Shown here: positions 1 to 64,000 of the stretch, piece after piece | How positions within the stretch are numbered: the first letter of the stretch is position 1 | Layout of the letters: every line of letters begins with the position of its first letter | Sequence record: MT682711.1 | Source of the DNA: Escherichia phage vB_EcoM_FB | Reading direction: 5' to 3' (one strand) | Length of the DNA stretch: 64,000 bases | The notes under the pieces: generated by a model | Databases searched by the model: none | What the model was told of the DNA's origin: nothing | The model's input: the letters and a program-made list of their open reading frames with translations, nothing else | Position numbers and translations under genes: made by a program

Positions 1-49
1 TGCTCAGCGGAGGTCAAACACTTAATATTGTACATAATATTTCCTTAGA

Positions 50-2261
50 TTAAGCCGCTTCCACGGCTTTCATGAATTTAACAATTTGAGCTACAGAAGC
101 CTCGGTAATGGATGTTCCACGACGATACATGTAGTCCGAAACTAAATGGTAATCAGATTCAAACTGTACAGTCATTTTATCATTGTTGCTTGAAGCATTA
201 TCAGTCAACTTAAAAAAAGTATTGTTACAAATTTTCTTGATAACGGAAAGCTTATCATCAGTGATATAACCATGGAAATTCATATAACGGAATATATCAT
301 AGAAATTACTCAGACGAGTATATGCTTCAGTTACCGGCTTATCACTGAAATACTTGGTCATGAAATTAAGCTGAGGGAACTTAGCAATGATTTCAAGGTA
401 ATACCGAGCTCGAGTATTGCTACCAAGGTAGTCATCAACATCTACCGCGTCTAAGGCTTCAGCATAAGCTTCTAATGTAGCTTCCATCAAGCATTCGCAT
501 TGGCCTAACTTTTTAATCTTTTTGGCAATCTGAGGGCGAATGATATGGAATTCGGTAGCACCAATCAAATTAGCCATACGACACATGGTAGTGGTATTGA
601 TGTCAAAGATACCATAAGCTTCATCCATTCCCATAATATCAGAACGACTGCCAAACAGAACATAACCTGTAATTTCTTCTGCTTCGGCAGCAGTCAAATA
701 CATGGTCTCTTGTTGCCAGCGCCCGTCTTTAATGAACCAACGATAAGCACTCGGTGTTTTAGGACGCGGTTCTGATGAACGGACAGTAACCGGAATCCAT
801 GGCTTAACAATTTTATTCAGTTCAGAGACTTTATAAAAATGAATTGTGTCACCTTTAAAAAGTTCTTTAACCTTTTCAAGTTGTTGCATTTGCAACATTG
901 AATTTGGGTCGACAAAAATAAGGTCAGTTCCGTATTTAGGAATATTGTTCTCTTTAACAATTTTCTTAGCCGAAGCACTGTTGTCCATTGCCAGAGCCCA
1001 AAGACCTCGAACTAATGGCACACGACCTTTTTCATCATCATAAACAACATGGATTTCTTTCTTATTAATGCCTAATAAATTACTAAGTCCTGCTACCGAA
1101 GAAGTATTACCACTTGACTTAATTCGTTTCAAACGTGGGTCTGAAACGACTTCGTAAACCACACCTAAATTAATAAGGTCGTTTTGAAGTGTATAACACT
1201 GGTATAATTTCTCATATGTCAATTTTTCTGTAGTAAACAGGCTAGTTCCACCTTTTTTGGTAAGATAGTCACGAGCACTGTAACCAAGGTTAGAAAGGTC
1301 ACGATAAACATGGCGTGGATTATCAGATTCAACCCATTCCTATGTATCGTTTTTAAAGACCACTGCATCCAGTGCTTCGATACGGGTTGCAATATTTTCC
1401 ATCGTACGTTTATCAAGAGACAACACTTCACGAGAAGGAGCAATATCCAGTGAACCCATAGGGAACTTAATATAAACTACATCATGGCGAGTACGCATCC
1501 ACGTGCCTTTATTATAGGCGGAATCCAATGGATAAACAATACCACCATAAACTGCATAAAGTCCTGAACGTTCGAAGCTGCCATAATTTGTAGTGGTTAC
1601 AGGATGGTAATCGTCAAATTCAGGGAAATAATCAACTTCAACACCGTCTACATCACCAAGACCAATGAAAGGCCGCATGATATAACGAACTTCAGTTTCA
1701 AACTTACGGAAATCTTCTTCATCAACAGGAACCGTGATTTCGATACCTGTTTTATCACCTGGTTTCATAGGTTCTACGAAAGTAGGTTTAATCTGTGGTC
1801 CATCACCATCCATATATGCTACATAACCGCGAACTTCACCGTTATGCCATGAGGTAATATTAAACGTTTCGGTATAACTGAACGGAGATTTTGAACCAAG
1901 GCCAAAGCCACCGATGAAATCGTTAGAAGCCGTTTTGGATGACGCGAAATAAGAGTTGTACAAACCTGTTTCGTTTTCATCACCACGAATTTGGAAATCA
2001 CTCATACCCGGACCGAAGTCACGACATACAAAGCGAGGGTCCAGTTTACCAGGGACCTGTACTTTCCAACGTTCTTTATTACCATTCAGAATATGAGCAT
2101 CAATCATGTTAGTAATCAGTTCACGTACTACAGCAACGTACTTTATTACTATAAAGGTCTGATGACAAAATTTTAAAGACCTTAGGCGATGCCTGGATAG
2201 TAAAGCCTGTGGACTTAGCGCCATTACCAATGATTTGTTCTTTTTCGGTTTCAATAATCAT
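50..2261 (-). pseudogene. rIIA: rIIA-like membrane-associated GHKL ATPase, disrupted: +1 frame change near codon ~40 and an in-frame TAG at 1340-1342
   Basis: ATG at 2261 with upstream GAGAAAAAT gives [14 protein letters not shown]..., then the frame shifts into ORF 1340..2254 carrying the GHKL N-box ([11 protein letters not shown]) and G1 box (RDFGPGMS); amber TAG at 1340-1342 separates it from the in-frame ORF 50..1222; first gene of the T4 map by position. Confidence 0.7.
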
Positions 2262-2268
2262 ATTTTTC

Positions 2269-2472
2269 TCAATTCAGGTTACGTTTAAAAATATTTGCCA
2301 CTTCAAGGAGCTCGTCCTTAGTAGCGATGTCGTTGAGTATTTTATATCTGATTTCTTTAAAGCGTTCTTTAAAATCCTCAGCTGCATTGATATCAAAAAA
2401 TCGCTGGATTAACCGGAATTCTTTATGAACAGCTTTATCAAACAAATCAATATTCACTTTAAAGTTTGTCAT
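2269..2472 (-). CDS. hypothetical protein (rIIA.1 position)
   Basis: 67 aa ORF immediately upstream of rIIA, co-oriented. Confidence 0.5.
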
Positions 2473-2782
2473 TTTTAACTACCTCATGTTGAACATATTC
2501 TCTGGTAGAACCTAGTTCAGCCAGAATTCTTCTCATAGAACCCATTGTACTTTTGTGCTCTCTGTGGCGATACATTATCTCTAAAACCTTTTCCTGGACA
2601 ACAGGAGAGAGCGCCTGGTTATCTTTAATCTTTAAGGCAATAGATTTTACAGCCTTAAGGTATTCAAGTCCCTTACCGCTTGTAGTCACTACTCCTTCGT
2701 CCTTACAGTTACGAATGGCTGTTTCCATAAAGGATAGAGCCAGGTTGTCAGTGTTCACTATACTGTTATCTTGCATAATCAT
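2459..2782 (-). CDS. hypothetical protein
   Basis: 107 aa ORF; AGAGGTGAGA Shine-Dalgarno upstream of ATG. Confidence 0.55.
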   Translation of the reverse strand: MIMQDNSIVNTDNLALSFMETAIRNCKDEGVVTTSGKGLEYLKAVKSIALKIKDNQALSPVVQEKVLEIMYRHREHKSTMGSMRRILAELGSTREYVQHEVVKNDKL

Positions 2783-2785
2783 ATT

Positions 2786-2830
2786 CTCACCTCTTAGAGA
2801 ATCGTATCATACTTTTAATCAGTTGTAAAC
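2786..2830 (-). promoter_or_regulatory. early sigma70-type promoter-like element (GTTTAC -35, TACGAT -10)
   Basis: rc of 2825-2830 is GTTTAC, 18 nt spacer, TACGAT; sits just downstream of terminator hairpin. Confidence 0.4.
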
Positions 2831-2858
2831 CCCGAAAAGGGCCCGAAGGCCCTTATTA
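2831..2858 (-). terminator. intrinsic terminator-like hairpin with UUCG loop
   Basis: aagggcc-cgaa-ggccctt palindrome at 2837-2854; short U tract on minus strand. Confidence 0.45.
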
Positions 2859-2860
2859 GT

Positions 2861-3061
2861 TTAGTTACTTGAATCGACCTTATAGACTTGTCCGCGGGTT
2901 TGGTAAACTTCGCCGTCCCATGTCTCGACTGTAATAGTCACGTATTCTGCAAACTGAGGTCTAGTATCAGTCCAGATATAACCGTATTCACCGGTGACGA
3001 GCGTAACCCAGTACTTTCTCATAAAGTCTCCTTTTGTATGGCACCAATTAGTACCATACAT
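2861..3061 (-). CDS. hypothetical protein
   Basis: 66 aa ORF between gene 39 and terminator. Confidence 0.5.
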   Translation of the reverse strand: MYGTNWCHTKGDFMRKYWVTLVTGEYGYIWTDTRPQFAEYVTITVETWDGEVYQTRGQVYKVDSSN

Positions 3062-3066
3062 ATTTA

Positions 3067-4887
3067 TTACGACATCCAGGCCTTACGGAGTTGAGGGTCA
3101 TTACCAAGGAGCATTTCGAACTGTTCTTTCCAATCTTCAGGTAATTGAACAACATCAAATTTAGGGTCTTGAATCATTCGGCGGTATTCAGCTTTCTCAA
3201 GAGAACCTAGTCCTTTGATATACCGAATAGAATGTTTTGGTAGAGAGTCCTTAGCTTTGGTATAACTAGGAACATCATAGAACCATTCCTGTTCTTTACC
3301 AACCTGAGCAATAATCACCGGAGTTTTACAGAACCGTACTCGGCCTTGTTTGAACAATTCAGGCCATTGGCTAAAGAAGGCTAGCAATGATGGATAAATC
3401 GAACCAGTACCATCCACATCGGCATCAGTCATGATAGCAATATTACGATAGTTGGTTTTCTCTGCAGGTTCACCAATAACTAGTCCAGTGATTGCACAGA
3501 TATCAAATAGTTCTTTGTTCTTCATGATATCAACTGCAGGCATACCCCAGGTATTCATAACCTTACCACGTAATGGATAACCACCTTGAAGGTCTTTATT
3601 ACGGACTTCAATGAATGGACCCATAGCTGAATCGCCTTCGGTCAGGAACAATGTGGTATCAGCATCTTTACCATACATATTCGCCTTGATGTGCTTATGA
3701 ACCTTAGCTTTCAAAGCTTTCTTAGCGGCTTTAGTTTCAGCTGCCTTTTCGGCTGCTAATTTACGTGCTAAAGCAGCTTCGATAATGGGCATCAATACTG
3801 CTTCAGAATTAAGAATGCTTTTGGCCAACTTTTTAGTATCTAACTGAATATGACTACGGATTTCGCCATAAGGGCTAGTCAAACGCTCTTTAGTCTGGGA
3901 ATCAAAACGAAGGTTTTTCATTCCACGGACAAACATCAACATAGTTAGACATTCTTTAACTCGAGCCTTAGTTACTTCGATTTTATATTTCTTTTTAATA
4001 GCTGGAATCAATTCATCACACATATCATCCATTACGCATTCAATGTGATGGCCACCATTTTTAGTATGAATATTGTTCACATAAGTTAAATGACGGAATC
4101 CGTCAGGGCTTCGACCGATTGCAATAGAGCATGTTTCTTGTTCTTGAGTTACAACTTCTTCATCAAACTGCTTAGCATATTTTTTAAACTGGCCTTGAAC
4201 CTTTTTACCATTAAATTTAAATTCTATGTCGGGATAAACCACTGACAAGGTTTGCAAACGGTCTAAAGTAACATCTAAATAGATTTGGTCAAAAGCTGAC
4301 ATTTCAAAGTGGGTAAAATCTGGAATAAATTCAACCTTTGTTCCATTGGCTTTAGATGCTTTGGTTTTCCAAGAAACGTTATCAGCATTATTAGAACAAT
4401 TTACTGATAGCTCATTTTTGCCATCTGAAGTTACACCCGTAAACAACGTAGAGAAAATATTTGTTAAGCTCGAGCCTACACCGTTTTGGCCGCCCGTGAC
4501 CCGTTCTTTATCGTCGCCAAAGTTACCACCTGCCATAGTCTTGGTCCAGGCAGCCACAGGTCCTGGGATTTCTTCACCTTCAGGAGTGATAACCATAGCC
4601 TGCGGAATGCCACGACCATTATCTTCTACAGTAACTTTATTAGTTTTTAAATCAATACCAACTGAGATTTTATTTGCAAATTTAAAATTGGTACGAATGG
4701 CTTCATCAACAGAGTTATCAATGATTTCATCTACTAATTTGAGAACACCTGCAACATAACGAATTTTTTTAAATTCACCAAAGAGAAAACGTTCATGGTC
4801 CTCGAATGATACACTTCCTATGTACATTCCAGGGCGTTTAATAACGTGTTCTTTAATACTAAGCATTTCAATTTTATTATCAATCAT
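3067..4887 (-). CDS. 39: DNA topoisomerase II large subunit (GyrB-like ATPase), single fused 39+60-type polypeptide
   Basis: 606 aa; GHKL motifs IIDNSVDEA and EDNGRGIP; TOPRIM-like C-terminal region; T4 map position. Confidence 0.9.
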   Translation of the reverse strand: MIDNKIEMLSIKEHVIKRPGMYIGSVSFEDHERFLFGEFKKIRYVAGVLKLVDEIIDNSVDEAIRTNFKFANKISVGIDLKTNKVTVEDNGRGIPQAMVITPEGEEIPGPVAAWTKTMAGGNFGDDKERVTGGQNGVGSSLTNIFSTLFTGVTSDGKNELSVNCSNNADNVSWKTKASKANGTKVEFIPDFTHFEMSAFDQIYLDVTLDRLQTLSVVYPDIEFKFNGKKVQGQFKKYAKQFDEEVVTQEQETCSIAIGRSPDGFRHLTYVNNIHTKNGGHHIECVMDDMCDELIPAIKKKYKIEVTKARVKECLTMLMFVRGMKNLRFDSQTKERLTSPYGEIRSHIQLDTKKLAKSILNSEAVLMPIIEAALARKLAAEKAAETKAAKKALKAKVHKHIKANMYGKDADTTLFLTEGDSAMGPFIEVRNKDLQGGYPLRGKVMNTWGMPAVDIMKNKELFDICAITGLVIGEPAEKTNYRNIAIMTDADVDGTGSIYPSLLAFFSQWPELFKQGRVRFCKTPVIIAQVGKEQEWFYDVPSYTKAKDSLPKHSIRYIKGLGSLEKAEYRRMIQDPKFDVVQLPEDWKEQFEMLLGNDPQLRKAWMS

Positions 4888-4935
4888 GTTATTTCCTCAT
4901 GTAGTAGGAGAATATTATCCCATTTCACTTAAAGC

Positions 4936-4958
4936 ATAAAAGGGCCGAAGCCCTTAAT
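4936..4958 (-). terminator. UUCG-loop hairpin (terminator-like)
   Basis: aagggc-cgaa-gccctt at 4940-4955; weak U tract. Confidence 0.35.
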
Positions 4959-5214
4959 CAAATCGAATGGTCGTCTTTTTAAAGAATAACCCAGAACAAA
5001 CAGTTCCTTCAACCCTTTTACCTGTCGGACCTACAGCAATAAAGCCCGTACGTTGGAAATCATCTTCAGAGCAGCCAAATAGGTTGTATCCTGTGATTTG
5101 GATTTGTTCGTAGCCATTTGCATCCAATACACGGGTAGCATTATCGGCATCAGTACATCCAACCAAAGAAACTGCTAATACGAGAGCTGCAATAGAACGA
5201 TTAATATATTTCAT
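4954..5214 (-). CDS. putative lipoprotein
   Basis: 86 aa; N-terminal signal peptide with lipobox LVGC. Confidence 0.55.
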   Translation of the reverse strand: MKYINRSIAALVLAVSLVGCTDADNATRVLDANGYEQIQITGYNLFGCSEDDFQRTGFIAVGPTGKRVEGTVCSGLFFKKTTIRFD

Positions 5215-5220
5215 AATTTC

Positions 5221-5397
5221 TCACTTAGTCAGCAGGTCGTAAAAACCGCCATTAACATGTTTAGGAGCCGAGACTAACCGAACAGCCAGCCGATGGCAAT
5301 CAGGACAAACATCATTATCTCTTTCAGAGATTTTCTTGATTTTTTCGTATTCTTTTGCACAGTCTTCAGATTGGCATTTGTAATCATAAAGTGGCAT
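5221..5397 (-). CDS. small zinc-ribbon protein (FmdB-like CxxC...CxxC)
   Basis: 58 aa ORF below track cutoff, translated by hand: MPLYDYKCQSEDC...CPDCH; TAA of upstream gene abuts its ATG. Confidence 0.5.
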   Translation of the reverse strand: MPLYDYKCQSEDCAKEYEKIKKISERDNDVCPDCHRLAVRLVSAPKHVNGGFYDLLTK

Positions 5398-5398
5398 A

Positions 5399-5806
5399 TT
5401 ATTCCTTAAAGTGAGCTTTCAACATCTGGAAAACTGACCAGGCTTCAGAATTATTAGAGATAGTGATTTTAGTTAAAGGAAAATCACTCGGTTCGAATGG
5501 AGCTGCATCTTCAGACCGGTCTTCGTCTTCACTGTCAACTACAACCATTTCTGTAAAGAATTTACGCTCGCTTGGATATAAAACCATATCAGTGTTATCA
5601 CCATAAGCCAAGTCCACGTTCATCACATAACCTGCCGCTAATCTAACAGGGCAAAAACCTTCAGAATTGACAATGATATCTGCTATAGAAGAATTATTAG
5701 GATTCCTAATATTATGGGAATTCAGCTTACGGAATTCAGCTTCTGCCGCATCATCTTTAAAATAGTACCATTTACCTTTTTCAAATTCAAGTTCTTGATT
5801 AAGCAT
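5399..5806 (-). CDS. hypothetical protein
   Basis: Track ORF 5399..5899 trimmed to internal ATG at 5806, which overlaps the upstream stop (ATGCTTAA). Confidence 0.5.
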   Translation of the reverse strand: MLNQELEFEKGKWYYFKDDAAEAEFRKLNSHNIRNPNNSSIADIIVNSEGFCPVRLAAGYVMNVDLAYGDNTDMVLYPSERKFFTEMVVVDSEDEDRSEDAAPFEPSDFPLTKITISNNSEAWSVFQMLKAHFKE

Positions 5807-6017
5807 TATAAGTTTCCTTCCAGAAGTCGGTGCCTTCAGCAGTGATTTCACGGAACACTGCATAGATAGGGTTTTCATCACCTTGGTTTTCGTATACATA
5901 AACCGACGATAAATGAGAAAACGTATCAGAATGTTCCTTTTGAACCACGATTAAATCAGGGTTGAACAGAACATCTTCAAATTCTTCACGAGTCGAGTTC
6001 ACAGTAACTTTAGCCAT
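5799..6017 (-). CDS. hypothetical protein
   Basis: 72 aa ORF; GAGAGGAAAAT Shine-Dalgarno; promoter upstream. Confidence 0.55.
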   Translation of the reverse strand: MAKVTVNSTREEFEDVLFNPDLIVVQKEHSDTFSHLSSVYVYENQGDENPIYAVFREITAEGTDFWKETYNA

Positions 6018-6035
6018 TTTATTTTCCTCTCATTT

Positions 6036-6076
6036 GTTGATAGGGTAATCTTATCACTACCCTACCATATTGTATA
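6036..6076 (-). promoter_or_regulatory. early promoter-like element with TAAGAT -10 flanked by inverted repeat
   Basis: GTATAC ... TAAGAT ... TACCCTATCAAC; ggtagggta / taccctatc inverted repeat around the -10. Confidence 0.4.
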
Positions 6077-6090
6077 CTGTTTTTTAAACT

Positions 6091-6657
6091 TTATGCAAAA
6101 TGAATATCAGCATACTCGACGATAAAGCTCTCAGGAACAACCTTAAAGGTTCCAAGGAATACGATGTTATAGAGCTTAACGCCTTCTTCAACCCACTGGT
6201 CTGTGATGTAACCGGACATACTAGTGGTTTCATAAGTCGGACCATACTTGCAATTGTATTCAAACGGTTTAGGTGAAACGAAAAAGACACCTTTACCTAA
6301 TTTCCATTTAAAATCAACACCGACATGAGATTGGTCAATAGTTTCAACGTCTTGAGCTACTACGCCACGGATATCATTGCTTTCACATACATATCCATCA
6401 TGGGATTCAACTTCTTCAACTACAGGAGCGATGTATCCGGTAAATTCAGTAGATTCCAAGAATTTAGCACGCACATAACCGAATTGAGTTTCGGTCTGGC
6501 CATTTTTAGGAATGATACGCACTTTTACTTCAGAATTTTCTTCACTGACGCCTTCTTTAAGTTGGATGCTAACAACTTCAACTAAACGGCCCGCAGCTTT
6601 TGAACGAGACTTTTTGGATACACGAACAATACCGCCGATATCGGAAATAGTAATCAT
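6091..6657 (-). CDS. hypothetical protein, paralogue of 6730..7281
   Basis: 188 aa; C-terminal YITDQWVEEGVKLYNIVFLGTFKVVPESFIV matches WVTDQWVEDGVELLNVVHAGDFSVVPRSAVV in the neighbour. Confidence 0.6.
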   Translation of the reverse strand: MITISDIGGIVRVSKKSRSKAAGRLVEVVSIQLKEGVSEENSEVKVRIIPKNGQTETQFGYVRAKFLESTEFTGYIAPVVEEVESHDGYVCESNDIRGVVAQDVETIDQSHVGVDFKWKLGKGVFFVSPKPFEYNCKYGPTYETTSMSGYITDQWVEEGVKLYNIVFLGTFKVVPESFIVEYADIHFA

Positions 6658-6691
6658 AATTTTCTCTCTTGGTTAAAGGATTATTCTCCAT

Positions 6692-6728
6692 GAGAGCCAT
6701 TATAACATGGCTCTCGATAAAGTAAACT
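6692..6728 (-). promoter_or_regulatory. early promoter (GTTTAC -35, 17 nt, TATAAT -10) with the -10 inside an inverted repeat
   Basis: rc 6723-6728 GTTTAC; rc 6699-6704 TATAAT; gagagcc (6692-6698) / ggctctc (6709-6715). Confidence 0.55.
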
Positions 6729-6729
6729 A

Positions 6730-7281
6730 TTAATTCAATACATTAACCACTGCACTACGAGGTACTACACTAAAATCACCTGCATGGACAACGTTCAGAA
6801 GCTCAACACCGTCTTCAACCCATTGGTCTGTTACCCATCCACAGATAGGATTATCAAAAGGACGACGGATAGACACAGCAGCACACAGCAGGTCAGTAGG
6901 GTCTTGTTCGACTTCAACTTCTTGGAACAGGATGAACTCTGCTTCATAAACCAAGATTTTCTCTATTTTGTTATTATCTAATCGACGGCCGTGGATGACG
7001 TAAGATTTAGTAAACCAGTCACTTTTGGTAAATTCTTCAACAATAAATTCGCCTTCGCCAAAAACCTCAGTCAGAGTTTTATGGCCAGAAATCAAGGCCT
7101 TAGTTTTAATTTCAGGTTCAACCAGTTTGTAGGTTTTGCCGATTTCGATAGTCTGAGTATTCATAGCAGGTTCCTTAATTTCCAGTGGTTTAACAGGGCA
7201 TACATAAGTGCTTAAAACATCAAAATCAATCAGTTTAGCTGCCGGATTCGGGGTGTATTTAGGGTTGTAATTAAATTTCAT
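6730..7281 (-). CDS. hypothetical protein, paralogue of 6091..6657
   Basis: 183 aa; shared C-terminal domain with the neighbour. Confidence 0.6.
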   Translation of the reverse strand: MKFNYNPKYTPNPAAKLIDFDVLSTYVCPVKPLEIKEPAMNTQTIEIGKTYKLVEPEIKTKALISGHKTLTEVFGEGEFIVEEFTKSDWFTKSYVIHGRRLDNNKIEKILVYEAEFILFQEVEVEQDPTDLLCAAVSIRRPFDNPICGWVTDQWVEDGVELLNVVHAGDFSVVPRSAVVNVLN

Positions 7282-7787
7282 ATTGTTCTCAATTCAATAA
7301 AATCTACGAGTTCAGCATGGGATTTGCGGAACATTACTTGGCGGCCACCAATGACAACCTCATCTTCAGGGATTTCGTAAACGGCAAGATAGAATCCTTT
7401 AGAAGATAATTCTTCACGCTCTTCACGAGTGAACCAGCGCATCATATCATACTCACTGGCAAAAGCAAAATGGTAGAGATTAACAAACCAACCTGGAATA
7501 TAATCATCACAGCCTTCATAATCAGGCTGGTTCCACTTAGTTCGAATGGTTTTATTAGAATTTTCCACCAACAACTTGTCTTGACCTGGTAGTGGAATAT
7601 TTTTATTATTGGTATGGTGGTGTCTAAAATTAGGTTTGTCGAAACCTACTTCTAATAACCAACCTTCGCTCCATTCATCAAACGAGCCTCTATACGGTGT
7701 TAATTGGCGGCACTGTTGGTGAGTGATTGCTATAACATCGCTGTTATCTAAGATACTGAACGATGACTCCACTCGATAAATTTTCAT
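7278..7787 (-). CDS. hypothetical protein
   Basis: 169 aa ORF; GAGGAGAA Shine-Dalgarno; own promoter. Confidence 0.55.
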   Translation of the reverse strand: MKIYRVESSFSILDNSDVIAITHQQCRQLTPYRGSFDEWSEGWLLEVGFDKPNFRHHHTNNKNIPLPGQDKLLVENSNKTIRTKWNQPDYEGCDDYIPGWFVNLYHFAFASEYDMMRWFTREEREELSSKGFYLAVYEIPEDEVVIGGRQVMFRKSHAELVDFIELRTI

Positions 7788-7810
7788 TTTGTTCTCCTCA
7801 TGTTGATAGG

Positions 7811-7843
7811 GTAGATAATATCATGTCATGAGGAGAAGTAAAC
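7811..7843 (-). promoter_or_regulatory. early promoter (GTTTAC, TATTAT -10) with anti-SD in spacer
   Basis: rc 7838-7843 GTTTAC; rc 7815-7820 TATTAT; catgaggagaa (7827-7837) is the exact reverse complement of the SD region ttctcctcatg (7792-7802). Confidence 0.55.
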
Positions 7844-7847
7844 ACTT

Positions 7848-8522
7848 TTATCGATTTTTTATACTTAATGGGTCAGGATTCTCAGGGACATCTTCCAGAC
7901 CCAAGGCGTATCGTTGGGCATATTTAAGCATCAAGATATCCTTAGCACAGTCATGGATGGAGTCATGAGCAACAAAGCCATTCAATGTTCCGTTAGGCAG
8001 AGGACACATGCTCAATCCACGAGTTAGTGAATATGCTTCAATAGCTGTACGGATGTCACGTTGGTTCCAGAATTTAACCGGTTCTAATTTACTGGTATCA
8101 ATTTCATTCTCAGGAACACCTTCAGAACGATAAGCATCACGGATTAGGTCTACTAAGATAGGAAAGTCAAAGGACATTCCACGGCACCACATCTGAGATT
8201 TCCATTGGTCCACTTCGTTTTTACGGCAGTATTCCAGGAAATTACCGAGACCAATAGAAGTGGACACATCAATTTCAGATGGAGCCAGGTTTTTACGCGC
8301 TTCAGGCCCTTGCTCTTTCCACCACTGCAACGTGCTTTTAGAAAACAGTCGTTTATCACGTTGAGAAGCGAGGTCAAATTTAATACGAAGGCCTCGTTGA
8401 GTAAGCTCTTCAAACGTTTCTACAATCTCTGGATTAGGGTCGTAAGCAATTACGGCTAGGTCGATAACCGCTGCATTTTGAGTAGTGGCAAAGGTTTCAA
8501 AGTCAATAATTATATCTTTCAT
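7848..8522 (-). CDS. dexA: exonuclease A (DEDDh 3'-5' exonuclease)
   Basis: 224 aa; IIDFETF exo motif, HDSIHDCAKD C-terminal motif; T4 map position between 39 and dda. Confidence 0.8.
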   Translation of the reverse strand: MKDIIIDFETFATTQNAAVIDLAVIAYDPNPEIVETFEELTQRGLRIKFDLASQRDKRLFSKSTLQWWKEQGPEARKNLAPSEIDVSTSIGLGNFLEYCRKNEVDQWKSQMWCRGMSFDFPILVDLIRDAYRSEGVPENEIDTSKLEPVKFWNQRDIRTAIEAYSLTRGLSMCPLPNGTLNGFVAHDSIHDCAKDILMLKYAQRYALGLEDVPENPDPLSIKNR

Positions 8523-8758
8523 TTAACGTACCTCATAAGGTCTCGGATTTGGCCAACGGTGTAGTCTTCAATATAAACCGAAGAGATATTGTCGTCCATC
8601 AGATTTTGTACTGCAATAAAATCACTTTCAATCTCTTTAAGAGAGTTCAGGACAGTATGGGCCTTTTGCCTAATGCTGATATTATTTTGGTTGACTTTAA
8701 TAATATGTTCGGTTTCGAATTTCAACTTATAAAATTGGTCTTTAGTTACTTTAATCAT
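8519..8758 (-). CDS. hypothetical protein
   Basis: Track ORF trimmed to ATG at 8758 (MIKVTKDQ...) preceded by GAGGAAAAT, 8 nt after dda stop. Confidence 0.5.
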   Translation of the reverse strand: MIKVTKDQFYKLKFETEHIIKVNQNNISIRQKAHTVLNSLKEIESDFIAVQNLMDDNISSVYIEDYTVGQIRDLMRYVK

Positions 8759-8765
8759 ATTTTCC

Positions 8766-10097
8766 TCAAACGTAGTAGGCGTCAGTACGAGCACGAGTAA
8801 TACTAACATAAGCCAGCTGTGAAGCTAAATTCGCATCAGCCATATGCATGCATGGAGTATAGATGAAACTGTTTTGGACTGTAAGTCCTTGGGATTTATG
8901 AACAGTGCTCACAGGAAGAGCTCGAACCTTACTGAACATTCGCTTGGCTTTCCAGAAATCAGCCCACTTAGGTTTCTTACCACTACCACGCATGGCTTTG
9001 TACTCTGTAGCAACCTTAGCCAAGAAATAATGGAACTTCTCAACTGAAGCCTCATCGATAACCTTTAAATGCTCTACATAGTACTCGTCGTCTTCATCAA
9101 CAGATTCTACTTGCAGGTCCCAGTAATTAATCATTTGACGAGTGCCTACATCCTTAGCAGACAAAAACAACGAGGTATGGTTCACATCCAGAATACGAAC
9201 CATTTGTCCATTATTAAAAATGGTTTCAGAGAATTTCTTACCATCGTATTCAAGTTCCTTCATAAAAGGCTCTTGCATCACTAGGATTTCGCCCTTGATA
9301 TAAGGTGCATCGGTTTCATAAAGCTTTTTACGAATAATGCTATTCAGCTTTTCAACCGATTTATTGGTATAAGCAAACATCCTATTCTCAAACAGGGCAT
9401 CAGCATCTTTTACAATGGAAAAATAATTCATCATAAAATCTTTTAATGCTGTTTGGGATTTAAAACCATGGACACCATGTCCTTCGAATACACAATCTCT
9501 AAACCACCCACCATTACGGATTTCAGTAGCCACCTCAATGATAGGAGCATTACTACGCATCACTTCAGTCAAATGTAATTGTTTGATTTTTGGATGTGTA
9601 AAGAATGGAGACAACTGAGGGCTACCATCACTTCCAGGTTCCACTGGCTGTAGCTGAGCTCTGTCGCCAATCCCTAATACAGTACACCATGGTGGCACGG
9701 AGGATTCAATAATCTTAAACAGCTTACCGTCAATCATCGAGCCTTCGTCAACAACTAGAACATTACATTTGCTCAAGTCAGGAGCTTCGCGTTGTTCAAA
9801 GATGTCCTGGTCTTCGTACGTAGTAGGGTTAATTTTTAGAATTCTATGAATTGTTGATGCTTCTTGACCTGCGAGTTTCGACAATACCTTTTTGGCCGCA
9901 TGAGTAGGCGCAGTCAAAATAACTCCGAGTTCACCATTCTTGACTAGATGGTCAAGAATAAATTTGGTAAGGGTTGTTTTACCTGTACCAGCAGGACCGT
10001 TCAATGTAATCCATTCACCCTTACGTCGTTTAATAGCTTCAATGATTTCTTTAAAGGCCGTCCTCTGGCCGTTGTTCAAGTCTTCAAATGTAATCAT
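8766..10097 (-). CDS. dda: Dda DNA helicase (SF1)
   Basis: 443 aa; Walker A LNGPAGTGKTT; N-terminus and size match T4 Dda. Confidence 0.9.
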   Translation of the reverse strand: MITFEDLNNGQRTAFKEIIEAIKRRKGEWITLNGPAGTGKTTLTKFILDHLVKNGELGVILTAPTHAAKKVLSKLAGQEASTIHRILKINPTTYEDQDIFEQREAPDLSKCNVLVVDEGSMIDGKLFKIIESSVPPWCTVLGIGDRAQLQPVEPGSDGSPQLSPFFTHPKIKQLHLTEVMRSNAPIIEVATEIRNGGWFRDCVFEGHGVHGFKSQTALKDFMMNYFSIVKDADALFENRMFAYTNKSVEKLNSIIRKKLYETDAPYIKGEILVMQEPFMKELEYDGKKFSETIFNNGQMVRILDVNHTSLFLSAKDVGTRQMINYWDLQVESVDEDDEYYVEHLKVIDEASVEKFHYFLAKVATEYKAMRGSGKKPKWADFWKAKRMFSKVRALPVSTVHKSQGLTVQNSFIYTPCMHMADANLASQLAYVSITRARTDAYYV

Positions 10098-10393
10098 GCC
10101 AATTTTACTCGCTTAACATATAAAGTGTCTAAAACTAATTTAAGTTCTCGGGCTCGTTCTTCGGTAGGATATACTGTTTTAGTTTCCCACTTATCAAACC
10201 ACCATTTTCTAGGTGTGCACACCGTTTCAAGGCGTCCAAGCCGAAGATATCTTTTTGTTGACATTTCATAAACGGATAGAGCGGTATCGGCTCCAATCTT
10301 TGTCGAATACAAAGTCACTTCACCGGCCTCTTCTAATGGAATTTCGTACCCGTCTTTGTCCTTGTGAACTAATACGTATGCATAGTACATCAC
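10094..10393 (-). CDS. hypothetical protein (dda.1 position)
   Basis: 99 aa ORF overlapping dda start by 4 nt. Confidence 0.55.
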   Translation of the reverse strand: MMYYAYVLVHKDKDGYEIPLEEAGEVTLYSTKIGADTALSVYEMSTKRYLRLGRLETVCTPRKWWFDKWETKTVYPTEERARELKLVLDTLYVKRVKLA

Positions 10394-10394
10394 G

Positions 10395-11144
10395 TTAACC
10401 TCTAATCAGTGAAAAAATTGAAGCATTCAGCGGAAGACCTTTTTTCAACTTCATTTTGTCAATAAAAGAAAGGTGTTCTAAACGCTCCAGACCTTGAATA
10501 ATTTTATCATACATATCGTAACGCGTTTCTGCTTCAGACAATTTAAACTTGACACGCCAATCAGGCCCACCAATTAAAGATTTAAGACCCTTTTCCATAG
10601 TACCTATTGAAGCGTTAGAACCATGGATACGGGCCTTAACCGCGATGACAGAAGGGGTATTATCAGTGGCTCCTGATTTAATAAGGTCCTTAAGACGTTT
10701 TTCACGCTTTTTAAGACCTCTTTGGGTATCTTTAATATTTTTAACTATTTTACGAATTTTATAATAATTATCTGGGGTAACTTTAAAACTATTAGGCATT
10801 TTAGAACCACCTGAAATACGGGACGCTAAACGAGTCTGTGCACGTTTCAATTCATCTAAAGACAAATCAGCTCGCAACCCGTTGTACTTAACTTTAACCG
10901 GGATTACATTACCTTCGATATAACCTATATCGTTGTTAAAGCGTTCAAACGAAATCTTATCTTTATCTGAATTCTCATCAAAGCGCTCGCCTGAATATGC
11001 ACACACTTTTTGTTCAAGAAGTCTACGAACGTACTTACTAGACAGGTTAAAGTCCTTACCACGTTTTTTGGCAGAGGCTTTAGTGTGTTCGCGACGTTTG
11101 TAAACCTTTAACTCAAATTCATCGTTAGTTTTAATAGTAGGCAT
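10395..11144 (-). CDS. hypothetical basic protein at the T4 srd position
   Basis: 249 aa lysine/arginine-rich ORF between dda.1 and the ART pair; no secure motif. Confidence 0.5.
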   Translation of the reverse strand: MPTIKTNDEFELKVYKRREHTKASAKKRGKDFNLSSKYVRRLLEQKVCAYSGERFDENSDKDKISFERFNNDIGYIEGNVIPVKVKYNGLRADLSLDELKRAQTRLASRISGGSKMPNSFKVTPDNYYKIRKIVKNIKDTQRGLKKREKRLKDLIKSGATDNTPSVIAVKARIHGSNASIGTMEKGLKSLIGGPDWRVKFKLSEAETRYDMYDKIIQGLERLEHLSFIDKMKLKKGLPLNASIFSLIRG

Positions 11145-11174
11145 AATATTTTTCTCATCTTACGGACGATTAGC

Positions 11175-11213
11175 TGATAGGTCTATAGTATCATGTTGCT
11201 CGGTAAAGTAAAC
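11175..11213 (-). promoter_or_regulatory. early promoter (GTTTAC, TACTAT, AGACCTATCA leader)
   Basis: gtaaac at 11208-11213 and atagta at 11185-11190 on plus. Confidence 0.55.
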
Positions 11214-11282
11214 ACTTTTTTGCTTTAAATTTTCGACGGTATAATGAATCAAGGACTTTGCCTTTCAATTAAACCGGGTGGT

Positions 11283-11897
11283 TCAGTAAGAAAGAACGGA
11301 AAGATTCCAAATGGTGTAATTATTCCATTTAGGATTTCTCTCAATAGAGTCTACGCGCAGCGTAGTTCCCGCAGGGAACATCATCTCATCTTCATCATTG
11401 ATTAATTGTAAGTTTGCTACACGGGTAGATTCAGGAAATGCACCTGGGAACTCTTCAGGGGGCGCGGCACATAACATTTTAAAGATTTCTTCCTGATAAT
11501 TGTACACAAATGGTGCATCATTAATACAAAAGATATTAAATGTGCCGTAGAAGTTATAAGATGCGAAGTTACGAGCTACATTGAAATCTTTTGAGAAGCT
11601 CATTACTCGGTCGAATTCAATTACGGCACCTACACACATAGTAGATTCAAGATATGCCATAGTCTTCTTAGAAATCCCACGGTACAACTTGTCAGGCACT
11701 ACAGAAGTCAGGTTCTTACGAATAATTTTGTTCAGAGTTTCCTGGATAGTATCCGGTTTATTTTCCATACACTGCCAGAGGGTACTCTGTTCTAAATCAG
11801 AATACACCTCATCAATTTCTATCTGAGTATTCTCACGGAAATCATCGCATTTGGCATTGTTGATAAATTCTGCTAATTTATGGCTTGGATATAACAT
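11283..11897 (-). CDS. ADP-ribosyltransferase, ModA/ModB-like
   Basis: 204 aa; R-S-E type motifs (LYRG, SFS, E-rich); paralogue of the next gene; T4 modA/modB position. Confidence 0.65.
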   Translation of the reverse strand: MLYPSHKLAEFINNAKCDDFRENTQIEIDEVYSDLEQSTLWQCMENKPDTIQETLNKIIRKNLTSVVPDKLYRGISKKTMAYLESTMCVGAVIEFDRVMSFSKDFNVARNFASYNFYGTFNIFCINDAPFVYNYQEEIFKMLCAAPPEEFPGAFPESTRVANLQLINDEDEMMFPAGTTLRVDSIERNPKWNNYTIWNLSVLSY

Positions 11898-11910
11898 ATT
11901 ATTCTCCTCA

Positions 11911-11952
11911 GTTGATAGAAAGATAGTACCACAAGCTTCCTTGCCTGTAAAC
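11911..11952 (-). promoter_or_regulatory. early promoter (GTTTACA, TACTAT)
   Basis: gtaaac 11947-11952, atagta 11923-11928; leader CTTTCTATCAAC plus GAGGAGA SD. Confidence 0.5.
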
Positions 11953-12521
11953 TAAAAATCCAACATTTTTAAATGAATTGTTTTGTACTCGATTTCGTAC
12001 GGGTCCCTTTTGACGGTTTCGATTTCAACAATCTCAAATCTTGATAGGCTGGAGACCATGAACTCACATTCAGTTTCAACCATATCATAGAGGTCAATAC
12101 GGGTTTCATCTATTTCAAGCTCATCCACATTCCCTGCAAGAACAAGGTCGATAGCATGATTGTAGTAGTCGAAAATGAACGGTGCATTCCTGAGACTTAA
12201 AATGGTTTTGGTTCCATATTCCCATGCCCCTGCGAATTGACGAGCCTGAGAGTATTGTGTACTAAAAGAAGTAACTCGACCAGGAGACCATTGACAACCT
12301 ACTGAAAGGAGCTCTAATTGCTCAAGTTCTCTGGTGGTAATCCCACGATACAACTCTACTGGAACCGCTGAAGTAACATGCTTGCGAACCAGTTTGTCAA
12401 GGTCGTAATGGAAGTTAGGGTCTTTTTTAGCATCCAGACATTTTTCTAAAAGATTCTGTTCGTGTTTTGAGAATTTGGAATTGATTCGGTCTTGATAAAG
12501 ACATTTTTGTTCGATGTTCAT
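11952..12521 (-). CDS. ADP-ribosyltransferase, ModA/ModB-like
   Basis: 189 aa; LYRG...SFST...E motifs; tandem paralogue. Confidence 0.65.
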   Translation of the reverse strand: MNIEQKCLYQDRINSKFSKHEQNLLEKCLDAKKDPNFHYDLDKLVRKHVTSAVPVELYRGITTRELEQLELLSVGCQWSPGRVTSFSTQYSQARQFAGAWEYGTKTILSLRNAPFIFDYYNHAIDLVLAGNVDELEIDETRIDLYDMVETECEFMVSSLSRFEIVEIETVKRDPYEIEYKTIHLKMLDF

Positions 12522-12545
12522 ATGACCTCCAGTGATTTAGAGGTC

Positions 12546-12574
12546 ATTATAACATGAAGGGAGGAGGTGTAAAA
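12546..12574 (-). promoter_or_regulatory. early promoter with extended -10 (TGTTATAAT) abutting a hairpin that covers SD and start codon
   Basis: rc 12546-12551 TATAAT, GTTTTAC at 12568-12574; arms atgacctc (12522-12529) / gaggtcat (12540-12547). Confidence 0.5.
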
Positions 12575-12576
12575 CT

Positions 12577-12765
12577 TTATTTTACCCAAGGAGCCCAGGG
12601 TGGAGGGTCTAAGTAATAAGAAGCTAGGTCACTAAGAACATCTTTAGGCAACTTAAAACCATGCTTCTGTATAATCATATCAAGTTCGTTGACAAGGTCA
12701 ACAGGCGGCTCCTGAGTTGTTTCAGGCTCAGGGTCCGGAATGACAAACATATCAAATAAGTCCAT
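12577..12765 (-). CDS. hypothetical protein
   Basis: 62 aa acidic ORF. Confidence 0.45.
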   Translation of the reverse strand: MDLFDMFVIPDPEPETTQEPPVDLVNELDMIIQKHGFKLPKDVLSDLASYYLDPPPWAPWVK

Positions 12766-13256
12766 TAGTAACCACCGATAGGACCGTAGCCATACATACG
12801 AGCTCGCGCCTTAGCATCGCAAATAGCGTCTTCAGTCATGGTAAAGAGCAATCCAATATCAAAGTGTTTCCAAATCTGACGTTCGACTTCAGTAAGGTCT
12901 TCGGTAGCGGAAATCAAATATGTACGACCTTTAAGACGCTCATTTGCCATTTTATCTCTATCCTTATAGAAAATATCCATGGTTCCTTCGGCGTATGGGT
13001 CCGCCGGATAACGATAACCCTTGATATGTAATGCTTCAGCCAGGCTAAAAGGACAACCCTCAGCAACATCAACATTTTTATTATGATATGCCTTCATTAG
13101 AATATTTTCTGGTGGCTTAATATCTTTTAATCGTGTTTCTAGCTGGGTTATAGAATTCGTACCATTATCGACAAGGATAAGACACGCCGTAGCATCATAA
13201 GGACGCGTTTGTCCGGCAGAATCACGAACAAAGAATTCGAGTTCATAGACTTTCAT
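12765..13256 (-). CDS. hypothetical protein
   Basis: 163 aa ORF; AAGAGGAAAA SD. Confidence 0.6.
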
Positions 13257-13410
13257 TATGTTTTCCTCTTTTTAGTTTACCTACTAAAGGACCCTCCGGA
13301 ATTTTATTTTCTTGGATGTATTTCTCGTTTTCTTCCATCATTTTACTACCAATTTTAAGAAGCAAATCCAGTGCCTCTTTAGCTTGTTTTTCGGCCTCTT
13401 CAGTAGTCAT
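13243..13410 (-). CDS. hypothetical small protein
   Basis: 55 aa ORF translated by hand ([15 protein letters not shown]...); ATGA overlap with upstream stop. Confidence 0.4.
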
Positions 13411-13607
13411 GATTTATCCCCATAGATGTCACGCATAATTCTAAGAGCTTCGCGTTCTAATTTCTTTTCACGTTCCTCACGAACGCCTTTAAGAATCCAT
13501 TCTTCGGATTCACGTTTCATTTCTGCATTGGCTTGGTCTAACCATCCATCATCAAGATAATCGCCAGGACGGTCTAGCCAATCTTTAAGCCACGATAAAG
13601 GTTTCAT
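13407..13607 (-). CDS. hypothetical protein
   Basis: 66 aa ORF. Confidence 0.5.
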
Positions 13608-13930
13608 TAATCACACGAGCCGGACGATGAGTCGCAGCTTCCTGAGTCATAAGATGAATAAGACGAATCACCGGTCCATGAACTAACAGCAGCCGCAACC
13701 ATAATAGGAGTGGTATCAATATGGCTTGTGCGACGAGCTTCTAAATGTTCTTTAAACTTTTTAGAATTCAAAGGAAGGGCACCCAGGCCCACATTACCTG
13801 CTTTTTCAGGTTGCCGTATAACTTCTTCCATCATACCATCGCCCACATAAACATATTCCTTCAGACCTGAGATAGGAACCACCCCTTCACCAGGTTTGGT
13901 CTTGAAAAAATTCTTAAGCCAACGAATCAT
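13607..13930 (-). CDS. hypothetical protein
   Basis: 107 aa ORF with Ser/Cys-rich C-terminus. Confidence 0.5.
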   Translation of the reverse strand: MIRWLKNFFKTKPGEGVVPISGLKEYVYVGDGMMEEVIRQPEKAGNVGLGALPLNSKKFKEHLEARRTSHIDTTPIMVAAAVSSWTGDSSYSSYDSGSCDSSSGSCD

Positions 13931-14172
13931 AGGAAACCTCGTTTAAATTCAACTTTATCAATATCATCAGTCTCGTGACGGATTTCGGCATTAAATTCGA
14001 TAGAACCGTCTTCATGCATCATAAATGAATGGACAATAACTTCGGTATACCAAGGCGTATAGAAGTACTTTTTCAATACATGATTAGCGATAATTTCATC
14101 TAAAGTTTTATTTGGTTTAATCCAACGATTTAACATAGCATTCTCCTCTATAAGATAAGACCATCTTAACAT
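13927..14172 (-). CDS. hypothetical protein
   Basis: 81 aa ORF. Confidence 0.5.
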   Translation of the reverse strand: MLRWSYLIEENAMLNRWIKPNKTLDEIIANHVLKKYFYTPWYTEVIVHSFMMHEDGSIEFNAEIRHETDDIDKVEFKRGFL

Positions 14173-14198
14173 AACCTTCTTAGAAAGTAAACCCTTAA

Positions 14199-14226
14199 AA
14201 CCAAAAAAGGAACCCGAAGGTTCCTT
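14199..14226 (-). terminator. intrinsic terminator (UUCG hairpin plus U6)
   Basis: aaggaacc-cgaa-ggttcctt with rc TTTTTT tract at 14201-14208. Confidence 0.7.
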
Positions 14227-14230
14227 ATAA

Positions 14231-14464
14231 TTAAACTACTGGGGTAGGCGTAAACATCGCCGCGTTCTTAGTTCGCCAATCGGCTGCATCAGTTACTACA
14301 GTAGTGTATGCCGCCTTTTCAGAAGGAAATGTCTGATAGTGTGCATTCGCAATACGATGCTCGTTTGAATAGATTTCAAACGGGACAGATACTTCAACAC
14401 CTTTAACTTCTTTACCTTCACCAGCCGGATGCGTAAAGGTTTTAATATTAACGAAACCACCCAT
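14231..14464 (-). CDS. soc: small outer capsid protein Soc
   Basis: 77 aa; VNIKTF...HYQTFPSEKAAY matches T4 Soc as recalled; late promoter upstream. Confidence 0.85.
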   Translation of the reverse strand: MGGFVNIKTFTHPAGEGKEVKGVEVSVPFEIYSNEHRIANAHYQTFPSEKAAYTTVVTDAADWRTKNAAMFTPTPVV

Positions 14465-14495
14465 AATTAACTCCTTTGTTGTTTAATTACAGGTG

Positions 14496-14503
14496 TATTT
14501 ATA
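14496..14503 (-). promoter_or_regulatory. late promoter TATAAATA
   Basis: rc of tatttata at 14496-14503, about 30 nt upstream of soc ATG. Confidence 0.65.
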
Positions 14504-14505
14504 AC

Positions 14506-15027
14506 TTAATAACCTCGGTCCTGGCGAGCAAAGTTCTCGGCATTTTTCAGGTAATACAGTTTAAAGATTTCTTCAGCAGTCAGTCCAAGACCTTGGAACA
14601 TATTCAGAACAAAGTGCAGAATATCAATCATTTCGAATTTAATTTCGAGCTGGTCTTCAGGAGACAAATCGTTAATCAGGGTTTCACGACGTTCAGCATG
14701 TTGAGCTTTCCAAGGCTTCCATACAGCGCTCGCATCTTTTTCGCCATTGCTCATGCCACCAAGAGAAGTCAGAAGTTCGCGGAATTCATCATCAATATAA
14801 TCTTTCTGATTGCGCAACCAATCAACAACTTCACCTGCAGTAGCCAAGTCATCAGGATGACGGTTATATTCAGGTTTATCTTTAGCCAAACGGACTTGTA
14901 ATGATTTCTGCATATCAAGCATAACCTGCAGAGGGTCTTTATCTTCGTGAATCAGAGCATTAAAATAAGCTTCCTCAGCTTTATCAACACCAGCAATAAG
15001 TTGTGAGCATTCGTTAAAGTGTGCCAT
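14506..15027 (-). CDS. 56: dCTP pyrophosphatase (MazG-like)
   Basis: 173 aa; N-terminus MAHFNECSQLIAGVDKA resembles T4 gp56 as recalled; map position. Confidence 0.8.
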   Translation of the reverse strand: MAHFNECSQLIAGVDKAEEAYFNALIHEDKDPLQVMLDMQKSLQVRLAKDKPEYNRHPDDLATAGEVVDWLRNQKDYIDDEFRELLTSLGGMSNGEKDASAVWKPWKAQHAERRETLINDLSPEDQLEIKFEMIDILHFVLNMFQGLGLTAEEIFKLYYLKNAENFARQDRGY

Positions 15028-15118
15028 TATATTTTTTCCTTTTCAATTCATTAGTAAGTTAGATAATTATAAACTGTTAGATTAAAGCGAATAAATATTA
15101 TTTTAACAGGAGGATAAC

Positions 15119-15319
15119 ATGGGCAGTATTTTTTACCAAATCTGGAAATTGGCCGAAAAGAAAGACAAGAAAATGATGTTAGGTTTTCTTGCGCTAGACG
15201 TATTCCTTTGGAATCTTCTAGTAGTCCCTGTAGCCGCTAGCCAAGGGATAATTTTACCAGCGGTTACAATGGAACACGTATTAAGCATAATTGGATTCTT
15301 TAGCGGAGTTCCTGCCTAA
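15119..15319 (+). CDS. hypothetical small hydrophobic protein (plus strand)
   Basis: 66 aa; strong AGGAGG SD 7 nt upstream of ATG; fills the gap between convergent 56 and 61. Confidence 0.4.
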   Translation: MGSIFYQIWKLAEKKDKKMMLGFLALDVFLWNLLVVPVAASQGIILPAVTMEHVLSIIGFFSGVPA

Positions 15320-16344
15320 ATTTTAGAATATTTTGAAAGTCTCATTTTTGCCATTAAACCTTGGGCTATATTAGCTTTCATATATGCCAGTACATCATTT
15401 ATATCAGCTTTATCTTTCATAATCATATCATTTATATCTTTAGAAGGCCATGGAGCCTTGTCCCAGAATAGAACCCTTTCGCCAGCATCAACTAATCGTT
15501 GCATACGCTTAATTGTGTCAGGATGGCGGGGTTCATTGTCCATTACCCAGGCACGAGTTTCTTTACATGGAACCATAGCCAAGTCCAACGACCCGCCAGT
15601 AATTGCTATTGCATTCGGAACAAACAAAGAGTCAATAGGGCCTTCCATTACCCACACCAACTGACGTTCGTCAACTGTATCCATTCCATATATTTTTGTA
15701 GCTTGGTCATGAGCTTTTATTGTAATATATTTTTGTGGAGCATCTTTACGTAAGGCTCGACCCTGAAAACTTTCAATTTGTTTATTCTTATTGAAAATTG
15801 GAATAACCAAACGAGGCTCAGGCATTTCTTTAGAATAGGTCCCTGGATTGACAGAGTTCACCAATGCCGGCCATTCTTTAGTAAACCATAAGCGATTCCA
15901 TTTGTTTTCAGGAATGCAACGTAGTGTTACATATTTGATAATAGGATGGTCCTTTGGCATTCTATCCAGACGTTCACAGAAATTAAGCTTTTCGATGACA
16001 GGCATCTTGGCTTTAATCTTTTCTGATATCTCCACCTTAGGTGCAGCTTGTCTCCCGAACGATTGCTCTTTATGTTTCTCAAGAATATATTCTCGATATA
16101 AATCAGGCTCATATTCGTATAGATACTTCTTAATTCCTGCTGAATAGTCGCAGTTAAAACAGTGCAGCATTACAGAGCCGTCATTGGCTGGATAGGCCCA
16201 AAAACGAGCTTTGTTTTCATCTTTTAGGGAGTCGCCACATACACGACAACGGCAGTTTAATTTAAAATCACTACCGGTTACTTGTCTGAATTTAGGTTGG
16301 TAATTCAAGGCACGTACAGCAAATTCTCTATCGACATATGACAT
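15316..16344 (-). CDS. 61: DNA primase
   Basis: 342 aa (same as T4 gp61); N-terminal Cys-rich zinc-binding region; TOPRIM-like core. Confidence 0.85.
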   Translation of the reverse strand: MSYVDREFAVRALNYQPKFRQVTGSDFKLNCRCRVCGDSLKDENKARFWAYPANDGSVMLHCFNCDYSAGIKKYLYEYEPDLYREYILEKHKEQSFGRQAAPKVEISEKIKAKMPVIEKLNFCERLDRMPKDHPIIKYVTLRCIPENKWNRLWFTKEWPALVNSVNPGTYSKEMPEPRLVIPIFNKNKQIESFQGRALRKDAPQKYITIKAHDQATKIYGMDTVDERQLVWVMEGPIDSLFVPNAIAITGGSLDLAMVPCKETRAWVMDNEPRHPDTIKRMQRLVDAGERVLFWDKAPWPSKDINDMIMKDKADINDVLAYMKANIAQGLMAKMRLSKYSKI

Positions 16345-16382
16345 TATTTTTCCTTGGGCTCTAAATTAATAGAGCCATTATA

Positions 16383-16544
16383 TCATTCGTTTTCGGATTT
16401 TTCTTTACGCTTTTTAGATGGGATTTGTTCAGGCCCTTTGTTGACGACCGCGCCTGAGGTAGTTCCGGAGGCAATATTAGATGGGTTACCACCTGCATCG
16501 CCTGCGACCATATCTTCGTTCATAACTTCTTTAAAAGATTTCAT
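16383..16544 (-). CDS. hypothetical small protein
   Basis: 53 aa ORF translated by hand (MKSFKEVMNEDMVAGD...); CAGGAG SD. Confidence 0.4.
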   Translation of the reverse strand: MKSFKEVMNEDMVAGDAGGNPSNIASGTTSGAVVNKGPEQIPSKKRKEKSENE

Positions 16545-16557
16545 AGGCTCCTGGCCT

Positions 16558-16565
16558 TATTTATA
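16558..16565 (-). promoter_or_regulatory. late promoter-like TATAAATA
   Basis: rc of tatttata at 16558-16565. Confidence 0.4.
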
Positions 16566-16770
16566 TTACGAAAATAGCTTTATCACCATTCGCATCAGTG
16601 ACTTCATAGGTATCTTCATGATACAGTGGGATAATCCAAGTCACACCATCACCGGCAATAATATGGATAGCTTCTTGGTCCTTTGATACGATTTCATACT
16701 CTTCGAATAATTCGAATACAGAAATCTTAGAGCCCGTACACATTGCACTCATATTGTTCCCTTCTCTCAA
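16561..16770 (-). CDS. hypothetical protein
   Basis: 69 aa ORF. Confidence 0.45.
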   Translation of the reverse strand: MREGNNMSAMCTGSKISVFELFEEYEIVSKDQEAIHIIAGDGVTWIIPLYHEDTYEVTDANGDKAIFVI

Positions 16771-16948
16771 TCAGTTGGCGATGGGCCTTTTTAAGTTTAC
16801 GAAGCTGGCGCTTAGTCGGCCGTGCGACATAAGCTTGAGTAGTTACTCGTCCAAAAACACCATACTTAGGTGAAGGAGAATCGATAAAGACTTCCCACTG
16901 ACAAGAGTAACTATACACGGCTTTAGAGAATTGAGTTAAGACAAACAT
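16727..16948 (-). CDS. hypothetical protein
   Basis: 73 aa basic ORF. Confidence 0.45.
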   Translation of the reverse strand: MFVLTQFSKAVYSYSCQWEVFIDSPSPKYGVFGRVTTQAYVARPTKRQLRKLKKAHRQLIERREQYECNVYGL

Positions 16949-16949
16949 A

Positions 16950-17390
16950 TTAACCTCGATTCATAAAGGCATTAAAAATCTGGTCATCTATTGAATAAAC
17001 CGGAGCTTCCAGAATTTTCAACAGACTGTTTTTGATATACTTGCTAGGGATGTCCATATTAACGCGGTCGTTCAATTCGTTGTCTGGGAGGATGTCTTTA
17101 AATTCGAATCCATCAAACTCAACCTTGTCAGGAATACCTTCGGCGAAAAAATAAACCAATTGGTGCATTGTATTGCGAGAAAATAATTTAGACCTCACCG
17201 CAATAAGTTCTTGCCAATGGTTTAATTCTCTGTTAAGAAGTTTATGAGCCATTGTAATTCGATCATCGCTATCAACAAGAAAATAACCTAGGTATTGGTG
17301 GTCGTCGCTCCAAAACATCCTGTATGCTTGTGCATTTGGATTTTTACAACAAAGTTTTTTGATAACTAAATTTCTGTTAATCTTATTCAC
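16950..17390 (-). CDS. hypothetical protein
   Basis: 146 aa ORF. Confidence 0.55.
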   Translation of the reverse strand: MNKINRNLVIKKLCCKNPNAQAYRMFWSDDHQYLGYFLVDSDDRITMAHKLLNRELNHWQELIAVRSKLFSRNTMHQLVYFFAEGIPDKVEFDGFEFKDILPDNELNDRVNMDIPSKYIKNSLLKILEAPVYSIDDQIFNAFMNRG

Positions 17391-17676
17391 CTGTCACCTC
17401 TTTAACGATATTTTTGTTATCGAAATTGGCATCACAATACAAAACATAGTTATATTGCATAACACCACCTGAAGCTAATTGGTCTGACACTTCTTTAGCC
17501 ATATCAGGGCGGGCACGTTTAGTGATGTTCATGATATCAGCATAAATCTGATGTTCGACTGATTCTTGGTCTGCAGTCATAGACCATTCACAAAGGTCTT
17601 TATCCAATCCGGCAGTTACTGGAGCCGTGCCACATGATGCTACTGTAAGGATTGCTGCGATTAATAACTTTTTCAT
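17383..17676 (-). CDS. sp: Spackle-like periplasmic protein
   Basis: 97 aa with signal peptide (MKKLLIAAILTVASC); size and 61-41 interval position match T4 Sp. Confidence 0.55.
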   Translation of the reverse strand: MKKLLIAAILTVASCGTAPVTAGLDKDLCEWSMTADQESVEHQIYADIMNITKRARPDMAKEVSDQLASGGVMQYNYVLYCDANFDNKNIVKEVTGE

Positions 17677-17695
17677 TTTTAACTCCTCGTTAGTT

Positions 17696-17734
17696 GATAG
17701 GTCTATAGTATCACTACCATAGACCGTTGTAAAC
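17696..17734 (-). promoter_or_regulatory. early promoter (GTTTAC, TACTAT, AGACCTATCAAC)
   Basis: gtaaac 17729-17734, atagta 17705-17710. Confidence 0.55.
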
Positions 17735-17735
17735 T

Positions 17736-17975
17736 TTATTTTAACGAATCTTCCAAATAAATTTTACGGAATTTACGTTTTGTCTGACGAATCTGACGCT
17801 TAGTAGGCTTCACAGGAAAATCGAAGAACTCTACGTATTCTTGTTCATAATCGTTGTGGCCCACTGAAAGAACTAGTTCCCAGTTGTTTACGGTACGTTG
17901 GATAAACATATTATGCTTACCGAAAGATTTATTCCAAAAAGAGCTAGGAGTTGGTTTCATTAAGGTAATATTCAT
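17736..17975 (-). CDS. hypothetical protein
   Basis: 79 aa ORF. Confidence 0.5.
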   Translation of the reverse strand: MNITLMKPTPSSFWNKSFGKHNMFIQRTVNNWELVLSVGHNDYEQEYVEFFDFPVKPTKRQIRQTKRKFRKIYLEDSLK

Positions 17976-18116
17976 TTATTCCTCGCCTTCATGTTTATGA
18001 GCAATTTCTTCGAATTCGCTGTCACAGTCTAAACAGGTTGCGTTGTCCCAAGCATCAAATACTGCCTGGTCTTCACAGACCGAACAACCACATACTACAC
18101 ATTCAAATTCTTCCAT
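17976..18116 (-). CDS. small zinc-ribbon protein
   Basis: 46 aa ORF translated by hand (MEEFECVVCGCSVCED...CLDCD); butt-joined to both neighbours. Confidence 0.45.
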   Translation of the reverse strand: MEEFECVVCGCSVCEDQAVFDAWDNATCLDCDSEFEEIAHKHEGEE

Positions 18117-18311
18117 TTAGATTTCCTCAATACGGGCATCATGTTCATAAACTTCTACGTCGTCGACATACGCCTTAACCAAAATATTATTGACTTCAGC
18201 GAATTGGGTAGTCACCCACACGATATCGTTTTCACGCACTGAAGCTTCTTTGGTAGCGGTATCACCGTTGGCGAAATGGCCGACAAATTTTACTTTAATT
18301 GATTCAGACAT
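18117..18311 (-). CDS. dmd: Dmd antitoxin-like protein (anti-RnlA/LsoA)
   Basis: 64 aa; WVTTQFAEVNNILVKAYVDD resembles T4 Dmd as recalled; sits just downstream of 41 as in T4. Confidence 0.65.
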   Translation of the reverse strand: MSESIKVKFVGHFANGDTATKEASVRENDIVWVTTQFAEVNNILVKAYVDDVEVYEHDARIEEI

Positions 18312-18641
18312 TTAGATTTCCTCACAGAAGGCCCATTCAGCATGATAAACCGTAGCGCCTTTAGTATCATTTAAACAAACCACATCTACCGGAGCAATTA
18401 CACGATAAAGACGAGGTTCTCCTCCCACTGAACGAGCTGCACGTCCAGCATAAATCTTAGCCAAACCGATATCTTCAGTAAAGAACACACGATTTAGGTT
18501 TTTCTTACGACCGGTTTCAGACAGAACTCCTGTTTCCTCAGGAGGACAAAGCATATTACCGATATTAGCGACACTACAACTTCCATGGTAATACACTTTA
18601 TATTCTGCTTTACAGTCGATGGTTTTCATTTTGTTCTCCAA
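18312..18641 (-). CDS. hypothetical protein
   Basis: 109 aa ORF. Confidence 0.55.
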   Translation of the reverse strand: MENKMKTIDCKAEYKVYYHGSCSVANIGNMLCPPEETGVLSETGRKKNLNRVFFTEDIGLAKIYAGRAARSVGGEPRLYRVIAPVDVVCLNDTKGATVYHAEWAFCEEI

Positions 18642-18649
18642 GTTGATAG

Positions 18650-18682
18650 GTCTATAGTATCACGCCTACAGGAGATGTAAAC
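18650..18682 (-). promoter_or_regulatory. early promoter (GTTTAC, TACTAT)
   Basis: gtaaac 18677-18682, atagta 18654-18659. Confidence 0.55.
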
Positions 18683-18690
18683 CCTTAAAA

Positions 18691-18714
18691 ACAAAAAAGG
18701 AGCCGAAGCTCCTT
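18691..18714 (-). terminator. intrinsic terminator (UUCG hairpin plus U tract)
   Basis: aaggagc-cgaa-gctcctt at 18697-18714, A6 on plus at 18693-18698. Confidence 0.7.
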
Positions 18715-20152
18715 AAAATTTGATAGATGCTGCTAAATCGTCCAAATCACTTCTATTAACACGCGTCTGTCGATTGACCTCGGCCTGGCGATTCATCTCA
18801 CCTGTAGCCTCACGAACAGTGTTCACTGGGCCTGGGTTGGAATCATCTTCAACTTCGTACCAACGTTGATTTCCTTTCTTAACGCCAATCTTAAATTTGT
18901 TGTAGTAGCTCTTATCGCCATAACGAGATTTAAGCTGCTTAACCATCTGCATACCCATCTGAGCGAACTCTTCTGTCTCGACCACACCCAACATGAAGTC
19001 TGCAGTATGTGCAATACCAAAGGATTCAGCAATATCGGCCATATCGATTTCGGCTGCAACGTTCGCACCACGAGTAGTCTGGGCTGCAGTCCACAACAGT
19101 AATTTCTTCTCTACTGCAAGTCCACGTAGTTCTTCAGCAACCATCTTAATCAATCCGTAACTGTTTTCAGAGAAAACTTTCGTACGAGACGATGCACAGA
19201 TAGCCAAGTAGTCAACGATAACGACCTGTGGGACAAAGTTTTGTTTGAGCTTGTATTCGTTTAATAATGCACGGAATGTATCGGCATTAGCACCGCCAGT
19301 AGGATACTGTTTAATCTTTAAACGACCTAAAGTAGCAGTTGAACGCCATTTATCCATCTTAGCTTTATATTCAGGCCACGAGACGTGACCATCATCGATA
19401 TCATCCAGCGACACGTCCAGAAGGTTGGCATCGATACGCTTAGCACATACTTCCTCTGCCATCTCCATGGAGATATAAAGAACATCGTAACCAGATTGAA
19501 GATAATCAGCAGCCAATGAACAAAGACCAAGAGACTTACCTACGTTTGTTCCTGCCAACAATACGTTTTCAGTACCAAACTCAGCACCACCCTTGGTAAT
19601 CTTATTCAGAATATTAAGACGGAATGGAACCTTACGTGCTTTATCGGAATAACTTTTGAATCGTTCTTCATAGTCATCCATCCAGTCATGACCTAATTCA
19701 GAATCGAAACAAATCGATAATGCATCACGCATGATATCCGGAATAGCACCAATACCTGGAAGTTTTCTATTTTGTTGCTCAACCGGAAGGTCGGCATTAG
19801 TTTGGATTTCAATGATTTTTGAAGTTGCATTATACATCGCTGCTTTCTGAACGTATTTCTCCGTCTCTTTAACCAACCATTCTTGGTCTTCAGGTCCGGC
19901 ATTCAGTGAACTTAAAAGCTCTTTAGCGCCTTGGTGTTCAACTTCTGAAAGCGTACTGTTATCTAATGCAATGCTCAATGCGTTCTTAGAAGGCACTGCA
20001 TTATATTCATTGACATGTTTTTTAATTTCTTTGAAAAGGGTCTTTGCAGGACCCTGGTCAAAATAAGAATCATTCATATAAGGCCAGACCTTAGTGAAAT
20101 AATCACTATTGCCTAGCAGTTGAGCCAAAATAGTTTCTACCACTTCCACCAC
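18713..20152 (-). CDS. 41: replicative DNA helicase (DnaB family)
   Basis: 479 aa; Walker A GTNVGKS; RecA-like C-terminal domain; T4 position. Confidence 0.85.
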   Translation of the reverse strand: MVEVVETILAQLLGNSDYFTKVWPYMNDSYFDQGPAKTLFKEIKKHVNEYNAVPSKNALSIALDNSTLSEVEHQGAKELLSSLNAGPEDQEWLVKETEKYVQKAAMYNATSKIIEIQTNADLPVEQQNRKLPGIGAIPDIMRDALSICFDSELGHDWMDDYEERFKSYSDKARKVPFRLNILNKITKGGAEFGTENVLLAGTNVGKSLGLCSLAADYLQSGYDVLYISMEMAEEVCAKRIDANLLDVSLDDIDDGHVSWPEYKAKMDKWRSTATLGRLKIKQYPTGGANADTFRALLNEYKLKQNFVPQVVIVDYLAICASSRTKVFSENSYGLIKMVAEELRGLAVEKKLLLWTAAQTTRGANVAAEIDMADIAESFGIAHTADFMLGVVETEEFAQMGMQMVKQLKSRYGDKSYYNKFKIGVKKGNQRWYEVEDDSNPGPVNTVREATGEMNRQAEVNRQTRVNRSDLDDLAASIKF

Positions 20153-20466
20153 CTCTTAGATTTAATTTTATCCAGTTCTTCTTGTATTTGCATTGTAACA
20201 CATTTTTCTACATGAAGCGCCAGCTCTTCTTTTCGGTCTTCGGAAGGTGTTCCGAAATCAACCGACACTTTTCCATCTTTCTCAATAACAATATTCATCA
20301 CATAAACGATGTGAGCAGTGCCATCGGGTAAAGTAAGCATAATTTCCTGCTTAACCGAACCCATTGACTTACGGATTATATCTAACGATTTCTCATAATA
20401 ACGAGGGTCACTAGGACCCTCTTCGGTATCTTTAACAAAATTATCTAAATCAGATAAATCAGTCAT
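20137..20466 (-). CDS. hypothetical protein at the T4 gene 40 position
   Basis: 109 aa ORF between uvsX and 41. Confidence 0.5.
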   Translation of the reverse strand: MTDLSDLDNFVKDTEEGPSDPRYYEKSLDIIRKSMGSVKQEIMLTLPDGTAHIVYVMNIVIEKDGKVSVDFGTPSEDRKEELALHVEKCVTMQIQEELDKIKSKRWWKW

Positions 20467-21631
20467 CTAAATCCATCTCTTCTAAATCGTTTTCGATATC
20501 AGCGGCACTTTGGGTATTGCCACCTAATTTAACAGCAACGTTCTTAGAGACACGAGAGTTAATAAGGTCGTTAACCGCATCGTCCACTTCTTTAATAGAA
20601 TTAATTGCACCAAGCTTATACTTATTCTCGATTGCTTCACGGAACGGGGCATGTTTAAACAGCGGTCCCCAGAACTCAACACAATCAGTAGCTTTAGCAC
20701 GCCATGCTTTTTCTTCTTGAACCATTTCACCCGTGGTTTCGTCAAGGAATGCACGATTATACCAGCCAGCTTTAGGTTTCACGACAAAGCCAATATCAGT
20801 AGCCATTTCAAGCAATCCACTGAATGGATCAATACCACCTTCAAAGTTAACGGTGATAGGGAACGTTGATTTCTCTTTAACCGTACGAGATTTCTCAGCC
20901 TTCAGTGTGAAGTCATAACCAGTGAGCTCAGTACCATCTTTAACCTGACGTTTAGAGATAAAGAACACGGTAGAAGCAGAGTACAGAATACCAGTACCAC
21001 CACCCATAATCTCTTTAGGGTACATTCCACCAATTTCCATAGCAGTGTGGTTAATTGCTACACAAGGGATATCCTTGATGGTCAGATAAGGTGTTACGAT
21101 ACGGAACAGAGATTTCAGTGACTTAGCACGAGTCATATCACCTACAACTTTCTCGTTCAAAGCATCTTCGGTTTCTTTCTTAGAAGCAGTGTTACCAATG
21201 GAGTCGATAAAGATAATAACCTTTTCGCCACGAGTAATTTCTTCTAACTGGTTGGTCATATCAACTTTAAGCTGTTCGACTGACTGGATTGGTGTATGAA
21301 CCACACGTTCCAAATCAACACCCATCGAACGGAAATAAGATTCTGAAGCACCGAACTCAGAGTCATAGAACAAACAAATTGCGTCTGGATATTTCTTCAT
21401 ATATGCCGCAACCATGGTAAGTCCAAACAACGTTTTAAAGTGTTTAGATGGAGCAGCAAAGATTGTCAAACCTGATTGTAAGCCTGCATTCAACGCACCG
21501 CCTAATGCAATATTCAGCATAGGGATACGAGTAGGAACTTCGTCACGACCATTAAACAATTTAGATTTGGTCAGGTCGGCAGTCATTTTAGAAGTAGAAG
21601 CTTTAATCAAACGGGATTTTAAATCAGACAT
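20459..21631 (-). CDS. uvsX: UvsX recombinase (RecA-like)
   Basis: 390 aa; MSDLKSRLIKASTSK N-terminus and overall similarity to T4 UvsX. Confidence 0.9.
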   Translation of the reverse strand: MSDLKSRLIKASTSKMTADLTKSKLFNGRDEVPTRIPMLNIALGGALNAGLQSGLTIFAAPSKHFKTLFGLTMVAAYMKKYPDAICLFYDSEFGASESYFRSMGVDLERVVHTPIQSVEQLKVDMTNQLEEITRGEKVIIFIDSIGNTASKKETEDALNEKVVGDMTRAKSLKSLFRIVTPYLTIKDIPCVAINHTAMEIGGMYPKEIMGGGTGILYSASTVFFISKRQVKDGTELTGYDFTLKAEKSRTVKEKSTFPITVNFEGGIDPFSGLLEMATDIGFVVKPKAGWYNRAFLDETTGEMVQEEKAWRAKATDCVEFWGPLFKHAPFREAIENKYKLGAINSIKEVDDAVNDLINSRVSKNVAVKLGGNTQSAADIENDLEEMDLDD

Positions 21632-21644
21632 TATATTTTTCCAT

Positions 21645-21700
21645 AGGCATCATTATATTTTACTCACGTTTTAAGATAGGGTAATTATATCACTTCACAT
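21645..21700 (-). promoter_or_regulatory. promoter-like region (TATAAT, TACCCTATC leader)
   Basis: gtgaTATAATtaccctatc on minus; -35 imperfect. Confidence 0.3.
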
Positions 21701-21708
21701 TTACAGCG

Positions 21709-22602
21709 TTAAAGGACCACGTCCTCATAACTTGGCATTTCGTGCTCAGAATGGATATGGGCACCGAAATAAATGAATTCAGCCAGACCAGGATGGAATA
21801 CTAAACCGGGATTCTCATGATAAATGATATGTGGTCTTGATTTCAGAATCTGATAATATTCAACCTTACTCGGTTTGAATTTAATAATCTCTACATCAGG
21901 ACGATAGTCTTCGCGCTTAAATGAATCGTTCGGGTCGGTGATGTAAAGACGAGCACCTTCAGCCGCAGCTTGGTCTACAACTCTTTCGAATTGATAGCAT
22001 TTATCTGAGATACGGAACGGATGGAAAATACCATCAATTTTAATAGGCGCTAGACCTTCAGAGTAACGCTCAATTACTGCAGGATTAATTACCTTTTGGT
22101 CTACAAAAATCTTATCAGAGGACGCACCTCGTGACACCAGGACGTCTTTCTGGCATTGATTCAGGACTGTAGTATAAATCGAACGTTCAACTGAAGACAC
22201 GTCGATATCAATGAACTCATCGATATAATAACGAGGAACTTCAGGGTCCATTGTAATGTTAAAGTTGAATTGTACAGTCTGGGTACCATCATAACCTGTG
22301 ATATCGGTTATTAATCCTGAGCAGTCATAGTATTCGATTAACGAATCAACAACGAACTCATTTTCAGACCAAAAATGTTTACGGGTTTCATAAGCATTTT
22401 CTTTATACCAAAGCGGTACAAAATTCAGTTCAGGAAACAATTCAATACATTCTTTGATATCGCTCGAATTTCTAGGATAAGCCAGATAATCACCTGGGCG
22501 AGCACGGTTTAAATGGGGTTGAAAATTACCGTCCTTAAGGACGGCATATTCACCTGTTTCGTAACTACGCATACTGAAAATAGGAACGATAAACAGACTC
22601 AT
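21709..22602 (-). CDS. hypothetical protein at the beta-gt position; candidate DNA sugar transferase
   Basis: 297 aa with no resemblance to T4 beta-glucosyltransferase as recalled; function assigned by position only. Confidence 0.4.
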   Translation of the reverse strand: MSLFIVPIFSMRSYETGEYAVLKDGNFQPHLNRARPGDYLAYPRNSSDIKECIELFPELNFVPLWYKENAYETRKHFWSENEFVVDSLIEYYDCSGLITDITGYDGTQTVQFNFNITMDPEVPRYYIDEFIDIDVSSVERSIYTTVLNQCQKDVLVSRGASSDKIFVDQKVINPAVIERYSEGLAPIKIDGIFHPFRISDKCYQFERVVDQAAAEGARLYITDPNDSFKREDYRPDVEIIKFKPSKVEYYQILKSRPHIIYHENPGLVFHPGLAEFIYFGAHIHSEHEMPSYEDVVL

Positions 22603-23297
22603 TTCAGGAATCCTCGAACGTAGTCAAAATCACGTTCAAACACGTGTGCACTAACCATAGTATGGGAATACGTACCCAGACCAACACCACACTGTTCAGC
22701 AATAAAGGCCATCAGTTTACCCTGCAGATAGAAATCCAGCTGCATAACGATAGCACAGTTCTGTGAACGCATATGAGTGTGTGCATACAGACGTCCATCA
22801 CGAATATAATATGTTACCGAATCGGTACATGGATATTCTAGGGATTCGTCAGAATCAAGGAGGGCTTGGTCTTGTTCTTGGAGAATCTGGAACACAACTC
22901 TTCGCGAGTTAGGCTTTTCTTTAAGCTCTTTAAGTAGGGCTGGGAGTTGGGCCACAATTCGAGGTCCATAGAAAGTGTTGAAGTTTGCAGGCAATACGTC
23001 ACTTTTCGGCTTATCAATGAACTTAGCAACATTAGGGTATTCCTTAAATGCTTCGGCGGCGTCAGTACCACCAGAAATCATAAATTTCCAAAAGGATTCG
23101 GCATAATCATAGTTGATACGATTAATACGAGGGTCGGTGAATTTATAGGTGCTTGCATCCAGTACTTCTACCGAAGCAGAACCAATTTCATAACAACGGC
23201 CGATACGGGAATCAACTGCAAACTGTGGAGCTTCCAGGATTTCTTCGTTCATTTGCTTAAACGCATTTTCAAAACTAACAGCGGTAATGTGTTTCAT
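22599..23297 (-). CDS. 42: dCMP hydroxymethylase (thymidylate synthase family)
   Basis: 232 aa; catalytic-Cys region PCTDSVTYYIRDGRL...HMRSQN resembles the T4 gp42 active-site region as recalled. Confidence 0.7.
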   Translation of the reverse strand: MKHITAVSFENAFKQMNEEILEAPQFAVDSRIGRCYEIGSASVEVLDASTYKFTDPRINRINYDYAESFWKFMISGGTDAAEAFKEYPNVAKFIDKPKSDVLPANFNTFYGPRIVAQLPALLKELKEKPNSRRVVFQILQEQDQALLDSDESLEYPCTDSVTYYIRDGRLYAHTHMRSQNCAIVMQLDFYLQGKLMAFIAEQCGVGLGTYSHTMVSAHVFERDFDYVRGFLK

Positions 23298-23830
23298 TTA
23301 TTCACCTTATTTTCAATATATTCATTCAGTCGTTTTAATTCTACCATATCAACATTAAGCAAATTATTATGGCCGTCGTGATTTAAGATTTTAAACACGT
23401 TTTCAAAACATGTTTCATACTGCCGGATAGTTAGGTTGAACTCATCTTTGGTTAATTTAATAAGGTCATCTTCGAAGTCTTCATCTAATGGATTACGGGT
23501 TAAAATAACCTCAATAATACTGAATTCAGATTTAAACCCTTTCCAATCTTCCAGTTCTACATAAGGGTCCATTTCACCACGAAGGAATCCCGAGTAAACA
23601 ATATTACTTGGATAACCACGGTCAAGGATGTAAACGAAATTAGGGTCTAAAAACTTATATAAGGTTTCGACTAAAGCCTTATCATTATCAGTCCCTATTG
23701 AAATGCACTTACCATTAATCTTTTTAGGAAAATCAATAAGACGATATTTCTTATCAGACAAAAGTGATTCAATTAAAGTAGACTTCCCGGAATTATCCGG
23801 GCCGTCGATAACAATGATTTTTGGTTTCAC
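23294..23830 (-). CDS. P-loop nucleotide kinase-like protein
   Basis: 178 aa; Walker A IDGPDNSGKST near N-terminus. Confidence 0.5.
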   Translation of the reverse strand: MKPKIIVIDGPDNSGKSTLIESLLSDKKYRLIDFPKKINGKCISIGTDNDKALVETLYKFLDPNFVYILDRGYPSNIVYSGFLRGEMDPYVELEDWKGFKSEFSIIEVILTRNPLDEDFEDDLIKLTKDEFNLTIRQYETCFENVFKILNHDGHNNLLNVDMVELKRLNEYIENKVNK

Positions 23831-24201
23831 GGATGATATGCCTTATAGGTTTCAAGAGTTCCTTCACGAACCATTTCTTTAAAGTGGTCAGGACGGATTG
23901 CTCGGTCATCGATGATAAAAGTATAACTCGGCTTATGTGTAAGCAGATTGTGATATTTCAATCCAATCTTTTCAAGGTTCTTAACTAATGCAGGAACTAC
24001 TTCAACCAAGATTCGACCTGGGCCGCATGAAGTCATACCACGGGCAGTGAACAAGGTAATCTCGTACCCTTCATCATAAAGCTTATTAATCATGGACACC
24101 ATTTCGGTGTCCGGTTTAAAGTTTTCGTAATCACGGTCATCTTGCCAGTGAGTAATGGTATTATCGATATCAAAACACAGATGCATTAAATTTTCTTCCA
24201 T
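23827..24201 (-). CDS. HAD-superfamily phosphatase
   Basis: 124 aa; motif I FDIDNT (DxDxT), Thr in FTAR, Lys in HKP, DD in FIIDDRA. Confidence 0.6.
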   Translation of the reverse strand: MEENLMHLCFDIDNTITHWQDDRDYENFKPDTEMVSMINKLYDEGYEITLFTARGMTSCGPGRILVEVVPALVKNLEKIGLKYHNLLTHKPSYTFIIDDRAIRPDHFKEMVREGTLETYKAYHP

Positions 24202-25859
24202 TGTTTGTGGAGTTCGGTAGAACCTGTAGGTTTATATTTTACACCAGTTTCCTGGTCAAGCAAAACCCACTTATCAGGACAACGAGTGATAATTTGAGCC
24301 GTGATAGGGTCACGAACTTCATCGACAAATTCACCTGTAATAAGCTTACGCTTACGAGGATGCCGCTTCAGCAGCACACTCAGTTGGTATAGACCGTTGT
24401 AATAAGCACCTAGAGCTTTCAGAGGATTATTCTTAAAGTAACCTGCCAGTGCCATCCAAATAACGGCAATCCAGAGCTTGTGCTTAAATGTACACATCGG
24501 AATATCATCTAAAGGCATAACCTTTTCAATATCAACGAATACACGAGTTCCGTTACGAGTTAAGCCACCCCATAGAGGGTCAGAGTTAAATTTGTCATAA
24601 CCATCGATAGAATAAAGCACCTTAGCTTCATCATAAATCGCAGGGCCTTTAGAACTATTACCAAAATAACCACGTGGGTCGATGATTTTAATATTACCTT
24701 CGTCCGACAACATAATATTACTGTAGTGCGGGTCGCCATGAATAAGTTGGTACGGTTCTTTATGTTCAGACAGAATTTCTAAGGCGTGACGAAGAAGTTT
24801 TTCTGGGTCGCCTACCTTGAAGTCGTTAACATGGGTAATACCCTGTGGAGCAAAGCCTTCAATCAATCCGGCAATAGAAGCATTACGAATAAGGACCTTG
24901 TCCAATACTTCTTTCTTAACATCAGAATACCATTGCTCATCGGACGGATTATCGATAGTTCCACCGAATGAACGTAATGCACTAATGACCTTATAAACCA
25001 TGAGTACTTTAGTTTCTTTAGACATAAACCGATAGGCATCTGCCATAGTACGACCAAAGATACGTTCCATTTTAATGAATTCACCTGGAGCAAAGTCTAC
25101 AATGCTCGGAACGAATTCAGAATCAATAGAATTATACCAATTGATTTCTTTAGATTGGATTTCTTTACCTAATTCGTTGGTAGGTACTTTAATAGCCAGA
25201 TTCTCAGTGAACTCTAATTTATTAAATTCACGGTTAATTTCGGATTCTTCATGGGCCTTAGCCAGTTTCAATTTGTCACCGACATCAACTACAAAGTCCA
25301 GCTTACGTTCAGTCAAATAGACCATTGAATCCAGGTTATCAGCAAGGTCTTCACCATAATTAGAACGGTCGAAACCTGTCCAATTAGCCACCTGATACAA
25401 GCCAACTACGCCACCACCGGTACCAATTTCACGCAAGTACGGTTCTTCAAATGTAAAACGACAGTCAGTCCCATAGGTATAACAGTAGTCGTTATCCCAC
25501 TCAACTTTATGACCTTCAGGAATAATATCACACCAGTTAAACAAGACATTGTGCCCAATGATATCTTCGGCAATGCAATCGATAGCATGAGCCGAACCAT
25601 TGGCAACATCAACGTTACGAATAGTGAATTTAGGCTTATCACTATTAATCATGTTAATGGATTTAATATAGCCTTTAACGAGGTCGTTAAATTTGCTGTG
25701 AATAACCAGAATAATTTCATCTGATTGATTACTATACAAATCATACAAATGTTTTAATACAGTATGTTGTTTGTAGTTAACCAGTACCTTCGGGATTTCG
25801 TTGGTAATTGGATACAACCGTGAGCCAAGACCCGCGCCTAAAATAACAACCTTTTTCAT
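24186..25859 (-). CDS. bifunctional sugar kinase / sugar-1-phosphate nucleotidyltransferase
   Basis: N-terminal ILGAGLGSRL...PK.L nucleotidyltransferase signature; C-terminal HGDPHYSNIM and IIDPRGY kinase motifs (APH/choline-kinase type); start moved to ATG at 25859 (MKKVVILGAG) with GAGGAA SD. Confidence 0.6.
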   Translation of the reverse strand: MKKVVILGAGLGSRLYPITNEIPKVLVNYKQHTVLKHLYDLYSNQSDEIILVIHSKFNDLVKGYIKSINMINSDKPKFTIRNVDVANGSAHAIDCIAEDIIGHNVLFNWCDIIPEGHKVEWDNDYCYTYGTDCRFTFEEPYLREIGTGGGVVGLYQVANWTGFDRSNYGEDLADNLDSMVYLTERKLDFVVDVGDKLKLAKAHEESEINREFNKLEFTENLAIKVPTNELGKEIQSKEINWYNSIDSEFVPSIVDFAPGEFIKMERIFGRTMADAYRFMSKETKVLMVYKVISALRSFGGTIDNPSDEQWYSDVKKEVLDKVLIRNASIAGLIEGFAPQGITHVNDFKVGDPEKLLRHALEILSEHKEPYQLIHGDPHYSNIMLSDEGNIKIIDPRGYFGNSSKGPAIYDEAKVLYSIDGYDKFNSDPLWGGLTRNGTRVFVDIEKVMPLDDIPMCTFKHKLWIAVIWMALAGYFKNNPLKALGAYYNGLYQLSVLLKRHPRKRKLITGEFVDEVRDPITAQIITRCPDKWVLLDQETGVKYKPTGSTELHKQWKKI

Positions 25860-25919
25860 TATCTGTTCCTCAAGTGAATGTAGGTACATTATACACTATT
25901 TTTAATAAATTGGTATTGC

Positions 25920-26420
25920 TTAAATCTTATCTTTACCGATTTCAATACACTGTTCTATTGCCGCTGGTGCTTTGGTCTTGAGCTTATCGATTTGTTTCTT
26001 ATAATCACGAGCTTTACCGAAGCTCTCGGTTTCGAGCATTTCGTAATAACGAGCCTCGTGGATGGAAATCTGTAGATTGATATGGTTTACGCACATCGCA
26101 TACAGTTTCTGCTTTTTGTACAAATCATCTTGACGCTTCATTTCTGCCTGGTGTTTGGCTAGTACCGCTTCACGCTTGGACTCTTGTTCACGTTGGAATT
26201 CGATTTCTTGTTGAGCATATTTTGCACAGTTATTACCGCATTGATTATTAGCTCGGGTGTACACAAGTCCAGAACCTGCACGGAATTTCATTTCGCCATC
26301 GAATTGTTTCTGTTCAGCTGCGATACGAGCTTTACCAACTTCATCGGCCGAAACTGTATCACCATATTGGACCGCGCAACCTGATAGGAGCATACTCATT
26401 GCGATAATTAACTTTTTCAT
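25920..26420 (-). CDS. putative lipoprotein
   Basis: 166 aa; signal peptide with lipobox LSGC. Confidence 0.55.
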   Translation of the reverse strand: MKKLIIAMSMLLSGCAVQYGDTVSADEVGKARIAAEQKQFDGEMKFRAGSGLVYTRANNQCGNNCAKYAQQEIEFQREQESKREAVLAKHQAEMKRQDDLYKKQKLYAMCVNHINLQISIHEARYYEMLETESFGKARDYKKQIDKLKTKAPAAIEQCIEIGKDKI

Positions 26421-26427
26421 AATATCC

Positions 26428-26565
26428 TCAATTAAAACAGTTATACTTAATTTGTGCTATAAGAATAATCCATCCAATGATGAGTGTCGGAATCATTGGC
26501 GGAATTGCCACTGCCCAATAAATGGTAAAGGCAGTCATTATAAGAAATAAAATAATTATTTTCAT
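26428..26565 (-). CDS. small membrane protein
   Basis: 45 aa hydrophobic ORF translated by hand; ATGA overlap with imm stop. Confidence 0.4.
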   Translation of the reverse strand: MKIIILFLIMTAFTIYWAVAIPPMIPTLIIGWIILIAQIKYNCFN

Positions 26566-26798
26566 TGCTTAACAATAATGATTTGTGCGTTTGATTTACG
26601 TTCAGCGACGATAGCCCAGATTAAAGCCACTACCCAACCAATCATCGTCCAGCCTAACAGGAGATTAAGGAAGAAAATTCCGACATTACTACGAGTGCCT
26701 CGCAGAAGAGCCAGAATCCATGGTAAAAAGTAACCGATGAACATAATAACCAGAGAACCGAATCCTAAAACACCAGCACTAACGATTAAAGCTTCCAT
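26562..26798 (-). CDS. imm: superinfection immunity membrane protein (Imm-like)
   Basis: 78 aa, two TM segments, NLLLGWTMIGWVVALIWA motif; directly downstream of gene 43 as in T4. Confidence 0.55.
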   Translation of the reverse strand: MEALIVSAGVLGFGSLVIMFIGYFLPWILALLRGTRSNVGIFFLNLLLGWTMIGWVVALIWAIVAERKSNAQIIIVKQ

Positions 26799-26824
26799 TG
26801 TAATTTCCTCATGTAGTTGATAGG

Positions 26825-26858
26825 AAGGATACTACCACGTTCCTTGTGGTATGTAAAC
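26825..26858 (-). promoter_or_regulatory. early promoter (GTTTAC, TAGTAT)
   Basis: gtaaac 26853-26858; atacta 26829-26834; CCTATCAAC leader. Confidence 0.5.
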
Positions 26859-26860
26859 AC

Positions 26861-29572
26861 TTAAAAGTCGAACATATCAAATAATGTTGCTTTTTTCTCG
26901 TAGTCGATTTTAGCAGACTCAGTAAAACCGGTCAGAGGTTTGATAAAGGTCTTTTGGAACAGTACGTTGTAGTCCATCCAACGGAGGACTTGGTCACGAA
27001 TCTGAACCGGAAGTTCAATACCTGACGGCCATGCCATACAAGCTTCACCAAACGGGTTGCCTTCTTTAAGTGGCAGTACATATACCTTTTCACCATCAAC
27101 GATACGAGGCATAGTCAAATCACCTGCAGAAGCACGCATGTAAGCTAAGCAACCTTTGATGTGGTATGGACATTTAGAACCCGGGAATCCACCTTCATTA
27201 TATTTCTCGATGTTGTTAGCACTGGATACTGCTGCAATGCTTACATAGTTGAGTTCGTTAAATTCCTTATTAAACTGTTTGAAATATTCTTGCAAAGATG
27301 CCTCGCCTTCCTGAAGCATACGACGGATACATTCCTTCAGAGCTTTCTGAACTGCTTTAGGTGTACTTGATTTCTGAGTTTCAAGGCCCATGATTTTCAA
27401 GTGCGGTTCGGCATAACGAGTACCTTCCATGTCCCAAACGTTCAGTGCATAACGTTTCTTGCCTGTCCAGAATCCACCAAGACCTTTAGAACCAAGTGGA
27501 GGACCTGCGATAGCTTCTCGGTCCATGAACATCAAGTGTTGTTTGTTGTTCATGTATTCGCACATCTCACGGAAGCCTGCATCAATAGCTGGTTCCATAC
27601 GTTCACGTGCAAATTTATCTAAGAAGTCTACCCAGTGGTTAGTATCACGGAATTTATCTTCGCCTACTTTATTGATGATTGCATCTGCCTTAACATAAAT
27701 GGAGTCAGTATCACCGTAGAGCACGAACTTCTGGTTTTCAGTCTTACACACGCTATTCAGATATTCGTTAACCTTACGTTCAATCCATTGGAGGGCCATT
27801 TGACCAAACAATGTGATTGCAGTTGCGTTCCTGAGGTCATAGTAACGGAACCATACGTTACCAAGTGCACCATAAAGGGAGTTGATAAGCAACTTACGGT
27901 TAATCTGAGCCGTGTTACCTGCAACTTCAGTGAGCTCGGCTTTCTTCAACATTTCTCTTAAAGAAGGCGCTGACAGTGCTTTAATCTGGGCTTTGATTTC
28001 GTCAGAGAAGTCAAAACGATAATCGATATCCAGTGGACTATCAACCGAGAGATTAGGATTTTCCAATGCTTCTTTAATTAACTCACCATTACGCTGAGCT
28101 GCAAGCATGTAACCTTTATGTTCTTTACGCTGCAAGAATACCTTGGTGATTTCTGTCGGAATCACACCTTCACGGTCTTTATAATACATCATGCCGTTAG
28201 GAGAGCAACTGTAGGTGTCGCTAGGACGCGGAGCTGTTCCGGCAATATATTCATGTATCGGTGCGTTAGCGAATGTCCCTGCGATGGTCTCTGGGCTTAT
28301 ATTCACTTGTCGAATGATACTCGGGTACAGAGATGTAAGGTCGAAACTCATTACATATTTGTAAGCGTTAGGAATCGGTTCCTTAACGAAAGCACCAGGA
28401 TAAGGTTGGACCACGTGCGAACGAGCTTGTGGAATTACCTTGCCTTGTTCTTTAAGGCTATTAAAGATAATAGCGTCCCAAGTCTTAATTGGACTAAACA
28501 CCGACTGAATCTGCATCTTGGCATAATAACCCATGTCCAAACTCAGAAGAATGAACTGACGCTTCATATCAATCTGCACTACACGATATACGTCGATAAT
28601 GTTATAGGAAATATATCGTTGGTGGTTCGTCTCACGTAACTTGGAGATTGGGCCATCATATTTCAACTTACCTACTTTCAATTCATATTCAGAAACATAA
28701 TCCAGAGAATAAGAAGGCTGGTTGGTAAAGCTGAATTTTTTATACAGGTCGATATAATCCAGAACAGAGATACCGAACAATGTAATGATTTCACGAGCAC
28801 CGTACATGTTCTCGATAACTTTAACACGAGTTTTACGATGTGGGCTTAATCGCTTAGCAGTGTTCTCACCGAACAGATTTTTCAGACGGTTATAAACGTA
28901 TGGTACGTCAAACGACTCAACGTTCCATCCAGTCAAAATCACAGGAGTTTTCTGTTGCCAGAAATTCAAGTACTCAAGCATCATTTCTTCTTCAGAATTA
29001 AACGGAAGATAAACGATTTTGTCAATGATTTCTTGTGGAACTTCGTCACCGCCTTCGTCTTGGAGTTTCTCAGCGATTTTAATCGACCACTCTTCGACAG
29101 TACCATAAGGCGAAACTAAAAGGTCGAATACATAGAATTTATCGTCAATCGAGTCGTAGTGGGTAATGGCATCGATAGGATGTTTAGCCTGAGCTGGTTC
29201 AGGGAATCCATCAGGAGATGTTACCTCGATGTCGAAGTTAGCAATACGAATCTTAGAAGAATCATATTTGATTTCTTTACGATAGGTATCAGACAAATAG
29301 GCTAATTTATAGTCGTCCATACCCAGGGCTTCGAGACCCATATCATCCATACGTTTCATCCATTGGGATGCATCACGCATAGAATCGAATTCTTTCTTAA
29401 CACAACCCTTACCATAGATATCAATGTATTTTACGGCTTGCTCTGGATTAGCATGCATAAACATTGTAGGCTTGTATGGAACTTCACGACTACGTTCGTT
29501 ACCATTTTTATCGATGTAACGTTCGAGAATATTATCACCGATTTGTTCGACTGTCAAATAGAATTCTTGCAT
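26861..29572 (-). CDS. 43: DNA polymerase (family B)
   Basis: N-terminus MQEFYLTVEQIGDNILERYID resembles T4 gp43 as recalled; exo motifs FDIEV and YNIIDV; YGDTDS polymerase motif; start trimmed from the TTG-extended track ORF. Confidence 0.9.
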   Translation of the reverse strand: MQEFYLTVEQIGDNILERYIDKNGNERSREVPYKPTMFMHANPEQAVKYIDIYGKGCVKKEFDSMRDASQWMKRMDDMGLEALGMDDYKLAYLSDTYRKEIKYDSSKIRIANFDIEVTSPDGFPEPAQAKHPIDAITHYDSIDDKFYVFDLLVSPYGTVEEWSIKIAEKLQDEGGDEVPQEIIDKIVYLPFNSEEEMMLEYLNFWQQKTPVILTGWNVESFDVPYVYNRLKNLFGENTAKRLSPHRKTRVKVIENMYGAREIITLFGISVLDYIDLYKKFSFTNQPSYSLDYVSEYELKVGKLKYDGPISKLRETNHQRYISYNIIDVYRVVQIDMKRQFILLSLDMGYYAKMQIQSVFSPIKTWDAIIFNSLKEQGKVIPQARSHVVQPYPGAFVKEPIPNAYKYVMSFDLTSLYPSIIRQVNISPETIAGTFANAPIHEYIAGTAPRPSDTYSCSPNGMMYYKDREGVIPTEITKVFLQRKEHKGYMLAAQRNGELIKEALENPNLSVDSPLDIDYRFDFSDEIKAQIKALSAPSLREMLKKAELTEVAGNTAQINRKLLINSLYGALGNVWFRYYDLRNATAITLFGQMALQWIERKVNEYLNSVCKTENQKFVLYGDTDSIYVKADAIINKVGEDKFRDTNHWVDFLDKFARERMEPAIDAGFREMCEYMNNKQHLMFMDREAIAGPPLGSKGLGGFWTGKKRYALNVWDMEGTRYAEPHLKIMGLETQKSSTPKAVQKALKECIRRMLQEGEASLQEYFKQFNKEFNELNYVSIAAVSSANNIEKYNEGGFPGSKCPYHIKGCLAYMRASAGDLTMPRIVDGEKVYVLPLKEGNPFGEACMAWPSGIELPVQIRDQVLRWMDYNVLFQKTFIKPLTGFTESAKIDYEKKATLFDMFDF

Positions 29573-29628
29573 TTCATTTCCTTTATAGACGAGTGATTGT
29601 CTTTTGTTTGTTGATGAATCATTATACT

Positions 29629-29650
29629 CCAAAAGGGACCGAAGTCCCTT
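29629..29650 (-). terminator. intrinsic terminator (UUCG hairpin) upstream of gene 43 leader
   Basis: aagggac-cgaa-gtccctt at 29633-29650 with A-rich plus flank. Confidence 0.55.
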
Positions 29651-29653
29651 TGC

Positions 29654-29869
29654 TTAAATTTCTATTGTAAAACGTTTAATGGATGGATTGCCATATTCGT
29701 CTTTAGTTCTAATCATAGCCTGGAAGACTTGCTGTCCGGGATGTAATAACTTATGGAGGTCCTTTTGAAATTCTATTTGGAGCTCTTCGGAAAGGTCAAA
29801 AACAGTTTGAGTTGGAGAAAGTCCGTATACCTCTTTAAGACGTTCACACGTTTCAATTTCAAGAATCAT
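29654..29869 (-). CDS. hypothetical protein
   Basis: Track ORF trimmed to ATG at 29869 directly after regA stop (TAATATG). Confidence 0.4.
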   Translation of the reverse strand: MILEIETCERLKEVYGLSPTQTVFDLSEELQIEFQKDLHKLLHPGQQVFQAMIRTKDEYGNPSIKRFTIEI

Positions 29870-29870
29870 A

Positions 29871-30233
29871 TTAATTACCAATGGTGTACTTAGACAGTAG
29901 TTCCCAGTCATTTTTCTGCTTAAAGGAAATGACACGGAAGTTATTGGTGATTTCGAACAGTTCAGAGTCGTCTACGATATCAATCAGTCCCCACTCCTTA
30001 AGAAGCTGGGCAATTGAATCACGACGTTGGTAGTCTTCACCATCGATATCAACTTGGCGGCCATCCATACGCAACATCTCTTTAAAGTGGACGATATAGT
30101 ATAGCCCTTGCTTTTGCAGAATGTGGCAGGATTGATATAGTTTCTTTTCTTTATTATTAGCGATACCCATACGAGTTAGGGTCTCTTTCACTTTCAAGAA
30201 GTCTTCAGGTTGTTTCAGAGTAATTTCAATCAT
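29871..30233 (-). CDS. regA: translational repressor RegA
   Basis: 120 aa; MIEITLKQPEDF N-terminus; T4 position between 62 and 43. Confidence 0.85.
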   Translation of the reverse strand: MIEITLKQPEDFLKVKETLTRMGIANNKEKKLYQSCHILQKQGLYYIVHFKEMLRMDGRQVDIDGEDYQRRDSIAQLLKEWGLIDIVDDSELFEITNNFRVISFKQKNDWELLSKYTIGN

Positions 30234-30239
30234 TTTAAT

Positions 30240-30812
30240 TTACCATTCCAATGCTTTCTTTTTCAAGTCTTTTTGTTCTTTAACATTTTTAGTTACGGAT
30301 TTCAGGAATTCGTCCGTAACCAACCCTTTCATCTTCTTAAGCACTGCCGGAAGATGGCCTTTAATTTTATAAGTCTCGAGATAACGATAAGCGTCATCAT
30401 TATTAATTGAATGGTATTTCATCAATAAACGAGTAATAAAAACTACACTAACTTCATCATCATGGGCCTTAGCCCATTTACCAAACCTCTTACCCTTAGG
30501 AACAGCGTGTAAAAGATAGTTGAAATGACTTTGGTCATCAAGTTTCAGACAGTTAACCATTGCAGCCTGCATAATACAATCCACATGTTGGCTCAAACTA
30601 TTATCGAGCCAAAATTGATTGTAGTTTTCCGACTGAGCCAAGTTACGTTGGTTCTTACCATATGTGATATCGTTCATAATGGCAAACAATTCGTTTTCAG
30701 CCTTTTCTTTAAATGAATCGGCCAAGGCTTGAATAGCGGCATCGTTACGTTGTTTCCAAGCAACTTCATGTTCGTTCAGTTCAACGTCATCATCAAAAAG
30801 ACTTATAGCCAT
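30240..30812 (-). CDS. 62: clamp loader small subunit
   Basis: 190 aa; T4 position; overlaps gp44 stop. Confidence 0.8.
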   Translation of the reverse strand: MAISLFDDDVELNEHEVAWKQRNDAAIQALADSFKEKAENELFAIMNDITYGKNQRNLAQSENYNQFWLDNSLSQHVDCIMQAAMVNCLKLDDQSHFNYLLHAVPKGKRFGKWAKAHDDEVSVVFITRLLMKYHSINNDDAYRYLETYKIKGHLPAVLKKMKGLVTDEFLKSVTKNVKEQKDLKKKALEW

Positions 30813-31762
30813 TGGAGCTCCAGAGCAAGTTGGATGAACAGATAAGTCATGTGAATTTCTGGGTTAGCCGCAATACCGTGGTATTGGTTATTTTCACCGA
30901 CAATTTCATACATTCTAACAATGCTTGGCCCAGGCAATTTACCATAGAGTTCGTTAGCCAGCGCCATAATAAAGTTGGAATAGTCATTGACATGGCGTGG
31001 AGCTAATGCACGGAGTTCTTTAAAGTTTTTATCTTTAAGTGCAGCCACTACTTCATCAATAGGCGAATTGGTATTCATTACAATACTCAAAATGCCTGTA
31101 TCGATTTTACCACTGGATGAGTAACGGTCTAGTTGGTTAACTGTTTTACGGAAGTCAGGAAAGTTTTGTTTAACTAAGGCAGCAATAACTTTAAGGTCTT
31201 CGACTTCGATATTTTCGTTTTTACAGATTGCTACAGCACGATGAATCATTTCTTTCATCATGGATGTTTGGTCGGCCGGAGTGGCTTCACCAAATTTAAT
31301 AACACGACAACGGGATTGAAGTGGACCGATAATACCATCAATATTGTTTGCTGTAATAATTACAGAACAGTTTGAGGAATAGGCTTCTAAGAACGAACGA
31401 AGGTGACGTTGAGCTTCAGCAACACCGGCGCGGTCGAATTCGTCGATAACAATTACCTTACGCTTACCTTCGATAGATTTGGAAGATGCAAAACGAGTAA
31501 GTTCATTACGAACGAAATCAATACGGCAGTCAGAACCGTTAACAAACAACATGTCTGAATTTGTATCAGCACACAATGCTTTAGCTACGGTAGTTTTACC
31601 TGTGCCTGGTGAAGCAGAGACTAGGATAATGTTAGGGATTAGGCCCTTATTAACAATGGCTTGGAGGGTTTCTTTATCATGCGCAGGCAGAATACACTCA
31701 GATAAAGTACCTGGACGATATTTCTGTTCCCACATGAATTCATTATTGTTTACTGTAAGCAT
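30803..31762 (-). CDS. 44: clamp loader ATPase subunit (AAA+)
   Basis: 319 aa (same as T4 gp44); Walker A SPGTGKTT, Walker B VIVIDEFD. Confidence 0.9.
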   Translation of the reverse strand: MLTVNNNEFMWEQKYRPGTLSECILPAHDKETLQAIVNKGLIPNIILVSASPGTGKTTVAKALCADTNSDMLFVNGSDCRIDFVRNELTRFASSKSIEGKRKVIVIDEFDRAGVAEAQRHLRSFLEAYSSNCSVIITANNIDGIIGPLQSRCRVIKFGEATPADQTSMMKEMIHRAVAICKNENIEVEDLKVIAALVKQNFPDFRKTVNQLDRYSSSGKIDTGILSIVMNTNSPIDEVVAALKDKNFKELRALAPRHVNDYSNFIMALANELYGKLPGPSIVRMYEIVGENNQYHGIAANPEIHMTYLFIQLALELQWL

Positions 31763-31799
31763 ATTAATTCCCTCAGGTTTGTTTTACATTATACTCCAA

Positions 31800-31816
31800 G
31801 GGAGGAATTTCCTCCC
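31800..31816 (-). promoter_or_regulatory. perfect palindromic hairpin in the 45-44 intergenic region
   Basis: gggaggaatttcctccc at 31800-31816, between gp45 stop and gp44 SD; no U tract. Confidence 0.45.
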
Positions 31817-31822
31817 TATGCT

Positions 31823-32521
31823 TTAGAACGAGTGGCTTGAGCCTGCTTCCATAGCCAATACATAAGAAGCTTGTGAACCTTCAAACTTGGCTGCGAAACG
31901 AGCGTCCTGGCCTTCACCACGGGCCCATAACAATACATGGTAATCGGCAGGCATCATTTTCATATTAGTTTTGTTGATAATGAATTTGAATTCAGGGCCA
32001 TCATGGTCTGCAACCACTAAGGAATACAATGGACGGGCCAGGTCCTTATCATCAACTTGTTTGTAGCCATTGATTACAATTTTACCATTGTCTACAGTAA
32101 TAGCAAATGTATCAATACTCAGTCCAGAGGACACACGCATCAACTGCTGGTAATCTTCGGCTTTAAGGTCAAAAATAACTTCAGCCACCGGGAACGGAAT
32201 AGCTTTGCTTGGGAATGCAATTGTGCTTGGGTCGGCAATAGGCCACTTAATAGTTGAACGTTGGTCTTTAATAATTAAAGTGGTTTGGTCTTCACTTACC
32301 GAAACTTCAGCACTTTCAGATACCAATGACAGAATACTTAAGAAGCCGTTCAGGTCGTAGATTGCGGCTTCGATATCAAAGGTGTCATTTACAGTAGCTT
32401 CACCATAACTTGCACCCGTTACTGAACGAGTTAGAATAGTGTTACCAGGTTTAAGCATGATACCTGGGTTAATACCGGAGAAGTTTTTCAGAATGTTCAG
32501 AGTTTCTTTAGAGAATTTCAT
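31823..32521 (-). CDS. 45: sliding clamp
   Basis: 232 aa; clear similarity along its length to T4 gp45 as recalled (e.g. LLWA.G...AKFEG). Confidence 0.9.
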   Translation of the reverse strand: MKFSKETLNILKNFSGINPGIMLKPGNTILTRSVTGASYGEATVNDTFDIEAAIYDLNGFLSILSLVSESAEVSVSEDQTTLIIKDQRSTIKWPIADPSTIAFPSKAIPFPVAEVIFDLKAEDYQQLMRVSSGLSIDTFAITVDNGKIVINGYKQVDDKDLARPLYSLVVADHDGPEFKFIINKTNMKMMPADYHVLLWARGEGQDARFAAKFEGSQASYVLAMEAGSSHSF

Positions 32522-32549
32522 AATGTTTCCTTATCAAGTCAAAAATTAA

Positions 32550-33005
32550 TTAAGCAATAACGATCATTTGTTTACGAATGGATTCAGGCAGAGATTCAAT
32601 ATACTCTGGAATCTGGGAAGCAACAATAGCACCAGCTTCAAGCAGTTGTTCGTCAAAATCTACACAATAATCATCTTCGAGACGTTCAGAACCATCACGG
32701 TCGATAACCAGTTTAGCACCTGCGGCCAGTGAATCATTATAGTGGCGACGCATAATTTCTACCCACTTATCGGATACGTCGTTATCAATGATACCGTAGA
32801 GCATGAACTTAGTTTCTTGTGGAAGAGACTGCAGACGACGTGCAGAGTCGGTATCAATATTCAGTACCCATGATTTACGGATACGGTTTTGATTATGTGG
32901 GTTGGAATCAGTACGAATGGTTTTAACTTGGATATCTTTAACAGTAATAGCGTTAGCAAACATAATATTTTCTCTCATTTGGTTGGTAGATGTATTATAA
33001 ATCAA
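32550..33005 (-). CDS. hypothetical protein (rpbA position; true start probably an internal ATG near 32963-32978)
   Basis: Track ORF begins with TTG; internal ATGs follow. Confidence 0.5.
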   Translation of the reverse strand: MIYNTSTNQMRENIMFANAITVKDIQVKTIRTDSNPHNQNRIRKSWVLNIDTDSARRLQSLPQETKFMLYGIIDNDVSDKWVEIMRRHYNDSLAAGAKLVIDRDGSERLEDDYCVDFDEQLLEAGAIVASQIPEYIESLPESIRKQMIVIA

Positions 33006-33023
33006 TATTTTAAAGCACTTAAT

Positions 33024-33218
33024 TTAATCAAAGTATTCATAAACGAACCAGGCAGGATTCCTGTTCGACATGATTCTATCATACTCTGACTTAAAAGCAT
33101 TTCGGAGATAATCTTCAGTAACAAGATGTTCGTCTCCAGAGAAGTTATTAACTAAAACATACCGCTTTAGTTCAGGAACGGCCAACAAATGCTGGCCTGT
33201 TATAAAATTAGAAGCCAT
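33024..33218 (-). CDS. hypothetical protein
   Basis: 64 aa ORF. Confidence 0.45.
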   Translation of the reverse strand: MASNFITGQHLLAVPELKRYVLVNNFSGDEHLVTEDYLRNAFKSEYDRIMSNRNPAWFVYEYFD

Positions 33219-33225
33219 ATAAATA
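33218..33225 (+). promoter_or_regulatory. late promoter TATAAATA on plus strand
   Basis: tataaata at 33218-33225, 37 nt upstream of the HNH gene ATG. Confidence 0.55.
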
Positions 33226-33261
33226 TCTTTATCGGTCGCTGTATCAAATAAGGATTTGATA

Positions 33262-33978
33262 ATGAATTATAAATCAATATACGAAAAGCTTATTCAACGA
33301 GCAGTTAATAGAAATTTAACTACCTATAAAGAACGTCATCACATTATACCACAATGTATGGGTGGAACGGATGACGCTTTAAACTTGGTAGACTTAACAC
33401 CTGAAGAACATTACTTGGCTCATCAGTTGTTAGTTAAAATCCATCCAGATAATGTATCACTAGTCTATGCGGCAAGAATGATGACAATTAGCTCACCAAA
33501 TGCTGATAGGTCTAAAAATAAATTATTTGGATGGCTTCGTCGTAAGAATTCAGAAGTCCAAAAGGATAAAGAATTCTCGGAAGAAACCAGAAAGAAAATG
33601 TCGATTTCTGCTTTAAAAAAGCCTAGAGTTACCTGTCCACACTGTGGTAAAACCGGTTTGGTAGGCAATATGAACAGATGGCATTTTGATAATTGTCCTA
33701 AAGGCCCTAATAAAGTGGTTCATACTATACCAAAAGAACAAAAAGATAAAATATCAAACACTTTTAAGAATAAAGTATTTGAATTGGTTAATTGCCAGTT
33801 TTGTGGTATAGAAGGTAAGAAGAGCGTTATAGTAACCCATCAATATTTTTGCAAATTAAACCCTAACCGTAAAAAGAAAGAGGACCCTAAAATAAAGTGT
33901 CCTCATTGCGATAAAGTAGGAATACCTGCCAATATGAAACGTTGGCATTTTGATAATTGCAAATTAAAGCCTCAATAA
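33262..33978 (+). mobile_element. free-standing HNH homing endonuclease gene with C-terminal zinc-ribbon repeats
   Basis: ERHHIIPQCMGG...NLV.L...EHYLAH HNH motif; three repeats of CPHC.K.G...NM.RWHFDNC; only plus-strand gene in the replication cluster, inserted between 46 and the rpbA-position gene. Confidence 0.7.
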
Positions 33979-33983
33979 GAGGC

Positions 33984-35666
33984 TTATTCCAATACAGTAA
34001 ATCTACCGACCTTCTTCATTTGAAGGTGTTGTCCATACGATTGAGGGTCATGGTCCTTATGAGAAATTATAAAGATATTAGAATCTTCCAAAGAATTTAT
34101 AATATTAGATACACCTTTAATACCCTCTGCATCAAAACTTCCATCAAAAACTTCATCTAAAATTAAAGTGCTTATATGTATTCCCGAGACTCGAGAAGCA
34201 ATATCACGCCATGTAAACAATAAAGCCACATCTATTCTAGACTTTTCACCTTCACTAAATGAAGCATAACTAAAGTCTTCACGTCCACGTGATTTAATCG
34301 TCTCGTTGAATTCTTCGTCTAGGGTAAAGACGTAGTCAGCTTCCATAATCTTCAAATAAGAATTTATCTGCTTATTAAAGATAGGAATGTATTTCTTAAT
34401 AATGGAACCTTTAATACCAGTATCCTTCAACATTTCTGTCAGAATTCCACGATGATATTTTTCCATTACTAAGGACGATTTGGTAGAGACGATTTTATCA
34501 AGCTCTGCTTGAAGCGCGGCAATCTCTTCGGCATTACTTACGAACTCAGCAGCTGCTTGGTCGATTAATACTTTAACTTTTTTAGCTTTCTCTACGGCAG
34601 TAATGGCTTGTTGCTTATGAGTAGCTATCTGAGATTTAATAGCCAGCGCTTTATTACGTTGTTCGGTTACTTGGTCCTTAATGAGCTTGAGTTCTTGGTA
34701 CTGCTCATTAATCTTATCCAAAGATTTTTGAAGTTCAAAGTTCTTATCCTTAATTTTAGTAAGGATGTTTCCATGCTCTTCCAATCCTTGCATACACGTA
34801 GGGCAGTGGCCGCCTGTTTCGTATAATTTCACAACCTTAGTAAAGGTTGCCATATCATTCTTGATTGCAAATCCTTTATTGCTCAGGTCACTCATAGAGT
34901 CGCTAGGGTCATCACCAACGATGACATTGAGTAATTCATCAGTCAGGTTTTCTATATTGCCCTTCGCAGTCCTGGCTTCTTTAACTAGCTCGTCATACAT
35001 TACTTGTAGACGTGCTGCGTTCTCACCGGATAATTTACGCTGACGTTCTTCGTTGTCATTATAAATTTTAATCTGTTGGGTAATAGAATCCTGTTTAACG
35101 TCGATTACTTGGATTTGGCTATTAGTCTCACGAATCAAAGATTTGTTCAACTTATCCATATCCGCTAATACAGAAACCTCTAAGAGGTCTTCCACAAGCT
35201 TTCGGCGCGCAGGGGTCGACAAACCCATGAAAGGGGTATACCCTGCTGTACCAAGTACGACAATCTGTTTGAAACTGGTATATGACATTCCGATAAGCTG
35301 TTCAAATTCTGCTTGGAAGTCTTTACTGCTGGCAGATTCATCAAGACGTTCACCGCCACAAGAGATTTCAAAAATATTGGGTTTTTGCCCGCGCTTGATA
35401 TAGTATTCTTTGCCATCATATTCCATCCACAGTTCGACCAAAAGGTCTTTCTTATTACTTGAGTTAATCAACTGCCCTTTCTTAACATCACGAAAAGGCT
35501 TACCGAACAGAGCAAATGTAACGGCTTCAAGGAACGTAGATTTCCCAGCGCCATTTTTACCGGTGACTAAGGTCTTTTGGACCTTATCAAGTTGGATTGT
35601 AATAGATTGCTGACCTACCGACATAATATTTTTATACGTTACTTTCTTTAACTTAAACGTTTTCAT
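33984..35666 (-). CDS. 46: recombination ATPase (Rad50/SbcC-like)
   Basis: 560 aa (same as T4 gp46); Walker A GKNGAGKST; coiled-coil middle with CPTC zinc hook; C-terminal ILDEVFD. Confidence 0.9.
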   Translation of the reverse strand: MKTFKLKKVTYKNIMSVGQQSITIQLDKVQKTLVTGKNGAGKSTFLEAVTFALFGKPFRDVKKGQLINSSNKKDLLVELWMEYDGKEYYIKRGQKPNIFEISCGGERLDESASSKDFQAEFEQLIGMSYTSFKQIVVLGTAGYTPFMGLSTPARRKLVEDLLEVSVLADMDKLNKSLIRETNSQIQVIDVKQDSITQQIKIYNDNEERQRKLSGENAARLQVMYDELVKEARTAKGNIENLTDELLNVIVGDDPSDSMSDLSNKGFAIKNDMATFTKVVKLYETGGHCPTCMQGLEEHGNILTKIKDKNFELQKSLDKINEQYQELKLIKDQVTEQRNKALAIKSQIATHKQQAITAVEKAKKVKVLIDQAAAEFVSNAEEIAALQAELDKIVSTKSSLVMEKYHRGILTEMLKDTGIKGSIIKKYIPIFNKQINSYLKIMEADYVFTLDEEFNETIKSRGREDFSYASFSEGEKSRIDVALLFTWRDIASRVSGIHISTLILDEVFDGSFDAEGIKGVSNIINSLEDSNIFIISHKDHDPQSYGQHLQMKKVGRFTVLE

Positions 35667-35887
35667 GTATTGTTCTCACGAATTGTTTGTTCAGCATATT
35701 CTAGCATTTCTTCGGAAGAAGCAAACACGTCGTCAAGTTCCATGGCCCATGAAACACCTTCAGAATATTCAGAAGTGACATACATAGTTCCGGTATACCA
35801 AGAACCATCCACGTCCCATTCTACATTACCGAACCAGCCATCGCCAATATGAAAATCATGTTTATACATTTTCATCATTATAAGCAT
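35663..35887 (-). CDS. hypothetical protein
   Basis: 74 aa ORF between 47 and 46. Confidence 0.5.
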   Translation of the reverse strand: MLIMMKMYKHDFHIGDGWFGNVEWDVDGSWYTGTMYVTSEYSEGVSWAMELDDVFASSEEMLEYAEQTIRENNT

Positions 35888-36125
35888 CCTTGATGCATGA
35901 TTCAGCCATATGAATTAATGTTTCTGGAGTATCATCTACCATTACATTAAAGCTAAATTCCACAGCCCAATCAGTAGCAACATAAACTTTAATAAGCTCG
36001 TTGGTATCGCGAGTGCTCACGGCTTCAAACCAGAACTTAATGATATTCGTTTGGTTATCGTCATCAATAACGATGCAGTCGTGTTCTAGTTCAAGGCCTG
36101 ATTTTTTGAATTCATCTAAAGTCAT
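35862..36125 (-). CDS. hypothetical protein
   Basis: 87 aa ORF between 47 and 46. Confidence 0.5.
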   Translation of the reverse strand: MTLDEFKKSGLELEHDCIVIDDDNQTNIIKFWFEAVSTRDTNELIKVYVATDWAVEFSFNVMVDDTPETLIHMAESCIKDAYNDENV

Positions 36126-37144
36126 CGTGTAACCTCATTATAAAGTTGTGCGGCCATAGTCTTAAGGGCTTTAACATCGTCTTCAGTGTGGCCATCAGGA
36201 AGGGCATCGATATAATCATACATCATATCCAAGAGGGACTTAACTTCATCTTCCTCTTCAGAATCATCGATATCAACACTGTTATCTACCTTAGACACAA
36301 TACGTAAAGAGTGAACAACCTTTTCAAGTTCAGATTCGAACTTGGTAAGCCCGTCATCAATTTTATCGACTATAACACGAACCGCAATATTTGTAAAATC
36401 TTTGTAATCGATAGTCGCATTCGGATAATGAATCTTACGATGCCAACAAGTTTCATTGATGATGAAATCCATTTTATGGGTTTCTGTATCGAAAATCCAG
36501 AAGCCACGAGGGTCGTTCTCATCACCTGCAGTCAGGGTCCATGGCGTACCAATATACTTGACGTTTGCTGCATCAGAAATGGTGTGGAAGTGACCAGACC
36601 ATACTTGCTTATACTTCTTAAGGAAATCAGGTTCTAAACCATGTGATTTCATTCCTTTATAGAAATAGAAACCATTTAATTCCCAGTGGCCAATACAGAA
36701 ATCGGCAGTAGTATTTTTGATATGGTCCATGATATCGGTCGTGTTTTCTTCACACATCCATGGAATCAAATCAATTTCTGTACCATCAAAATTAACCGTA
36801 GTAGGTTTCTCAATAACCTTGATATGGTCGTATTTACCCAGAACTTCAGAAGCAGCGTTCGGAGTCAATGTGTTTTTGTAGTGCATATCATGGTTACCAA
36901 CGACCGTATACATGGTAATGCCGTTGGCTTTAAGCAAATCGGAGATTTCGCGAGCGAATTCCATACACTTATGGGTAATTGCTTTACGAACGTCAAAGAT
37001 ATCACCGTATTGAATCCATACAGTAATGCCATTTGCTTTAGAATAATTAATAGCGTCTTGGATACCTTGACGTTGGATATTTTGTACCCACACATCATCG
37101 GCCTTCACTCCAAGGTGCCAGTCACCTGTGTTTAATATTTTCAT
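36122..37144 (-). CDS. 47: recombination nuclease (Mre11/SbcD-like)
   Basis: Phosphoesterase motifs GDWHLG, GDIFD, GNHD; start set to ATG at 37144 (MKILNTGDW), giving 340 aa versus 339 in T4. Confidence 0.9.
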   Translation of the reverse strand: MKILNTGDWHLGVKADDVWVQNIQRQGIQDAINYSKANGITVWIQYGDIFDVRKAITHKCMEFAREISDLLKANGITMYTVVGNHDMHYKNTLTPNAASEVLGKYDHIKVIEKPTTVNFDGTEIDLIPWMCEENTTDIMDHIKNTTADFCIGHWELNGFYFYKGMKSHGLEPDFLKKYKQVWSGHFHTISDAANVKYIGTPWTLTAGDENDPRGFWIFDTETHKMDFIINETCWHRKIHYPNATIDYKDFTNIAVRVIVDKIDDGLTKFESELEKVVHSLRIVSKVDNSVDIDDSEEEDEVKSLLDMMYDYIDALPDGHTEDDVKALKTMAAQLYNEVTR

Positions 37145-37284
37145 AAGCCAAGCGCCGTTATTGCAATGCAAAATAAAATTATTGAAATGAACCCGTCAGG
37201 AGTGGAAAAGAATCCTATCCAACAAGCTCGTGTGAATGTGTAGAATGCCATGAATAACACGACATATCCTAAAAGTAGTTCCAT
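37141..37284 (-). CDS. small membrane protein
   Basis: 47 aa hydrophobic ORF translated by hand; TGAGGAGAA SD; ATGA overlap with gp47 start. Confidence 0.45.
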   Translation of the reverse strand: MELLLGYVVLFMAFYTFTRACWIGFFSTPDGFISIILFCIAITALGL

Positions 37285-37325
37285 ATGTTCTCCTCAGTTG
37301 GTTCATTTTATCATCCAAATATAAA

Positions 37326-37350
37326 GCAAAAAAGGAGCCTAAGCTCCTTT
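37326..37350 (-). terminator. intrinsic terminator (hairpin plus U tract)
   Basis: aaaggagc-ctaa-gctccttt at 37331-37350, A5 on plus flank. Confidence 0.6.
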
Positions 37351-37512
37351 ACCAACTAATACACCGTACAGAGGTTCGTGATTAGACCTGAACTTGATAG
37401 GCTTATAGGTAATAGTACCTTCATTTTCTGCTTTAATACGAGCGGCTTCAAATTGAAGTATCATCTCATTTTTGTCAGATTTAATCTTATCAAAATCCAT
37501 CGAATTCGTCAT
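37339..37512 (-). CDS. hypothetical small protein
   Basis: 57 aa ORF translated by hand; AAGAGG SD; stop lies in terminator hairpin. Confidence 0.4.
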   Translation of the reverse strand: MTNSMDFDKIKSDKNEMILQFEAARIKAENEGTITYKPIKFRSNHEPLYGVLVGKGA

Positions 37513-37570
37513 TCATACAACCTCTTAAACTTTTTCGTATTCGTCTTTCATTAGCCGCCTGTCCACGTTA

Positions 37571-37771
37571 TCATCGTTGCCACCATTTCTTAAGTTGATG
37601 AGAATCTACCCAAACCTTGGCTACGGGCTCAATCCGAAAAATTCCATCGGAATACTGGCCGACCATTTTATATTCGGTTTCGGACTGCTTAATACAGATA
37701 TTACCGTATGAGCGAAGTCTAAAGGCGGCTCCAATAAGAAGCCGTTTAAAGGGTTTATTTACTAGGGCCAT
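37571..37771 (-). CDS. hypothetical protein
   Basis: 66 aa ORF. Confidence 0.45.
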   Translation of the reverse strand: MALVNKPFKRLLIGAAFRLRSYGNICIKQSETEYKMVGQYSDGIFRIEPVAKVWVDSHQLKKWWQR

Positions 37772-38066
37772 TGACGATTTCCCAAATTTGTTTGCGGGTA
37801 GATTCCCACATCAATTGAACAAGTTCATCAGTAACAGGTTGACGGTAAATACCACGTAATTTAATTAAAGCGTACTTATATGCTTCAAAGTTGTTTTCAA
37901 GTACAGCGCCTTGGGCATGGAGATTTAAACGACGGATTTCACGAGCATTCTTCTTAAGAATCTTAGCCGCTTGAGAATTAGCTTCTTTAATATTGTGCTC
38001 TTCTAAACGTTGCTGGGCTTCTTCAATTTGCTCATCAGTCAATTGAGAAATGTCATGGCTTTGCAT
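37755..38066 (-). CDS. hypothetical protein
   Basis: 103 aa ORF. Confidence 0.5.
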   Translation of the reverse strand: MQSHDISQLTDEQIEEAQQRLEEHNIKEANSQAAKILKKNAREIRRLNLHAQGAVLENNFEAYKYALIKLRGIYRQPVTDELVQLMWESTRKQIWEIVNGPSK

Positions 38067-38067
38067 A

Positions 38068-38334
38068 TTAATCCTTTGGAGTCAATTCAATAGTGAAGTA
38101 GAAATTAGCGTTCTCAACATGATAACGATAATCTACGTTATTGTCAGGAGAAGTGAATTCAATATTCCTGACGTTAAGTGGGTCAATATCAATAGGAAGG
38201 CCTTTAACATCCCGTAATATCAATTTAATAAAATAAGGGAGTGCTTCGAAGTCTTCCATTCCATCTAAAAGTGGAGTGATATTAATCTGATGTTCCATAT
38301 AAAAAATCCAGTTCACCAACTTTAGGTTCGGCAC
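38068..38334 (-). CDS. hypothetical protein
   Basis: 88 aa ORF. Confidence 0.5.
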
Positions 38335-38839
38335 TCTTATCAGACCCTGGTGCTTTAGTTAAAGAGGTTTCATACTGAGTCATTTTGTCGTAGATATCTT
38401 GGATAAAGGTTTCATCTGCAATACCTACCATGTCGTCATCATTACTGTCATAGACATTATGGACGAAGTAGCTATATTTCTTTGCCATTTCTTTACGTTC
38501 TTTTTTGATACGCTGAACGAAGGCATTAAAACAAGCCATAGTGATATATGCATGTGGGTTGTCGTATTTTGTTTCGTCGAAATTGTGAAGACCTTTAATC
38601 GAAGCTTCGATTCCATCAGCTATCATTTCCTGCCGCCAAGATTGGGTATATCCTGAGAAGTTGAAACGCTTGCTGAGGCCTTCTGCTATAAGCATAATAG
38701 CCAATCCTATAGTATCATTTTGTCTAATGATTTTATTAGGGTCGGTGTTAGCATATAATTCCTGCTTCCAACTTGTAATAGCTTTAAGAAGCTCCTTGTT
38801 ATTTACATAATTATTTTTTGTTAACTTCACCTGATTCAT
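38282..38839 (-). CDS. 55: late-transcription sigma factor
   Basis: NYVNNKELL...[28 protein letters not shown]...[22 protein letters not shown] matches T4 gp55 as recalled; start set to ATG at 38839. Confidence 0.9.
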
Positions 38840-39506
38840 AAGCCCTCTTAAACCTATCAACTAGTGGTCTAAAATTATTTATCGTATATGGATAACCTAG
38901 TTCACAGCATTTGCGCCAGAATTTAGAATAACTAGGGCGTCCTTCCTTAATCCAAAGTTCATGGAACTCATCATATAATACATATGTTGGATTTTTAGCA
39001 AACTTGGAATAATTCTCTATAGAGTAATATTCTTTGTTCTTTTTACTTTTGGCCTCTCTAACTTCAGGATTAGCATTATACTCTTTATGGATTCGACGCA
39101 TCATTTCTCGATGCTCTTCATTTTCCCAAGACTTTTTAATAGAGTTGGAAACCCGCTCTTTATATTCAGGGTCCTGCCAGCGTTCGGTAACTTCTTTAGA
39201 CTGTTCTTCAAGTCTTTCCGGTGTCGGAGGAGCATAACCACCTATACCACCAGGTTTCATATTGACGCAGTTAGTTATTTCGGACATGGCATTTTCTACC
39301 AAAAGCTCTTCAAATTCAAAAGCAAGCTCACTTGTCTCAAAATAACATAAGGCCTCTATATTAAAAGAGCATTTCCCTGAGGCCTTAGCATCTTCTACGA
39401 ATTTGCCACTACCGACATACCCGTCATCTATAAATCCGGTGTGTTTACCGAAATAGTAATAAGTATCATTTTCGGATTTTATAGTGGTCATATAACAATA
39501 GTGCAT
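38811..39506 (-). mobile_element. GIY-YIG homing endonuclease gene (Seg-like)
   Basis: 231 aa; N-terminal YYYFGKH...GYVGSG GIY-YIG motif; basic C-terminal tail; stop overlaps gp55 start. Confidence 0.6.
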
Positions 39507-39563
39507 AATGATTAATCTTTAATTTAAATAATGAATCTATTATATACCAATTGGCTTAAAGCA

Positions 39564-39827
39564 TCAACGGAGTAAGCAATAAGCCTGAAATACGGTTTCA
39601 AGGATTTGTGTGAACTCGGAATAAGAAATTGTATCAGTACATCCATGTTCAGACATATATCCACAAAATTCTTTAAAAAGACCTGGATATTCGCGATGGT
39701 TGTATTTGGAAATATGAGACTTCCATACTAAAGAAGTCTCACCACAAACAAACTCAACATCCATACAGTTATCTATTAAGAAAAATCCGAGACCTTCGTA
39801 GGCGAGGGTGGTGGATATGGGTTTCAT
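39564..39827 (-). CDS. hypothetical protein
   Basis: 87 aa ORF. Confidence 0.5.
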   Translation of the reverse strand: MKPISTTLAYEGLGFFLIDNCMDVEFVCGETSLVWKSHISKYNHREYPGLFKEFCGYMSEHGCTDTISYSEFTQILETVFQAYCLLR

Positions 39828-40090
39828 TGTAGGAATCGAGCTCCTTCCAAGGCATCATCTAGGTTATCGAACTCGTCGACGTAATCAACACCGCCAACCT
39901 CATCTTTTGCATACAGCCAATACTGTTTAAACTCGTATTCAATAATAAAGTGGTCGCCTTCAATTTGAAGAACCCCATCACCATTAAATTGAACTGCATA
40001 ACCTGTAAAGCGGACATCATTCAAGAGTTCTTCTTTCATAGCAATCATTTCCAAGTTTTTATCGTAATTAGAGAGTTTTATTTTAATCAT
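39824..40090 (-). CDS. hypothetical protein
   Basis: 88 aa ORF. Confidence 0.5.
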   Translation of the reverse strand: MIKIKLSNYDKNLEMIAMKEELLNDVRFTGYAVQFNGDGVLQIEGDHFIIEYEFKQYWLYAKDEVGGVDYVDEFDNLDDALEGARFLQ

Positions 40091-40416
40091 TTCGCTGCCT
40101 TAACAATTTTCAGGTCAACAAATTTTTTCTTACGTTGGTTTTTCATACGACGGATAGTTTTATCAGAGATTTCACCAGGGGCCCAAGCTTTAGATTCTAC
40201 ACCAAAGGCAGCGACATCGAATTCATCGAGGATATATTGAACCAGAATTTCACGAATACCGTTCTTACCAATTTTCTGGTCTTTAGAGTGCATGATAGGT
40301 AACAGTTCAGCAACCCATTGGTCAAGAACCTGAGGAGTTACAAAACCAGTTTTCATCAGTTCGTTTACTTTATCGAAAGCGAAAGAGTTCAGTACGTTTT
40401 TAATAGCTTGTGACAT
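40087..40416 (-). CDS. hypothetical protein
   Basis: Track ORF trimmed to ATG at 40416 (MSQAIKNV...) preceded by TGAGGAAATTATT. Confidence 0.5.
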   Translation of the reverse strand: MSQAIKNVLNSFAFDKVNELMKTGFVTPQVLDQWVAELLPIMHSKDQKIGKNGIREILVQYILDEFDVAAFGVESKAWAPGEISDKTIRRMKNQRKKKFVDLKIVKAAK

Positions 40417-40484
40417 AATAATTTCCTCAGTTTTAAAGTTATAATCCGTAGGACCATTATACTCTGGTCCCAAGAGTTTGTAAA

Positions 40485-40685
40485 CTATTTTTGACTCATT
40501 GCACCTTTCCAGCCTTCGTACATCATTGCGGCGGAAATTAACAAAGCGCCTGAACAACTTGAATATTTGTGATTCCAAAACCAGTTCAGAAAAACTTCGT
40601 CATCAATACCTTGGGCTATCATATTTTCAAAGAACTGACGACGAGCTTCAGCAATTCGCTGTGATAATTTAGATTCAGGATTCAT
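40485..40685 (-). CDS. hypothetical protein
   Basis: 66 aa ORF. Confidence 0.4.
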   Translation of the reverse strand: MNPESKLSQRIAEARRQFFENMIAQGIDDEVFLNWFWNHKYSSCSGALLISAAMMYEGWKGAMSQK

Positions 40686-40813
40686 ATTTTCCAGTTACCG
40701 TTTTCATCAATAAATTTAATCCAGTCATTTACTGACCACTTAGTTGTATCGCCTTTTGGAGCAGAATTTAAAGTGTATAATCCTTGTTTAAAAAGCATTC
40801 GTTTGATATTCAT
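40682..40813 (-). CDS. hypothetical small protein
   Basis: Track ORF trimmed to ATG at 40813 with GAGGAAAAC SD. Confidence 0.35.
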   Translation of the reverse strand: MNIKRMLFKQGLYTLNSAPKGDTTKWSVNDWIKFIDENGNWKI

Positions 40814-40820
40814 GTTTTCC

Positions 40821-41114
40821 TCAGCTGTAACGATAACACTCGTTTGATTTACGTTTTGCAACACGATGAGAAGTATTATAATCCAAATCATCCTCAACGT
40901 ATACATCTTTTTTCAACTGACGAACTTCTTTACGCAGTTGACGATTCATCTCATTCTTGACTTCTGAATCAACGCCACGCATACGCTTCCATTTGTCTGA
41001 ACGGAAGATATTTTCTTCAACTTGTTCCTGACTTACGCCGTCCGGTGCTTTACGACGTCCGGAATAATAAAAATCTTTTACAGACAATTCTTTACGACGA
41101 ATAGTTTTACCCAT
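40821..41114 (-). CDS. hypothetical basic protein
   Basis: 97 aa ORF. Confidence 0.5.
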   Translation of the reverse strand: MGKTIRRKELSVKDFYYSGRRKAPDGVSQEQVEENIFRSDKWKRMRGVDSEVKNEMNRQLRKEVRQLKKDVYVEDDLDYNTSHRVAKRKSNECYRYS

Positions 41115-41116
41115 AG

Positions 41117-41371
41117 TTACCTCAGCAGTTTGTATCCAATAAGATTTTTAATGTATTGGACATCTTTGACATCCAAATCTAACTTAATATCTTTCAGGCG
41201 TTCGGCCAGAGTAAGAAATGATACACGTTTCCAATTCTTAACAGGACAGCAATAAGTTTTCGGGCCATTGGCGATTTCAATATTCTTATCAGTGACGGTG
41301 AGAAAAATCAGGCGCTCATCATCCAGATTAAGGGTGACGACATTTTTCATTGAATGTAATTTCAGGCTCAT
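41117..41371 (-). CDS. hypothetical protein
   Basis: 84 aa ORF. Confidence 0.5.
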   Translation of the reverse strand: MSLKLHSMKNVVTLNLDDERLIFLTVTDKNIEIANGPKTYCCPVKNWKRVSFLTLAERLKDIKLDLDVKDVQYIKNLIGYKLLR

Positions 41372-41550
41372 AATTTGATTTCCTTAGCTATTGAACAAAA
41401 CACGCTACGGTCACATACCATCATTGGAATATTTCTATGGTCCAGTACACGATACCATACGTCTGAATCGCTAGCAGCAATTACACGAACCGCACGCCCA
41501 TTCACCAAATAATACTGGTCGGCTTTAATTTCTTTATCTTGGATAGTCAT
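41368..41550 (-). CDS. hypothetical protein
   Basis: 60 aa ORF with GAGGAGAA SD and own promoter. Confidence 0.5.
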   Translation of the reverse strand: MTIQDKEIKADQYYLVNGRAVRVIAASDSDVWYRVLDHRNIPMMVCDRSVFCSIAKEIKL

Positions 41551-41561
41551 AATGTTCTCCT

Positions 41562-41608
41562 CATGTGTTGATAGGATAGACTATAACACGTGAGGAGAGG
41601 AAGTAAAC
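41562..41608 (-). promoter_or_regulatory. early promoter (GTTTAC, TTATAG) with anti-SD in spacer
   Basis: gtaaac 41603-41608; cacgtgaggaga (41587-41598) complementary to SD region ttctcctcatgtg (41555-41567). Confidence 0.5.
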
Positions 41609-41609
41609 A

Positions 41610-41927
41610 CTAATCTTCAATTAAATCTTGGTCATAACCAAGTTCAATCAAAAGCGATTTGAAGGCAGGAATATTTTCTATTTTCTTATTATCGACAAAT
41701 ATGACAGGATAGCGTATCGCTAAGCTCTTGAAGCCTGCACGTTTGGCCAATGATACTATAAGAGGCTTGTCGTATACTGCGCCTGACGGCGTCTGGTTAA
41801 TCACAGGATAGAAAGTATGTAGGATAGAAAGGGAATTTAGGAGCGATAGAACAGCAATGCACCCTGGACAGCGCATGACTGTCTCAGGGATACCGTAAAT
41901 CTCAATTTTAGTTAACTTTTGGTCCAC
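41610..41927 (-). CDS. glutaredoxin-like protein (NrdH-like)
   Basis: 105 aa; CPGC redox motif. Confidence 0.5.
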   Translation of the reverse strand: MDQKLTKIEIYGIPETVMRCPGCIAVLSLLNSLSILHTFYPVINQTPSGAVYDKPLIVSLAKRAGFKSLAIRYPVIFVDNKKIENIPAFKSLLIELGYDQDLIED

Positions 41928-42204
41928 AGGAAATAACTCCTTGGTAGTCCCAAGTTTTTAGAACTTCGTCTTCATTAGTTCCGTATGGGACGTAAATCTG
42001 GATAAGGAACCCGGTATCATCAAAAGAGAAATAGACAGTAGGTTTAATACCATGAATCTCTGACAGAGCATAGATGTCCTTGAGGTCGTCTTCCTTACCT
42101 TTAAAGAATTCAGGGTTCAGGTCACAGTCATGGAAGTACCAATCATCACCAAACTTGTCCCAAGCGGTCCAATTCAAAGCTACATATTCTTCAAAACGTT
42201 TCAT
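41908..42204 (-). CDS. hypothetical protein
   Basis: 98 aa ORF. Confidence 0.5.
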   Translation of the reverse strand: MKRFEEYVALNWTAWDKFGDDWYFHDCDLNPEFFKGKEDDLKDIYALSEIHGIKPTVYFSFDDTGFLIQIYVPYGTNEDEVLKTWDYQGVISCGPKVN

Positions 42205-42428
42205 TCTTTCACCTTCATCATTTTTGCAATAACACTATGAACAGCCTGGATTCGTTTGTCGAACTCGGACCCTTCAAGACCTTTTTCAGTACTCAGAGCA
42301 CCAATAATCATGAACAGCAATCCAAACGGAATAGCCAGGATTAAAAGGCATACGATAAACAGAACTAATGTAATATTGGCCAAGATATCAGAAACAGCAT
42401 TACGAAATTTGTTCATTAAAGAACCCAC
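42201..42428 (-). CDS. small membrane protein
   Basis: 75 aa with hydrophobic TM segment. Confidence 0.5.
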   Translation of the reverse strand: MGSLMNKFRNAVSDILANITLVLFIVCLLILAIPFGLLFMIIGALSTEKGLEGSEFDKRIQAVHSVIAKMMKVKE

Positions 42429-42557
42429 ATGTTAGTTACAACAAATAACCATTGAGCAGGATACTCAACACCCATACGGCGGATAATATCATTCATAGAT
42501 TCAGCTAGAGCATAGAATGTATAGCCATAAAAATTAATCATTTAAGCGATTTCCTCA

Positions 42558-43631
42558 TTAAGATTTCAAATAAGTTATATAACTTTCCAACCATTCAATC
42601 ATTTCTGATTTTTCGGTGGCAGTCATAGGATTAACTATATCCTTAAAACTGTTAAGCATTACTTGGGACGTAACTTTTGTTTTTTCGGATTTTACCAATT
42701 CAATAGAGCTAAGTTTTTTAATATGCTCTTCTTTGCTTTCGACTACTAATTTAATAGCTCTTCCGTCTTTAATAGCTTTATTAGCCTGTCCACGGGTCAT
42801 ACCATAAAACTCTTCTAACTCAGAATTGGATAAAAATTTTGTGCCTGAAGAAACATCTTGGAATTTATAACGTTGACGAGAAATATCAGGCGGAAGGCCC
42901 CAGCGGCCTTTAATAAGGTCGAGGGTTCCTTGAAGAAGCCTGGTTAGATGGTTGCTACTTAAATCATTATTACGAGCAAACTCGTTTTGATTTAGAACTT
43001 CCACTGCTTTATTTTCTTCATAGTCCCATATAGTAAATTTAGAGCAATTATAGGTAACAGAATGTTTTTCTGTTCTAGAACGGCCTAATTGCCACCCAGA
43101 TTTAATATACTCAGCAACTTCATCGGGTTTAACATACTTAGTTTTCTGGCCGATTTTGTACATCATGGGCCAGGAAACGTGTTCGTTTCCTTTATCAAAT
43201 TCCATCCATCTTGCAATATCATCTTCGGATAAATCGTCAAAGCAGTTAGGGTTGAAATGACCGCCAATTTGTTTGTTGAGCCACATAGGGTCTCGTAAAA
43301 CATCATTGGCTAATTGCATTTCCATTTCGGCCATAAGGGTTTTACCCCAAGTAGGATACCACCCTACAATAAGGTACTCTTTAGGGCTTATACCCTTTTC
43401 TATCATTGCGTTTACTTCATTAGATGATGATGTATAGGTTTTCCAATCAGATTCCTCAAATCCTTTTTTAGGACCACGCTTAAATGTGCATGGCGCGGCT
43501 TTGATTCGTTTCCAAATCTTTTTAGCGCCAACATATTTTTTACCGTCTTCAAAAGTGATTACGTAGACAAACCCGATATGGTTTTTAATATCGGTTTCTT
43601 CAAATACCGCCCAATGACCAAAATCTTGCAT
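42558..43631 (-). mobile_element. GIY-YIG homing endonuclease gene (Seg-like)
   Basis: 357 aa; N-terminal GFVYVITFEDGKKYVGAKK GIY-YIG motif; long basic C-terminal region. Confidence 0.55.
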
Positions 43632-43669
43632 GACCTATACCTTTAATAATAATTAGATATAGGTATTTA

Positions 43670-43855
43670 TTATTTTTCAAATGTGCTATAGAACGAGCGA
43701 TGCAACCGTTTAAATTGGCGAATCATCTTTTTGGTAGGACGAGTATACAATCCTACGCAGGTGGCCATAAACTGGTCAGTAGGACTTCCTTTGATAAGAA
43801 GTTTCCAGACCTTACCACCATTTAACTTTTCGGTATAGACTAATTTAGTTTTCAT
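43670..43855 (-). CDS. hypothetical protein
   Basis: 61 aa ORF. Confidence 0.45.
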   Translation of the reverse strand: MKTKLVYTEKLNGGKVWKLLIKGSPTDQFMATCVGLYTRPTKKMIRQFKRLHRSFYSTFEK

Positions 43856-44028
43856 CAGAACGCCCTATCAGAAAAGCGAAGTTGAGCTTCAAGCCAATGG
43901 ATATAATCTGCCGCGGCAAAAATTAAATCAGATTCTTCATCAGATAACTTACGAGAATCTGAAAGCTCGTAAAGCGAATGTTCAATTAGACGGCCTTTAT
44001 GCCGACCTACTTCAATTTTTGTACTCAT
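43855..44028 (-). CDS. hypothetical small protein
   Basis: 57 aa ORF translated by hand (MSTKIEVGRHKGR...); TGATG overlap with the downstream gene. Confidence 0.4.
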   Translation of the reverse strand: MSTKIEVGRHKGRLIEHSLYELSDSRKLSDEESDLIFAAADYIHWLEAQLRFSDRAF

Positions 44029-44068
44029 ACCCAAACTCTATATCGATTAATTCATTGTTTGAAGGTTC

Positions 44069-44098
44069 ATTATACTCTATTTCGGAATCGTTGTAAAC
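44069..44098 (-). promoter_or_regulatory. early promoter (GTTTAC, 18 nt, TATAAT)
   Basis: gtaaac 44093-44098; rc 44069-44074 TATAAT. Confidence 0.5.
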
Positions 44099-44153
44099 GG
44101 GTTCCTCTGGCTCGGTAGGTTCTATCGTATCCCACCGAGCGACATACCATGGC

Positions 44154-44462
44154 TTAACGGTCACACCACCAACTACTTACTTCAAAATCAGGTTCACCGT
44201 GTTCCCAGTACCAAGGACCGACTGGATGCCAATCACCGTGTTCATCTTCTTCAAATTCTTCAGATTCAAGGCCAACGTATTGCCATTGGACTTCATAAGC
44301 AGTGCCACCGATTACAACGGTGTTCTCGCCATATGGATGAGCTACAGCAAAGTCTACACCTTCTGCTTTAGCCAGCCAAACCATATATTCGTATAGTTTA
44401 TATTCTAGGTCATCTTCGGTACCATCACCTAGAAAAATGGTTTGTTCGTTTAATTCAATCAT
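44154..44462 (-). CDS. hypothetical acidic protein
   Basis: Track ORF trimmed to ATG at 44462 (MIELNEQ...), ATGA overlap with upstream small ORF. Confidence 0.5.
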   Translation of the reverse strand: MIELNEQTIFLGDGTEDDLEYKLYEYMVWLAKAEGVDFAVAHPYGENTVVIGGTAYEVQWQYVGLESEEFEEDEHGDWHPVGPWYWEHGEPDFEVSSWWCDR

Positions 44463-44620
44463 TTGAAGTTCCAGAATGAAGCACCAACCAGAAATAAAGG
44501 CCAACAAATCATAGACGTCAGCCATGAACAAAAGTCACCTGAATCATCTAATTTAGCTAGGGTCTTAGCATAACCAATACCGATGATAAGATACAAAACA
44601 ACCAACATTAATTCAATCAT
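44459..44620 (-). CDS. small membrane protein
   Basis: 53 aa hydrophobic ORF translated by hand; ATGA overlap with nrdC stop. Confidence 0.4.
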   Translation of the reverse strand: MIELMLVVLYLIIGIGYAKTLAKLDDSGDFCSWLTSMICWPLFLVGASFWNFK

Positions 44621-44880
44621 TTGAAATACGCTCGCAGTTGGTCAAAGCCACCAATATGACTTCCATCAGGGGCAAATACTTGCGGCATGGTCAAACCGAT
44701 TTGAGATTCGTGACCAAGCGCAGCCAGGAGTTGAGCAATCTTCTCATCATCAAATACGCCTTTTTCCGGCATCACGTTAATGAATTCGTAAGGTTGTTTC
44801 TTAACATCAAGCAGACGTTTGGCATTATCGCAGAAAACACAACGGTGAATATTTGAATCATAACCATAAACTTTAAACAT
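44617..44880 (-). CDS. nrdC: thioredoxin/glutaredoxin NrdC
   Basis: 87 aa; MFKVYGYDSNIHRCVFCDNAKRLL... closely matches T4 NrdC as recalled, including the CVFC motif. Confidence 0.85.
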   Translation of the reverse strand: MFKVYGYDSNIHRCVFCDNAKRLLDVKKQPYEFINVMPEKGVFDDEKIAQLLAALGHESQIGLTMPQVFAPDGSHIGGFDQLRAYFK

Positions 44881-44881
44881 T

Positions 44882-45118
44882 TTAAATTCCTAATATTTGT
44901 TTGAATGCTTCAGAACGGTCAAGTTCTGTTCCATATTTTTCCATGTGCTCATATTTTAAATTATACACATCAGATAGTATATTATTATACGAGCGAGTTA
45001 AAGCAGATTTCAATACTGAATAACTGTCCGGAAATTTACCATGCTCTTTATAATAAGCTAGAGTAAGTTCTCGGACTGCCTTATCGGCAGCCTCTACATA
45101 TTCTTTACGCTTTGCCAT
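44882..45118 (-). CDS. hypothetical protein
   Basis: Track ORF trimmed to internal ATG (MAKRKEY...). Confidence 0.45.
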
Positions 45119-45416
45119 TTTCGTCTCGCTCAAATCGGTGTTTACAATGGCGGCATTTGTAACGAAGATTACTAGTCCGCCAATGGACCAATTGAACCTG
45201 TTCTGTGCCGCACTTAAGACAGTTAGGAACATTCTTAGAAGCTTGTTCTCGTCGTGCGACCATAGCCATTACAGCATCCCAATTAACGGCATCACCATAA
45301 TCATCACAACCATGAATTTTACCAACCAATTCAACTTCAACATCCTCGGCTTTAATAAATTTCAATAAACCAGTATTAGATGCTGAAGCAATATCTTCAG
45401 CTAAACGTTGTTTCAT
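45105..45416 (-). CDS. zinc-finger protein
   Basis: 103 aa; C-terminal CLKCG...CRHCKH. Confidence 0.5.
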
Positions 45417-46423
45417 TTCAGCAGCTCCAGAGCCTGTTCAAGACGGTCTAAACGATTGGTAGACTCTTCCAAAAGTTTTTTGGCAGCAGTATATTGTCCG
45501 GCCAGTTTTTTGTTGATAGCAAGGGCATCTTTATACGCTTTTTCTAAGGCAACGACTTCTGGTAACTTGGATTTAGTAATTGGTGTAGGGGCCATGATAG
45601 GGCCGTTCAAGTCGTTAATCAAATCTTCTAATGTAGCAGGCTCTTTATCAGTGTTCACAATTTCCTCACATTTTTCTTGGTAAATTTCAGCGTCAGTTTT
45701 TGGAACGGTACATTTGATTTCACGGACTGTTACTAAGACTTCATATCCTTTCCAGCCTAAGTGGTGTTTAACTTCTTGGGTCTCATATTTCTCTACGGTA
45801 TCCATCAGAGCTAAAGCCTGTTCGATAGTATTCAAGGTATCGTAAGCAATATCTTGATACTTTACAACTTCCACATCATCTTTAGGTTTCCTATTAGGTG
45901 ACCAAATAACAGAAATAATAGCTTTTCCTTTATAACTATTTGTTTTAATCATGCAATTAGCCATCGGGTGAATAGTACGACAATCACCGGAAACTATAGT
46001 TTTAGAGGCCGCTTTGAGAATTAATGCAGAGTTAGCCTTGAATTCGCTAACCCAACGTTGCGGAAATAAACTATTAGGGTCCATACCTTTAATTTTGATA
46101 TAACCTTTTATGGTATCACCAAACCATTTGTAGCTAACAACACGGTTGGAACCTGGATATTTCTCTTTGCCAAACTCTGAAAGGATGTCCTTATTGACCA
46201 GTCGCGAAAGCAGTCGAGAACCTTTAAATGTTTTAATGATATCATGAACGCACAAACGGCCTGCAATCTTTTCGATTTCGGCTTTGAAACAGCGCGATAA
46301 TGCATCATCAATTTGGTCGACCCATTTATTGATATTAGAAACTATTACCACATATGGGGTTAATGGAGGGGTATTGGCAGTGATATACGTAGTAAAGGCA
46401 TTAATGTATTCAGTACGAGTCAT
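45413..46423 (-). CDS. hypothetical protein
   Basis: Start moved to ATG at 46423 (GAGGAGAA SD) because the promoter -10 lies between the two candidate ATGs. Confidence 0.55.
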   Translation of the reverse strand: MTRTEYINAFTTYITANTPPLTPYVVIVSNINKWVDQIDDALSRCFKAEIEKIAGRLCVHDIIKTFKGSRLLSRLVNKDILSEFGKEKYPGSNRVVSYKWFGDTIKGYIKIKGMDPNSLFPQRWVSEFKANSALILKAASKTIVSGDCRTIHPMANCMIKTNSYKGKAIISVIWSPNRKPKDDVEVVKYQDIAYDTLNTIEQALALMDTVEKYETQEVKHHLGWKGYEVLVTVREIKCTVPKTDAEIYQEKCEEIVNTDKEPATLEDLINDLNGPIMAPTPITKSKLPEVVALEKAYKDALAINKKLAGQYTAAKKLLEESTNRLDRLEQALELLK

Positions 46424-46450
46424 GATATTCTCCTCAGTAGATTTAAAAAG

Positions 46451-46480
46451 ATTATACTCCATCCATCCTTGGATGTAAAC
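46451..46480 (-). promoter_or_regulatory. early promoter (GTTTAC, TATAAT)
   Basis: gtaaac 46475-46480; rc 46451-46456 TATAAT. Confidence 0.55.
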
Positions 46481-46481
46481 A

Positions 46482-47384
46482 TTATTTTAGAGCTAATACT
46501 GCCGCGCGGAGCTTGTCACGCTGGAGTTCCATGTTCTTGATGCGAATCAATACGTCTTGGATACTCTTTTTCTCATCTTCGATCTGGCCGTTTAAACGGT
46601 GGATTGATTCCTGGAGGTGGTCCTCATGATACTTCTCGATAGGTTTCATCGTAGGGTTAGTAACAACCAAAGAATTATCAGGTTTAATTTTCCAATGATA
46701 CGGTTCAGAATTGAATGGACTCGGTACAGCCGTGGTTTTGAATCTGTCATAGGCTGCATACTGGCCTACGCTGTCACATGATACTGCAGAGATACGACGT
46801 TCCATTTGTGGTTCCTTTTGTTGGGATTGATAAGGGGCATAAGACAAAAGATATTCACGAGTTAGTTTAATATTAAAATAAACTGCATCAGCCCGCTCAA
46901 AACAATCAGCATATTCATCGGTTGTAACTTTATATGATTCTACTGCCTTAATACGGGTCATTGCCTCTCTGAATAAGGTTTCGAATGCTTCACGAAGGGC
47001 CTTATTACCTTTTGAGGTAGGACGGAAACGAACTTGAATACCGTCAGGCAGAATATTAATGACTAGGTTACGAGCCGTAAAATTAATATTCTTGATATTG
47101 ACAGGAACCGTAGAAATACGTCCTGCAGTAGCCAAGAGGTCTTTGATATTAGCTCGTAGTGTTGCACCAAACAGGTGGGCTGGGCTTCGGCAATAATCAT
47201 TTAAAGAACTAATATAAGTCCCTTTACGACCTACACCATAAGTATAATTACCATTACAAATATGGCCAAAGTCTGCCAGCCGATCGATAGCGATGCATTT
47301 AGTTATCTTAGAGTAAAGGAACGGCGAGCAAGAATATTCTTTACGTGTTTTAATGTTCATATCAAAGTCCAAATAATTTTTCAT
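46482..47384 (-). CDS. hypothetical protein
   Basis: 300 aa ORF. Confidence 0.6.
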   Translation of the reverse strand: MKNYLDFDMNIKTRKEYSCSPFLYSKITKCIAIDRLADFGHICNGNYTYGVGRKGTYISSLNDYCRSPAHLFGATLRANIKDLLATAGRISTVPVNIKNINFTARNLVINILPDGIQVRFRPTSKGNKALREAFETLFREAMTRIKAVESYKVTTDEYADCFERADAVYFNIKLTREYLLSYAPYQSQQKEPQMERRISAVSCDSVGQYAAYDRFKTTAVPSPFNSEPYHWKIKPDNSLVVTNPTMKPIEKYHEDHLQESIHRLNGQIEDEKKSIQDVLIRIKNMELQRDKLRAAVLALK

Positions 47385-47562
47385 AGAGTTTAGCTAAAGG
47401 CCAAGTCACAATAGAAACTATTCCAAATAAAGCAAGCACCGGCCAAATAAAGGTAGCGAATACTGCTTCGCCACCTGAGCTAATTTCCATATGTTTGCGG
47501 CCAATCAGAACAGTAATGAATCCTAATGCAAGGTACAGAAGAATAAAACCTGCGATTTCCAT
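47362..47562 (-). CDS. small membrane protein
   Basis: 66 aa, two hydrophobic segments. Confidence 0.5.
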   Translation of the reverse strand: MEIAGFILLYLALGFITVLIGRKHMEISSGGEAVFATFIWPVLALFGIVSIVTWPLAKLYEKLFGL

Positions 47563-47564
47563 AA

Positions 47565-48404
47565 TTAATCCTTAAGAAGATTTAGGATATCGATATATTT
47601 CTGGCGTTCAGCCTTGGCTTTAGCATTCAGACCAGAGAGTCGGAAAATCTCATCATCTTGTTGCTGAATTGTAACATTCAAGCAAGTAAGCAAATTGCTA
47701 AAATACTCGATTTGAGCTTGATGCTTCTCATTGCTGCGCACTGGTACAGGTTCCGGTTTAGGAGCTTCTGAATGACTCTTAACTTCATTACCTGGCTTAA
47801 CAAGTTTAATACGCCAGCCTGTACTGGTATTAACATTATCGAAGGTAAGAATACCGCTACGTTCGAGTTCAGACAAAGCCAATCGAAGATGGAATTTCCA
47901 GTTGTCGTATTGACAACCACTAAAAGTTGAAGTAAGATACTCGTTTTCGTTACCTGGTTGGTTGACAATATTAAAGATAATCCAATCACCTGAGCCATTA
48001 GTCTTAAATGGCATTTGCTTATCTTTACCTAAAGCTAGACGAGCACCTAGTGCTAGTAGACGTCGTTGGTTGGCATGAAGGTCTTGAACCACTTCGTCAA
48101 ATGACATCGCCGGGATTAAACGACCATAGAGGTCGTAGCCTTTGTTATAATTTTTAAGAATAATTTTGGCATTAGCACGAGACAACATACCTGTTTTACG
48201 AAGAGTTTTCATGACCCGGTCTTCTAAGGTAAACGACCTGGTCTTGTCAAAGATTTTAGTGAAGTCATCTTTAACAGTACAAACGTTGAACTTGTCCCAC
48301 ATCATATATAGAACCTTTTCAACCACTTCTTTAGAACTCGGAATACGACCAAATTTAATAACTTTTTTAACTTCAGAACGAATTTGATTAATTGCCTGTG
48401 ACAT
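47565..48404 (-). CDS. hypothetical protein
   Basis: 279 aa ORF; TGAGGAAATTATT SD. Confidence 0.6.
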   Translation of the reverse strand: MSQAINQIRSEVKKVIKFGRIPSSKEVVEKVLYMMWDKFNVCTVKDDFTKIFDKTRSFTLEDRVMKTLRKTGMLSRANAKIILKNYNKGYDLYGRLIPAMSFDEVVQDLHANQRRLLALGARLALGKDKQMPFKTNGSGDWIIFNIVNQPGNENEYLTSTFSGCQYDNWKFHLRLALSELERSGILTFDNVNTSTGWRIKLVKPGNEVKSHSEAPKPEPVPVRSNEKHQAQIEYFSNLLTCLNVTIQQQDDEIFRLSGLNAKAKAERQKYIDILNLLKD

Positions 48405-48467
48405 AATAATTTCCTCAGTAAGTAATTAAGAACCTAGAACCATTATACCATCCTTGGTATAAAGCGT

Positions 48468-48992
48468 TTATGCGAGAACCGTCTTTAAACGCTCTTCAAA
48501 TTTCTGAAGCAGAGCTTGGCGTTCAGCTCGTTGTGATTTGTACTGCTCGATACGACCTGAAGTGAGGGCGTACTGTTCGTTTACTGATTCCCGCATAAAT
48601 TCAGGAATTTCTTTACAAGCTTTGATTTCGACAAACTTGTCAATAACAGCTTGTTGTTCAGCAATCAGATTATCGAAATAAGAGATATCTGATTTAACGT
48701 TTGCCAGGTCAGATTCGGTAGGCATTAAACGTTTGTTACGTTCAGCTTGATAAGCTTGGTTGGTTTCACGACTCCAGTGAAGAGTACGTTTTTTGTTAGT
48801 ATTTTTATAGAGCTCTACAATACCTACTGAATCGATGATAACAATCCAGTTCCAACGGCTTTTGTAAATCTCTCCTCCAGATATGGTAATCTCATTTCCA
48901 CAAGCAGCATCGTTAAAGAACTTGCTTTGTTTTTCAGATTTGAAATTACCGTTATTAAAATTAATCAGTGAAAAAATATCTTTAGCGTTCAT
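48468..48992 (-). CDS. hypothetical protein
   Basis: 174 aa ORF; own promoter. Confidence 0.6.
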   Translation of the reverse strand: MNAKDIFSLINFNNGNFKSEKQSKFFNDAACGNEITISGGEIYKSRWNWIVIIDSVGIVELYKNTNKKRTLHWSRETNQAYQAERNKRLMPTESDLANVKSDISYFDNLIAEQQAVIDKFVEIKACKEIPEFMRESVNEQYALTSGRIEQYKSQRAERQALLQKFEERLKTVLA

Positions 48993-49004
48993 GTTAACCT
49001 CCAG

Positions 49005-49047
49005 TAGTTGATAGGTCTATAGTATCATTCCTACTGGAGATGTAAAC
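49005..49047 (-). promoter_or_regulatory. early promoter (GTTTAC, TACTAT) with anti-SD in spacer
   Basis: gtaaac 49042-49047; ctactggaga (49031-49040) complementary to SD region cctccagtag (48998-49007). Confidence 0.55.
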
Positions 49048-49049
49048 AA

Positions 49050-49391
49050 CTAATAGAAACTTTTTTCGCCGGCTTGTCCGCTAAACCAGGCTGATTGGGT
49101 ATTAGGTTTCCGTTGATGTTCAATACGGGTACGATATTCTTTTCTTATGGCACAGAGGTCATCCTGGAAGTCGCCTGCCAACTTTACCTGCTTACGGTCT
49201 AGATTTATTAAGGCCTGAGTCTTAGCTGCCAAGGCCAGTCTCTTGTAGTCTCCTTCTTCACAATCGGTTTTATAAACTCTATTAGCGTATCCTTCGATAA
49301 ATTCTTTATCATAGTCTTTGATAGACTGTTCCATGGCATTAGAGTACTTCAACTCTGCTTTTATAAGGTCATAACTAAATTGTTCAAACAT
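49050..49391 (-). CDS. hypothetical protein
   Basis: 113 aa ORF. Confidence 0.55.
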   Translation of the reverse strand: MFEQFSYDLIKAELKYSNAMEQSIKDYDKEFIEGYANRVYKTDCEEGDYKRLALAAKTQALINLDRKQVKLAGDFQDDLCAIRKEYRTRIEHQRKPNTQSAWFSGQAGEKSFY

Positions 49392-49400
49392 AATTTACCT

Positions 49401-50396
49401 TTATTTCAGAAGTGTAACTTCGGCAATTTCAGACCAATCATTAGAATCGGTAGCAATGAAATCAGCCAAATAGAGGGCGGTACGCAATGAAACATTACGC
49501 AAACGTGATACATTAGCCTTCATCCATGAGAGTGCCTGGTAAGTCTGAGCGTCAGTCAGACCACGTTTCTGCATCATATCTGTAGACAGAATAACATCTT
49601 CAACACGAACCATAATCTCTTCGTTAGAGTGAACGCCTAAGTCAAGATAAACGGAACGAGATACTAAAGCCTGAAGGTGTGGAGCAAGTTTAGTACCACG
49701 TTCTAATTCACGGTCAATATCAACGTTAGTGATGAATACGATGGTGCCTTCATACTCAAATTCTTTATCGATATTTTTATCATCAAGATAAGAACTTGAA
49801 GTGCTCCAGCATACCTTACGTTTCTCACCGGTGTCCAATGCCGCTTTCAGAAGGTTCAGGATATCCATATCAGAGAATACATCAACATCATCAATAAGAA
49901 GAACACTATTAGGGCCGCGGTTATTCCAAAGCTGCTCGTAAAGACCGATTCCACTAATCTTTCCGTTGATTGATTTATATTCGATAGTTTCATTTTCGTG
50001 GGCATTCTGTAATGCTTTATCCAATGAATATGTTTTACCAATACCTGCTGCACCAGAGATGATAAGGGAACGAATTTTACCATCGATGATTCCATTAGTC
50101 ATCATATTCATTACTTTAAAACGTTTGTTGATGCGGTGTTTCATTTCATCCTGGGATTCGGTTACGACTGCAGGGGTTTCAACACCTTCAGTCTCGATAT
50201 CAGATTTGAACACCCATACACCACGCTCTACGCCATCAATCTGAACAAAGACCTTACCATCGCCGAGGTGGGCTTCTGATTCATGAATTTTATTAGGGAA
50301 CCAGGTTTTACCTGAACTCATGAACGTACCAGAGATTTCATTACCGCGGTAGATGCCTTTGTTGATTTTGATAGTTAACATTTTATTATCCTTCAC
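49401..50396 (-). CDS. AAA-type ATPase
   Basis: 331 aa; Walker A GAAGIGKT, Walker B LLIDDVD. Confidence 0.6.
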   Translation of the reverse strand: MKDNKMLTIKINKGIYRGNEISGTFMSSGKTWFPNKIHESEAHLGDGKVFVQIDGVERGVWVFKSDIETEGVETPAVVTESQDEMKHRINKRFKVMNMMTNGIIDGKIRSLIISGAAGIGKTYSLDKALQNAHENETIEYKSINGKISGIGLYEQLWNNRGPNSVLLIDDVDVFSDMDILNLLKAALDTGEKRKVCWSTSSSYLDDKNIDKEFEYEGTIVFITNVDIDRELERGTKLAPHLQALVSRSVYLDLGVHSNEEIMVRVEDVILSTDMMQKRGLTDAQTYQALSWMKANVSRLRNVSLRTALYLADFIATDSNDWSEIAEVTLLK

Positions 50397-50411
50397 TCAT
50401 TTGTTTTGATA

Positions 50412-50445
50412 GGTCTATCTTAACACGTTTAATCAGGTTGTAAAC
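50412..50445 (-). promoter_or_regulatory. early promoter (GTTTAC, TTAAGAT, AGACCTATCAAAAC)
   Basis: gtaaac 50440-50445; rc 50417-50422 TAAGAT. Confidence 0.5.
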
Positions 50446-50463
50446 AATTTTTTGCACTAAACC

Positions 50464-50488
50464 CAAAAAAGGAACCCGAAGGTTCCTA
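50464..50488 (-). terminator. intrinsic terminator (UUCG hairpin plus U6)
   Basis: aggaacc-cgaa-ggttcct at 50470-50487, A6 at 50464-50470. Confidence 0.7.
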
Positions 50489-50681
50489 AATTGCACTCCA
50501 AAAATTATGGAATCTGATATAGTTTATAGCCAAGTTAACACAGCGTCTTATCTGCTTAGACGTGGGCTTACACACATACTTAAAATTGATTCGCCTACCG
50601 GTTTCTCTACAAACTACTTCAAGATACCAACGGCAGGTTTTATGAGGTCTTCCGTATGACAAGAAGACGTTGACTTCTTCT

Positions 50682-51692
50682 TTAGCGGTAATAAGCGTTG
50701 TGGTTGTCAAGGTATACCTCTTCGACAAATTTGTCCCAGAACTTCATATCTACCTTATCAGGCATACCGTTCTTGGCAGCCCAGACGGCATTGGTTTCGA
50801 CTTCATCGACGATTGCTTCAAGTTCAGCTTGTACATCTTTAAAAGCGTGTAGACCTTGTTTGATTTCAAGGATAAATGGAGCCGTACGTAAAGGATATTG
50901 AAGGTCACCGGTCATATAAATTTCCTTCAACTGGTATCCAGCACGATAAGCATGGCTCAGCGCTTTCCAGTCAATACCTTCGTTAGCTTCGGCCTTACGA
51001 GCGCGTTCACCATATTCGGCGTCCAGTTTATTCAGAGATTGCTTAAGCTCGATTAATGACAAAGTAGTTTGGTATTTGCGACCGAGAACAGTATAGAACG
51101 TCTGTGGACCAGTTTTCTCATGGTTATGGAATACCCATTCGCAGAATTCGTTCTCTGGGAGACGATGCTTAATATCTTCAACTTTAGTGCGACGTTGTTT
51201 AGTCGTACCATCTTCTTGGTAGTCAACCCACTGTTCAGGAATCTGGTTAACAATTGCCAGTACACCACGTAATGCAGCTAAACGAGAACCCTTAACACCA
51301 TACTTAGAAGCTTGCTTGCGGACGTACCCCAAATATGCTTTCATGTTAGTTGTATAAAACCGGGAACGGTTATCCTGGATAAACTTCCATACATCTGGTA
51401 AATCGGATTTGACTACCAGGTTAGCCGGAGTGTGAATCATGTCCAGAGCAACAGTTTCACCGTCAGCGGCCAGTTTAAAGAAATATTTCAGACTATAAAG
51501 TTCATGGTCAACATCGTCTTTAGTGTTTTTGGATGCCGTGTTATTCGTGTTCAAGTTGGTATGGTTCATGGCCGTACCTAACAGAATATTACGCGGATGT
51601 GGAACAAAGATTTCCTTAAAATCGACATCAGATTCCGGAGTACTTGTTCCATAAAGATGGCTACCGAAGTAGCCCTTCATAACTGTTCTCAT
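50682..51692 (-). CDS. polymerase-beta-superfamily nucleotidyltransferase-like protein
   Basis: 336 aa; N-terminal GSHLYGTSTPESDVDF (GS...DxD) signature. Confidence 0.5.
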   Translation of the reverse strand: MRTVMKGYFGSHLYGTSTPESDVDFKEIFVPHPRNILLGTAMNHTNLNTNNTASKNTKDDVDHELYSLKYFFKLAADGETVALDMIHTPANLVVKSDLPDVWKFIQDNRSRFYTTNMKAYLGYVRKQASKYGVKGSRLAALRGVLAIVNQIPEQWVDYQEDGTTKQRRTKVEDIKHRLPENEFCEWVFHNHEKTGPQTFYTVLGRKYQTTLSLIELKQSLNKLDAEYGERARKAEANEGIDWKALSHAYRAGYQLKEIYMTGDLQYPLRTAPFILEIKQGLHAFKDVQAELEAIVDEVETNAVWAAKNGMPDKVDMKFWDKFVEEVYLDNHNAYYR

Positions 51693-52141
51693 TTCTTCGC
51701 CTCAAAATGGATTACCGGACACATCTTAGATTTACGAGCTTTGATATATTGAATGAAAACGTTTTCTTTAGTTTCTCGGCCTTCACGCTCAGCTTTAATT
51801 CGTTCCCATTCTTTTTCTTCTTTACGTAAATCGTACCAGGACCAGAAATTCATTAGAGCATACACTAAACCAAATGCTACCGCCAGAATAAGGGCCATTG
51901 TAGCTAGTCCTAAAATAAACCCCAACCCTAAACCAACAGGAATACTTAATACAAAGAACTGGTCTAATACGCCAGCACCTGCAACAGTTAAGGCGAAGAT
52001 TGTACTACCTACAAGCACAGAACAAATAAAGCAGGCCCATACAATTTTCCAGAAGTAAGCACATAAAGAGTGTGGGCGAGAATAATGGCTATAAAAACGG
52101 TCGTGTAATTTAGTGTGCCAAGAGTTCGTATTGATAATCAT
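51689..52141 (-). CDS. membrane protein
   Basis: 150 aa, multiple hydrophobic segments. Confidence 0.55.
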   Translation of the reverse strand: MIINTNSWHTKLHDRFYSHYSRPHSLCAYFWKIVWACFICSVLVGSTIFALTVAGAGVLDQFFVLSIPVGLGLGFILGLATMALILAVAFGLVYALMNFWSWYDLRKEEKEWERIKAEREGRETKENVFIQYIKARKSKMCPVIHFEAKK

Positions 52142-52151
52142 AATATTTTCC

Positions 52152-52706
52152 TTAAGGGTTCATAGTTGGGATAATAGTGTTCAGGTATTTTACCAGAACT
52201 TTTAATTCGTCTTTAGTGAATACTACTTCAGCTTCACCATCGTGGGTCTGGATGATAGATAACATATCGCGACCTTGATATTGGTAGACACTGAATTCGG
52301 TATTATAATCGCCTTCTTCATCACCTTCAAAGGTTTCGCTTGAATGCATAATAGCATCACAACCAGGGATTTTCCACTCGAGCTCAGGTACACACTCTTC
52401 TTGGAAGAGTTTAAAAATTTTCTCTAAAAATTCTGAACGGTTTTTAATAGATAAACAAGCCCATTCGGTTTCCAGATTAAAGCCATTTTCACCTAGATAC
52501 AACCAGGCCACAACTTCATCGTTAATTTTAAAGACACGATTATGAGTTCGAATATACTGCTCTGCATCAATAACAGACAACTCGTACAGGTTCTGAATAT
52601 CTTGAATGGTCAAAACGACTGTATCATCTTCTTGTTTAAGCACGATTGCATTATCAATTACATCGGCAGTCAGGTCACCAAACAACCCAGATTTTTCAAT
52701 AATCAT
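52152..52706 (-). CDS. hypothetical protein
   Basis: 184 aa ORF. Confidence 0.55.
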   Translation of the reverse strand: MIIEKSGLFGDLTADVIDNAIVLKQEDDTVVLTIQDIQNLYELSVIDAEQYIRTHNRVFKINDEVVAWLYLGENGFNLETEWACLSIKNRSEFLEKIFKLFQEECVPELEWKIPGCDAIMHSSETFEGDEEGDYNTEFSVYQYQGRDMLSIIQTHDGEAEVVFTKDELKVLVKYLNTIIPTMNP

Positions 52707-52718
52707 TTTAATTTCCTC

Positions 52719-53009
52719 TTAACGGTTATGTTTTAAAATACTATAAAGAGCTTCTACTTGGCTTGCATCCAGGTAAATAACATCATCATCTTGCTCAATG
52801 GAAATACCACCAGTATTACCTGCAACAAAATTGCATTCGCACACTTCAACGGGACGGTATACGTCACCAACTGGATGCTCAGGCTCCAGAACAATCACAC
52901 CATTTTCAGAATTACCACTTGGGTCGTATAACATTACAGTTTCCTCGCTAACCATGAAAAGAATAAACCAATTAAAACAGGCCCTACAGCCATTATTAAC
53001 CAAGCCCAA
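52719..53009 (-). CDS. hypothetical protein
   Basis: 96 aa ORF. Confidence 0.45.
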   Translation of the reverse strand: MGLVNNGCRACFNWFILFMVSEETVMLYDPSGNSENGVIVLEPEHPVGDVYRPVEVCECNFVAGNTGGISIEQDDDVIYLDASQVEALYSILKHNR

Positions 53010-53025
53010 GGTTCAAGATAGTAAA

Positions 53026-53283
53026 TCATCTCATGCTCCTGTGCCAACAATTACGTGGCTCACGTTTAAAAATTTCATCATGCATTGATTGACAACCAAC
53101 ACAATATATCACACCCTTGATAGCTTTACGTCGTGCTTCAGGAATCTCTTCATCGCAATCAAAGCAATATTCAGCGGATTCACGTTCAATAGCCACTTGC
53201 TTACGAGCGTGTACAATAGCGGCTTGTACAACCGCTTCCATTTCGAGCTGTTCGGCTCCGTCCTTTGCAAAACCGACAGCCAT
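53026..53283 (-). CDS. TraR/DksA-family C4 zinc-finger protein
   Basis: 85 aa; CFDC-x17-CVGC with EIPEARRKAI between the Cys pairs. Confidence 0.6.
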   Translation of the reverse strand: MAVGFAKDGAEQLEMEAVVQAAIVHARKQVAIERESAEYCFDCDEEIPEARRKAIKGVIYCVGCQSMHDEIFKREPRNCWHRSMR

Positions 53284-53465
53284 TATGCTTTCAACTCATT
53301 AAGATACTCAACCAAGGCTGCTTTAGAGTTAGCCAAATCTCGTTTACATTGCTCTATTCCGGAATATGAATAGCCTTCACAATGTTCTACTGCAATATCA
53401 TAAGAATCACGTTCAATAGCAGTAGCGAGTTTAAGGATTTGTTCAATCTGTTCAGTAGTTAACAT
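53283..53465 (-). CDS. hypothetical protein
   Basis: 60 aa ORF. Confidence 0.45.
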   Translation of the reverse strand: MLTTEQIEQILKLATAIERDSYDIAVEHCEGYSYSGIEQCKRDLANSKAALVEYLNELKA

Positions 53466-53469
53466 ATTA

Positions 53470-53706
53470 TCACCAGTATTTGCTAATGGTAGAAATTAAT
53501 TCTTGGACCTGGGCTGTATTCAGTTTACATCCACAACCCTTTAATGTGTCTTTAAGGAGCCACGGTTCCTTGAGCTCGTCCTTTTCTAGACGAATTCTGT
53601 ATCCTCGATAATCGGCGAAGATACTTCGGTCGTCGAATATCTTAATCTCAAGGATACGACCGTTGATTTCATATTCTAACGAAACCGTAGTACTTGTAAG
53701 TTTCAT
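53470..53706 (-). CDS. hypothetical protein
   Basis: 78 aa ORF with own promoter. Confidence 0.5.
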   Translation of the reverse strand: MKLTSTTVSLEYEINGRILEIKIFDDRSIFADYRGYRIRLEKDELKEPWLLKDTLKGCGCKLNTAQVQELISTISKYW

Positions 53707-53725
53707 TCTGTTCTCCTCATTAGTT

Positions 53726-53763
53726 GATAGGTCTATAGTATCATGTTCCTAGAGGATGTAAAC
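53726..53763 (-). promoter_or_regulatory. early promoter (GTTTAC, TACTAT)
   Basis: gtaaac 53758-53763; atagta 53735-53740. Confidence 0.55.
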
Positions 53764-53771
53764 ACCTAAAC

Positions 53772-53801
53772 GAAAAAAGGTCCCACCGAAGTGAGACCTT
53801 T
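53772..53801 (-). terminator. intrinsic terminator (UUCG-type hairpin plus U tract)
   Basis: aaggtcccac-cgaa-gtgagacctt with A6 on plus flank. Confidence 0.6.
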
Positions 53802-53803
53802 GA

Positions 53804-54190
53804 TTATTCTAACGTTAGCAAATACTTGGTCTGGTAAAAGACACCAGTGATATCGTCCAAAGTCGACTGGATGGCCTTAGGAAGATTTTTGTAGATTTTA
53901 TCAGATGCTTTAATAAGTTCATCAAGAAAATCTATAGGGTCTTTAGGCAGTTCTGAAGCAGACGGCAGTGATGCTTTATATTCTTTGCCACTGAATCCAA
54001 GATATTGCTCACTAAATTGGTCCAGTGGTCCTTGAACTTCTACGTAATAGAAGTCATACGCTTTGTGTCTTGCATAGCTTTTGGTTTCTAAATGGGCTGA
54101 CTTAAAATAGGCTAAAGAAACCAACAGCCAGCCAATATAAGAATCTACTTCAGTCCCTCGACTAAGTACGAAATCATTGAATTTCATCAT
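53804..54190 (-). CDS. hypothetical protein
   Basis: 128 aa ORF. Confidence 0.55.
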   Translation of the reverse strand: MMKFNDFVLSRGTEVDSYIGWLLVSLAYFKSAHLETKSYARHKAYDFYYVEVQGPLDQFSEQYLGFSGKEYKASLPSASELPKDPIDFLDELIKASDKIYKNLPKAIQSTLDDITGVFYQTKYLLTLE

Positions 54191-54467
54191 CTACCTTCAT
54201 TAGTTTAACGTATCGTTCTCCGACCTCCCGACCTTCAATCGAGCAAGACACTATTGTATTGCAATTTGAAAGTTTCCAAGAAGCAGTTAAATAAGCCCAG
54301 TAGTCTTTAGAGGCCTTTACGCTAGGTTTACTCATTTGCGCATAAACTGGCATCGCACTACTAGCAAAGGCATCCATCAATTTAGGATCGGATTTGTTTG
54401 CTAGTGAAACTGTTGGGCTTAAACATCCGATCATAAGGATACAAGCCACTGTACGGAAAATACCCAT
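54174..54467 (-). CDS. secreted or periplasmic protein
   Basis: 97 aa with N-terminal signal peptide. Confidence 0.5.
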   Translation of the reverse strand: MGIFRTVACILMIGCLSPTVSLANKSDPKLMDAFASSAMPVYAQMSKPSVKASKDYWAYLTASWKLSNCNTIVSCSIEGREVGERYVKLMKVDDEIQ

Positions 54468-54556
54468 ACAAAAGTCCTTTGTTGTTTTATACTATTTGCC
54501 TTTCGGCCTTAACCGATAGCGATTACCAAAAGCTAAAGCTCTACGGTTAGTATTAT

Positions 54557-54564
54557 TATTTATA
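54557..54564 (-). promoter_or_regulatory. late promoter-like TATAAATA
   Basis: rc of tatttata at 54557-54564; about 90 nt from the next start, so weak. Confidence 0.3.
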
Positions 54565-54838
54565 GCTTTTTAAGCTTACGACAATAAGAATAGAACACGT
54601 CGTTAAAATTATATTCAACCCAATTCCTCTGTATAGGCGAGGTAATGGAAAGCATATAATGCGCTTTAATTAAATCCATCCCATTTTTATTAGGACATTC
54701 TTTATTATTAGCATTATACGTCGCTGCTACAACCTCTATCTCTCTTTTGTAAGCCACATCATCCATGATAGGCGAAAGAACAATATAAGAAATAGCCACA
54801 GCGAACGCTAGAATTAAAATCTTTGAATTTAGGTCCAT
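54560..54838 (-). CDS. membrane protein
   Basis: 92 aa with N-terminal hydrophobic segment. Confidence 0.5.
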   Translation of the reverse strand: MDLNSKILILAFAVAISYIVLSPIMDDVAYKREIEVVAATYNANNKECPNKNGMDLIKAHYMLSITSPIQRNWVEYNFNDVFYSYCRKLKKL

Positions 54839-54845
54839 AATACCC

Positions 54846-55418
54846 TCAACTCGTTATTTCTATCCAGTGCTTCCTGCACAATGACACGTAAGAATCGTTG
54901 CCACCTATAGAAACTTGGTCACCGTCCTTAATTGCGATACCATTTTGGATACGAGCTGTCATAGTAGCCTTACGTCCACAATGGCACACACCTTTGTACT
55001 CAACGAGTTTATCTGCTGTAGCCAATAATTCAGCAGAGCCAGGAAACAGTTTACCCTGAAAATCAGTTCTTAGACCGTAACACATGACCGGTATATTATA
55101 ATTATCTACTATCTTTGCCAATTGTTTTATTTGCAAAGGTTCTAAGAACTGTGCTTCATCCACAAACACGCAGTGGATATCTTTTTGAGATTCAGCCCAA
55201 CGATAGAACTCGTATAGGTCCATATCCGGAGTCACTGCATTAGCCTCTTGACTAATCCCTATACGAGACGAAATGGTATGGCTTGATTCTCTATTGTCTA
55301 TCGCAGGCTTTAAAAGGAGTACGCTCATACCTCGTTCTTTGTAGTTATGAGCGGCCGTTAGCAATGAAGCAGTCTTCCCGGAATTCATTGCCGCATAGTG
55401 AAAATAAAGTTGAGCCAT
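54846..55418 (-). CDS. tk: thymidine kinase
   Basis: 190 aa; P-loop AMNSGKT, Walker B FVDEAQF, zinc ribbon CHCG...C; T4 position. Confidence 0.85.
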   Translation of the reverse strand: MAQLYFHYAAMNSGKTASLLTAAHNYKERGMSVLLLKPAIDNRESSHTISSRIGISQEANAVTPDMDLYEFYRWAESQKDIHCVFVDEAQFLEPLQIKQLAKIVDNYNIPVMCYGLRTDFQGKLFPGSAELLATADKLVEYKGVCHCGRKATMTARIQNGIAIKDGDQVSIGGNDSYVSLCRKHWIEITS

Positions 55419-55427
55419 ATTACCTTC

Positions 55428-55634
55428 TTAAAGACTATTTACATAAGCAATTAATTCGTTTTCTTTCTCATCAAACCGACTGGCGAATTCTTCCTGGTGT
55501 TCGGCATCTATAGGGCCATATTCATCATAAAAAGAATTTGCTTCTGCATGCTCATCCAAAAGCTCATGGATAAGCTCAAATAATTTATCTTTCTGTTCTT
55601 TACTCAGACTCATAACCATTGCACCTTTAAGCAA
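55428..55634 (-). CDS. hypothetical acidic protein
   Basis: 68 aa ORF. Confidence 0.45.
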   Translation of the reverse strand: MLKGAMVMSLSKEQKDKLFELIHELLDEHAEANSFYDEYGPIDAEHQEEFASRFDEKENELIAYVNSL

Positions 55635-55822
55635 TATTCTTCTACATGCTGTTTACGTTTATTTTTATCTATAAAAGTATATTCAACATATTCGCCGATA
55701 TACCATTTATCGGTGTTGTGTTGACTTTTTATAGGGCATTTAGTTACTCGGGTTTCGGTCCAGCGTCGAATAATTTCCGCTTTGTTTTTAGGGTCAAACG
55801 GATGCGGGTAATGGGCTTTCAT
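55610..55822 (-). CDS. hypothetical protein
   Basis: 70 aa ORF. Confidence 0.45.
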   Translation of the reverse strand: MKAHYPHPFDPKNKAEIIRRWTETRVTKCPIKSQHNTDKWYIGEYVEYTFIDKNKRKQHVEEYCLKVQWL

Positions 55823-56261
55823 AATCTACCACCACTAAATTAATATCAGGAGTAAACAAATTAATCAATTGATAAACCTTGTCCCAATCACCACCGGCAA
55901 TACCACAACCGATGCGAGGAATATAAATTCTGGGTTTAAACAAAAGACCCTTTGCGGTACGGTTTAATTCTATCATACAGTTTACTAAAGCACCATAATC
56001 AAGATTAGGGCCTGGTTCGTATTGGGTGTATAAATTATAGCAAATTTGGCCCTTATTACCTGTGGCTTGAGTAAACGTGCCAAGTTTTTCCAAATTGCCT
56101 AAATAAGTGGTTTTATCAATAGCAAGAATAGGTGGATATGCCTTAGCCAATTGACCTGCTACACCTGAACCCATAGTATGAAAACAGTTACACCCATGAG
56201 CAACGTTATTACCCTGAAGAAACAGGGCGACGATATCGCCCTTAATATAATCAATAATCAT
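55794..56261 (-). CDS. possible macro-domain (ADP-ribose binding/hydrolase) protein
   Basis: 155 aa; Gly-rich GCNCFHTMGSGVAGQL and IGCGIAGGDW segments; assignment tentative. Confidence 0.35.
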   Translation of the reverse strand: MIIDYIKGDIVALFLQGNNVAHGCNCFHTMGSGVAGQLAKAYPPILAIDKTTYLGNLEKLGTFTQATGNKGQICYNLYTQYEPGPNLDYGALVNCMIELNRTAKGLLFKPRIYIPRIGCGIAGGDWDKVYQLINLFTPDINLVVVDYESPLPASV

Positions 56262-56614
56262 TTAGAGTTTAGCCCTCGGTTGTAAGAGTCAACGAGTCTG
56301 TCTACCATAGACGCGCATATTTCTTTGTACTTTTTATCAGACGGAACACATTCAGTAACGTTTAGACGTTGCTCGTATCTTTTAGAAAGGGTTTTCTCTT
56401 TCATTCGACGATGCTCGACGTCATTCTGTCCATCTTTAAAAGCAGCCGTTATTTTTGAACTGAATTCAATAACACATTCAGTATTACTTGGATGACAATA
56501 ATCTTTTGCTGTACGGGTAGCATACTCGACAATTGAATTATTGGTATCATCAACCTGTGACGCTAATACTCCCGGAGCAATCAACATAAGCGCTATAGTC
56601 ATCTGTTTAATCAT
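56258..56614 (-). CDS. secreted protein
   Basis: 118 aa with signal peptide. Confidence 0.5.
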   Translation of the reverse strand: MIKQMTIALMLIAPGVLASQVDDTNNSIVEYATRTAKDYCHPSNTECVIEFSSKITAAFKDGQNDVEHRRMKEKTLSKRYEQRLNVTECVPSDKKYKEICASMVDRLVDSYNRGLNSK

Positions 56615-57178
56615 TTAATATACCGCCTCAAACATCTTTTTAGATTTTAGGTAATTGGCCTTTTCTAGAACTTCCGAAGCATATTTACTACCTGCTTTGA
56701 AATTCCAGCCCGCATTATAAGAAGCAATCGCTTTTCTCAGGTCACCTTTGTGAACATTAATCCAATAAGACAGCTCAATGTAGGCCCAAGAGGCACTGTA
56801 CTGTCGGTTTTGGACCATACGAATTATTTCTTTATCTGACATCTTCCAACCTACCTGTTTAACACGACTTCTTAACGTAGGCAAGTAATTTTGGAACATG
56901 CCATAAGCATGGTGCTTATCTTTATTTAAACCTTGATTAATCCCAGCAGATGATTCCTGCCATAATAATCCAGCCATTATATATCCTAATCCTTTTTGAT
57001 TAGGGGTTTCTTTGAACTTTCCCGACTTTTGGTATTGTTCACCGAAAGCATACGCATAATGTAAATTATCTAGCTGGGTTTCTGTAAATACGGGTTCTGC
57101 TGCACTTACAGAAAACGAACCGCACATAATAGCCGCTATTAAAGAATATTTAAGTTTTTTTAGAAAAATCATAATCAA
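56615..57178 (-). CDS. secreted lytic transglycosylase-like protein
   Basis: 187 aa; signal peptide; LWQESS and AYGMFQ...YNAG SLT-type motifs. Confidence 0.5.
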   Translation of the reverse strand: MIMIFLKKLKYSLIAAIMCGSFSVSAAEPVFTETQLDNLHYAYAFGEQYQKSGKFKETPNQKGLGYIMAGLLWQESSAGINQGLNKDKHHAYGMFQNYLPTLRSRVKQVGWKMSDKEIIRMVQNRQYSASWAYIELSYWINVHKGDLRKAIASYNAGWNFKAGSKYASEVLEKANYLKSKKMFEAVY

Positions 57179-57884
57179 TAAGTCCTCGGTAATCTACATT
57201 AGGGAAGCCATTCTTAATTGCGATTTTACTAAATCTTCCACACTTTGGTTTATTATTATCTACCCATAATTTATATAATTGTGAATACATTGGTTCACGC
57301 CATATAGGAGCCTTTCGCAAAGAGGCCTTTTTCCTTTCTATAGTTTCCTTAGAATTTTGTATGGCTTTAAATTTTTGTCTATTTTCAGGATTTTCAAAAT
57401 ACTTAACCCGTTTTTCAGACATTTTAGCTTTTACTTTTGGCGAATTTAAAATTTCTTTGAGCCGTTCTTTAGAGCCTTCCTTTTCAAAATATTTTATTAA
57501 AGCCTTTGAATGGGCCGCCCTATTTTCATTTTTAGAGAAGAATAAAATTTTATTAATAGATTGCAGTTTTGAAAATGATTCTTTAGCCAACTTATAATTT
57601 TCAGCATCTACAAAATAAGACCTTTGCTTTGAATTTGAAGTAGAGCTCATATTTAGCCAAGCAAAATTCAACCCGTAGTGGTTTGGATTAGCTTTGGCTA
57701 AATACATATGGGCTAAATAGTGTTCGTCAGCATAAAGCTCGACTAAATTGTCTTGGGTGTCAGGACCACCAACACAACTCGGTATTATATGGTGCTTTTC
57801 TGTATAGGCATCATTAGGTGTATCCCTAGATAAGGCAGCATTTATTATTTTATAGTAGTCATATGGATATTTTATAGTTTCCAT
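57150..57884 (-). mobile_element. free-standing HNH homing endonuclease gene
   Basis: 244 aa; EKHHIIPSCVGG...NLV.L...EHYLAH closely matches the plus-strand HNH gene at 33262; basic C-terminal region. Confidence 0.65.
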
Positions 57885-57891
57885 ACTATCC

Positions 57892-58350
57892 TCACAAGTA
57901 AATAACTTTCGTGCTGGTTTTACCTTCTAAACGTTTAGAGTTAACAAATGCCATACGACATTTAAGGGAATATCCTTTATCAGGATGTTTACGGTCTACT
58001 GTCATACCTAGCCATAAGGTTTTATCGGTAATTTCGAGACGCAATGGACGATACACTTTACCAGGGACAATTTCGGATTCTACATCAGGTAGAGGTTCCT
58101 GGATTAAAAATTCATGAATTTCTTTAACATGGTTATGGAGTTGCTTGAATAAAGCAAAAACGTATTTTTCGTCGATTTCACGTTGGATAGCACGGTCCAA
58201 CAAGTGATTAGAGTACTTAATAAAGAAGGCTGGGACTCCGCTCTTGATGGCGGCTTTTTTGATGGACGTATTCAGTTCACGGAATTCGGTTTCGAACTGA
58301 CGACGTAATTTATTGCGGCGGATGAATACTTCTGAATTAATTTCTGACAT
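57892..58350 (-). CDS. regB: RegB site-specific endoribonuclease
   Basis: 152 aa; EVFIRRNKLRR...HLLDRAIQREIDE...LEITD resembles T4 RegB as recalled. Confidence 0.85.
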   Translation of the reverse strand: MSEINSEVFIRRNKLRRQFETEFRELNTSIKKAAIKSGVPAFFIKYSNHLLDRAIQREIDEKYVFALFKQLHNHVKEIHEFLIQEPLPDVESEIVPGKVYRPLRLEITDKTLWLGMTVDRKHPDKGYSLKCRMAFVNSKRLEGKTSTKVIYL

Positions 58351-58365
58351 TTTGTAATCTCCTGT

Positions 58366-58407
58366 AGTTGATAGGTCTATAGTACCACGTCTACAGGAGA
58401 TGTAAAC
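58366..58407 (-). promoter_or_regulatory. early promoter (GTTTAC, TACTAT) with perfect 10-nt anti-SD in spacer
   Basis: gtaaac 58402-58407; ctacaggaga (58391-58400) is the reverse complement of tctcctgtag (58358-58367). Confidence 0.6.
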
Positions 58408-58411
58408 TGCT

Positions 58412-58663
58412 TTATTCTTGGAATGGGGTAAGTTTTCCAGCAGCTGAACAAATTTCTACCAGTACAGGGTAAAACTCTTTCACTTGTTCAAGGCGTTGGG
58501 CTGCATACTGTACTTCACCTTCTTCGAGACAAGCCATTTGGTCGTCAAGCAAGTATTTGTGGTAGCCAGTACAGGCTTCACCGATAATACGCTGGAAATC
58601 TTGTAAACTTTCAATTTTCATCAGTATTTTTCCTCGGGTTGGAAAACGGAACGACACGCCCAC
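58412..58663 (-). CDS. hypothetical protein
   Basis: 83 aa ORF. Confidence 0.5.
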   Translation of the reverse strand: MGVSFRFPTRGKILMKIESLQDFQRIIGEACTGYHKYLLDDQMACLEEGEVQYAAQRLEQVKEFYPVLVEICSAAGKLTPFQE

Positions 58664-58899
58664 ATGCTTGCTTCTTTCAGACGGTCAATTGCATTACGAA
58701 TCTGGGTGATGCGTTCATGAGCCTGGTCTAGTTCTTGTTCATAAACCTCTTCGGTATCTAAGTTCATATAATGAGTAACATGTTCTTCTTCCAGAGCTTT
58801 AAACATTAACCCAAGACGAACTTCAGCATCTTTGATAGCTTTTACTTTACCGATTTTATCGTCGGTATGCGGCTTATAACCCTTGATATCTTCAATCAT
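58621..58899 (-). CDS. hypothetical protein
   Basis: 92 aa ORF. Confidence 0.5.
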   Translation of the reverse strand: MIEDIKGYKPHTDDKIGKVKAIKDAEVRLGLMFKALEEEHVTHYMNLDTEEVYEQELDQAHERITQIRNAIDRLKEASMWACRSVFQPEEKY

Positions 58900-59114
58900 T
58901 TCACTTCCTCGCCAGTTGCGATATCATATTCTACCAAACGAAGGCCTTCAGTCCAACCTTGCACGGAGATATAGGTAGTCGGGTAAATCATTTCTTTACC
59001 ATTCCACCGACCGCCATCCCAGACTTCCAGAAAGTCTTGTTCACCTGGTCCATTAAGCCATTCAACAAATCTTTTCAGAGCTTCTTCAGAACCTTCAATT
59101 GTCAATTTAGACAT
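58896..59114 (-). CDS. hypothetical protein
   Basis: 72 aa ORF. Confidence 0.5.
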   Translation of the reverse strand: MSKLTIEGSEEALKRFVEWLNGPGEQDFLEVWDGGRWNGKEMIYPTTYISVQGWTEGLRLVEYDIATGEEVK

Positions 59115-59403
59115 ATTTTTTCCAATCAGAAATCATATGAATCTCTTGGTCATAAGTCAAGAGACTACGAGCAATAATACCCTTACAAGGCCCTGAGATG
59201 AACTCGAGAGTGAAGTAAGGAACCTGTTTCATTAATCGGATACTAGGAGCATGACATCTAAAACGAGAGCCCTTAAAGGGCCCTGTCATGAATACATATT
59301 CCAATGGGTAGAAATAAGCATATTCGAAATTTGCAGTAAGGTCCTCTCTTCGAACCTTACGTGAGAAATAACAGAACTCAAAAAGTTCTTCATCAGTCAT
59401 CAT
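59107..59403 (-). CDS. hypothetical protein
   Basis: Track ORF trimmed to ATG at 59403, ATGA overlap with upstream stop. Confidence 0.45.
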   Translation of the reverse strand: MMTDEELFEFCYFSRKVRREDLTANFEYAYFYPLEYVFMTGPFKGSRFRCHAPSIRLMKQVPYFTLEFISGPCKGIIARSLLTYDQEIHMISDWKKYV

Positions 59404-59927
59404 TGCATTCCTATCACAAAGAACAGAGGCAAAGGCTTGTCGCCTTGGCACATAAATTTATTAATCATTACCTGGTAAGCTTCATAGAACTTATCCATCG
59501 CTGGAAGGCGCATTGGCTCTTCGATAATAATCAATAATCGAGTAACAGATAGTCCACGATACTTATGGAAATTGTCTTCATCAAGGAAACTGCGCACAGT
59601 ATCATAGACAACAAAACCAGGACCTTCGACTTGGAGATGTGGGTGTGCCTTAGAAACCTGTTTTATTACATTACAAATTTCTCGCGAGCGATGCGAAGAA
59701 CTCGACATAACAATCACATCATTACCCTTGGAAACCCAATCAGCGGCGAACTGGGCAAGGGCACTTGTTTTACCTGTTTGGCGTCCGCCATCAAGTCGAA
59801 GAGTACCAAACTCTTGCATTCTTGAAGCAGGTTCATACCATGTGTATTGGTCTGAGTCTAAACGTTCAATGGCGCGTTCAGCGAAGGCGTGCATTAAGGT
59901 TAGATAAATGGGAGTTAAAAATTTCAT
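59400..59927 (-). CDS. P-loop NTPase-like protein
   Basis: 175 aa; GGRQTGKTS Walker A-like, LLIIIEEP Walker B-like. Confidence 0.5.
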   Translation of the reverse strand: MKFLTPIYLTLMHAFAERAIERLDSDQYTWYEPASRMQEFGTLRLDGGRQTGKTSALAQFAADWVSKGNDVIVMSSSSHRSREICNVIKQVSKAHPHLQVEGPGFVVYDTVRSFLDEDNFHKYRGLSVTRLLIIIEEPMRLPAMDKFYEAYQVMINKFMCQGDKPLPLFFVIGMQ

Positions 59928-60087
59928 AGTAGTCTCTTAGTGGTGGGGCCATTCCTTGGCACATAATTCGTCCATGTATCCGTATGTAAACCCTTTACCG
60001 CACTTGGGCTCGACCTTATTACAGGTAGGGAAAGGTCCATCACTCAGAGGACGCGACGTTCATGAGGAGAGGGCCGGCTTGCCTTTA

Positions 60088-60387
60088 TTAGAAAGAACCA
60101 GAACCTCTAATTGTGTTCTGGCGACCTTTATTTTCTAATTCGGAGTGGTCGATTTCATATGCTTGTGCTACGCCAAAGGCCTTTTTAACTTTAGCTAAAG
60201 AACCTTTAGATGTAACAATATTAAAAGTATTACCTTTGGTAAAATCAACAAAATCGACTTGTACGCCCTGTTTACCGAGGCTTGCTACAATAGCATCAAC
60301 ATATTCTTGGTCTAAATTGCCTTGAACTCCAATTTGAAATGCTTTAGGAGCTTTGGCTTCTGTGATAAATTCTTGATAAGTTTTCAT
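60088..60387 (-). CDS. internal protein (IPII-like) with capsid targeting sequence
   Basis: 99 aa; N-terminal MKTYQEFITE|A resembles the T4 internal-protein capsid targeting sequence as recalled. Confidence 0.65.
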   Translation of the reverse strand: MKTYQEFITEAKAPKAFQIGVQGNLDQEYVDAIVASLGKQGVQVDFVDFTKGNTFNIVTSKGSLAKVKKAFGVAQAYEIDHSELENKGRQNTIRGSGSF

Positions 60388-60430
60388 TGTTATTCCTTAA
60401 GTTGATAGAAGTATTCTATCACGGATTTAA

Positions 60431-60847
60431 TTAAGCGTAAATAGCCTTGCCATAATGTTTGTACCAGGTAGGACGCTGTGCAATTTTTTCATCCAAACGG
60501 GTCTGAGATATAGCAATAGAAGCTTCGTGTGGAGTATAGTCACCACGGAATTCCTGAGGAATGTCACTAATGTCCTGGACAGTAGTATCCTTGATATTAA
60601 AACCACGTTTTAAACATTCGGCTATAAGCTCAATTTGTCGCTTACGTAAAAATTCAAGCTTATCGTAAAAGAATGTAACATGGCCTGTGCCAAGGATAAA
60701 AGTAGGACTGATTTTGAAATCACGGACACGTTTACCATTAGCAACATGCTTACGAACTGCACCGAAAACACGTGGTAATTCACGATATTCAGCCATTAAG
60801 TGTTGGTCAGCCAATTCAGATACTAAGGTAAGGTTGATACGAGTCAT
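60431..60847 (-). CDS. denV: endonuclease V (pyrimidine dimer DNA glycosylase)
   Basis: 138 aa; [29 protein letters not shown] resembles T4 DenV as recalled. Confidence 0.85.
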
Positions 60848-60865
60848 TTTTAATCTCCTGTAGTT

Positions 60866-60903
60866 GATAGGTCTATAGTATCATGACTACAGGAGATGTA
60901 AAC
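60866..60903 (-). promoter_or_regulatory. early promoter (GTTTAC, TACTAT) with perfect 10-nt anti-SD in spacer
   Basis: gtaaac 60898-60903; atagta 60875-60880; ctacaggaga (60887-60896) vs tctcctgtag (60854-60863). Confidence 0.6.
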
Positions 60904-60927
60904 AACTTTTATCAAGTATAGGCTTTA

Positions 60928-61524
60928 TTAATTACCACGGGCTGCATTAGCAACGGCGTAAGCGTACTGAATATTAGCGTCTTTAAACGTACCTTTAGAG
61001 GTATCTATCTCTGCCTTAAAGCCGCCTTTAACCATAACATCAGCAAATTCTTTACGGAAAGTCATTGCATCAAGACCTTTCCATGCGGATTTATGCTTGG
61101 CAAATTCAAGACCGGCGAAGTTAACTGCTTTAGCCAATTTATTATCAATAGTCCATTTACCTGCTTTAGGTACAAACACCGGGCCTTTCTGTTTAGAGAA
61201 CAGTTTTAAATTCCAGCGACGAAGGTCACCGTCAGCTTTAACAAAAGCTGCGTCCAAGTTACTAGCAACAACATCTTGGATATGGGCAAATTTAAGTCCA
61301 TCAGCTTCAATATTTAGGTCGTTACGCCAGCGAAGTCCTTCCCAGGCGAAAGCTTTAAAGTCGGAAGCTTTTGTAGCCAAGTACCGTTCAATAGGAGCTG
61401 TTTTAGCGTCAAAACCGTTTCCTGGGTTGTCAACGCCGTTTCCTTTGTAAGTCCACTCATCTTTATTAATGCCTTGGACCTTTCCTACAGAAGCTTCGGC
61501 GATAAATTCTTTATACGTTTTCAT
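60928..61524 (-). CDS. internal protein (IPIII-like) with capsid targeting sequence
   Basis: 198 aa; MKTYKEFIAE|A N-terminus. Confidence 0.65.
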   Translation of the reverse strand: MKTYKEFIAEASVGKVQGINKDEWTYKGNGVDNPGNGFDAKTAPIERYLATKASDFKAFAWEGLRWRNDLNIEADGLKFAHIQDVVASNLDAAFVKADGDLRRWNLKLFSKQKGPVFVPKAGKWTIDNKLAKAVNFAGLEFAKHKSAWKGLDAMTFRKEFADVMVKGGFKAEIDTSKGTFKDANIQYAYAVANAARGN

Positions 61525-61573
61525 ACGGGTTCCTTAAAGGTAAATATTTTAATTGGTCTGTTCAAGTAACTGT

Positions 61574-61606
61574 AGATATACTATCACAATTCTAGGAGAT
61601 GTAAAC
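61574..61606 (-). promoter_or_regulatory. early promoter (GTTTAC, TAGTAT)
   Basis: gtaaac 61601-61606; atacta 61578-61583. Confidence 0.5.
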
Positions 61607-62005
61607 TTATTTATGGGTCTTCATCCAATTCTTGAACAAAGCCGCGACGTCTTTCTCTTTAACGTTCAGTTTAATGTCCAACATTTTACCACCCGCTGCT
61701 CTGGTTTGGCGAATCTTAGCAGTACCGGTTTCGCCATTCCACTCAACATAATACTGTCCAGTGTTCATTGCAATACCATCACCGTAGTCTTCATTTTTAG
61801 AAGTGGTGAATGCTAGCTTCATAGTCTTAGATACACGAGCCTGCATGCCTGTCTGAAGGGCATTACGAACGCGAATAACCTGAGGAGTGGCCTGGGTCAA
61901 GTTCTCATTCAGTTCTTCAGTGAACTCTTCAGATTCAAACATCGCCAAAAGTTCTTTAGATGCAGGAATTACATTCTCTGCGATAAATTCATTATAAGTT
62001 TTCAT
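61607..62005 (-). CDS. internal protein with capsid targeting sequence
   Basis: 132 aa; [10 protein letters not shown]|N N-terminus; butt-joined to lysozyme gene. Confidence 0.6.
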
Positions 62006-62486
62006 ATGCTTTCCAAGTACCTGTTTTAAATGTTGAAATCACGCGCTTAGCACGATTAGGAGTTTGTTTATACCAACGGGATTGAGCCAGGTTAACTGCC
62101 GCATCGTTCCAACGTTTCTGTTGGAGCATACGTAAAGAGTTAGTGAACCCTGCTACGCCTGCTTCACCCATTTGGAAGACCATGTTAATTAAAGCACAAC
62201 GACGAACTTCGTCCAGTACATCATAAACAGGTTTCAATTTAGGATTACGCAGAATAGCTCTACGAGCATTTTCAACCGATCGATTAAAGAGTTGCTCGGC
62301 TTCAGCCATAGTAATACGACCATTACAAACTCGACCCATAAGCTTATCAAGTTCAGCGCGAGCAACGTCTTTAGATGGGTTCTTGGTAATCAACTGACCA
62401 ATGCCAATAGTCCAATAACCTTCGGTGTCTTTATAAAGATTTAAATCAAGACCTTCGTCTTGACGTAACATATCAAAAATATCCAT
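61992..62486 (-). CDS. e: lysozyme (endolysin e)
   Basis: 164 aa; catalytic E and D in [25 protein letters not shown]; similar along its length to T4 lysozyme as recalled. Confidence 0.95.
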
Positions 62487-62507
62487 AATACCTCCGAGTA
62501 TAGGAGG

Positions 62508-62515
62508 TATTTATA
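62508..62515 (-). promoter_or_regulatory. late promoter TATAAATA followed by anti-SD hairpin
   Basis: rc of tatttata at 62508-62515; tacctcc (62489-62495) / ggaggta (62503-62509) inverted repeat covers the SD. Confidence 0.65.
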
Positions 62516-62965
62516 TCAAAAGAGCGAACTCAAAACTTTATACATCGACGGGCCCATGACATATTCCCATTGCGGACGTTTAATCAAAGCGAACGCATCG
62601 AATTCAGGAATCGTACGGCCGTCAGGGAACGTATGGTAAGCTGTACATTTGCAATCCTTGAACTGCTCGTGTTCCACAGGCACTGTATATAAGAACAGAT
62701 GTAGATTCTTATTGCTTGAATATTTGAACTCACCTAGGTCTTTCAGGAATGCAGGATCGTATGCTGTGAATCCAATCTCTTCTTCGGTTTCGCGCATTGC
62801 CGCTTGAATAGGCTCTTCGCCTGGTTCGACATGACCTTTAGGAATGTCCCATTTATGACGCATGTTCTCTGGATTACGAGAGCCTGTTACACGACCCATG
62901 ACCAGTTCTTTATCAACGGTCATGAACAAAATACCTGCCGATAATTCCTTAGCTTTCTTACCCAT
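62516..62965 (-). CDS. nudE: Nudix hydrolase
   Basis: Nudix box GHVEPGEEPIQAAMRETEEEIGF; start set to ATG at 62965 (MGKKAKE), 149 aa versus 151 in T4 NudE. Confidence 0.8.
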   Translation of the reverse strand: MGKKAKELSAGILFMTVDKELVMGRVTGSRNPENMRHKWDIPKGHVEPGEEPIQAAMRETEEEIGFTAYDPAFLKDLGEFKYSSNKNLHLFLYTVPVEHEQFKDCKCTAYHTFPDGRTIPEFDAFALIKRPQWEYVMGPSMYKVLSSLF

Positions 62966-63194
62966 CGTCTCGTTCCCATGATTGTTTAAAAATATCTTGC
63001 ATAATAATTTGAAGTCTATTTTCTGATGATGGACTTTCACTATCAGACACTTGAAGCATATAGTCACCAATAGGACAGAACATATCCATATCGCTTTCTA
63101 AGTCTTCTTTAATTTTCTCTTCTGATGTTCCAGTATCATAGGAATACAGATAAGAATCACATGACTCAGATTTAATATAAATTGCAATGCTCAT
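62958..63194 (-). CDS. hypothetical acidic protein
   Basis: 78 aa ORF. Confidence 0.5.
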   Translation of the reverse strand: MSIAIYIKSESCDSYLYSYDTGTSEEKIKEDLESDMDMFCPIGDYMLQVSDSESPSSENRLQIIMQDIFKQSWERDDG

Positions 63195-63778
63195 TTACGG
63201 CATTCCTTAATAAAAGAGTTTAATGTATTTTTCTTAGTGATATCGTCATATACCTTTTTAACTTTAGAAATACGAAAAGGTACTTCGATAACAGAGGTCC
63301 ATAAAAATGATGCGATAAGACCTAAGATAGCAGCAGACATCGCTGAAGCGAATACACAAATAGGCAGGTCATTATCTGTTGGCAGGAAAAACCCTAGGAG
63401 TGGGAAAAATAATATACCCATCCAAACATAGAATCTAGAACTCACCAATTTGTCGTATTCATCACTCCAGGCACGGAAGCCGTATTTTTTGCTATAACAA
63501 ATCAATGGGTCTGGAGTCTGTTCTTTATGTGGTTCCGCTTGCCAGCCGTTTACGATGTAGCCCATTTTATATTCCTCAATTAAAAGCTGTTTCATTTCGG
63601 CAGTACAACCTGACCAATCTATTGTACTGGCTGAAAGACCTTCATCACCATCATCAAGATTTCGCCAGGACTTTTTAATAACCATATTTTCACCGCTTGG
63701 TACAATGATTCCGGCGTTTTCAGAACGACGGATGAAGTTTACATCGAGGCCCATACATCCGGGTTCATAAAGGGCCAT
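63191..63778 (-). CDS. membrane protein
   Basis: 195 aa with C-terminal hydrophobic segments. Confidence 0.55.
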   Translation of the reverse strand: MALYEPGCMGLDVNFIRRSENAGIIVPSGENMVIKKSWRNLDDGDEGLSASTIDWSGCTAEMKQLLIEEYKMGYIVNGWQAEPHKEQTPDPLICYSKKYGFRAWSDEYDKLVSSRFYVWMGILFFPLLGFFLPTDNDLPICVFASAMSAAILGLIASFLWTSVIEVPFRISKVKKVYDDITKKNTLNSFIKECRK

Positions 63779-63999
63779 TACCAGCCCTCCATAGGGAATT
63801 CAAGATAAACCTGAGCATTAACACGAATTTCATTGGTAATATTTTTAACACGGTCAGTGTTACGAGATACACGACCAAACCATCGCCATCCATTACTTAC
63901 CGTACGAGAACCAGTATGCCAGGTTTGCCAATCAAACTGCAAGAGCGTACGGTCCGGGGCTTCCCACTGCTTCAATTCACCTGATTCAATTTTAGCCAA
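63778..63999 (-). CDS. hypothetical protein, 5' end beyond the window
   Basis: ORF continues past the window edge. Confidence 0.4.
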   Translation of the reverse strand: MAKIESGELKQWEAPDRTLLQFDWQTWHTGSRTVSNGWRWFGRVSRNTDRVKNITNEIRVNAQVYLEFPMEGW

Positions 64000-64000
64000 G

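Follow-up and report, generated by a model that had tools for sequence, protein, structure and literature searches.

A chimeric, probably mobile GIY-YIG nuclease gene in the gene 49 slot of Escherichia phage vB_EcoM_FB

The window analyzed here is a 64-kb (64,000 nt) stretch of the ~170-kb genome of Escherichia phage vB_EcoM_FB, a T4-like phage of the genus Dhakavirus. It carries two ORFs for Seg-like GIY-YIG nucleases, ORF1 and ORF2, in a region where an earlier sequence-only reading had recognized none of the T4 genes nrdD, nrdG and 49. Gene 49 encodes the DNA-debranching enzyme endonuclease VII (EndoVII). Both ORFs were present, on the minus strand (Table 1). Their assignment to the GIY-YIG family was upheld for ORF2, in which residues 10-122 match the Pfam family SegE_GIY-YIG (PF19835, E 4.8e-34) and phrog_7363 ('homing endonuclease') matches over the full length (E 5e-179). 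For ORF1 it was upheld by phrog_314 ('homing endonuclease', E 6.5e-20) and by a full-length tblastn match to T4 SegF (24% identity, E 2e-6; Y18, G20, Y30, G32, E66 and N82 common to both), but no Pfam or NCBIfam match was found at any threshold. T4 SegF itself has no Pfam match either.

Tblastn and tblastx searches with T4 NrdG, the T4 nrdD region and gp49 of T4 and IME08 gave no match in the window. Nor did they in ABTNLS3, the closest relative (complete genome of 171 kb, 95% identical, both ORFs present); the absence of the three genes was correctly read. NrdG was not found in any of ~40 Dhakavirus genomes; nrdD and nrdG are lost genus-wide, not by local remodelling. The CPGC glutaredoxin-like ORF, taken earlier for the only recognizable gene of the interval, is a true NrdH, and homologues of Pin, 49.1, 49.3, 55.8 and 55.2/DUF7570 are recognizable too. 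As for the small ORFs, they are no novel filler but the T4-type set of 55.1-55.8, 49.1, 49.3 and Pin, which is conserved. Of the remodelled hotspot that had been proposed there remain the two nuclease genes, both of which are optional and mobile within Dhakavirus.

Table 1. Features of the window between gene 55 and the 49.3 homologue.
Feature	Position	Strand	Remarks
Gene 55 (late sigma factor)	38282..38839	-	29-nt overlap of its 5' end with the 3' end of ORF1
Gene 55, divergent 5' tract next to ORF1	38590..38839	-	linked allele
ORF1, SegF-like free-standing GIY-YIG homing endonuclease gene, 231 aa	38811..39506	-	phrog_314; T4 SegF match
nrdH (glutaredoxin-like, CPGC)	41610..41927	-	59% identity to T4 NrdH, 103 aligned positions, E 2.7e-33; phrog_22
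55.8 homologue	42240..42416		
41-aa ORF (phrog_3350), downstream of ORF2	42416..42541	-	in Dhakavirus, conserved next to gene 49
Gene 49 relic, its last 20 nt ('RKSLK' and stop, out of frame with ORF2)	42538..42557	-	directly after ORF2 stop
ORF2, 357-aa chimeric GIY-YIG nuclease in the gene 49 slot	42558..43631	-	Pfam PF19835; phrog_7363
ORF2 residues 345-357 (IEWLESYITYLKS), terminal helix from gp49 residues 85-97	42561..42599	-	
ORF2 residues ~193-340, extended beta-hairpin and helical region	42612..43055	-	resembles homing-endonuclease DNA-binding modules
ORF2 residues 10-122, SegE/I-TevII-type GIY-YIG catalytic domain	43266..43604	-	
AATAAATA box, late-promoter-like (T4 consensus TATAAATA)	43664..43671	-	~33 nt upstream of ORF2 ATG
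Short Pin-like ORF (host Lon protease inhibitor)	43855..44034	-	phrog_9092, E 1.3e-41; T4 Pin residues 102-146, E 8.6e-7
49.1 homologue	44015..44161		
49.3 homologue	44157..44462		

Judged by alignment with IME08, ORF2 fills the gene 49 slot precisely. The syntenic locus of IME08 runs from 55.8 directly to gene 49. ORF2 swaps with gene 49 base-for-base, the interval replaced being L002 6646..7237, and the IME08 homology extends to window position 42557 (L002 6645), which lies inside IME08 gene 49 (6626..7102). Upstream, the AATAAATA box is common to gene 49 of T4 and IME08. ATAAATA is invariant in an alignment of the regions upstream of ORF2, of T4 and IME08 gene 49 and of the homologues in PSD2001, S16, TG1 and RB16, and is a putative promoter element. 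The gene 49 slot also holds ORF2 homologues in these four phages and in two metagenomic contigs.

ORF2 has a modular, homing-endonuclease-type fold in which a linker joins the catalytic domain to extended DNA-binding modules, a layout shared with T4 SegE, I-TevII (a SegE-type GIY-YIG enzyme) and the structural archetype I-TevI. It lacks the H-N-H/zinc catalytic region of T4 gp49, which lies inside Pfam Endonuclease_7 (residues 9-96), and has ~345 aa of GIY-YIG nuclease and DNA-binding region instead. The best tblastn match of T4 gp49, both in the window and across the whole ABTNLS3 genome, was nevertheless the tail of ORF2 (in the window 9/13 identical, E 0.049), and hhalign of the short-form family against gp49 gave a single match (344-360 versus 82-98, E 0.035). 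This terminal helix is collinear with longer metagenomic relatives, which run on into the EndoVII dimerisation domain and retain the whole of it. Three of these long forms (P0023, P0024 and P0025) contain PF19835 and PF09124 together, PF09124 at 45-59 bits with a cut-off of 22 bits, and residues 342-424 of P0023 match gp49 residues 76-157 with E 4e-16 (BLASTP). The dimerisation domain of the long forms is preserved under selection; it is missing from ORF2 of the window. ORF2 is most likely the short form of a conserved T4-like chimeric nuclease family and an alternative allele of gene 49. Because it sits in the gene 49 slot, with the upstream box and the last 20 nt kept and a terminal helix derived from gp49, the missing EndoVII and the Seg-like gene, previously regarded as separate facts, are one event.

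The ORF2 family and gp49 were never found together. None of the 43 records (~30 phages) with a full-length homologue has a gp49 match anywhere in its genome, and in one further carrier, PSD2001, gp49 occurs only as a relic. Among ~40 Dhakavirus database genomes, to which the window is additional, 7 contain ORF2 and ~33 gp49, with none having both and none having neither. The exclusivity is partly automatic, because ORF2 and gene 49 compete for one locus. The dimorphism recurs in Gaprivervirus and in the RB16 group, where the flanks are 90-94% identical, and the Gelderlandvirus S16 group and Tegunavirus appear to be fixed for ORF2 as whole genera. Across genera ORF2 is conserved at 57-71% amino-acid identity, the level of core genes. 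The catalytic residues of the family are invariant and the catalytic and linker regions near-invariant, while residues ~193-340 evolve fastest. Against ABTNLS3, dN/dS was 0.04 with 70 synonymous differences, which shows purifying selection. In PSD2001 the ORF2 homologue is accompanied by a relic of the gp49 C-terminus (46 aa) and by some flanking sequence of Dhakavirus type, which indicates lateral transfer; the junction reads 'MINFYG..IIRR' joined to 'LGKEEM', the 5' part of the phrog_3350 ORF having moved with the cassette. The Bp7 copy of ORF2 has three 1-nt deletions. Two are within A-runs and are probably sequencing errors; if the deletions are real, neither enzyme is intact in Bp7.

On balance we favor the explanation that ORF2 is a mobile, chimeric nuclease gene which displaced gene 49 and probably does the work of its product. 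A GIY-YIG nuclease of the SegE/I-TevII type, extended by an I-TevI/I-HmuI-like DNA-binding part, would have supplanted the N-terminal H-N-H/zinc part of EndoVII (residues ~1-80), with gp49 residues ~76-157, dimerisation domain included, still attached in the long forms. An internal deletion in a long form may then have produced the 357-aa ORF2, leaving only the helix of gp49 residues 85-97. The cassette would pass laterally from phage to phage, taking the place of the gene 49 already there by double-strand-break or recombinational repair, in the manner of intronless homing, and would be transcribed from the position of gene 49 and its late-promoter-like box. Since the carriers are without EndoVII, we infer that the ORF2 nuclease debranches replicative and recombinant DNA before packaging, or makes debranching dispensable.

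In T4, gp49 is a Holliday-junction/branch resolvase needed for packaging, and packaging motors stalled on branched DNA are released by it (PMC9958956). Petrov et al. (2010, PMC2993671) call it essential in T4 and state that RB16 and Aeromonas phage 65 appear to get round the need for it with putative alternative nucleases, which is the idea put forward here for ORF2. That review makes no mention of a chimeric origin, EndoVII-domain fusions, relics or a genus-level dimorphism. Both phages carry ORF2 homologues: RB16p243, between nrdC and nrdD, is 57% identical to ORF2, and 65p046 is 36% identical across the N-terminal 237 aa. The nucleases meant by Petrov et al. (2006, 2010) are reportedly RB16ORF270c and 65ORF061w, which would be these two homologues. 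Module exchange between EndoVII and homing endonucleases is known from F-CphI of cyanophage S-PM2, a homing endonuclease with an EndoVII catalytic motif (PMC6083498). The exchange there is reciprocal: F-CphI borrows the EndoVII catalytic domain, whereas the ORF2 family drops that domain and keeps the C-terminal part. SLX1, a structure-specific GIY-YIG nuclease of eukaryotes and part of the SLX1-SLX4 resolvase, shares only the fold with ORF2, with no specific relationship; it requires SLX4 and has a RING/PHD domain. Resolvase activity of ORF2 is putative, and two features count against substitution. A monomer-type catalytic domain with linker and extended DNA-binding modules is the architecture of a sequence-directed homing endonuclease and not of a dimeric structure-selective resolvase, and the dimerisation domain is lost in the short form.

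The modular fold, together with the RefSeq name 'homing endonuclease' given to its homologues, would suit an ORF2 that is purely selfish, an ordinary free-standing Seg-type homing endonuclease with its target in or beside gene 49 and no debranching role. Gene 49 would have been erased by homing and imprecise repair. The phage would survive the loss since, in backgrounds of this kind, branches could be cleared without EndoVII by the terminase nuclease, gp46/47 or host RuvC. T4 gene 49 defects are partly suppressible by lowering recombination (uvsX/uvsY). Gene 49 mutants show no more than a reduction in homing (PMC2988022). The phages might thus simply tolerate being without EndoVII. Mobility is visible in the relics and the transferred flank, as with SegE and I-TevII, and the fast-evolving DNA-binding region is what tracking of target sequences predicts. 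The neighborhood is crowded with SegE-type and HNH endonuclease genes (T4 mobC, I-TevII and the nrdD-splitting gene of phage F1). We nevertheless regard a purely selfish ORF2 as less likely, given that gp49 is described as essential in T4, that all ~30 full-length carriers are without it, two groups apparently by fixation, and that no Dhakavirus genome is without both genes. The low dN/dS and the near-invariant catalytic and linker regions are unusual for a long-fixed selfish gene, and a purely selfish insertion gives no explanation for the dimerisation domain kept under selection in the long forms. Classical Seg genes are intergenic and leave their neighbors intact, while ORF2 replaced an essential-class gene, incorporated part of it, and unlike them is conserved as core genes are.

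It is very improbable that the region is generically hyperplastic, with nrdD, nrdG and gene 49 lost in one event and the gap filled later by unrelated mobile nucleases. Two optional nuclease genes within 5 kb and three absent T4 genes between 55 and nrdC invite such a reading, but the distributions of nrdG, gene 49 and ORF1 already contradict it. The losses of nrdG and gene 49 were separate events, because the one is absent genus-wide and the other present in ~33 of ~40 genomes. ORF1 occurs independently of ORF2 (in LHE83 it is combined with gene 49), the other ORFs of the interval are syntenic with T4, IME08 and Bp7, and the ORF2 junctions are at the edges of gene 49. That an assembly or annotation artefact hides a gene 49 outside the 64 kb visible here is hardly credible, as gp49 is missing from all 171 kb of ABTNLS3 and from six other ORF2-carrying Dhakaviruses, and the 3' relic lies directly behind ORF2.

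ORF1, unrelated to ORF2, is a homing endonuclease cassette of the ordinary SegF-like kind beside gene 55. It does overlap the start of gene 55, as first read, with its stop at 38811 and the ATG that the annotation of relatives gives to gene 55 at 38839. Bp7 and IME08 do not have the cassette (38822..39555), which was found elsewhere only in ABTNLS3 (100% identity) and LHE83 (99.9%). ORF1 is very rare, known from three genomes only, with 3 clusters among 5.8 billion proteins and 2 phage records. ORF1 resembles segF in its placing against an essential gene (gene 55 here, gene 56 for segF), and the end of gene 55 that it adjoins is a divergent allele. The locus is different: segF is between genes 56 and soc, ORF1 upstream of gene 55 with its end running into that gene. 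Along the divergent tract, matches to Bp7 and IME08 per 50 nt were 46, 44, 38, 31 (30 in IME08) and 38, compared with 49-50 in the remainder of gene 55. The tract possibly holds a cleavage-resistant target site. In MX01 and vB_EcoM_005 the divergent allele is present without ORF1.

The window is from a Dhakavirus (JS98, IME08, Bp7 group), a genus of T4-type phages, and all genes between 36 and 47 kb lie on the minus strand. The interval 38000-44900 was 95% identical to Salmonella phage vB_SalD_ABTNLS3 across 97% of its length and was also matched by Bp7, PSD9, E33, LQ5, IME08 and others. Searches by tblastn and tblastx with T4 NrdG, the T4 nrdD region and gp49 (endonuclease VII, EndoVII, the product of gene 49) of T4 and IME08 detected no homologue in the window, and NrdG, nrdD-region and gp49 queries detected none in the complete ABTNLS3 genome, as the sequence-only reading had proposed for nrdD, nrdG and 49. 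That reading had also recognised only a glutaredoxin-like ORF here and had taken loss of the anaerobic reductase as part of local remodelling. Neither point held. The interval has a recognisable NrdH (59% identical to T4), short Pin, 49.1, 49.3, 55.8 and set of 55.x ORFs. NrdG was found in none of the ~40 Dhakavirus genomes, each of which gave a single match place with a tblastn query that joined a Dhakavirus-specific 300-aa protein to T4 NrdG, while T4 and VR20 gave two. Because of this, and because gene 49 directly follows 55.8 in IME08, loss of the reductase is an old genus trait, unconnected with the nuclease genes. Coordinates are collected in the table.

Positions of the features discussed, in the window and in the compared loci
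Feature	Window position	Strand	Position in compared locus
ORF1, 231-aa SegF-like protein	38811-39506	-	
Two in-frame ATG codons of ORF1	39492-39506	-	
Possible true start of ORF1	39491	-	
ORF1 cassette	38822-39555		
Gene 47	36122-37144	-	
Gene 55.1	39824-40090	-	
ORF2, 357-aa GIY-YIG nuclease	42558-43631	-	
ORF2 and leader, compared with ABTNLS3	42558-43731		L003 7063-8236
Last base of IME08 homology, next to ORF2 stop	42557		L002 6645
Resumption of IME08 homology	43688		L002 7238
IME08 segment replaced by ORF2 and leader			L002 6646-7237
ORF2 copy of Bp7			L001 6380-7457
P0025, long-form ORF2 relative			L016 6001-7500
nrdD split by endonuclease gene, metagenomic contig			L016 7497-10732
nrdD split by endonuclease gene, Tequatrovirus F1			L021 1701-3995
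65p046, 298 aa, Aeromonas phage 65		+	L015 4001-4897
MobC-like (HNH) match, first	33262-33639	+	
MobC-like (HNH) match, second	57582-57875	-	

The GIY-YIG motif read in ORF2 was confirmed by the Pfam profile PF19835 (SegE_GIY-YIG) at 117.7 bits against a cut-off of 25 (E 4.8e-34, residues 10-122), and phrog_7363 'homing endonuclease' matched the protein over its full length. The fold, a three-stranded sheet flanked by helices, is present together with the conserved Tyr, Tyr, Gly, basic, Glu and Asn residues. No NCBIfam match was obtained, and a PDB sequence search with the ORF2 family profile returned nothing meaningful. According to Pfam, the H-N-H/zinc catalytic domain PF02945 is absent from ORF2 and from its long forms (the family members with an EndoVII dimerisation domain), and ORF2 in the window lacks the dimerisation domain PF09124. 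The AlphaFold model (pLDDT 80.6, pTM 0.39) has three parts: the GIY-YIG domain, a poorly ordered linker, and a beta-hairpin with helical modules and a terminal long helix.

ORF2 occupies the place of gene 49. Homology to IME08 reaches the base adjoining the ORF2 stop, where it takes in the last 20 nt of gene 49, and from these breakpoints ORF2 and its leader replace almost exactly gene 49 and its leader. A relic of gene 49, 'RKSLK*', can be read out of frame just 3′ of ORF2; the remnant measures only 20 nt here and 46 codons in PSD2001. The flanks of ORF2 showed no divergence gradient above background against IME08. A box AATAAATAC (the AATAAATA box), ~33 nt upstream of the ORF2 ATG, is also found upstream of gene 49 in T4 and IME08, and ATAAATA is invariant 5′ of the ORF2 homologues in PSD2001, S16, TG1 and RB16. 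It is a putative promoter and is similar to the T4 late-promoter consensus, TATAAATA. The Bp7 copy of ORF2 contains three 1-nt deletions, two of them in A-runs, that jointly restore the frame, and its RefSeq annotation as an 816-bp 'homing endonuclease' and a 108-bp ORF results from them. They are probably homopolymer sequencing errors; if real, Bp7 would have neither an intact ORF2 nor gp49.

Full-length homologues (57-71% identity) stand in the gene 49 slot of S16 (Gelderlandvirus), TG1 (Tegunavirus) and RB16. The S16 homologue overlaps nrdD by 4 bp, like 49 and nrdD in T4; that of TG1 directly follows pin, and that of RB16 (RB16p243, presumably the RB16ORF270c of Petrov et al.) lies between nrdC and nrdD. 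When a composite of ORF2 residues 1-344 and T4 gp49 was used as query, 43 records (~30 phages) combined a full-length ORF2 homologue with no further match to gp49 elsewhere in the genome. The carriers are seven Dhakaviruses, the S16 group, TG1, phiR1-RT, TH15, MHG19, avDM1, avDM2, avDM5, leE, Cronuts, KLB1, KLB21, KP13MC5-1, Ac42, RB16 and CPRSA; PSD2001, with only a gp49 relic, is one further carrier. The query is adequately sensitive for this: in Vibrio, Aeromonas, Klebsiella and Cronobacter phages, T4 gp49 picks up homologues with as little as 40% identity. Within Dhakavirus, ORF2 without gp49 was found in E33, LQ5, Bp7, ABTNLS3, 04086, PSD9 and vB_EcoM_005 (seven of ~40 genomes) and gp49 without ORF2 in ~33, and no genome had both or neither. 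In the RB16 group, the position between nrdC and nrdD holds 'endonuclease VII' in Lw1, phi5, leN, HK6, EC-W1, Maroon and others and an ORF2 homologue in RB16, Cronuts, leE, KLB1/21 and CPRSA/B, with flanks 90-94% identical between the two alleles. Sporadic presence among close relatives with conserved flanks was seen in Dhakavirus, Gaprivervirus and the RB16 group. Aeromonas phage 65 also has an ORF2 homologue, 65p046, located between nrdA and gene 35 on the strand opposite its neighbours, so occupancy of the gene 49 slot is not universal in the wider family.

With T4 gp49 as tblastn query, the best match both in the window and in the complete ABTNLS3 genome fell on the last 13 codons of ORF2. 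This tail, IEWLESYITYLKS, is identical at 9 of 13 positions to gp49 residues 85-97, LEWLENLLTYLKS (E 0.05), the sole part of gp49 matched in the window, which we assume to be a helix in the structure. The pattern I-WL--Y--YLK is kept in 20 short-form sequences (those without the dimerisation domain), and hhalign of the short-form family with gp49 gave one alignment only, of 344-360 with 82-98 (E 0.035). The long-form metagenomic relatives P0023 (427 aa), P0024 (432 aa) and P0025 (499 aa) continue past the terminal helix into the full C-terminal region of EndoVII, with PF09124 'EndoVII dimerisation' scoring 45-59 bits (cut-off 22) and residues 342-424 of P0023 matching gp49 76-157 by BLASTP (E 4e-16). 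The genes for P0024 and P0025 stand upstream of nrdD, in the slot of gene 49. Pfam assigns residues 9-96 of T4 gp49 to the catalytic Endonuclease_7 domain and residues 104-157 to the dimerisation domain. The gp49-like tail, PF09124 in the long forms and these domain limits indicate that the family arose when a GIY-YIG module took the place of gp49's catalytic part. A later internal deletion, of about codons 98-146, is the best account of the 357-aa form and would have left the out-of-frame 3′ relic. P0025 carries two tandem C-terminal copies of the dimerisation-domain sequence. An exhaustive profile search gave 1284 matches, mostly to the GIY-YIG domain alone and many in proteins of ~130-150 aa, with few full-length relatives beyond those known. 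The endonuclease gene near 49 in Tequatrovirus F1 and HY03 was considered as an unfused precursor and rejected, as it is located inside nrdD and has only the catalytic domain in common with ORF2.

ORF2 and its ABTNLS3 copy differ by 70 synonymous and 15 non-synonymous changes (dN/dS 0.04); between genera, constraint is far stronger on the catalytic and linker half than on the C-terminal half. The dS of ORF2 (0.44) far exceeds the 0-0.09 measured for 55.8, orf71 and nrdH, its downstream neighbours. It seems that these two phages have distinct ORF2 alleles on backbones that are nearly the same, suggesting that the locus has been exchanged repeatedly. The leader is likewise much diverged from ABTNLS3, with 41-42 of 50 nt matching. 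Genes 55.1 and 47 also have high dS against ABTNLS3 (0.64 and 0.34) amid near-identical neighbours, a sign of mosaic recombination tracts. In PSD2001 (Gaprivervirus), a 46-aa ORF comes after the ORF2 homologue; it is annotated 'endonuclease VII', corresponds to gp49 residues 118-155 (82% identity) and overlaps nrdD. 'FKKQLRKSLK*' stands between the two, together with 22 codons from the beginning of the small ORF found after gene 49 in Dhakavirus (MINFYG..IIRR); the junction with the resident gene 49 falls at about codon 117 of the latter. This junction indicates that the cassette entered PSD2001 with Dhakavirus-type flanking DNA. ORF2 is a conserved, selected and laterally spreading chimeric nuclease gene, allelic to gene 49, and its spread would have occurred by homing-like repair.

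Substitution of gp49 by another nuclease was reportedly suggested by Petrov et al. in 2006. Endonuclease VII, the textbook example of a phage Holliday-junction resolvase, is regarded as essential for T4 DNA packaging. Petrov et al. 2010 (PMC2993671) describe gp49 as essential in T4 and suggest that other putative nucleases stand in for it in RB16 and Aeromonas phage 65, both of which have an ORF2 homologue (RB16p243 and 65p046). Associated with the portal, gp49 releases packaging motors that branched DNA has stalled (PMC9958956), so a replacement driven by the same late signal would be reasonable. A putative resolvase role of ORF2 has indirect support from its position in the gene 49 slot, its mutual exclusion with gp49, the promoter box and, in long forms, the fused dimerisation domain. 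Against substitution, the short form lacks this domain and ORF2 looks like a sequence-directed enzyme, and homing is only reduced in gene 49 mutants (PMC2988022). We give substitution for EndoVII an even chance or slightly less. The combined account, a chimeric mobile replacement of gene 49 that probably covers its function, is the one we hold to be somewhat more probable than not. A fuller version is tentative: the family would be a domain-swapped, non-orthologous replacement of EndoVII with GIY-YIG debranching or junction-resolving activity, a viral analogue of SLX1, whose long forms dimerise through the retained EndoVII domain, and the selfish cassette would have homed into 49, removed the enzyme it replaced and become indispensable. 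That ORF2 is purely a selfish homing endonuclease agrees with its sequence-directed appearance and has the exclusivity with gp49 against it; we consider it less likely. An ordinary Seg insertion between genes with intact neighbours is dismissed, as ORF2 replaces gene 49.

Both ORF1 and ORF2 are of known kinds. A literature search found no paper on the gp49-derived tail, GIY-YIG::EndoVII-dimerisation fusions, the relics or strict dimorphism in three lineages. The natural dimorphism, either gene 49 or a GIY-YIG chimera and never both or neither, extends over several genera and offers near-isogenic pairs (IME08 or JS98 with ABTNLS3 or E33). Such pairs could address whether GIY-YIG debranching serves packaging, how resolvases exchange catalytic modules and whether a homing endonuclease can retain itself by replacing an essential gene. 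ORF2-type genes are annotated as 'hypothetical protein' or 'homing endonuclease', and loss of gene 49 goes unnoticed in therapeutic-phage genomes.

ORF1 is a probable Seg-like GIY-YIG protein, with a match to phrog_314 'homing endonuclease' (E 6.5e-20) and full-length similarity to T4 SegF, a documented GIY-YIG enzyme (tblastn E 2e-6, residues 4-221). The fold and motif residues are present, and Y18, G20, Y30, G32-S33-G34, E66 and N82 are common to both proteins. ORF1 had no Pfam match up to E 10, which says little because T4 SegF has none either; NCBIfam gave no match, a PDB sequence search with ORF1 found nothing, and its homologue P0048 matched PF19835 weakly, below cut-off (E 7.7e-4). Descent of ORF1 and ORF2 as recent paralogues was rejected, as hhalign between the two families showed no relationship. 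The ORF1 cassette is absent from Bp7 and IME08 and was found only in the window, ABTNLS3 (100% identity) and LHE83 (99.9%), and ORF1 formed three protein clusters in a collection of 5.8 billion sequences. The independence of ORF1 from ORF2 is shown by LHE83, which has ORF1 together with gene 49. Two in-frame ATG codons, five codons apart, stand at the beginning of ORF1 (MHYCYMTT...). Its homologue P0047 (68% identical) begins at the second, so this may be the true start.

The overlap of ORF1 with the start of gene 55 was verified and measures 29 nt. On the side of ORF1, gene 55 has a divergent allele over its first 250 nt (46, 44, 38, 31 and 38 of 50 nt match Bp7), and the rest is 98-100% identical to Bp7. 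Reading this tract as co-converted with ORF1 was softened to a possibility, as MX01 and vB_EcoM_005 have the same allele without ORF1. The data fit a Seg-type element linked to a target allele of gene 55 that probably resists cleavage. T4 SegF is alike in being an element paired with a target allele, SegF with gene 56 and ORF1 with gene 55.

The neighbourhood of 49 and nrdD is a recurrent landing zone for endonuclease genes. In the metagenomic T4-like contig that encodes P0025, nrdD is split by an I-HmuI/NUMOD-like endonuclease gene, and in Tequatrovirus F1 by a SegE-type GIY-YIG endonuclease gene. Two further matches in the window are T4 MobC-like, the first at 35% identity (E 3.5e-17) and the second at 38% (E 2.9e-8); with ORF1 and ORF2, at least four endonuclease-like genes are present.

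What the first reader, a model, noticed from the sequence alone, without database searches (positions are those of the whole stretch)
53026..53283. TraR/DksA-like C4 zinc-finger protein
The 85 aa ORF has the exact CxxC-x17-CxxC spacing with EIPEARRKAI between the cysteine pairs. That is the signature of DksA/TraR proteins, which bind the RNA polymerase secondary channel. A phage copy could redirect host transcription and is not a canonical T4 gene as far as I recall.
Basis: partly seen in the sequence, partly recalled or inferred. Interest (0 to 1): 0.45.

Follow-up and report, generated by a model that had tools for sequence, protein, structure and literature searches.

The report
T4-like phage TraR/YbiI zinc-finger protein
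A small, probably early gene of a T4-like coliphage encodes a zinc-finger protein of the DksA/TraR family (closest to E. coli YbiI) that probably binds the host RNA polymerase. The same gene has already been recorded in many T4-like phages, though not in T4 itself, so the finding is correct but ordinary.

Summary
Window 53026..53283 (minus strand) is an 85-aa ORF with CFDC-x17-CVGC and EIPEARRKAI between the cysteine pairs. It passes Pfam PF01258 (37.5 bits, cut-off 24.9) and matches PHROG 54 "DksA-like zinc-finger protein" over residues 12-77. Its closest solved relatives are E. coli YbiI (39% identity, E 6e-15) and F-plasmid TraR (33%, E 3e-9). The AlphaFold model has TraR's layout: N-helix, Zn ribbon, C-helix.

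The gene is under strong purifying selection (dN/dS 0.05-0.13). It lies 480 nt downstream of a T4-type early promoter, in a chain of stop/start-overlapping small genes between rI.-1 and nrdC.11. T4 has no copy.

TraR's RNA-polymerase-contacting residues (P45, E46, R48, R49, K50) are conserved. The catalytic-site motif DxxDxA is only FxxDxA. The C-terminal tail (PRNCWHRSMR) differs from both TraR and YbiI.

The most likely function is a ppGpp-independent RNA polymerase secondary-channel factor that diverts host transcription. This is inferred, not shown.

It is not new. [quoted passage not shown] Interest is low to moderate.

The parts
53026..53283 (-). CDS, 85 aa, DksA/TraR-superfamily C4 zinc-finger protein of the YbiI-like branch
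   Evidence: ORF list and sequence. Pfam PF01258 37.5 bits against a cut-off of 24.9. PHROG 54 E 3e-20. YbiI 2KGO E 2.9e-9 and TraR E 5e-5. dN/dS 0.05-0.13.
53248..53283 (-). Codons 1-12, MAVGFAKDGAEQ: invariant N-terminal tip with FxxDxA (F5, D8, A10) where TraR has DxxDxA
   Evidence: Residues 2-12 are identical in all 21 clade members; one has GTG (V) at codon 1. pS 0.60 and pN 0.000 over all pairs. D8 to first Cys is 32 residues, against 31 in YbiI and 31 for TraR D6 to C37. The AF2 helix starts at residue 8 and residues 1-6 have low confidence.
53197..53262 (-). Codons 8-29: predicted long N-terminal helix, the counterpart of TraR_N (residues 2-27), which fills the secondary channel
   Evidence: AF2 model, helix H8-29, pLDDT about 80. 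Foldseek match to TraR in 6N57_M, probability 1.0, TM 0.47/0.55. TraR domain limits come from PMC6970531.
53092..53166 (-). Codons 40-64: C4 zinc ribbon CFDC-x17-CVGC. It contains I47-P48-E49-A50-R51-R52-K53, matching TraR I44-P45-E46-A47-R48-R49-K50
   Evidence: Regex hit and coordinates. C40, C43, I47, P48, R51, R52, G57, C61 and C64 are invariant in 79 homologues. The roles of the TraR residues come from PMC6970531 and PMC9239242.
53029..53070 (-). Codons 72-85, FKREPRNCWHRSMR: clade-specific, nearly invariant C-terminal tail. It replaces the YNRRGSKDSQLR tail of YbiI-type proteins and is absent from TraR
   Evidence: pS 0.52 and pN 0.013. It is not a frameshifted version of the YbiI tail. 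AF2 confidence here is low, about 55.
53735..53762 (-). T4-type early promoter-like site GTTTACA-N16-(TG)A-TACTAT, 480 nt upstream of the gene. It is the only strong promoter candidate for the operon
   Evidence: Consensus scan, sequence. The same GTTTACA-N-TAnnnT element is found upstream of the orthologue in 16 of 17 T4-like loci. No late (TATAAATA) motif and no full MotA box lies between it and the gene. Function not shown.
53776..53801 (-). Intrinsic-terminator-like hairpin (11-bp stem, T run) just after rI.-1. It separates the rI operon from the operon that holds the zinc-finger gene
53283..53465 (-). Upstream gene, 60 aa, MobD.3-like (DUF7438). Its stop overlaps the zinc-finger start (TAATG)
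   Evidence: T4 mobD.3 is the counterpart.
53470..53706 (-). First gene of the putative early operon, 78 aa, unknown function (phrog_10363)
52934..53029 (-). Downstream gene, 31-aa hydrophobic peptide (phrog_12165). Its start overlaps the zinc-finger stop (ATGA), and its Shine-Dalgarno AGGAG lies inside codons H81-R82-S83
52719..52934 (-). Next downstream gene, 71 aa, DUF7189. Its start overlaps the previous stop (TAATG)

Best explanation
The ORF is a real, protein-coding, probably early-transcribed accessory gene of a Dhakavirus-like T4-type phage. It encodes an 85-aa single-helix plus zinc-ribbon protein of the DksA/TraR superfamily, on the YbiI-like branch.

The most likely mechanism follows F-plasmid TraR and phage lambda Orf73. 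The zinc-ribbon domain (I47-P48-E49-A50-R51-R52-K53) would dock on the beta-prime rim helices and the Si3 insertion at the mouth of the RNA polymerase secondary channel. The N-terminal helix (residues 8-29) would run down the channel and place the invariant tip MAVGFAKDGA, with D8, next to the active site. This would change open-complex kinetics without ppGpp, inhibit host promoters with short-lived open complexes (rRNA and r-protein promoters), and free RNA polymerase for phage promoters early in infection.

Shown here: the gene, the family membership, the fold prediction, conservation of the TraR contact residues, purifying selection, the genomic slot and the promoter-like site. Inferred: RNA polymerase binding, the effect on transcription, and early timing.
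For: Family: Pfam PF01258 scores above its cut-off. PHROG 54 E 3e-20. The NCBIfam YbiI-type model matches residues 1-71. YbiI E 6e-15 and TraR E 3e-9.

Fold: the AF2 model has H8-29, a zinc ribbon and H62-71. The top Foldseek hits are YbiI 2KGO and TraR in RNA polymerase complexes 6N57 and 5W1S.

Contact residues: TraR P45 is needed for binding. R48 contacts the rim helices. E46, R49 and K50 form the Si3 interface (PMC6970531 and PMC9239242). They correspond to P48, R51, E49, R52 and K53 here. I47, P48, R51 and R52 are invariant in 79 homologues.

Selection: the N-terminal tip shows pN 0 against pS 0.60. That fits a tip that must fit a conserved target.

[quoted passage not shown] YbiI rescued dksA auxotrophy when overexpressed, reported as data not shown (PMC2613031).

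Expression: a T4-type early promoter lies upstream and recurs in relatives.

Host range: homologues occur in phages of Proteobacteria only (Klebsiella, Escherichia, Acinetobacter, Erwinia, Aeromonas and others). This is the phylum whose RNA polymerase carries the Si1 and Si3 insertions that TraR uses.
Against: The DxxDxA motif, required for TraR, Orf73 and DksA activity, is incomplete. The first Asp is replaced by an invariant Phe (FAKDGA). Lambda Orf73 D3N was much less active, and X. bovienii Gp34, which lacks D3, was less active.

[quoted passage not shown] An N-terminal extension in VHML Orf8 was linked to lower activity.

The scores fall below the curated NCBIfam cut-offs for TraR (52.2 < 59.7) and YbiI (75.7 < 96). 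TraR P43, whose P43A substitution impairs RNA polymerase binding, is E46 here.

Not all C4 DksA/TraR-type proteins act on RNA polymerase (PMC9239242). No member of the YbiI branch has published biochemistry, and Blankschien et al. thought YbiI more likely related to iron metabolism. The conserved tail has no counterpart in TraR.
Confidence: 0.55

Rival explanations
1. It is a YbiI-type protein whose main target is not the RNA polymerase secondary channel. The zinc ribbon would be a scaffold, and the two hyper-conserved termini (MAVGFAKDGAEQ and PRNCWHRSMR) would bind another conserved host component, such as a nucleic acid, the ribosome or a metal-homeostasis factor.
For: The closest relative is YbiI, whose function is unknown. 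YbiI sits in the fiu-ybiX-ybiI iron-related operon. The most constrained parts of the protein are the termini, which differ from TraR. DxxDxA is incomplete. The literature notes that C4 finger proteins of this family need not act like DksA.
Against: The TraR residues that contact the rim helices and Si3 are conserved and invariant. YbiI reportedly rescues dksA auxotrophy. The fold matches TraR as seen in its RNA polymerase complex. No alternative target is suggested by any data here.
Confidence: 0.25
2. It binds the secondary channel but acts as a plain inhibitor or competitor rather than a TraR-like allosteric regulator. It could block DksA and GreA/GreB access, or plug the active site with the aromatic F5 tip, contributing to host shut-off.
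For: Phe replaces the first Asp of DxxDxA, and the N-terminus is 2 residues longer than in TraR, whose S2 is already 4.3 A from the Mg. Binding residues are conserved while the 'activity' motif is altered. DksA tip aspartates are needed for function but not for binding. Rnk is a precedent for a channel binder that only competes.
Against: This is pure inference. The phage itself depends on host RNA polymerase throughout infection, so a general plug would be harmful unless it were weak or transient.
Confidence: 0.15
3. It is a spurious or decaying ORF, a remnant of a horizontally acquired bacterial ybiI gene with no function.
For: T4 lacks it. A truncated chimeric remnant exists in some Mosigvirus phages. 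The gene lies in a hyperplastic region of T4-type genomes.
Against: dN/dS is 0.05-0.13, with dS up to about 2. The gene is intact in 676 phage records across many genera and keeps its genome slot. All zinc ligands are invariant. Its start and stop are translationally coupled to the neighbouring genes.
Confidence: 0.02

Closest known systems
Orthologues already in databases: Escherichia phage JS98 orf95, VR5 gp098, EAWsc9 'dksA', Citrobacter phage Moon zinc finger protein (Edwards et al. 2015, PMC4319498)
   Same: Same gene at 76-97% amino-acid identity. Same slot between rI.-1 and nrdC.11. Same N-terminal tip and same C-terminal tail. [quoted passage not shown]
   Different: Nothing of substance. 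The window copy differs by a few conservative substitutions.
E. coli YbiI (b0803; PDB 2KGO; NCBIfam NF008243)
   Same: Best sequence and fold match: 39% identity over residues 1-69, E 6e-15. Same length class. Same N-terminal MAxG[FW]AxD.A tip and the same spacing from that tip to the finger.
   Different: The C-terminal tail is PRNCWHRSMR instead of the near-universal YNRRGSKDSQLR. The score is below the equivalog cut-off. YbiI is chromosomal and sits in an iron-related operon. Its function is unknown.
F-plasmid TraR (PDB 5W1S, 6N57)
   Same: Same three-part architecture: N-helix, C4 zinc ribbon, C-helix. The IPEARRK segment that contacts the rim helices and Si3 is identical. 33% identity, E 3e-9. 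Foldseek probability 1.0.
   Different: FxxDxA instead of DxxDxA. The N-terminus is 2 residues longer. P43 is not conserved. There is an extra 14-residue conserved tail. The score is below the TIGR02419 cut-off.
Phage TraR homologues lambda Orf73, P2 Orf82, VHML Orf8, VP882 Orf61/TraR_VP882 (PMC9239242; bioRxiv 10.64898/2026.07.27.740977)
   Same: Small phage-encoded members of the same superfamily, expressed early in lytic growth. They are shown to bind RNA polymerase, inhibit rRNA promoters and raise phage yield.
   Different: Those come from temperate phages and belong to the TraR branch with DxxDxA. This one is from a virulent T4-type phage and belongs to the YbiI branch. No fixed partner gene like QisA is conserved next to it.
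E. coli DksA
   Same: Shares the C4 finger (31% identity over 36 residues, E 0.002) and, presumably, the binding site on RNA polymerase.
   Different: It has no coiled-coil domain and no ppGpp-contacting residues, and it is about half the length. The NCBIfam DksA model scores 14.3 against a cut-off of 105.

Membership tests
DksA/TraR C4 zinc-finger superfamily (Pfam PF01258) | CxxC-x17-CxxC zinc finger | tested here: met
   C40, C43, C61 and C64 with exactly 17 residues between the pairs. All four are invariant in 79 homologues.
DksA/TraR C4 zinc-finger superfamily (Pfam PF01258) | Profile score at or above the Pfam gathering threshold | tested here: met
   37.5 bits against 24.9, E 2.4e-9. 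Also PHROG 54 'DksA-like zinc-finger protein', E 3e-20.
TraR-type regulators (TIGR02419; functional definition of Gopalkrishnan et al. 2017/2022) | Curated subfamily score cut-off | tested here: not met
   TIGR02419 scores 52.2 bits against a cut-off of 59.7. The TraR equivalog NF010268 scores 31.8 against 108.
TraR-type regulators (TIGR02419; functional definition of Gopalkrishnan et al. 2017/2022) | Architecture of about 70-90 aa: single N-terminal helix, globular zinc domain, C-terminal helix | tested here: met
   The AF2 model has H8-29, a ribbon at 30-61 and H62-71, mean pLDDT 76.8. Foldseek matches TraR 6N57_M with probability 1.0 and TM 0.47/0.55.
TraR-type regulators (TIGR02419; functional definition of Gopalkrishnan et al. 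2017/2022) | N-terminal DxxDxA motif that reaches the active site | tested here: not met
   Only FxxDxA is present (F5-A-K-D8-G-A10). The second Asp and the Ala are in register by spacing to the finger: 32 residues, against 31 in TraR. The first Asp is an invariant Phe.
TraR-type regulators (TIGR02419; functional definition of Gopalkrishnan et al. 2017/2022) | Globular-domain residues that contact the rim helices and Si3 (TraR P45, E46, R48, R49, K50) | tested here: met
   P48, E49, R51, R52 and K53 are present. I47, P48, R51 and R52 are invariant in the family. TraR P43 is not conserved; it is E46 here.
TraR-type regulators (TIGR02419; functional definition of Gopalkrishnan et al. 2017/2022) | C-terminal helix that contacts the beta-lobe Si1 insertion | tested here: inconclusive
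   A helix is predicted at 62-71. Its sequence is poorly conserved, and a 14-residue tail that TraR lacks follows it.
TraR-type regulators (TIGR02419; functional definition of Gopalkrishnan et al. 2017/2022) | Direct binding to RNA polymerase and ppGpp-independent regulation of rRNA promoters | not testable with these tools
   This needs biochemistry. The only hint is the report that YbiI rescues dksA auxotrophy, given as data not shown (PMC2613031).
YbiI family (NCBIfam NF008243 / PRK11019) | Equivalog score cut-off | tested here: not met
   75.7 bits against a cut-off of 96, although the match spans residues 1-71 of 85.
YbiI family (NCBIfam NF008243 / PRK11019) | N-terminal MAxG[FW]AxD.A tip | tested here: met
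   MAVGFAKDGA here against MASGWANDDA in YbiI.
YbiI family (NCBIfam NF008243 / PRK11019) | Invariant C-terminal tail YNRRGSKDSQL[RK] | tested here: not met
   It is replaced by EPRNCWHRSMR. Of 80 viral loci, 58 carry the YbiI tail and 21 carry this variant. The variant is not produced by a frameshift.
DksA proper (NCBIfam NF033459) | N-terminal coiled coil with DxxDxA at its tip, about 150 aa, ppGpp site-2 residues | tested here: not met
   The protein is 85 aa and has no coiled coil. The model scores 14.3 against 105. BLASTP similarity is confined to 36 residues of the finger.

The most novel reading that the evidence does not exclude
The YbiI-type proteins of virulent T4-like and jumbo phages may form a mechanistically distinct class of RNA polymerase secondary-channel effectors. 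They would dock like TraR through the conserved IPEARR surface. They would use an invariant aromatic/acidic tip (G-F-A-K-D-G-A) and a second invariant element, the C-terminal tail (PRNCWHRSMR here, YNRRGSKDSQLR elsewhere), to do something TraR does not do. Possibilities include plugging the active site, excluding DksA and Gre factors, or contacting a second target. This would be the first secondary-channel factor described for a T4-type lytic phage and would give a function to the orphan bacterial YbiI family.
Probability: 0.2. Interest if true: 0.55.

Novelty: already known. Interest (0 to 1): 0.22.

Why it matters
T4-type phages are the textbook case of stepwise takeover of host RNA polymerase (Alt/ModA/ModB, Alc, AsiA/MotA, gp33/gp55). 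None of those factors uses the secondary channel. Many relatives of T4, though not T4 itself, carry this TraR/YbiI-like gene under strong purifying selection, so it is presumably a useful accessory takeover function.

Showing that it binds RNA polymerase would do three things. It would extend the 2022 TraR-homologue work from temperate to virulent phages. It would explain a widely conserved 'hypothetical' gene in therapeutic-candidate coliphages and Klebsiella and Acinetobacter phages. It would give the first functional handle on bacterial YbiI.

As a genome-scan finding it adds nothing that is not already in annotations and the literature.

Tried and rejected
- A remnant of the gene in T4. 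tblastn of the syntenic mobD.1-tk region gave a best E of 2. A family-HMM search of all six frames of the whole T4 genome gave a best E of 0.81. There is none; T4 mobD.2 and mobD.2a are unrelated.
- The unusual tail as a frameshifted YbiI tail. Neither alternative frame of either gene gives the other tail. Rejected.
- A fixed partner gene, like QisA for TraR_VP882. The immediate neighbours (MobD.3-like, 31-aa peptide) are conserved only in the closest genera. Rejected.
- A defence or anti-defence assignment. There is no PADLOC hit.
- RNA features. The window has no tRNA and no Rfam family. No late promoter or full MotA box lies upstream of the gene.
- A diverse TraR-branch profile, to settle the register of the N-terminal motif by profile-profile alignment. 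The TraR query returned a single partial relative. The lambda Orf73 query returned only 97-100% identical copies. This was abandoned, so the register rests on spacing to the first Cys and on the YbiI alignment.
- Literature on YbiI. A whole-word search returned mostly ytterbium(II) chemistry. Among the 25 papers listed, the only functional statement about YbiI was the 2009 data-not-shown remark.
- The antisense plus-strand ORFs over the gene (53089..53373 and 53117..53302). These were not tested separately. They are treated as by-products of the minus-strand gene, because purifying selection supports the minus-strand frame.

Full report
**1. Observation**

It runs from ATG 53283-53281 to TGA 53028-53026 and is 85 aa. 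The finger is C40-FD-C43, then 17 residues (DEEIPEARRKAIKGVIY), then C61-VG-C64, at window 53092..53166.

It is not a chance cysteine pattern:
- Pfam zf-dskA_traR scores 37.5 bits against a gathering score of 24.9.
- PHROG 54 'DksA-like zinc-finger protein' matches residues 12-77, E 3e-20.
- The NCBIfam YbiI-type model NF008243 matches residues 1-71.
- A family HMM finds exactly one copy in the six-frame translation of the window, E 7.8e-41.

**2. Genomic context**

The window belongs to a Dhakavirus-like T4-type phage. The 3.5 kb around the gene is 92.8% identical to Escherichia phage VR5 and 88-89% identical to JS98 and JS10.

All genes in this region are on the minus strand. In transcription order they are:
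- tk, an ORF of 92 aa, rI and rI.-1
- a strong hairpin terminator at 53801-53776
- a T4-type early promoter-like site GTTTACA-N16-TACTAT at 53762-53735
- a 78-aa ORF, then MobD.3-like (DUF7438), then the zinc-finger gene
- a 31-aa hydrophobic peptide, DUF7189, MobD.1 (y05I-like), a membrane protein and NrdC.11

This order rests.

Three successive gene junctions overlap stop and start: TAATG, ATGA and TAATG. This is the usual T4 arrangement for translational coupling. No late promoter motif and no full MotA box lies between the early-type promoter and the gene. The same GTTTACA-N-TAnnnT element recurs upstream of the orthologue in 16 of 17 T4-like loci. Early transcription is therefore likely, but it is inferred.

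**3. A real gene under selection**

Against 17 gapless orthologues, dN/dS is 0.05-0.13 while dS reaches 0.4 to about 2.

Constraint is strongest at the two ends:
- Residues 1-12 (MAVGFAKDGAEQ): pS 0.60, pN 0.
- Residues 72-85 (FKREPRNCWHRSMR): pS 0.52, pN 0.013.
- The middle of the protein: pN/pS 0.23-0.46.

In 79 homologues the four cysteines, I47, P48, R51, R52 and G57 are invariant.

**4. Family placement**

- The closest solved protein is E. coli YbiI (2KGO): phmmer E 2.9e-9, BLASTP 39% identity over residues 1-69, E 6e-15.
- F-plasmid TraR follows at 33% identity, E 3e-9.
- DksA shares only 36 residues of the finger, E 0.002.

An AlphaFold2 model built on 79 sequences has mean pLDDT 76.8. 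It shows a long helix at 8-29, a zinc ribbon, a helix at 62-71 and a low-confidence tail. Foldseek against the PDB returns YbiI first, then TraR as seen inside RNA polymerase complexes (6N57, 5W1S), then Chlamydia and E. coli DksA.

**5. Distribution and prior knowledge**

tblastn finds the protein in 676 phage records. The hosts include Klebsiella, Escherichia, Acinetobacter, Erwinia, Enterobacter, Aeromonas and others. Many records are already annotated 'DksA-like zinc-finger protein', 'ybiI' or 'dksA'.

Specific prior records:
- JS98 orf95 was annotated as similar to P. aeruginosa PA4870.
- EAWsc9 calls the gene dksA.
- Nolan et al. 2006 listed a dksA/traR Pfam hit in phage 44RR.
- Edwards et al. 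[quoted passage not shown] The Moon protein is 76% identical to this one.

I confirmed the absence from T4. The syntenic mobD.1-tk region has no match. The whole 168,903-bp genome in six frames gives nothing better than E 0.81.

In T4-like phages of several genera the gene keeps the same slot between rI/rI.-1 and nrdC.11. Its immediate neighbours change, so it has no fixed partner gene.

**6. Comparison with the TraR mechanism**

[quoted passage not shown] The globular domain sits on the beta-prime rim helices. E46, R49 and K50 contact Si3. P43 and P45 are needed for binding. R48 binds the rim helices. The C-helix contacts beta Si1. The N-terminal DxxDxA motif is required for activity (PMC6970531, PMC9239242).

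Here the segment I47-P48-E49-A50-R51-R52-K53 reproduces TraR I44-P45-E46-A47-R48-R49-K50. Only P43 is not conserved; it is E46 here. This is the best sequence-level argument that the protein docks on RNA polymerase.

The tip is different. The hexamer in register is FAKDGA in the phage protein, WANDDA in YbiI and DEADEA in TraR. The register comes from the distance of D8 to the first Cys: 32 residues, against 31 in YbiI and 31 for TraR D6 to C37. The second Asp and the Ala are kept, but the first Asp is an invariant aromatic residue, and the chain is 2 residues longer at the N-terminus.

Three published results bear on this. Lambda Orf73 D3N is much less active. Gp34, which lacks D3, is less active. 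An N-terminal extension in VHML Orf8 was linked to lower activity. So TraR-like binding is likely, while TraR-like activity is uncertain.

The only experimental hint for the YbiI branch is that YbiI rescues dksA auxotrophy when overexpressed. That was reported as data not shown, and the authors favoured an iron-related role.

**7. The tail**

Among 80 viral loci, 58 end in YNRRGSKDSQL[RK], as bacterial YbiI does. Twenty-one end in (E/N/D)PRNCWHRSMR (or GVRNCWHRSMR). That clade includes the window, other Dhakavirus and Gaprivervirus phages, Moon-like, Edwardsiella and Yersinia T4-like phages, and jumbo phages of about 350 kb.

Neither tail is a frameshifted version of the other. TraR has no such tail. 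Lambda Orf73 ends in QRGSK, which MAFFT aligns with the RRGSK of the YbiI tail. No function is known for it.

**8. Verdict**

The most likely function, at about 0.55, is a ppGpp-independent secondary-channel factor that helps redirect host RNA polymerase early in infection. The rivals are:
- a YbiI-type protein with another target (0.25)
- a channel-binding competitor or plug rather than an allosteric regulator (0.15)
- a decaying ORF (0.02, effectively refuted)

The gene and its 'in T4-like phages but not T4' distribution are already in annotations and the literature, so novelty is 'already known' and interest is low to moderate. The one open and testable point is whether the YbiI-type tip and tail give a mechanism different from TraR.

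Noticed in passing
L007:1159-1326 (Escherichia phage ST0, Mosigvirus); also hits H47 and H57, clusters P0050/P0052/P0059/P0067/P0083, and phrog_25948: Some Mosigvirus phages carry a 55-aa chimeric ORF. About 27 N-terminal residues resemble the start of the DUF7189 gene. They are fused to the last 28 residues of this zinc-finger protein (VIYCVGC...RNCWHRSMR), without the first CxxC. The 87-nt tail segment is 83/87 identical to the window and all 4 differences are synonymous. The same 31-aa peptide and DUF7189 genes follow it. This marks a recombination breakpoint inside the gene and a recently shared module between genera. PHROGs treats these remnants as a separate family.
   Followed up: partly
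L030-L088 (viral contigs) and E. coli ybiI, L003:4191-4457: The C-terminal tail YNRRGSKDSQL[RK] is essentially invariant in 58 of 80 phage loci and in bacterial YbiI proteins that are otherwise only 36-57% identical to the window protein. It is more conserved than the zinc finger's surroundings. No function is known. Lambda Orf73 ends in a similar QRGSK.
   Followed up: partly
L016, L020, L027, L029 (contigs of 109-366 kb; jumbo phages such as slurp01, UE-S1 and PHA46): Jumbo phages of about 350 kb carry the same clade-specific version (MAVGFAKDGAEQ ... RNCWHRSMR) at 60-65% identity, in an unrelated gene neighbourhood. This suggests exchange of the gene between T4-like and jumbo myoviruses.
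   Followed up: no
window 52719-53706 (-): Three successive gene junctions overlap stop and start (TAATG at 53283, ATGA at 53026-53029, TAATG at 52934). The Shine-Dalgarno AGGAG of the 31-aa peptide gene lies inside codons 81-83 of the zinc-finger gene.
   Followed up: yes
window 53735-53801 (-): A perfect 11-bp hairpin terminator (AAAGGTCTCAC-TTCG-GTGGGACCTTT plus a T run) lies directly after rI.-1. A T4 early-type promoter (GTTTACA-N16-TACTAT with TG) follows 14 nt later. Together they form a compact terminator-promoter junction.
   Followed up: partly
window 53804-54190 (-) and T4 rI.-1: RefSeq and PHROGs name rI.-1 (DUF5856) 'starvation-inducible transcriptional regulator'. Pfam only calls it a domain of unknown function. 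The name may be an over-propagated annotation, and it sits next to a gene that could really relate to stringent-type control.
   Followed up: no
window 45105-45437 (-), motif at 45144-45221: This is a second zinc-ribbon-like ORF, CLKC-x18-CRHC. It has a close counterpart in T4 (CPEC-x18-CRHC, by coordinates within nrdC.2). It is unrelated to the DksA/TraR family (HMM E 0.16).
   Followed up: no
window 17976-18116 (-), motif at 18024-18101: A 46-aa ORF, MEEFECVVCGCSVCEDQAVFDAWDNATCLDCDSEFEEIAHKHEGEE, has a CxxC-x18-CxxC pattern and extra cysteines. It may be a small zinc-binding protein. It was not examined.
   Followed up: no
L001 (phage VR5) 5085-5822: VR5 has an intron-like or homing-endonuclease gene inserted next to tk, annotated in L001. 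This 738-bp gene lies within the part of VR5 matched by the window query (record 50214-54593, about 880 bp longer than the query, joined from 3 pieces), so the window probably lacks it. This is typical of the mobile-element variability of the region.
   Followed up: no

Follow-up and report, generated by a model that had tools for sequence, protein, structure and literature searches.

The DNA analysed here, a window of 64,000 nucleotides from Escherichia phage vB_EcoM_FB, comes from a T4-like E. coli myovirus of the Dhakavirus type. The 4-kb stretch around the gene of interest is 96.9% identical to phage vB_EcoM_IME540, and 92–97% identical to the Dhakaviruses QL01, WG01, JS10, IME08 and Bp7. 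This gene, referred to below as mob57, lies between regB, which encodes a site-specific endoribonuclease, and vs.1, which encodes an SLT-like, secreted protein (Table 1). It runs in the same direction as both neighbors and occupies an intergenic position, inside neither an intron nor an intein. A preliminary description of this DNA had placed an HNH endonuclease next to regB, and this reading is borne out: the 244-residue open reading frame is intact, the quoted motif TEKHHIIPSCVGGPDTQDNLVELYADEHYLAH is present, and the neighbor matches the Pfam family REGB_T4 with an E of 6.1e-69. The RegB protein of the window is 100% identical to that of QL01. A 79-kb metagenome contig in ENA encodes a protein identical to that of mob57, and near-identical proteins already carry the label "homing endonuclease" in GenBank.

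Table 1. Features at the regB/vs.1 junction and related features elsewhere in the window (positions are those of the window)
Feature	Positions	Strand	Remarks
mob57, MobD-family HNH homing endonuclease ORF, 244 aa	57150..57884	(-)	intact; ATG 57884, TAA 57150-57152
N-terminal HNH nuclease module, aa 1-92	57609..57884	(-)	motif residues H31 H32, N46, H55, H59
Helical K/E-rich middle, aa 94-188	57321..57605	(-)	AF2 helices; aligns with T4 MobD
C-terminal three-helix domain, aa 195-243	57156..57302	(-)	pattern W..Y..LY.LW....PK...F..IA..GFP..Y
GAGGA, Shine-Dalgarno-like for mob57	57889..57893	(-)	overlaps regB stop TGA 57892-57894; read from sequence
regB, site-specific endoribonuclease	57892..58350	(-)	upstream neighbor; Pfam REGB_T4
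vs.1, SLT-like, secreted	56615..57172	(-)	downstream neighbor; phrog_600 E 5.1e-64; weak Pfam SLT match
GAGGA, Shine-Dalgarno-like for vs.1	57183..57187	(-)	in mob57 codons (..YRGLIDY..), 10 nt before vs.1 ATG; read from sequence
Cassette-borne vs.1 5' end, start codon and signal peptide MIFLKKLKYSLIAAIMCGSFSVSAAEPVFTET	57077..57172	(-)	no match to HEG-less QL01
Whole inserted/replaced cassette relative to HEG-less Dhakaviruses	57077..57901		about 825 bp for about 100 bp; three-way alignment
mob33, HNH homing endonuclease, 238 aa	33262..33978	(+)	between gene 45.2 and gene 46; phrog_655 E 2.6e-66
Exact late-promoter consensus TATAAATA near mob33	33218..33225	(+)	ends 36 nt upstream of mob33 ATG
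Seg-like (GIY-YIG family) homing endonuclease ORF	38811..39506	(-)	upstream of gene 55; phrog_314 "homing endonuclease" E 6.5e-20

As read from the sequence, only 7 nt separate the regB stop codon from the mob57 ATG. RNA hairpins that hide the ribosome-binding site occur for mobE, segB and I-TevI; such a hairpin was considered for the ribosome-binding site of mob57 or vs.1 and rejected, as the folding energies are no better than those of shuffled sequences (z -0.25 and +1.74). A promoter belonging to mob57 itself was likewise rejected, since the T4 late promoter TATAAATA is absent upstream of the gene and the sigma-70-like matches found there do not exceed the expectation from shuffling. The gene looks like a promoter-less cassette that is read from the regB transcript, an arrangement described for several T4 mob genes, mobD included (PMC2988022).

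A MobD-like protein and its domains

The mob57 protein matches the PHROG family phrog_655, annotated "homing endonuclease" (E 2.9e-36), and is about 35–37% identical to T4 MobD (37% over 219 aa, E 5e-35), whose tblastn match spans residues 7–236. Five full-length relatives were combined into a family profile, to which 4772 proteins match at E <= 1e-3. The same profile matches solved HNH domains, namely those of a group II intron maturase (E 2.9e-4) and of McrA (E 6.3e-4), with which the HNH motif residues of mob57 align; these residues are invariant or nearly so in alignments of 12 and 42 sequences. The mob57 protein does not reach the gathering score of the Pfam HNH family PF01844 (16.3 vs 21.4 bits, E 0.011). 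Since 28 of the 42 homologues match PF01844 at E <= 0.01 and the family profile finds solved HNH domains, the miss reflects the sensitivity of the model and not an absent motif. A phmmer search of the two HNH proteins of the window against PDB sequences gave marginal matches to the HNH motif alone, and the C-termini were without a match. There is little doubt that mob57 belongs to the T4 Mob (HNH) family of homing endonucleases and to its MobD subfamily. It is a family member of T4 MobD and not its orthologue, because the two genes occupy different loci and are about 35–37% identical. Judged by its sequence, mob57 is probably an active, free-standing homing endonuclease gene (HEG) of the Mob type.

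The AF2 model of the protein is confident, with a mean pLDDT of 93.9 from the 42-sequence alignment. Its HNH core consists of strands at 28–32 and 47–51 followed by a helix at 52–65, a predicted strand-strand-helix metal finger. The middle region is modelled with a pLDDT above 90 as a series of helices (94–117, 119–134, 138–146, 149–164, 166–176 and 179–188), and is presumed to act as an extended, DNA-contacting linker. At the C-terminal end the model places a compact three-helix unit at residues 199–243, which is probably a helix-turn-helix DNA-binding domain. Among the Foldseek matches of the C-terminal 60 residues, eight out of nine are homeodomain or POU-domain entries, with E values of 5–9 that make them suggestive only. 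The whole model has no significant match in the PDB, the best being weak HNH matches to Cas8f-HNH. An elongated, multi-domain model of this kind is ill-suited to global matching by Foldseek.

The overall plan resembles that of enzymes in the I-HmuI and I-TevI style, in which a nuclease is joined by an extended linker with NUMOD motifs to a C-terminal helix-turn-helix. The predicted plan of mob57 is similar, with an elongated linker that connects a small nuclease domain to a small, helical domain for DNA binding; a significant match in sequence or fold to such enzymes was not found. Moreover, these enzymes are intron-encoded while mob57 is free-standing, and NUMOD3 and the I-TevI DNA-binding domain occur in homologues of mob57 and not in mob57 itself: NUMOD3 (PF07460) is present in 25 of the 42 homologues, and was not detected in mob57 at E <= 0.1. 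Taken more broadly, homologues of the HNH module carry NUMOD3, I-TevI DNA-binding, HTH_7 or zinc-ribbon tails. The T4 mob genes have been described as HNH modules fused to distinct C-terminal regions (PMC2988022). Module shuffling in the Mob family is real, but it is old.

Among the T4 enzymes, MobD is the closest in design. It has the same HNH module, a helical middle and a C-terminal W..LY.LW..PK..F...GYP..Y domain, and its gene runs in the same direction as its neighbors and overlaps the start of the downstream gene with its 3' end (by 17 nt in the case of mobD/nrdC.11). What differs is the site, which is nrdC.11/mobD.1 for the T4 gene and regB/vs.1 for mob57. The characterized endonucleases MobE and MobA also combine an HNH module with a distinct C-terminal region, and they too are encoded by free-standing, promoter-less cassettes read from upstream genes. 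Their C-terminal regions are different, however, and they reside at nrdA/nrdB and 60.1/39.

The C-terminal domain of mob57 has a counterpart in a different family of nucleases. An HMM of the three-helix domain, based on mob57 together with 17 further MobD-like proteins, matches the Seg-like protein of the window (Table 1) at E 4.8e-8, the next match in the window being at 0.3; the mob33 protein is not matched. The same Seg-like protein, which is 31% identical to T4 SegB over 152 aa, aligns in BLASTP with residues 135–237 of mob57 (E 1e-5). Seg-type enzymes such as these two are free-standing HEGs of T4-like phages just as mob57 is, yet their catalytic module is unrelated, being of the GIY-YIG family and not HNH. 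By these sequence matches the three-helix domain is common to mob57, T4 MobD and the Seg-like protein, and its presence in two genes of the window is a case of module sharing between nuclease families within one genome.

Relation to the second HNH gene of the window

The window contains a second HNH homing endonuclease gene, mob33, which is antisense to both of its neighbors. The late-promoter consensus TATAAATA lies close upstream of it; this pattern has five matches in the window, which is not above chance overall, and it is the position of this one that suggests a late-promoter function for mob33. The preliminary description regarded mob57 and mob33 as two diverged copies that share a core and differ in their C-terminal regions, and it read them as a sign of repeated homing events with exchange of DNA-binding domains. 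The shared core is confirmed well above chance: BLASTP aligns residues 4–89 of mob57 with residues 1–84 of mob33 at 36/86 identities (42%, E 4e-19), a similarity that covers 86 aa and not just a few residues. When each protein was searched with tblastn over the 64-kb window, the other copy was the sole strong match (E about 2e-16). The similarity is confined to the N-terminal nuclease module, with no significant BLASTP match C-terminal of it, and the C-termini do differ as had been claimed. The mob33 tail combines a NUMOD3-like stretch with three CxxC zinc-ribbon repeats, and matches the endonuclease PHROGs phrog_27406 and phrog_12324; that of mob57 consists of the K/E-rich helical region and the three-helix end.

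It is the descent of the two genes from each other that does not stand. Among 141 family members, mob33 ranks only 80th in similarity to the N-terminal domain of mob57, and mob57 ranks 132nd for mob33, whose closest match in the databases is 81.5% identical. The N-terminus of mob33 is in fact closer to two T4 proteins, MobB (48% over 125 aa) and MobD (49% over 75 aa), than to mob57 (42%). The two genes also occur independently among the Dhakaviruses. Phage 04086 carries both types, IME540 and PSD2002 have the regB copy without the copy at gene 46, the reverse is true of Bp7, KIT01, MX01 and IME281, and neither gene is found in QL01, WG01 and IME08; the mob33 site is empty in IME540, QL01, PSD2002 and IME08. 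A duplication within this lineage followed by a swap of the DNA-binding domain could account for an N-terminal module with 42% identity at E 4e-19. It is nonetheless highly improbable, given the many closer relatives elsewhere, the greater closeness of mob33 to MobB and MobD, the collinearity of mob57 with T4 MobD over its full length, and the independent occurrence of the two genes; the ranks and this independent occurrence led us to reject intragenomic duplication. Since the homology of mob57 to T4 MobD runs from end to end, no domain has been swapped between it and mob33, and this part of the earlier proposal falls away. The notion of repeated homing fares better, because the independent presence of the two genes, at sites that are filled in some genomes and empty in others, fits separate insertion events. 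On the strength of these comparisons, mob57 and mob33 are best seen as members of one large family that were acquired separately, and not as duplicates.

The cassette at regB/vs.1 and the rewritten start of vs.1

Comparison with related phages shows a variable site: the HNH gene is present at the regB junction in some close relatives and missing in others. A 97% orthologue of mob57 is found in 4 of 548 matching phage records (NC-G, IME540, 04086 and PSD2002), in each case between regB and vs.1. The junction is empty in most Dhakaviruses, with 12 nt separating regB from vs.1 in QL01, and in T4, where the spacer is 7 nt. Outside this genus, a nearly full-length homologue with 52–53% identity sits at the same junction in the Klebsiella Jiaodaviruses Merci, KLB8 and Lion_ER11, three out of about 137 records of Klebsiella phages; KpV477 and every other Jiaodavirus record among those listed have an empty site. 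The Klebsiella gene is like mob57 in site and architecture and differs in the phage genus that it inhabits, and the Merci copy has a frameshift in an A8 run. Further MobD-like genes lie at regA/43 in Salmonella phage STML-198, beside gene 31 in the metagenomic contigs P0025 and P0026, at a separate site in Kosakonia phage 305 and, in T4, between nrdC.11 and mobD.1. A scan of IMG/VR for close relatives of mob57 gave partial matches to the middle region alone, none of them at regB/vs.1. A literature search returned no description of a HEG at this junction, and by that search regB/vs.1 is a previously undescribed insertion site for a MobD-like gene.

The limits of the cassette were taken from a three-way alignment of the window, IME540 (filled) and QL01 (empty). 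It begins within the last four codons of regB, where the changes are synonymous (ATC TAT CTT TAA in QL01, ATT TAC TTG TGA in the window), and it ends within vs.1 directly before CAGCTAGATAATTTACATTA, with identity to QL01 returning at CTCGATAATTTACATTATGCG. Because the end of the cassette falls inside vs.1, the first ~30 codons of this gene differ from those of the empty genomes. By its sequence, the replacement leader (MIFLKKLKYSLIAAIMCGSFSVSA/AEPVFTET) keeps the appearance of a Sec signal peptide. The vs.1 ATG (57170–57172) lies within the 3' end of mob57, giving an overlap of 23 nt, and the Shine-Dalgarno-like element of vs.1 is embedded in mob57 codons as well (Table 1). The overlap is annotated in the same way in IME540 and NC-G. 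With the start codon of vs.1 inside the HEG, loss of the HEG by simple deletion would carry a cost, and the embedded start and signal peptide may illustrate how a selfish gene raises the cost of its own deletion. The Klebsiella copies have a like architecture, again with a 23-nt overlap and a rewritten vs.1 start. Where mob57 has the vs.1 GAGGA, the Klebsiella-phage homologue has AAGGGA. In these phages the ATG of the mob gene stands exactly at the position of the vs.1 ATG in the empty genomes, and TTGAGGTAAACATG is identical in both.

A comparison of filled and empty alleles draws attention to one segment of vs.1. The empty alleles of T4, QL01 and KpV477 have in common ..GAGC(C/A)NACTTTCAGTAATG.., which encodes TFSN, so that the protein reads E(P/H)TFSN. 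The filled alleles of the Dhakaviruses and of Klebsiella phage Merci have instead GAACCNGTATTTAC.. (EPVFT), and that of KLB8 has EPLFT. Put in terms of a conserved 13-mer, ACTTTCAGTAATG (TFSN) of the empty type corresponds to GTATTTACAGAAACC in the filled allele. A 26-mer of the empty type is found in 21 T4-like contigs of IMG/VR, together with at least five types of signal peptide; these contigs were picked by the motif itself, and hence show that it is widespread without implying that it is universal. The leader pattern of the filled type has no match in IMG/VR. We consider the conserved 5' segment of vs.1, ..GAGCCNACTTTCAGTAATG.., present in rewritten form in every HEG-carrying allele, as a tentative candidate for the target of mob57, a proposal derived solely from comparing filled with empty alleles and one on which we would put slightly less than even confidence. 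A conserved vs.1 5' end has the merit of being a concrete and testable candidate.

Proposed homing, persistence and alternative readings

With a GC content of 0.318, mob57 is the lowest 735-bp stretch in the 64-kb window (mean 0.390, sd 0.02), and mob33 is the second lowest. Among five Dhakavirus alleles of mob57, dN/dS is 0.04–0.07 with dS up to 0.23, a constraint as strong as that on regB, vs.1 and vs. The gene is therefore compositionally foreign and under strong purifying selection. This selection has a bearing on an unlikely alternative, in which mob57 is a former homing endonuclease that has become immobile and is kept for the embedded ribosome-binding site, start codon and signal peptide of vs.1, or for some other use of the protein. 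The positions of the vs.1 ATG and of GAGGA within the reading frame would suit such a history, as would the rarity of the gene (4/548 records), which could mean poor spread. T4 MobD is itself without demonstrated activity, being listed as "ND / unknown" (PMC2988022). The embedding, however, constrains only the last ~35 nt, and the low dN/dS extends over the whole reading frame, in which all catalytic motif residues are intact.

The sequences that flank the cassette speak to the same question. Upstream of position 57900, the window is 99.8% identical to the HEG-less QL01 over about 3.1 kb, as far as the junction itself; downstream of 57077 the two differ by about 5% over at least 3 kb, and mob57 itself is about 5% divergent from the IME540 allele. 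The change from 99.8% to about 95% means that a recombination breakpoint coincides with the upstream edge of the HEG, which fits HEG-stimulated recombination. The divergence of at least 3 kb on the downstream side may be ordinary mosaicism and not a co-conversion tract. HEG+ and HEG- genomes are intermixed, and together with the near-identity to QL01 upstream this calls for recent recombinational gain or loss at exactly this junction, against an immobile gene. The window and QL01 form a near-isogenic filled/empty pair, which could serve to measure homing and co-conversion by a Mob-type enzyme.

The sharp break in relatedness is also compatible with a role of mob57 mainly in competition between phages, where the enzyme would cut the DNA of co-infecting relatives and exclude their markers, the spread of the gene being a by-product. 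Marker exclusion by the free-standing SegG and others, and competition among intron endonucleases, are documented (references in PMC2988022). This role cannot be separated from homing by sequence, since both use the same steps of cleavage and repair, and no sign of a target was seen outside the local region; we regard it as improbable for the main function, somewhat more so than an immobile gene.

Between the E. coli and the Klebsiella phages, the mob copies are 51.5% identical, and the flanking genes are similarly diverged (regB 59.6%, vs.1 60–65%). A recent transfer across genera was rejected, the divergence of the HEG being about equal to that of its neighbors. A divergence between Dhakavirus and Jiaodavirus that tracks the flanking genes is also what a long vertical residence of an immobile gene would give. 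The element at regB/vs.1 has probably been persistent for long in both genera.

The reading that we prefer is homing. Under this proposal, mob57 would be translated from the early or middle transcript of regB–vs.1. When a HEG-less relative infects the same cell, the helical region and the C-terminal domain would together bind an extended, asymmetric site, and the HNH module would then nick or cut the HEG-less allele, with the predicted break in the empty allele near GAGCCTACTTTCAGTAATGAACAACTCGATAA. Recombinational repair templated by the HEG-carrying genome would transfer the cassette, along with flanking markers, to the recipient, a case of intronless homing, and the carrier itself would be protected by its rewritten vs.1 leader. 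It is worth pointing out that T4 MobA and MobE are nickases (PMC2988022). Free-standing HEGs often make their break hundreds of base pairs away from the place of insertion (PMC2988022), which weighs against the candidate target in the vs.1 leader.

One may go a step further and picture the cassette as a composite, "hostage-taking, self-immunizing" element, which seizes the ribosome-binding site and start of vs.1, supplies in their place a Shine-Dalgarno element, an ATG and a signal peptide that are encoded within and directly behind its 3' end, and thereby rewrites ACTTTCAGTAATG, which on this view is the site that it recognizes or cleaves. We put this forward as a speculative possibility, held with a little less conviction than the candidate target. 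If true, a single 825-bp unit would give mobility, immunity and protection from deletion, and such an element would have stayed at low frequency at one site in two genera (E. coli Dhakavirus and Klebsiella Jiaodavirus) since about the time of their divergence.

In other respects mob57 is ordinary for a T4-like phage and matters little outside phage genomics, the mildly new points being the embedded start and signal peptide of vs.1 and the candidate target. Within that field, the member at regB/vs.1 enlarges the poorly characterized MobD branch of the T4 Mob endonucleases.

Mosaic boundary and early-block neighbours of mob57

When window 53700..61300 is compared with QL01, a Dhakavirus that carries no homing endonuclease gene between regB and vs.1, a sharp mosaic boundary is seen. 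Identity to QL01 is 99.8% across about 3.1 kb upstream of mob57, the MobD-family HNH endonuclease gene at this junction, whereas vs.1, vs, tk.4 and tk, which lie downstream of it, are 5-6% divergent. Further divergence hot spots are found at about 54200-54400 and 55400-55600. Judged from their Pfam matches, which were precomputed and taken from an identical ENA contig, the vs.4-position and tk.4 ORFs are predicted counter-defence-type genes that share one early gene block with mob57.

Features in the window
Feature	Position	Strand	Basis or remark
vs.4-position ORF	about 58621..58899	-	Pfam Acb2_Tad1_hairpin (anti-CBASS sponge family)
tk.4 ORF	about 55794..56261	-	Pfam Macro domain
Exact T4 late-promoter consensus TATAAATA	33218..33225	+	3' edge 36 nt upstream of the HNH gene mob33 (33262..33978)
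Seg-like (GIY-YIG family) free-standing homing endonuclease gene	38811..39506	-	phrog_314 match and T4 SegB similarity

A-run differences in HNH genes at the regB/vs.1 junction

In Escherichia phage PSD2002, a relative carrying the mob57 orthologue, the A-run in the mob/vs.1 overlap (2128..2150, equivalent to window positions of about 57150..57172) has 8 A as against 7. With the extra A, the mob ORF grows to 248 aa and vs.1, which is annotated at 170 aa, loses its start and signal peptide; the frameshift is either genuine or due to a sequencing error in the homopolymer. In the Klebsiella phage Merci (2922..3034), the HNH gene at the same junction is frameshifted in an A8 run near codon 17, and because of this frameshift the annotation begins at an internal Met and lacks the His-His motif. 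The gene is intact, at 243 aa, in KLB8 and Lion_ER11.

Other homing endonuclease genes in the window and in related phages

The late-promoter consensus suggests that mob33, which is antisense to the genes around it, is expressed late and independently of these minus-strand neighbours; across the whole window the octamer is not in excess. The Seg-like gene, the third free-standing homing endonuclease gene in the window, is located immediately upstream of gene 55 (late sigma factor, 38282..38860). Its product matches phrog_314 (E 6.5e-20), is 31% identical to T4 SegB, and has a C-terminal domain homologous to those of mob57 and T4 MobD (HMM E 4.8e-8).

IME540, another relative with the mob57 orthologue, has an additional "intron-like DNA endonuclease" gene in the tk/tk.2 interval (669..1406). 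It is absent from both the window and QL01, and is one more case of presence/absence variation of such genes in the early region. In Kosakonia phage 305 (1214..2677), a MobD-like endonuclease gene is flanked by two ORFs of 94 aa and 175 aa, each annotated as "nucleoside triphosphate pyrophosphohydrolase", which may be one gene split by the endonuclease insertion.
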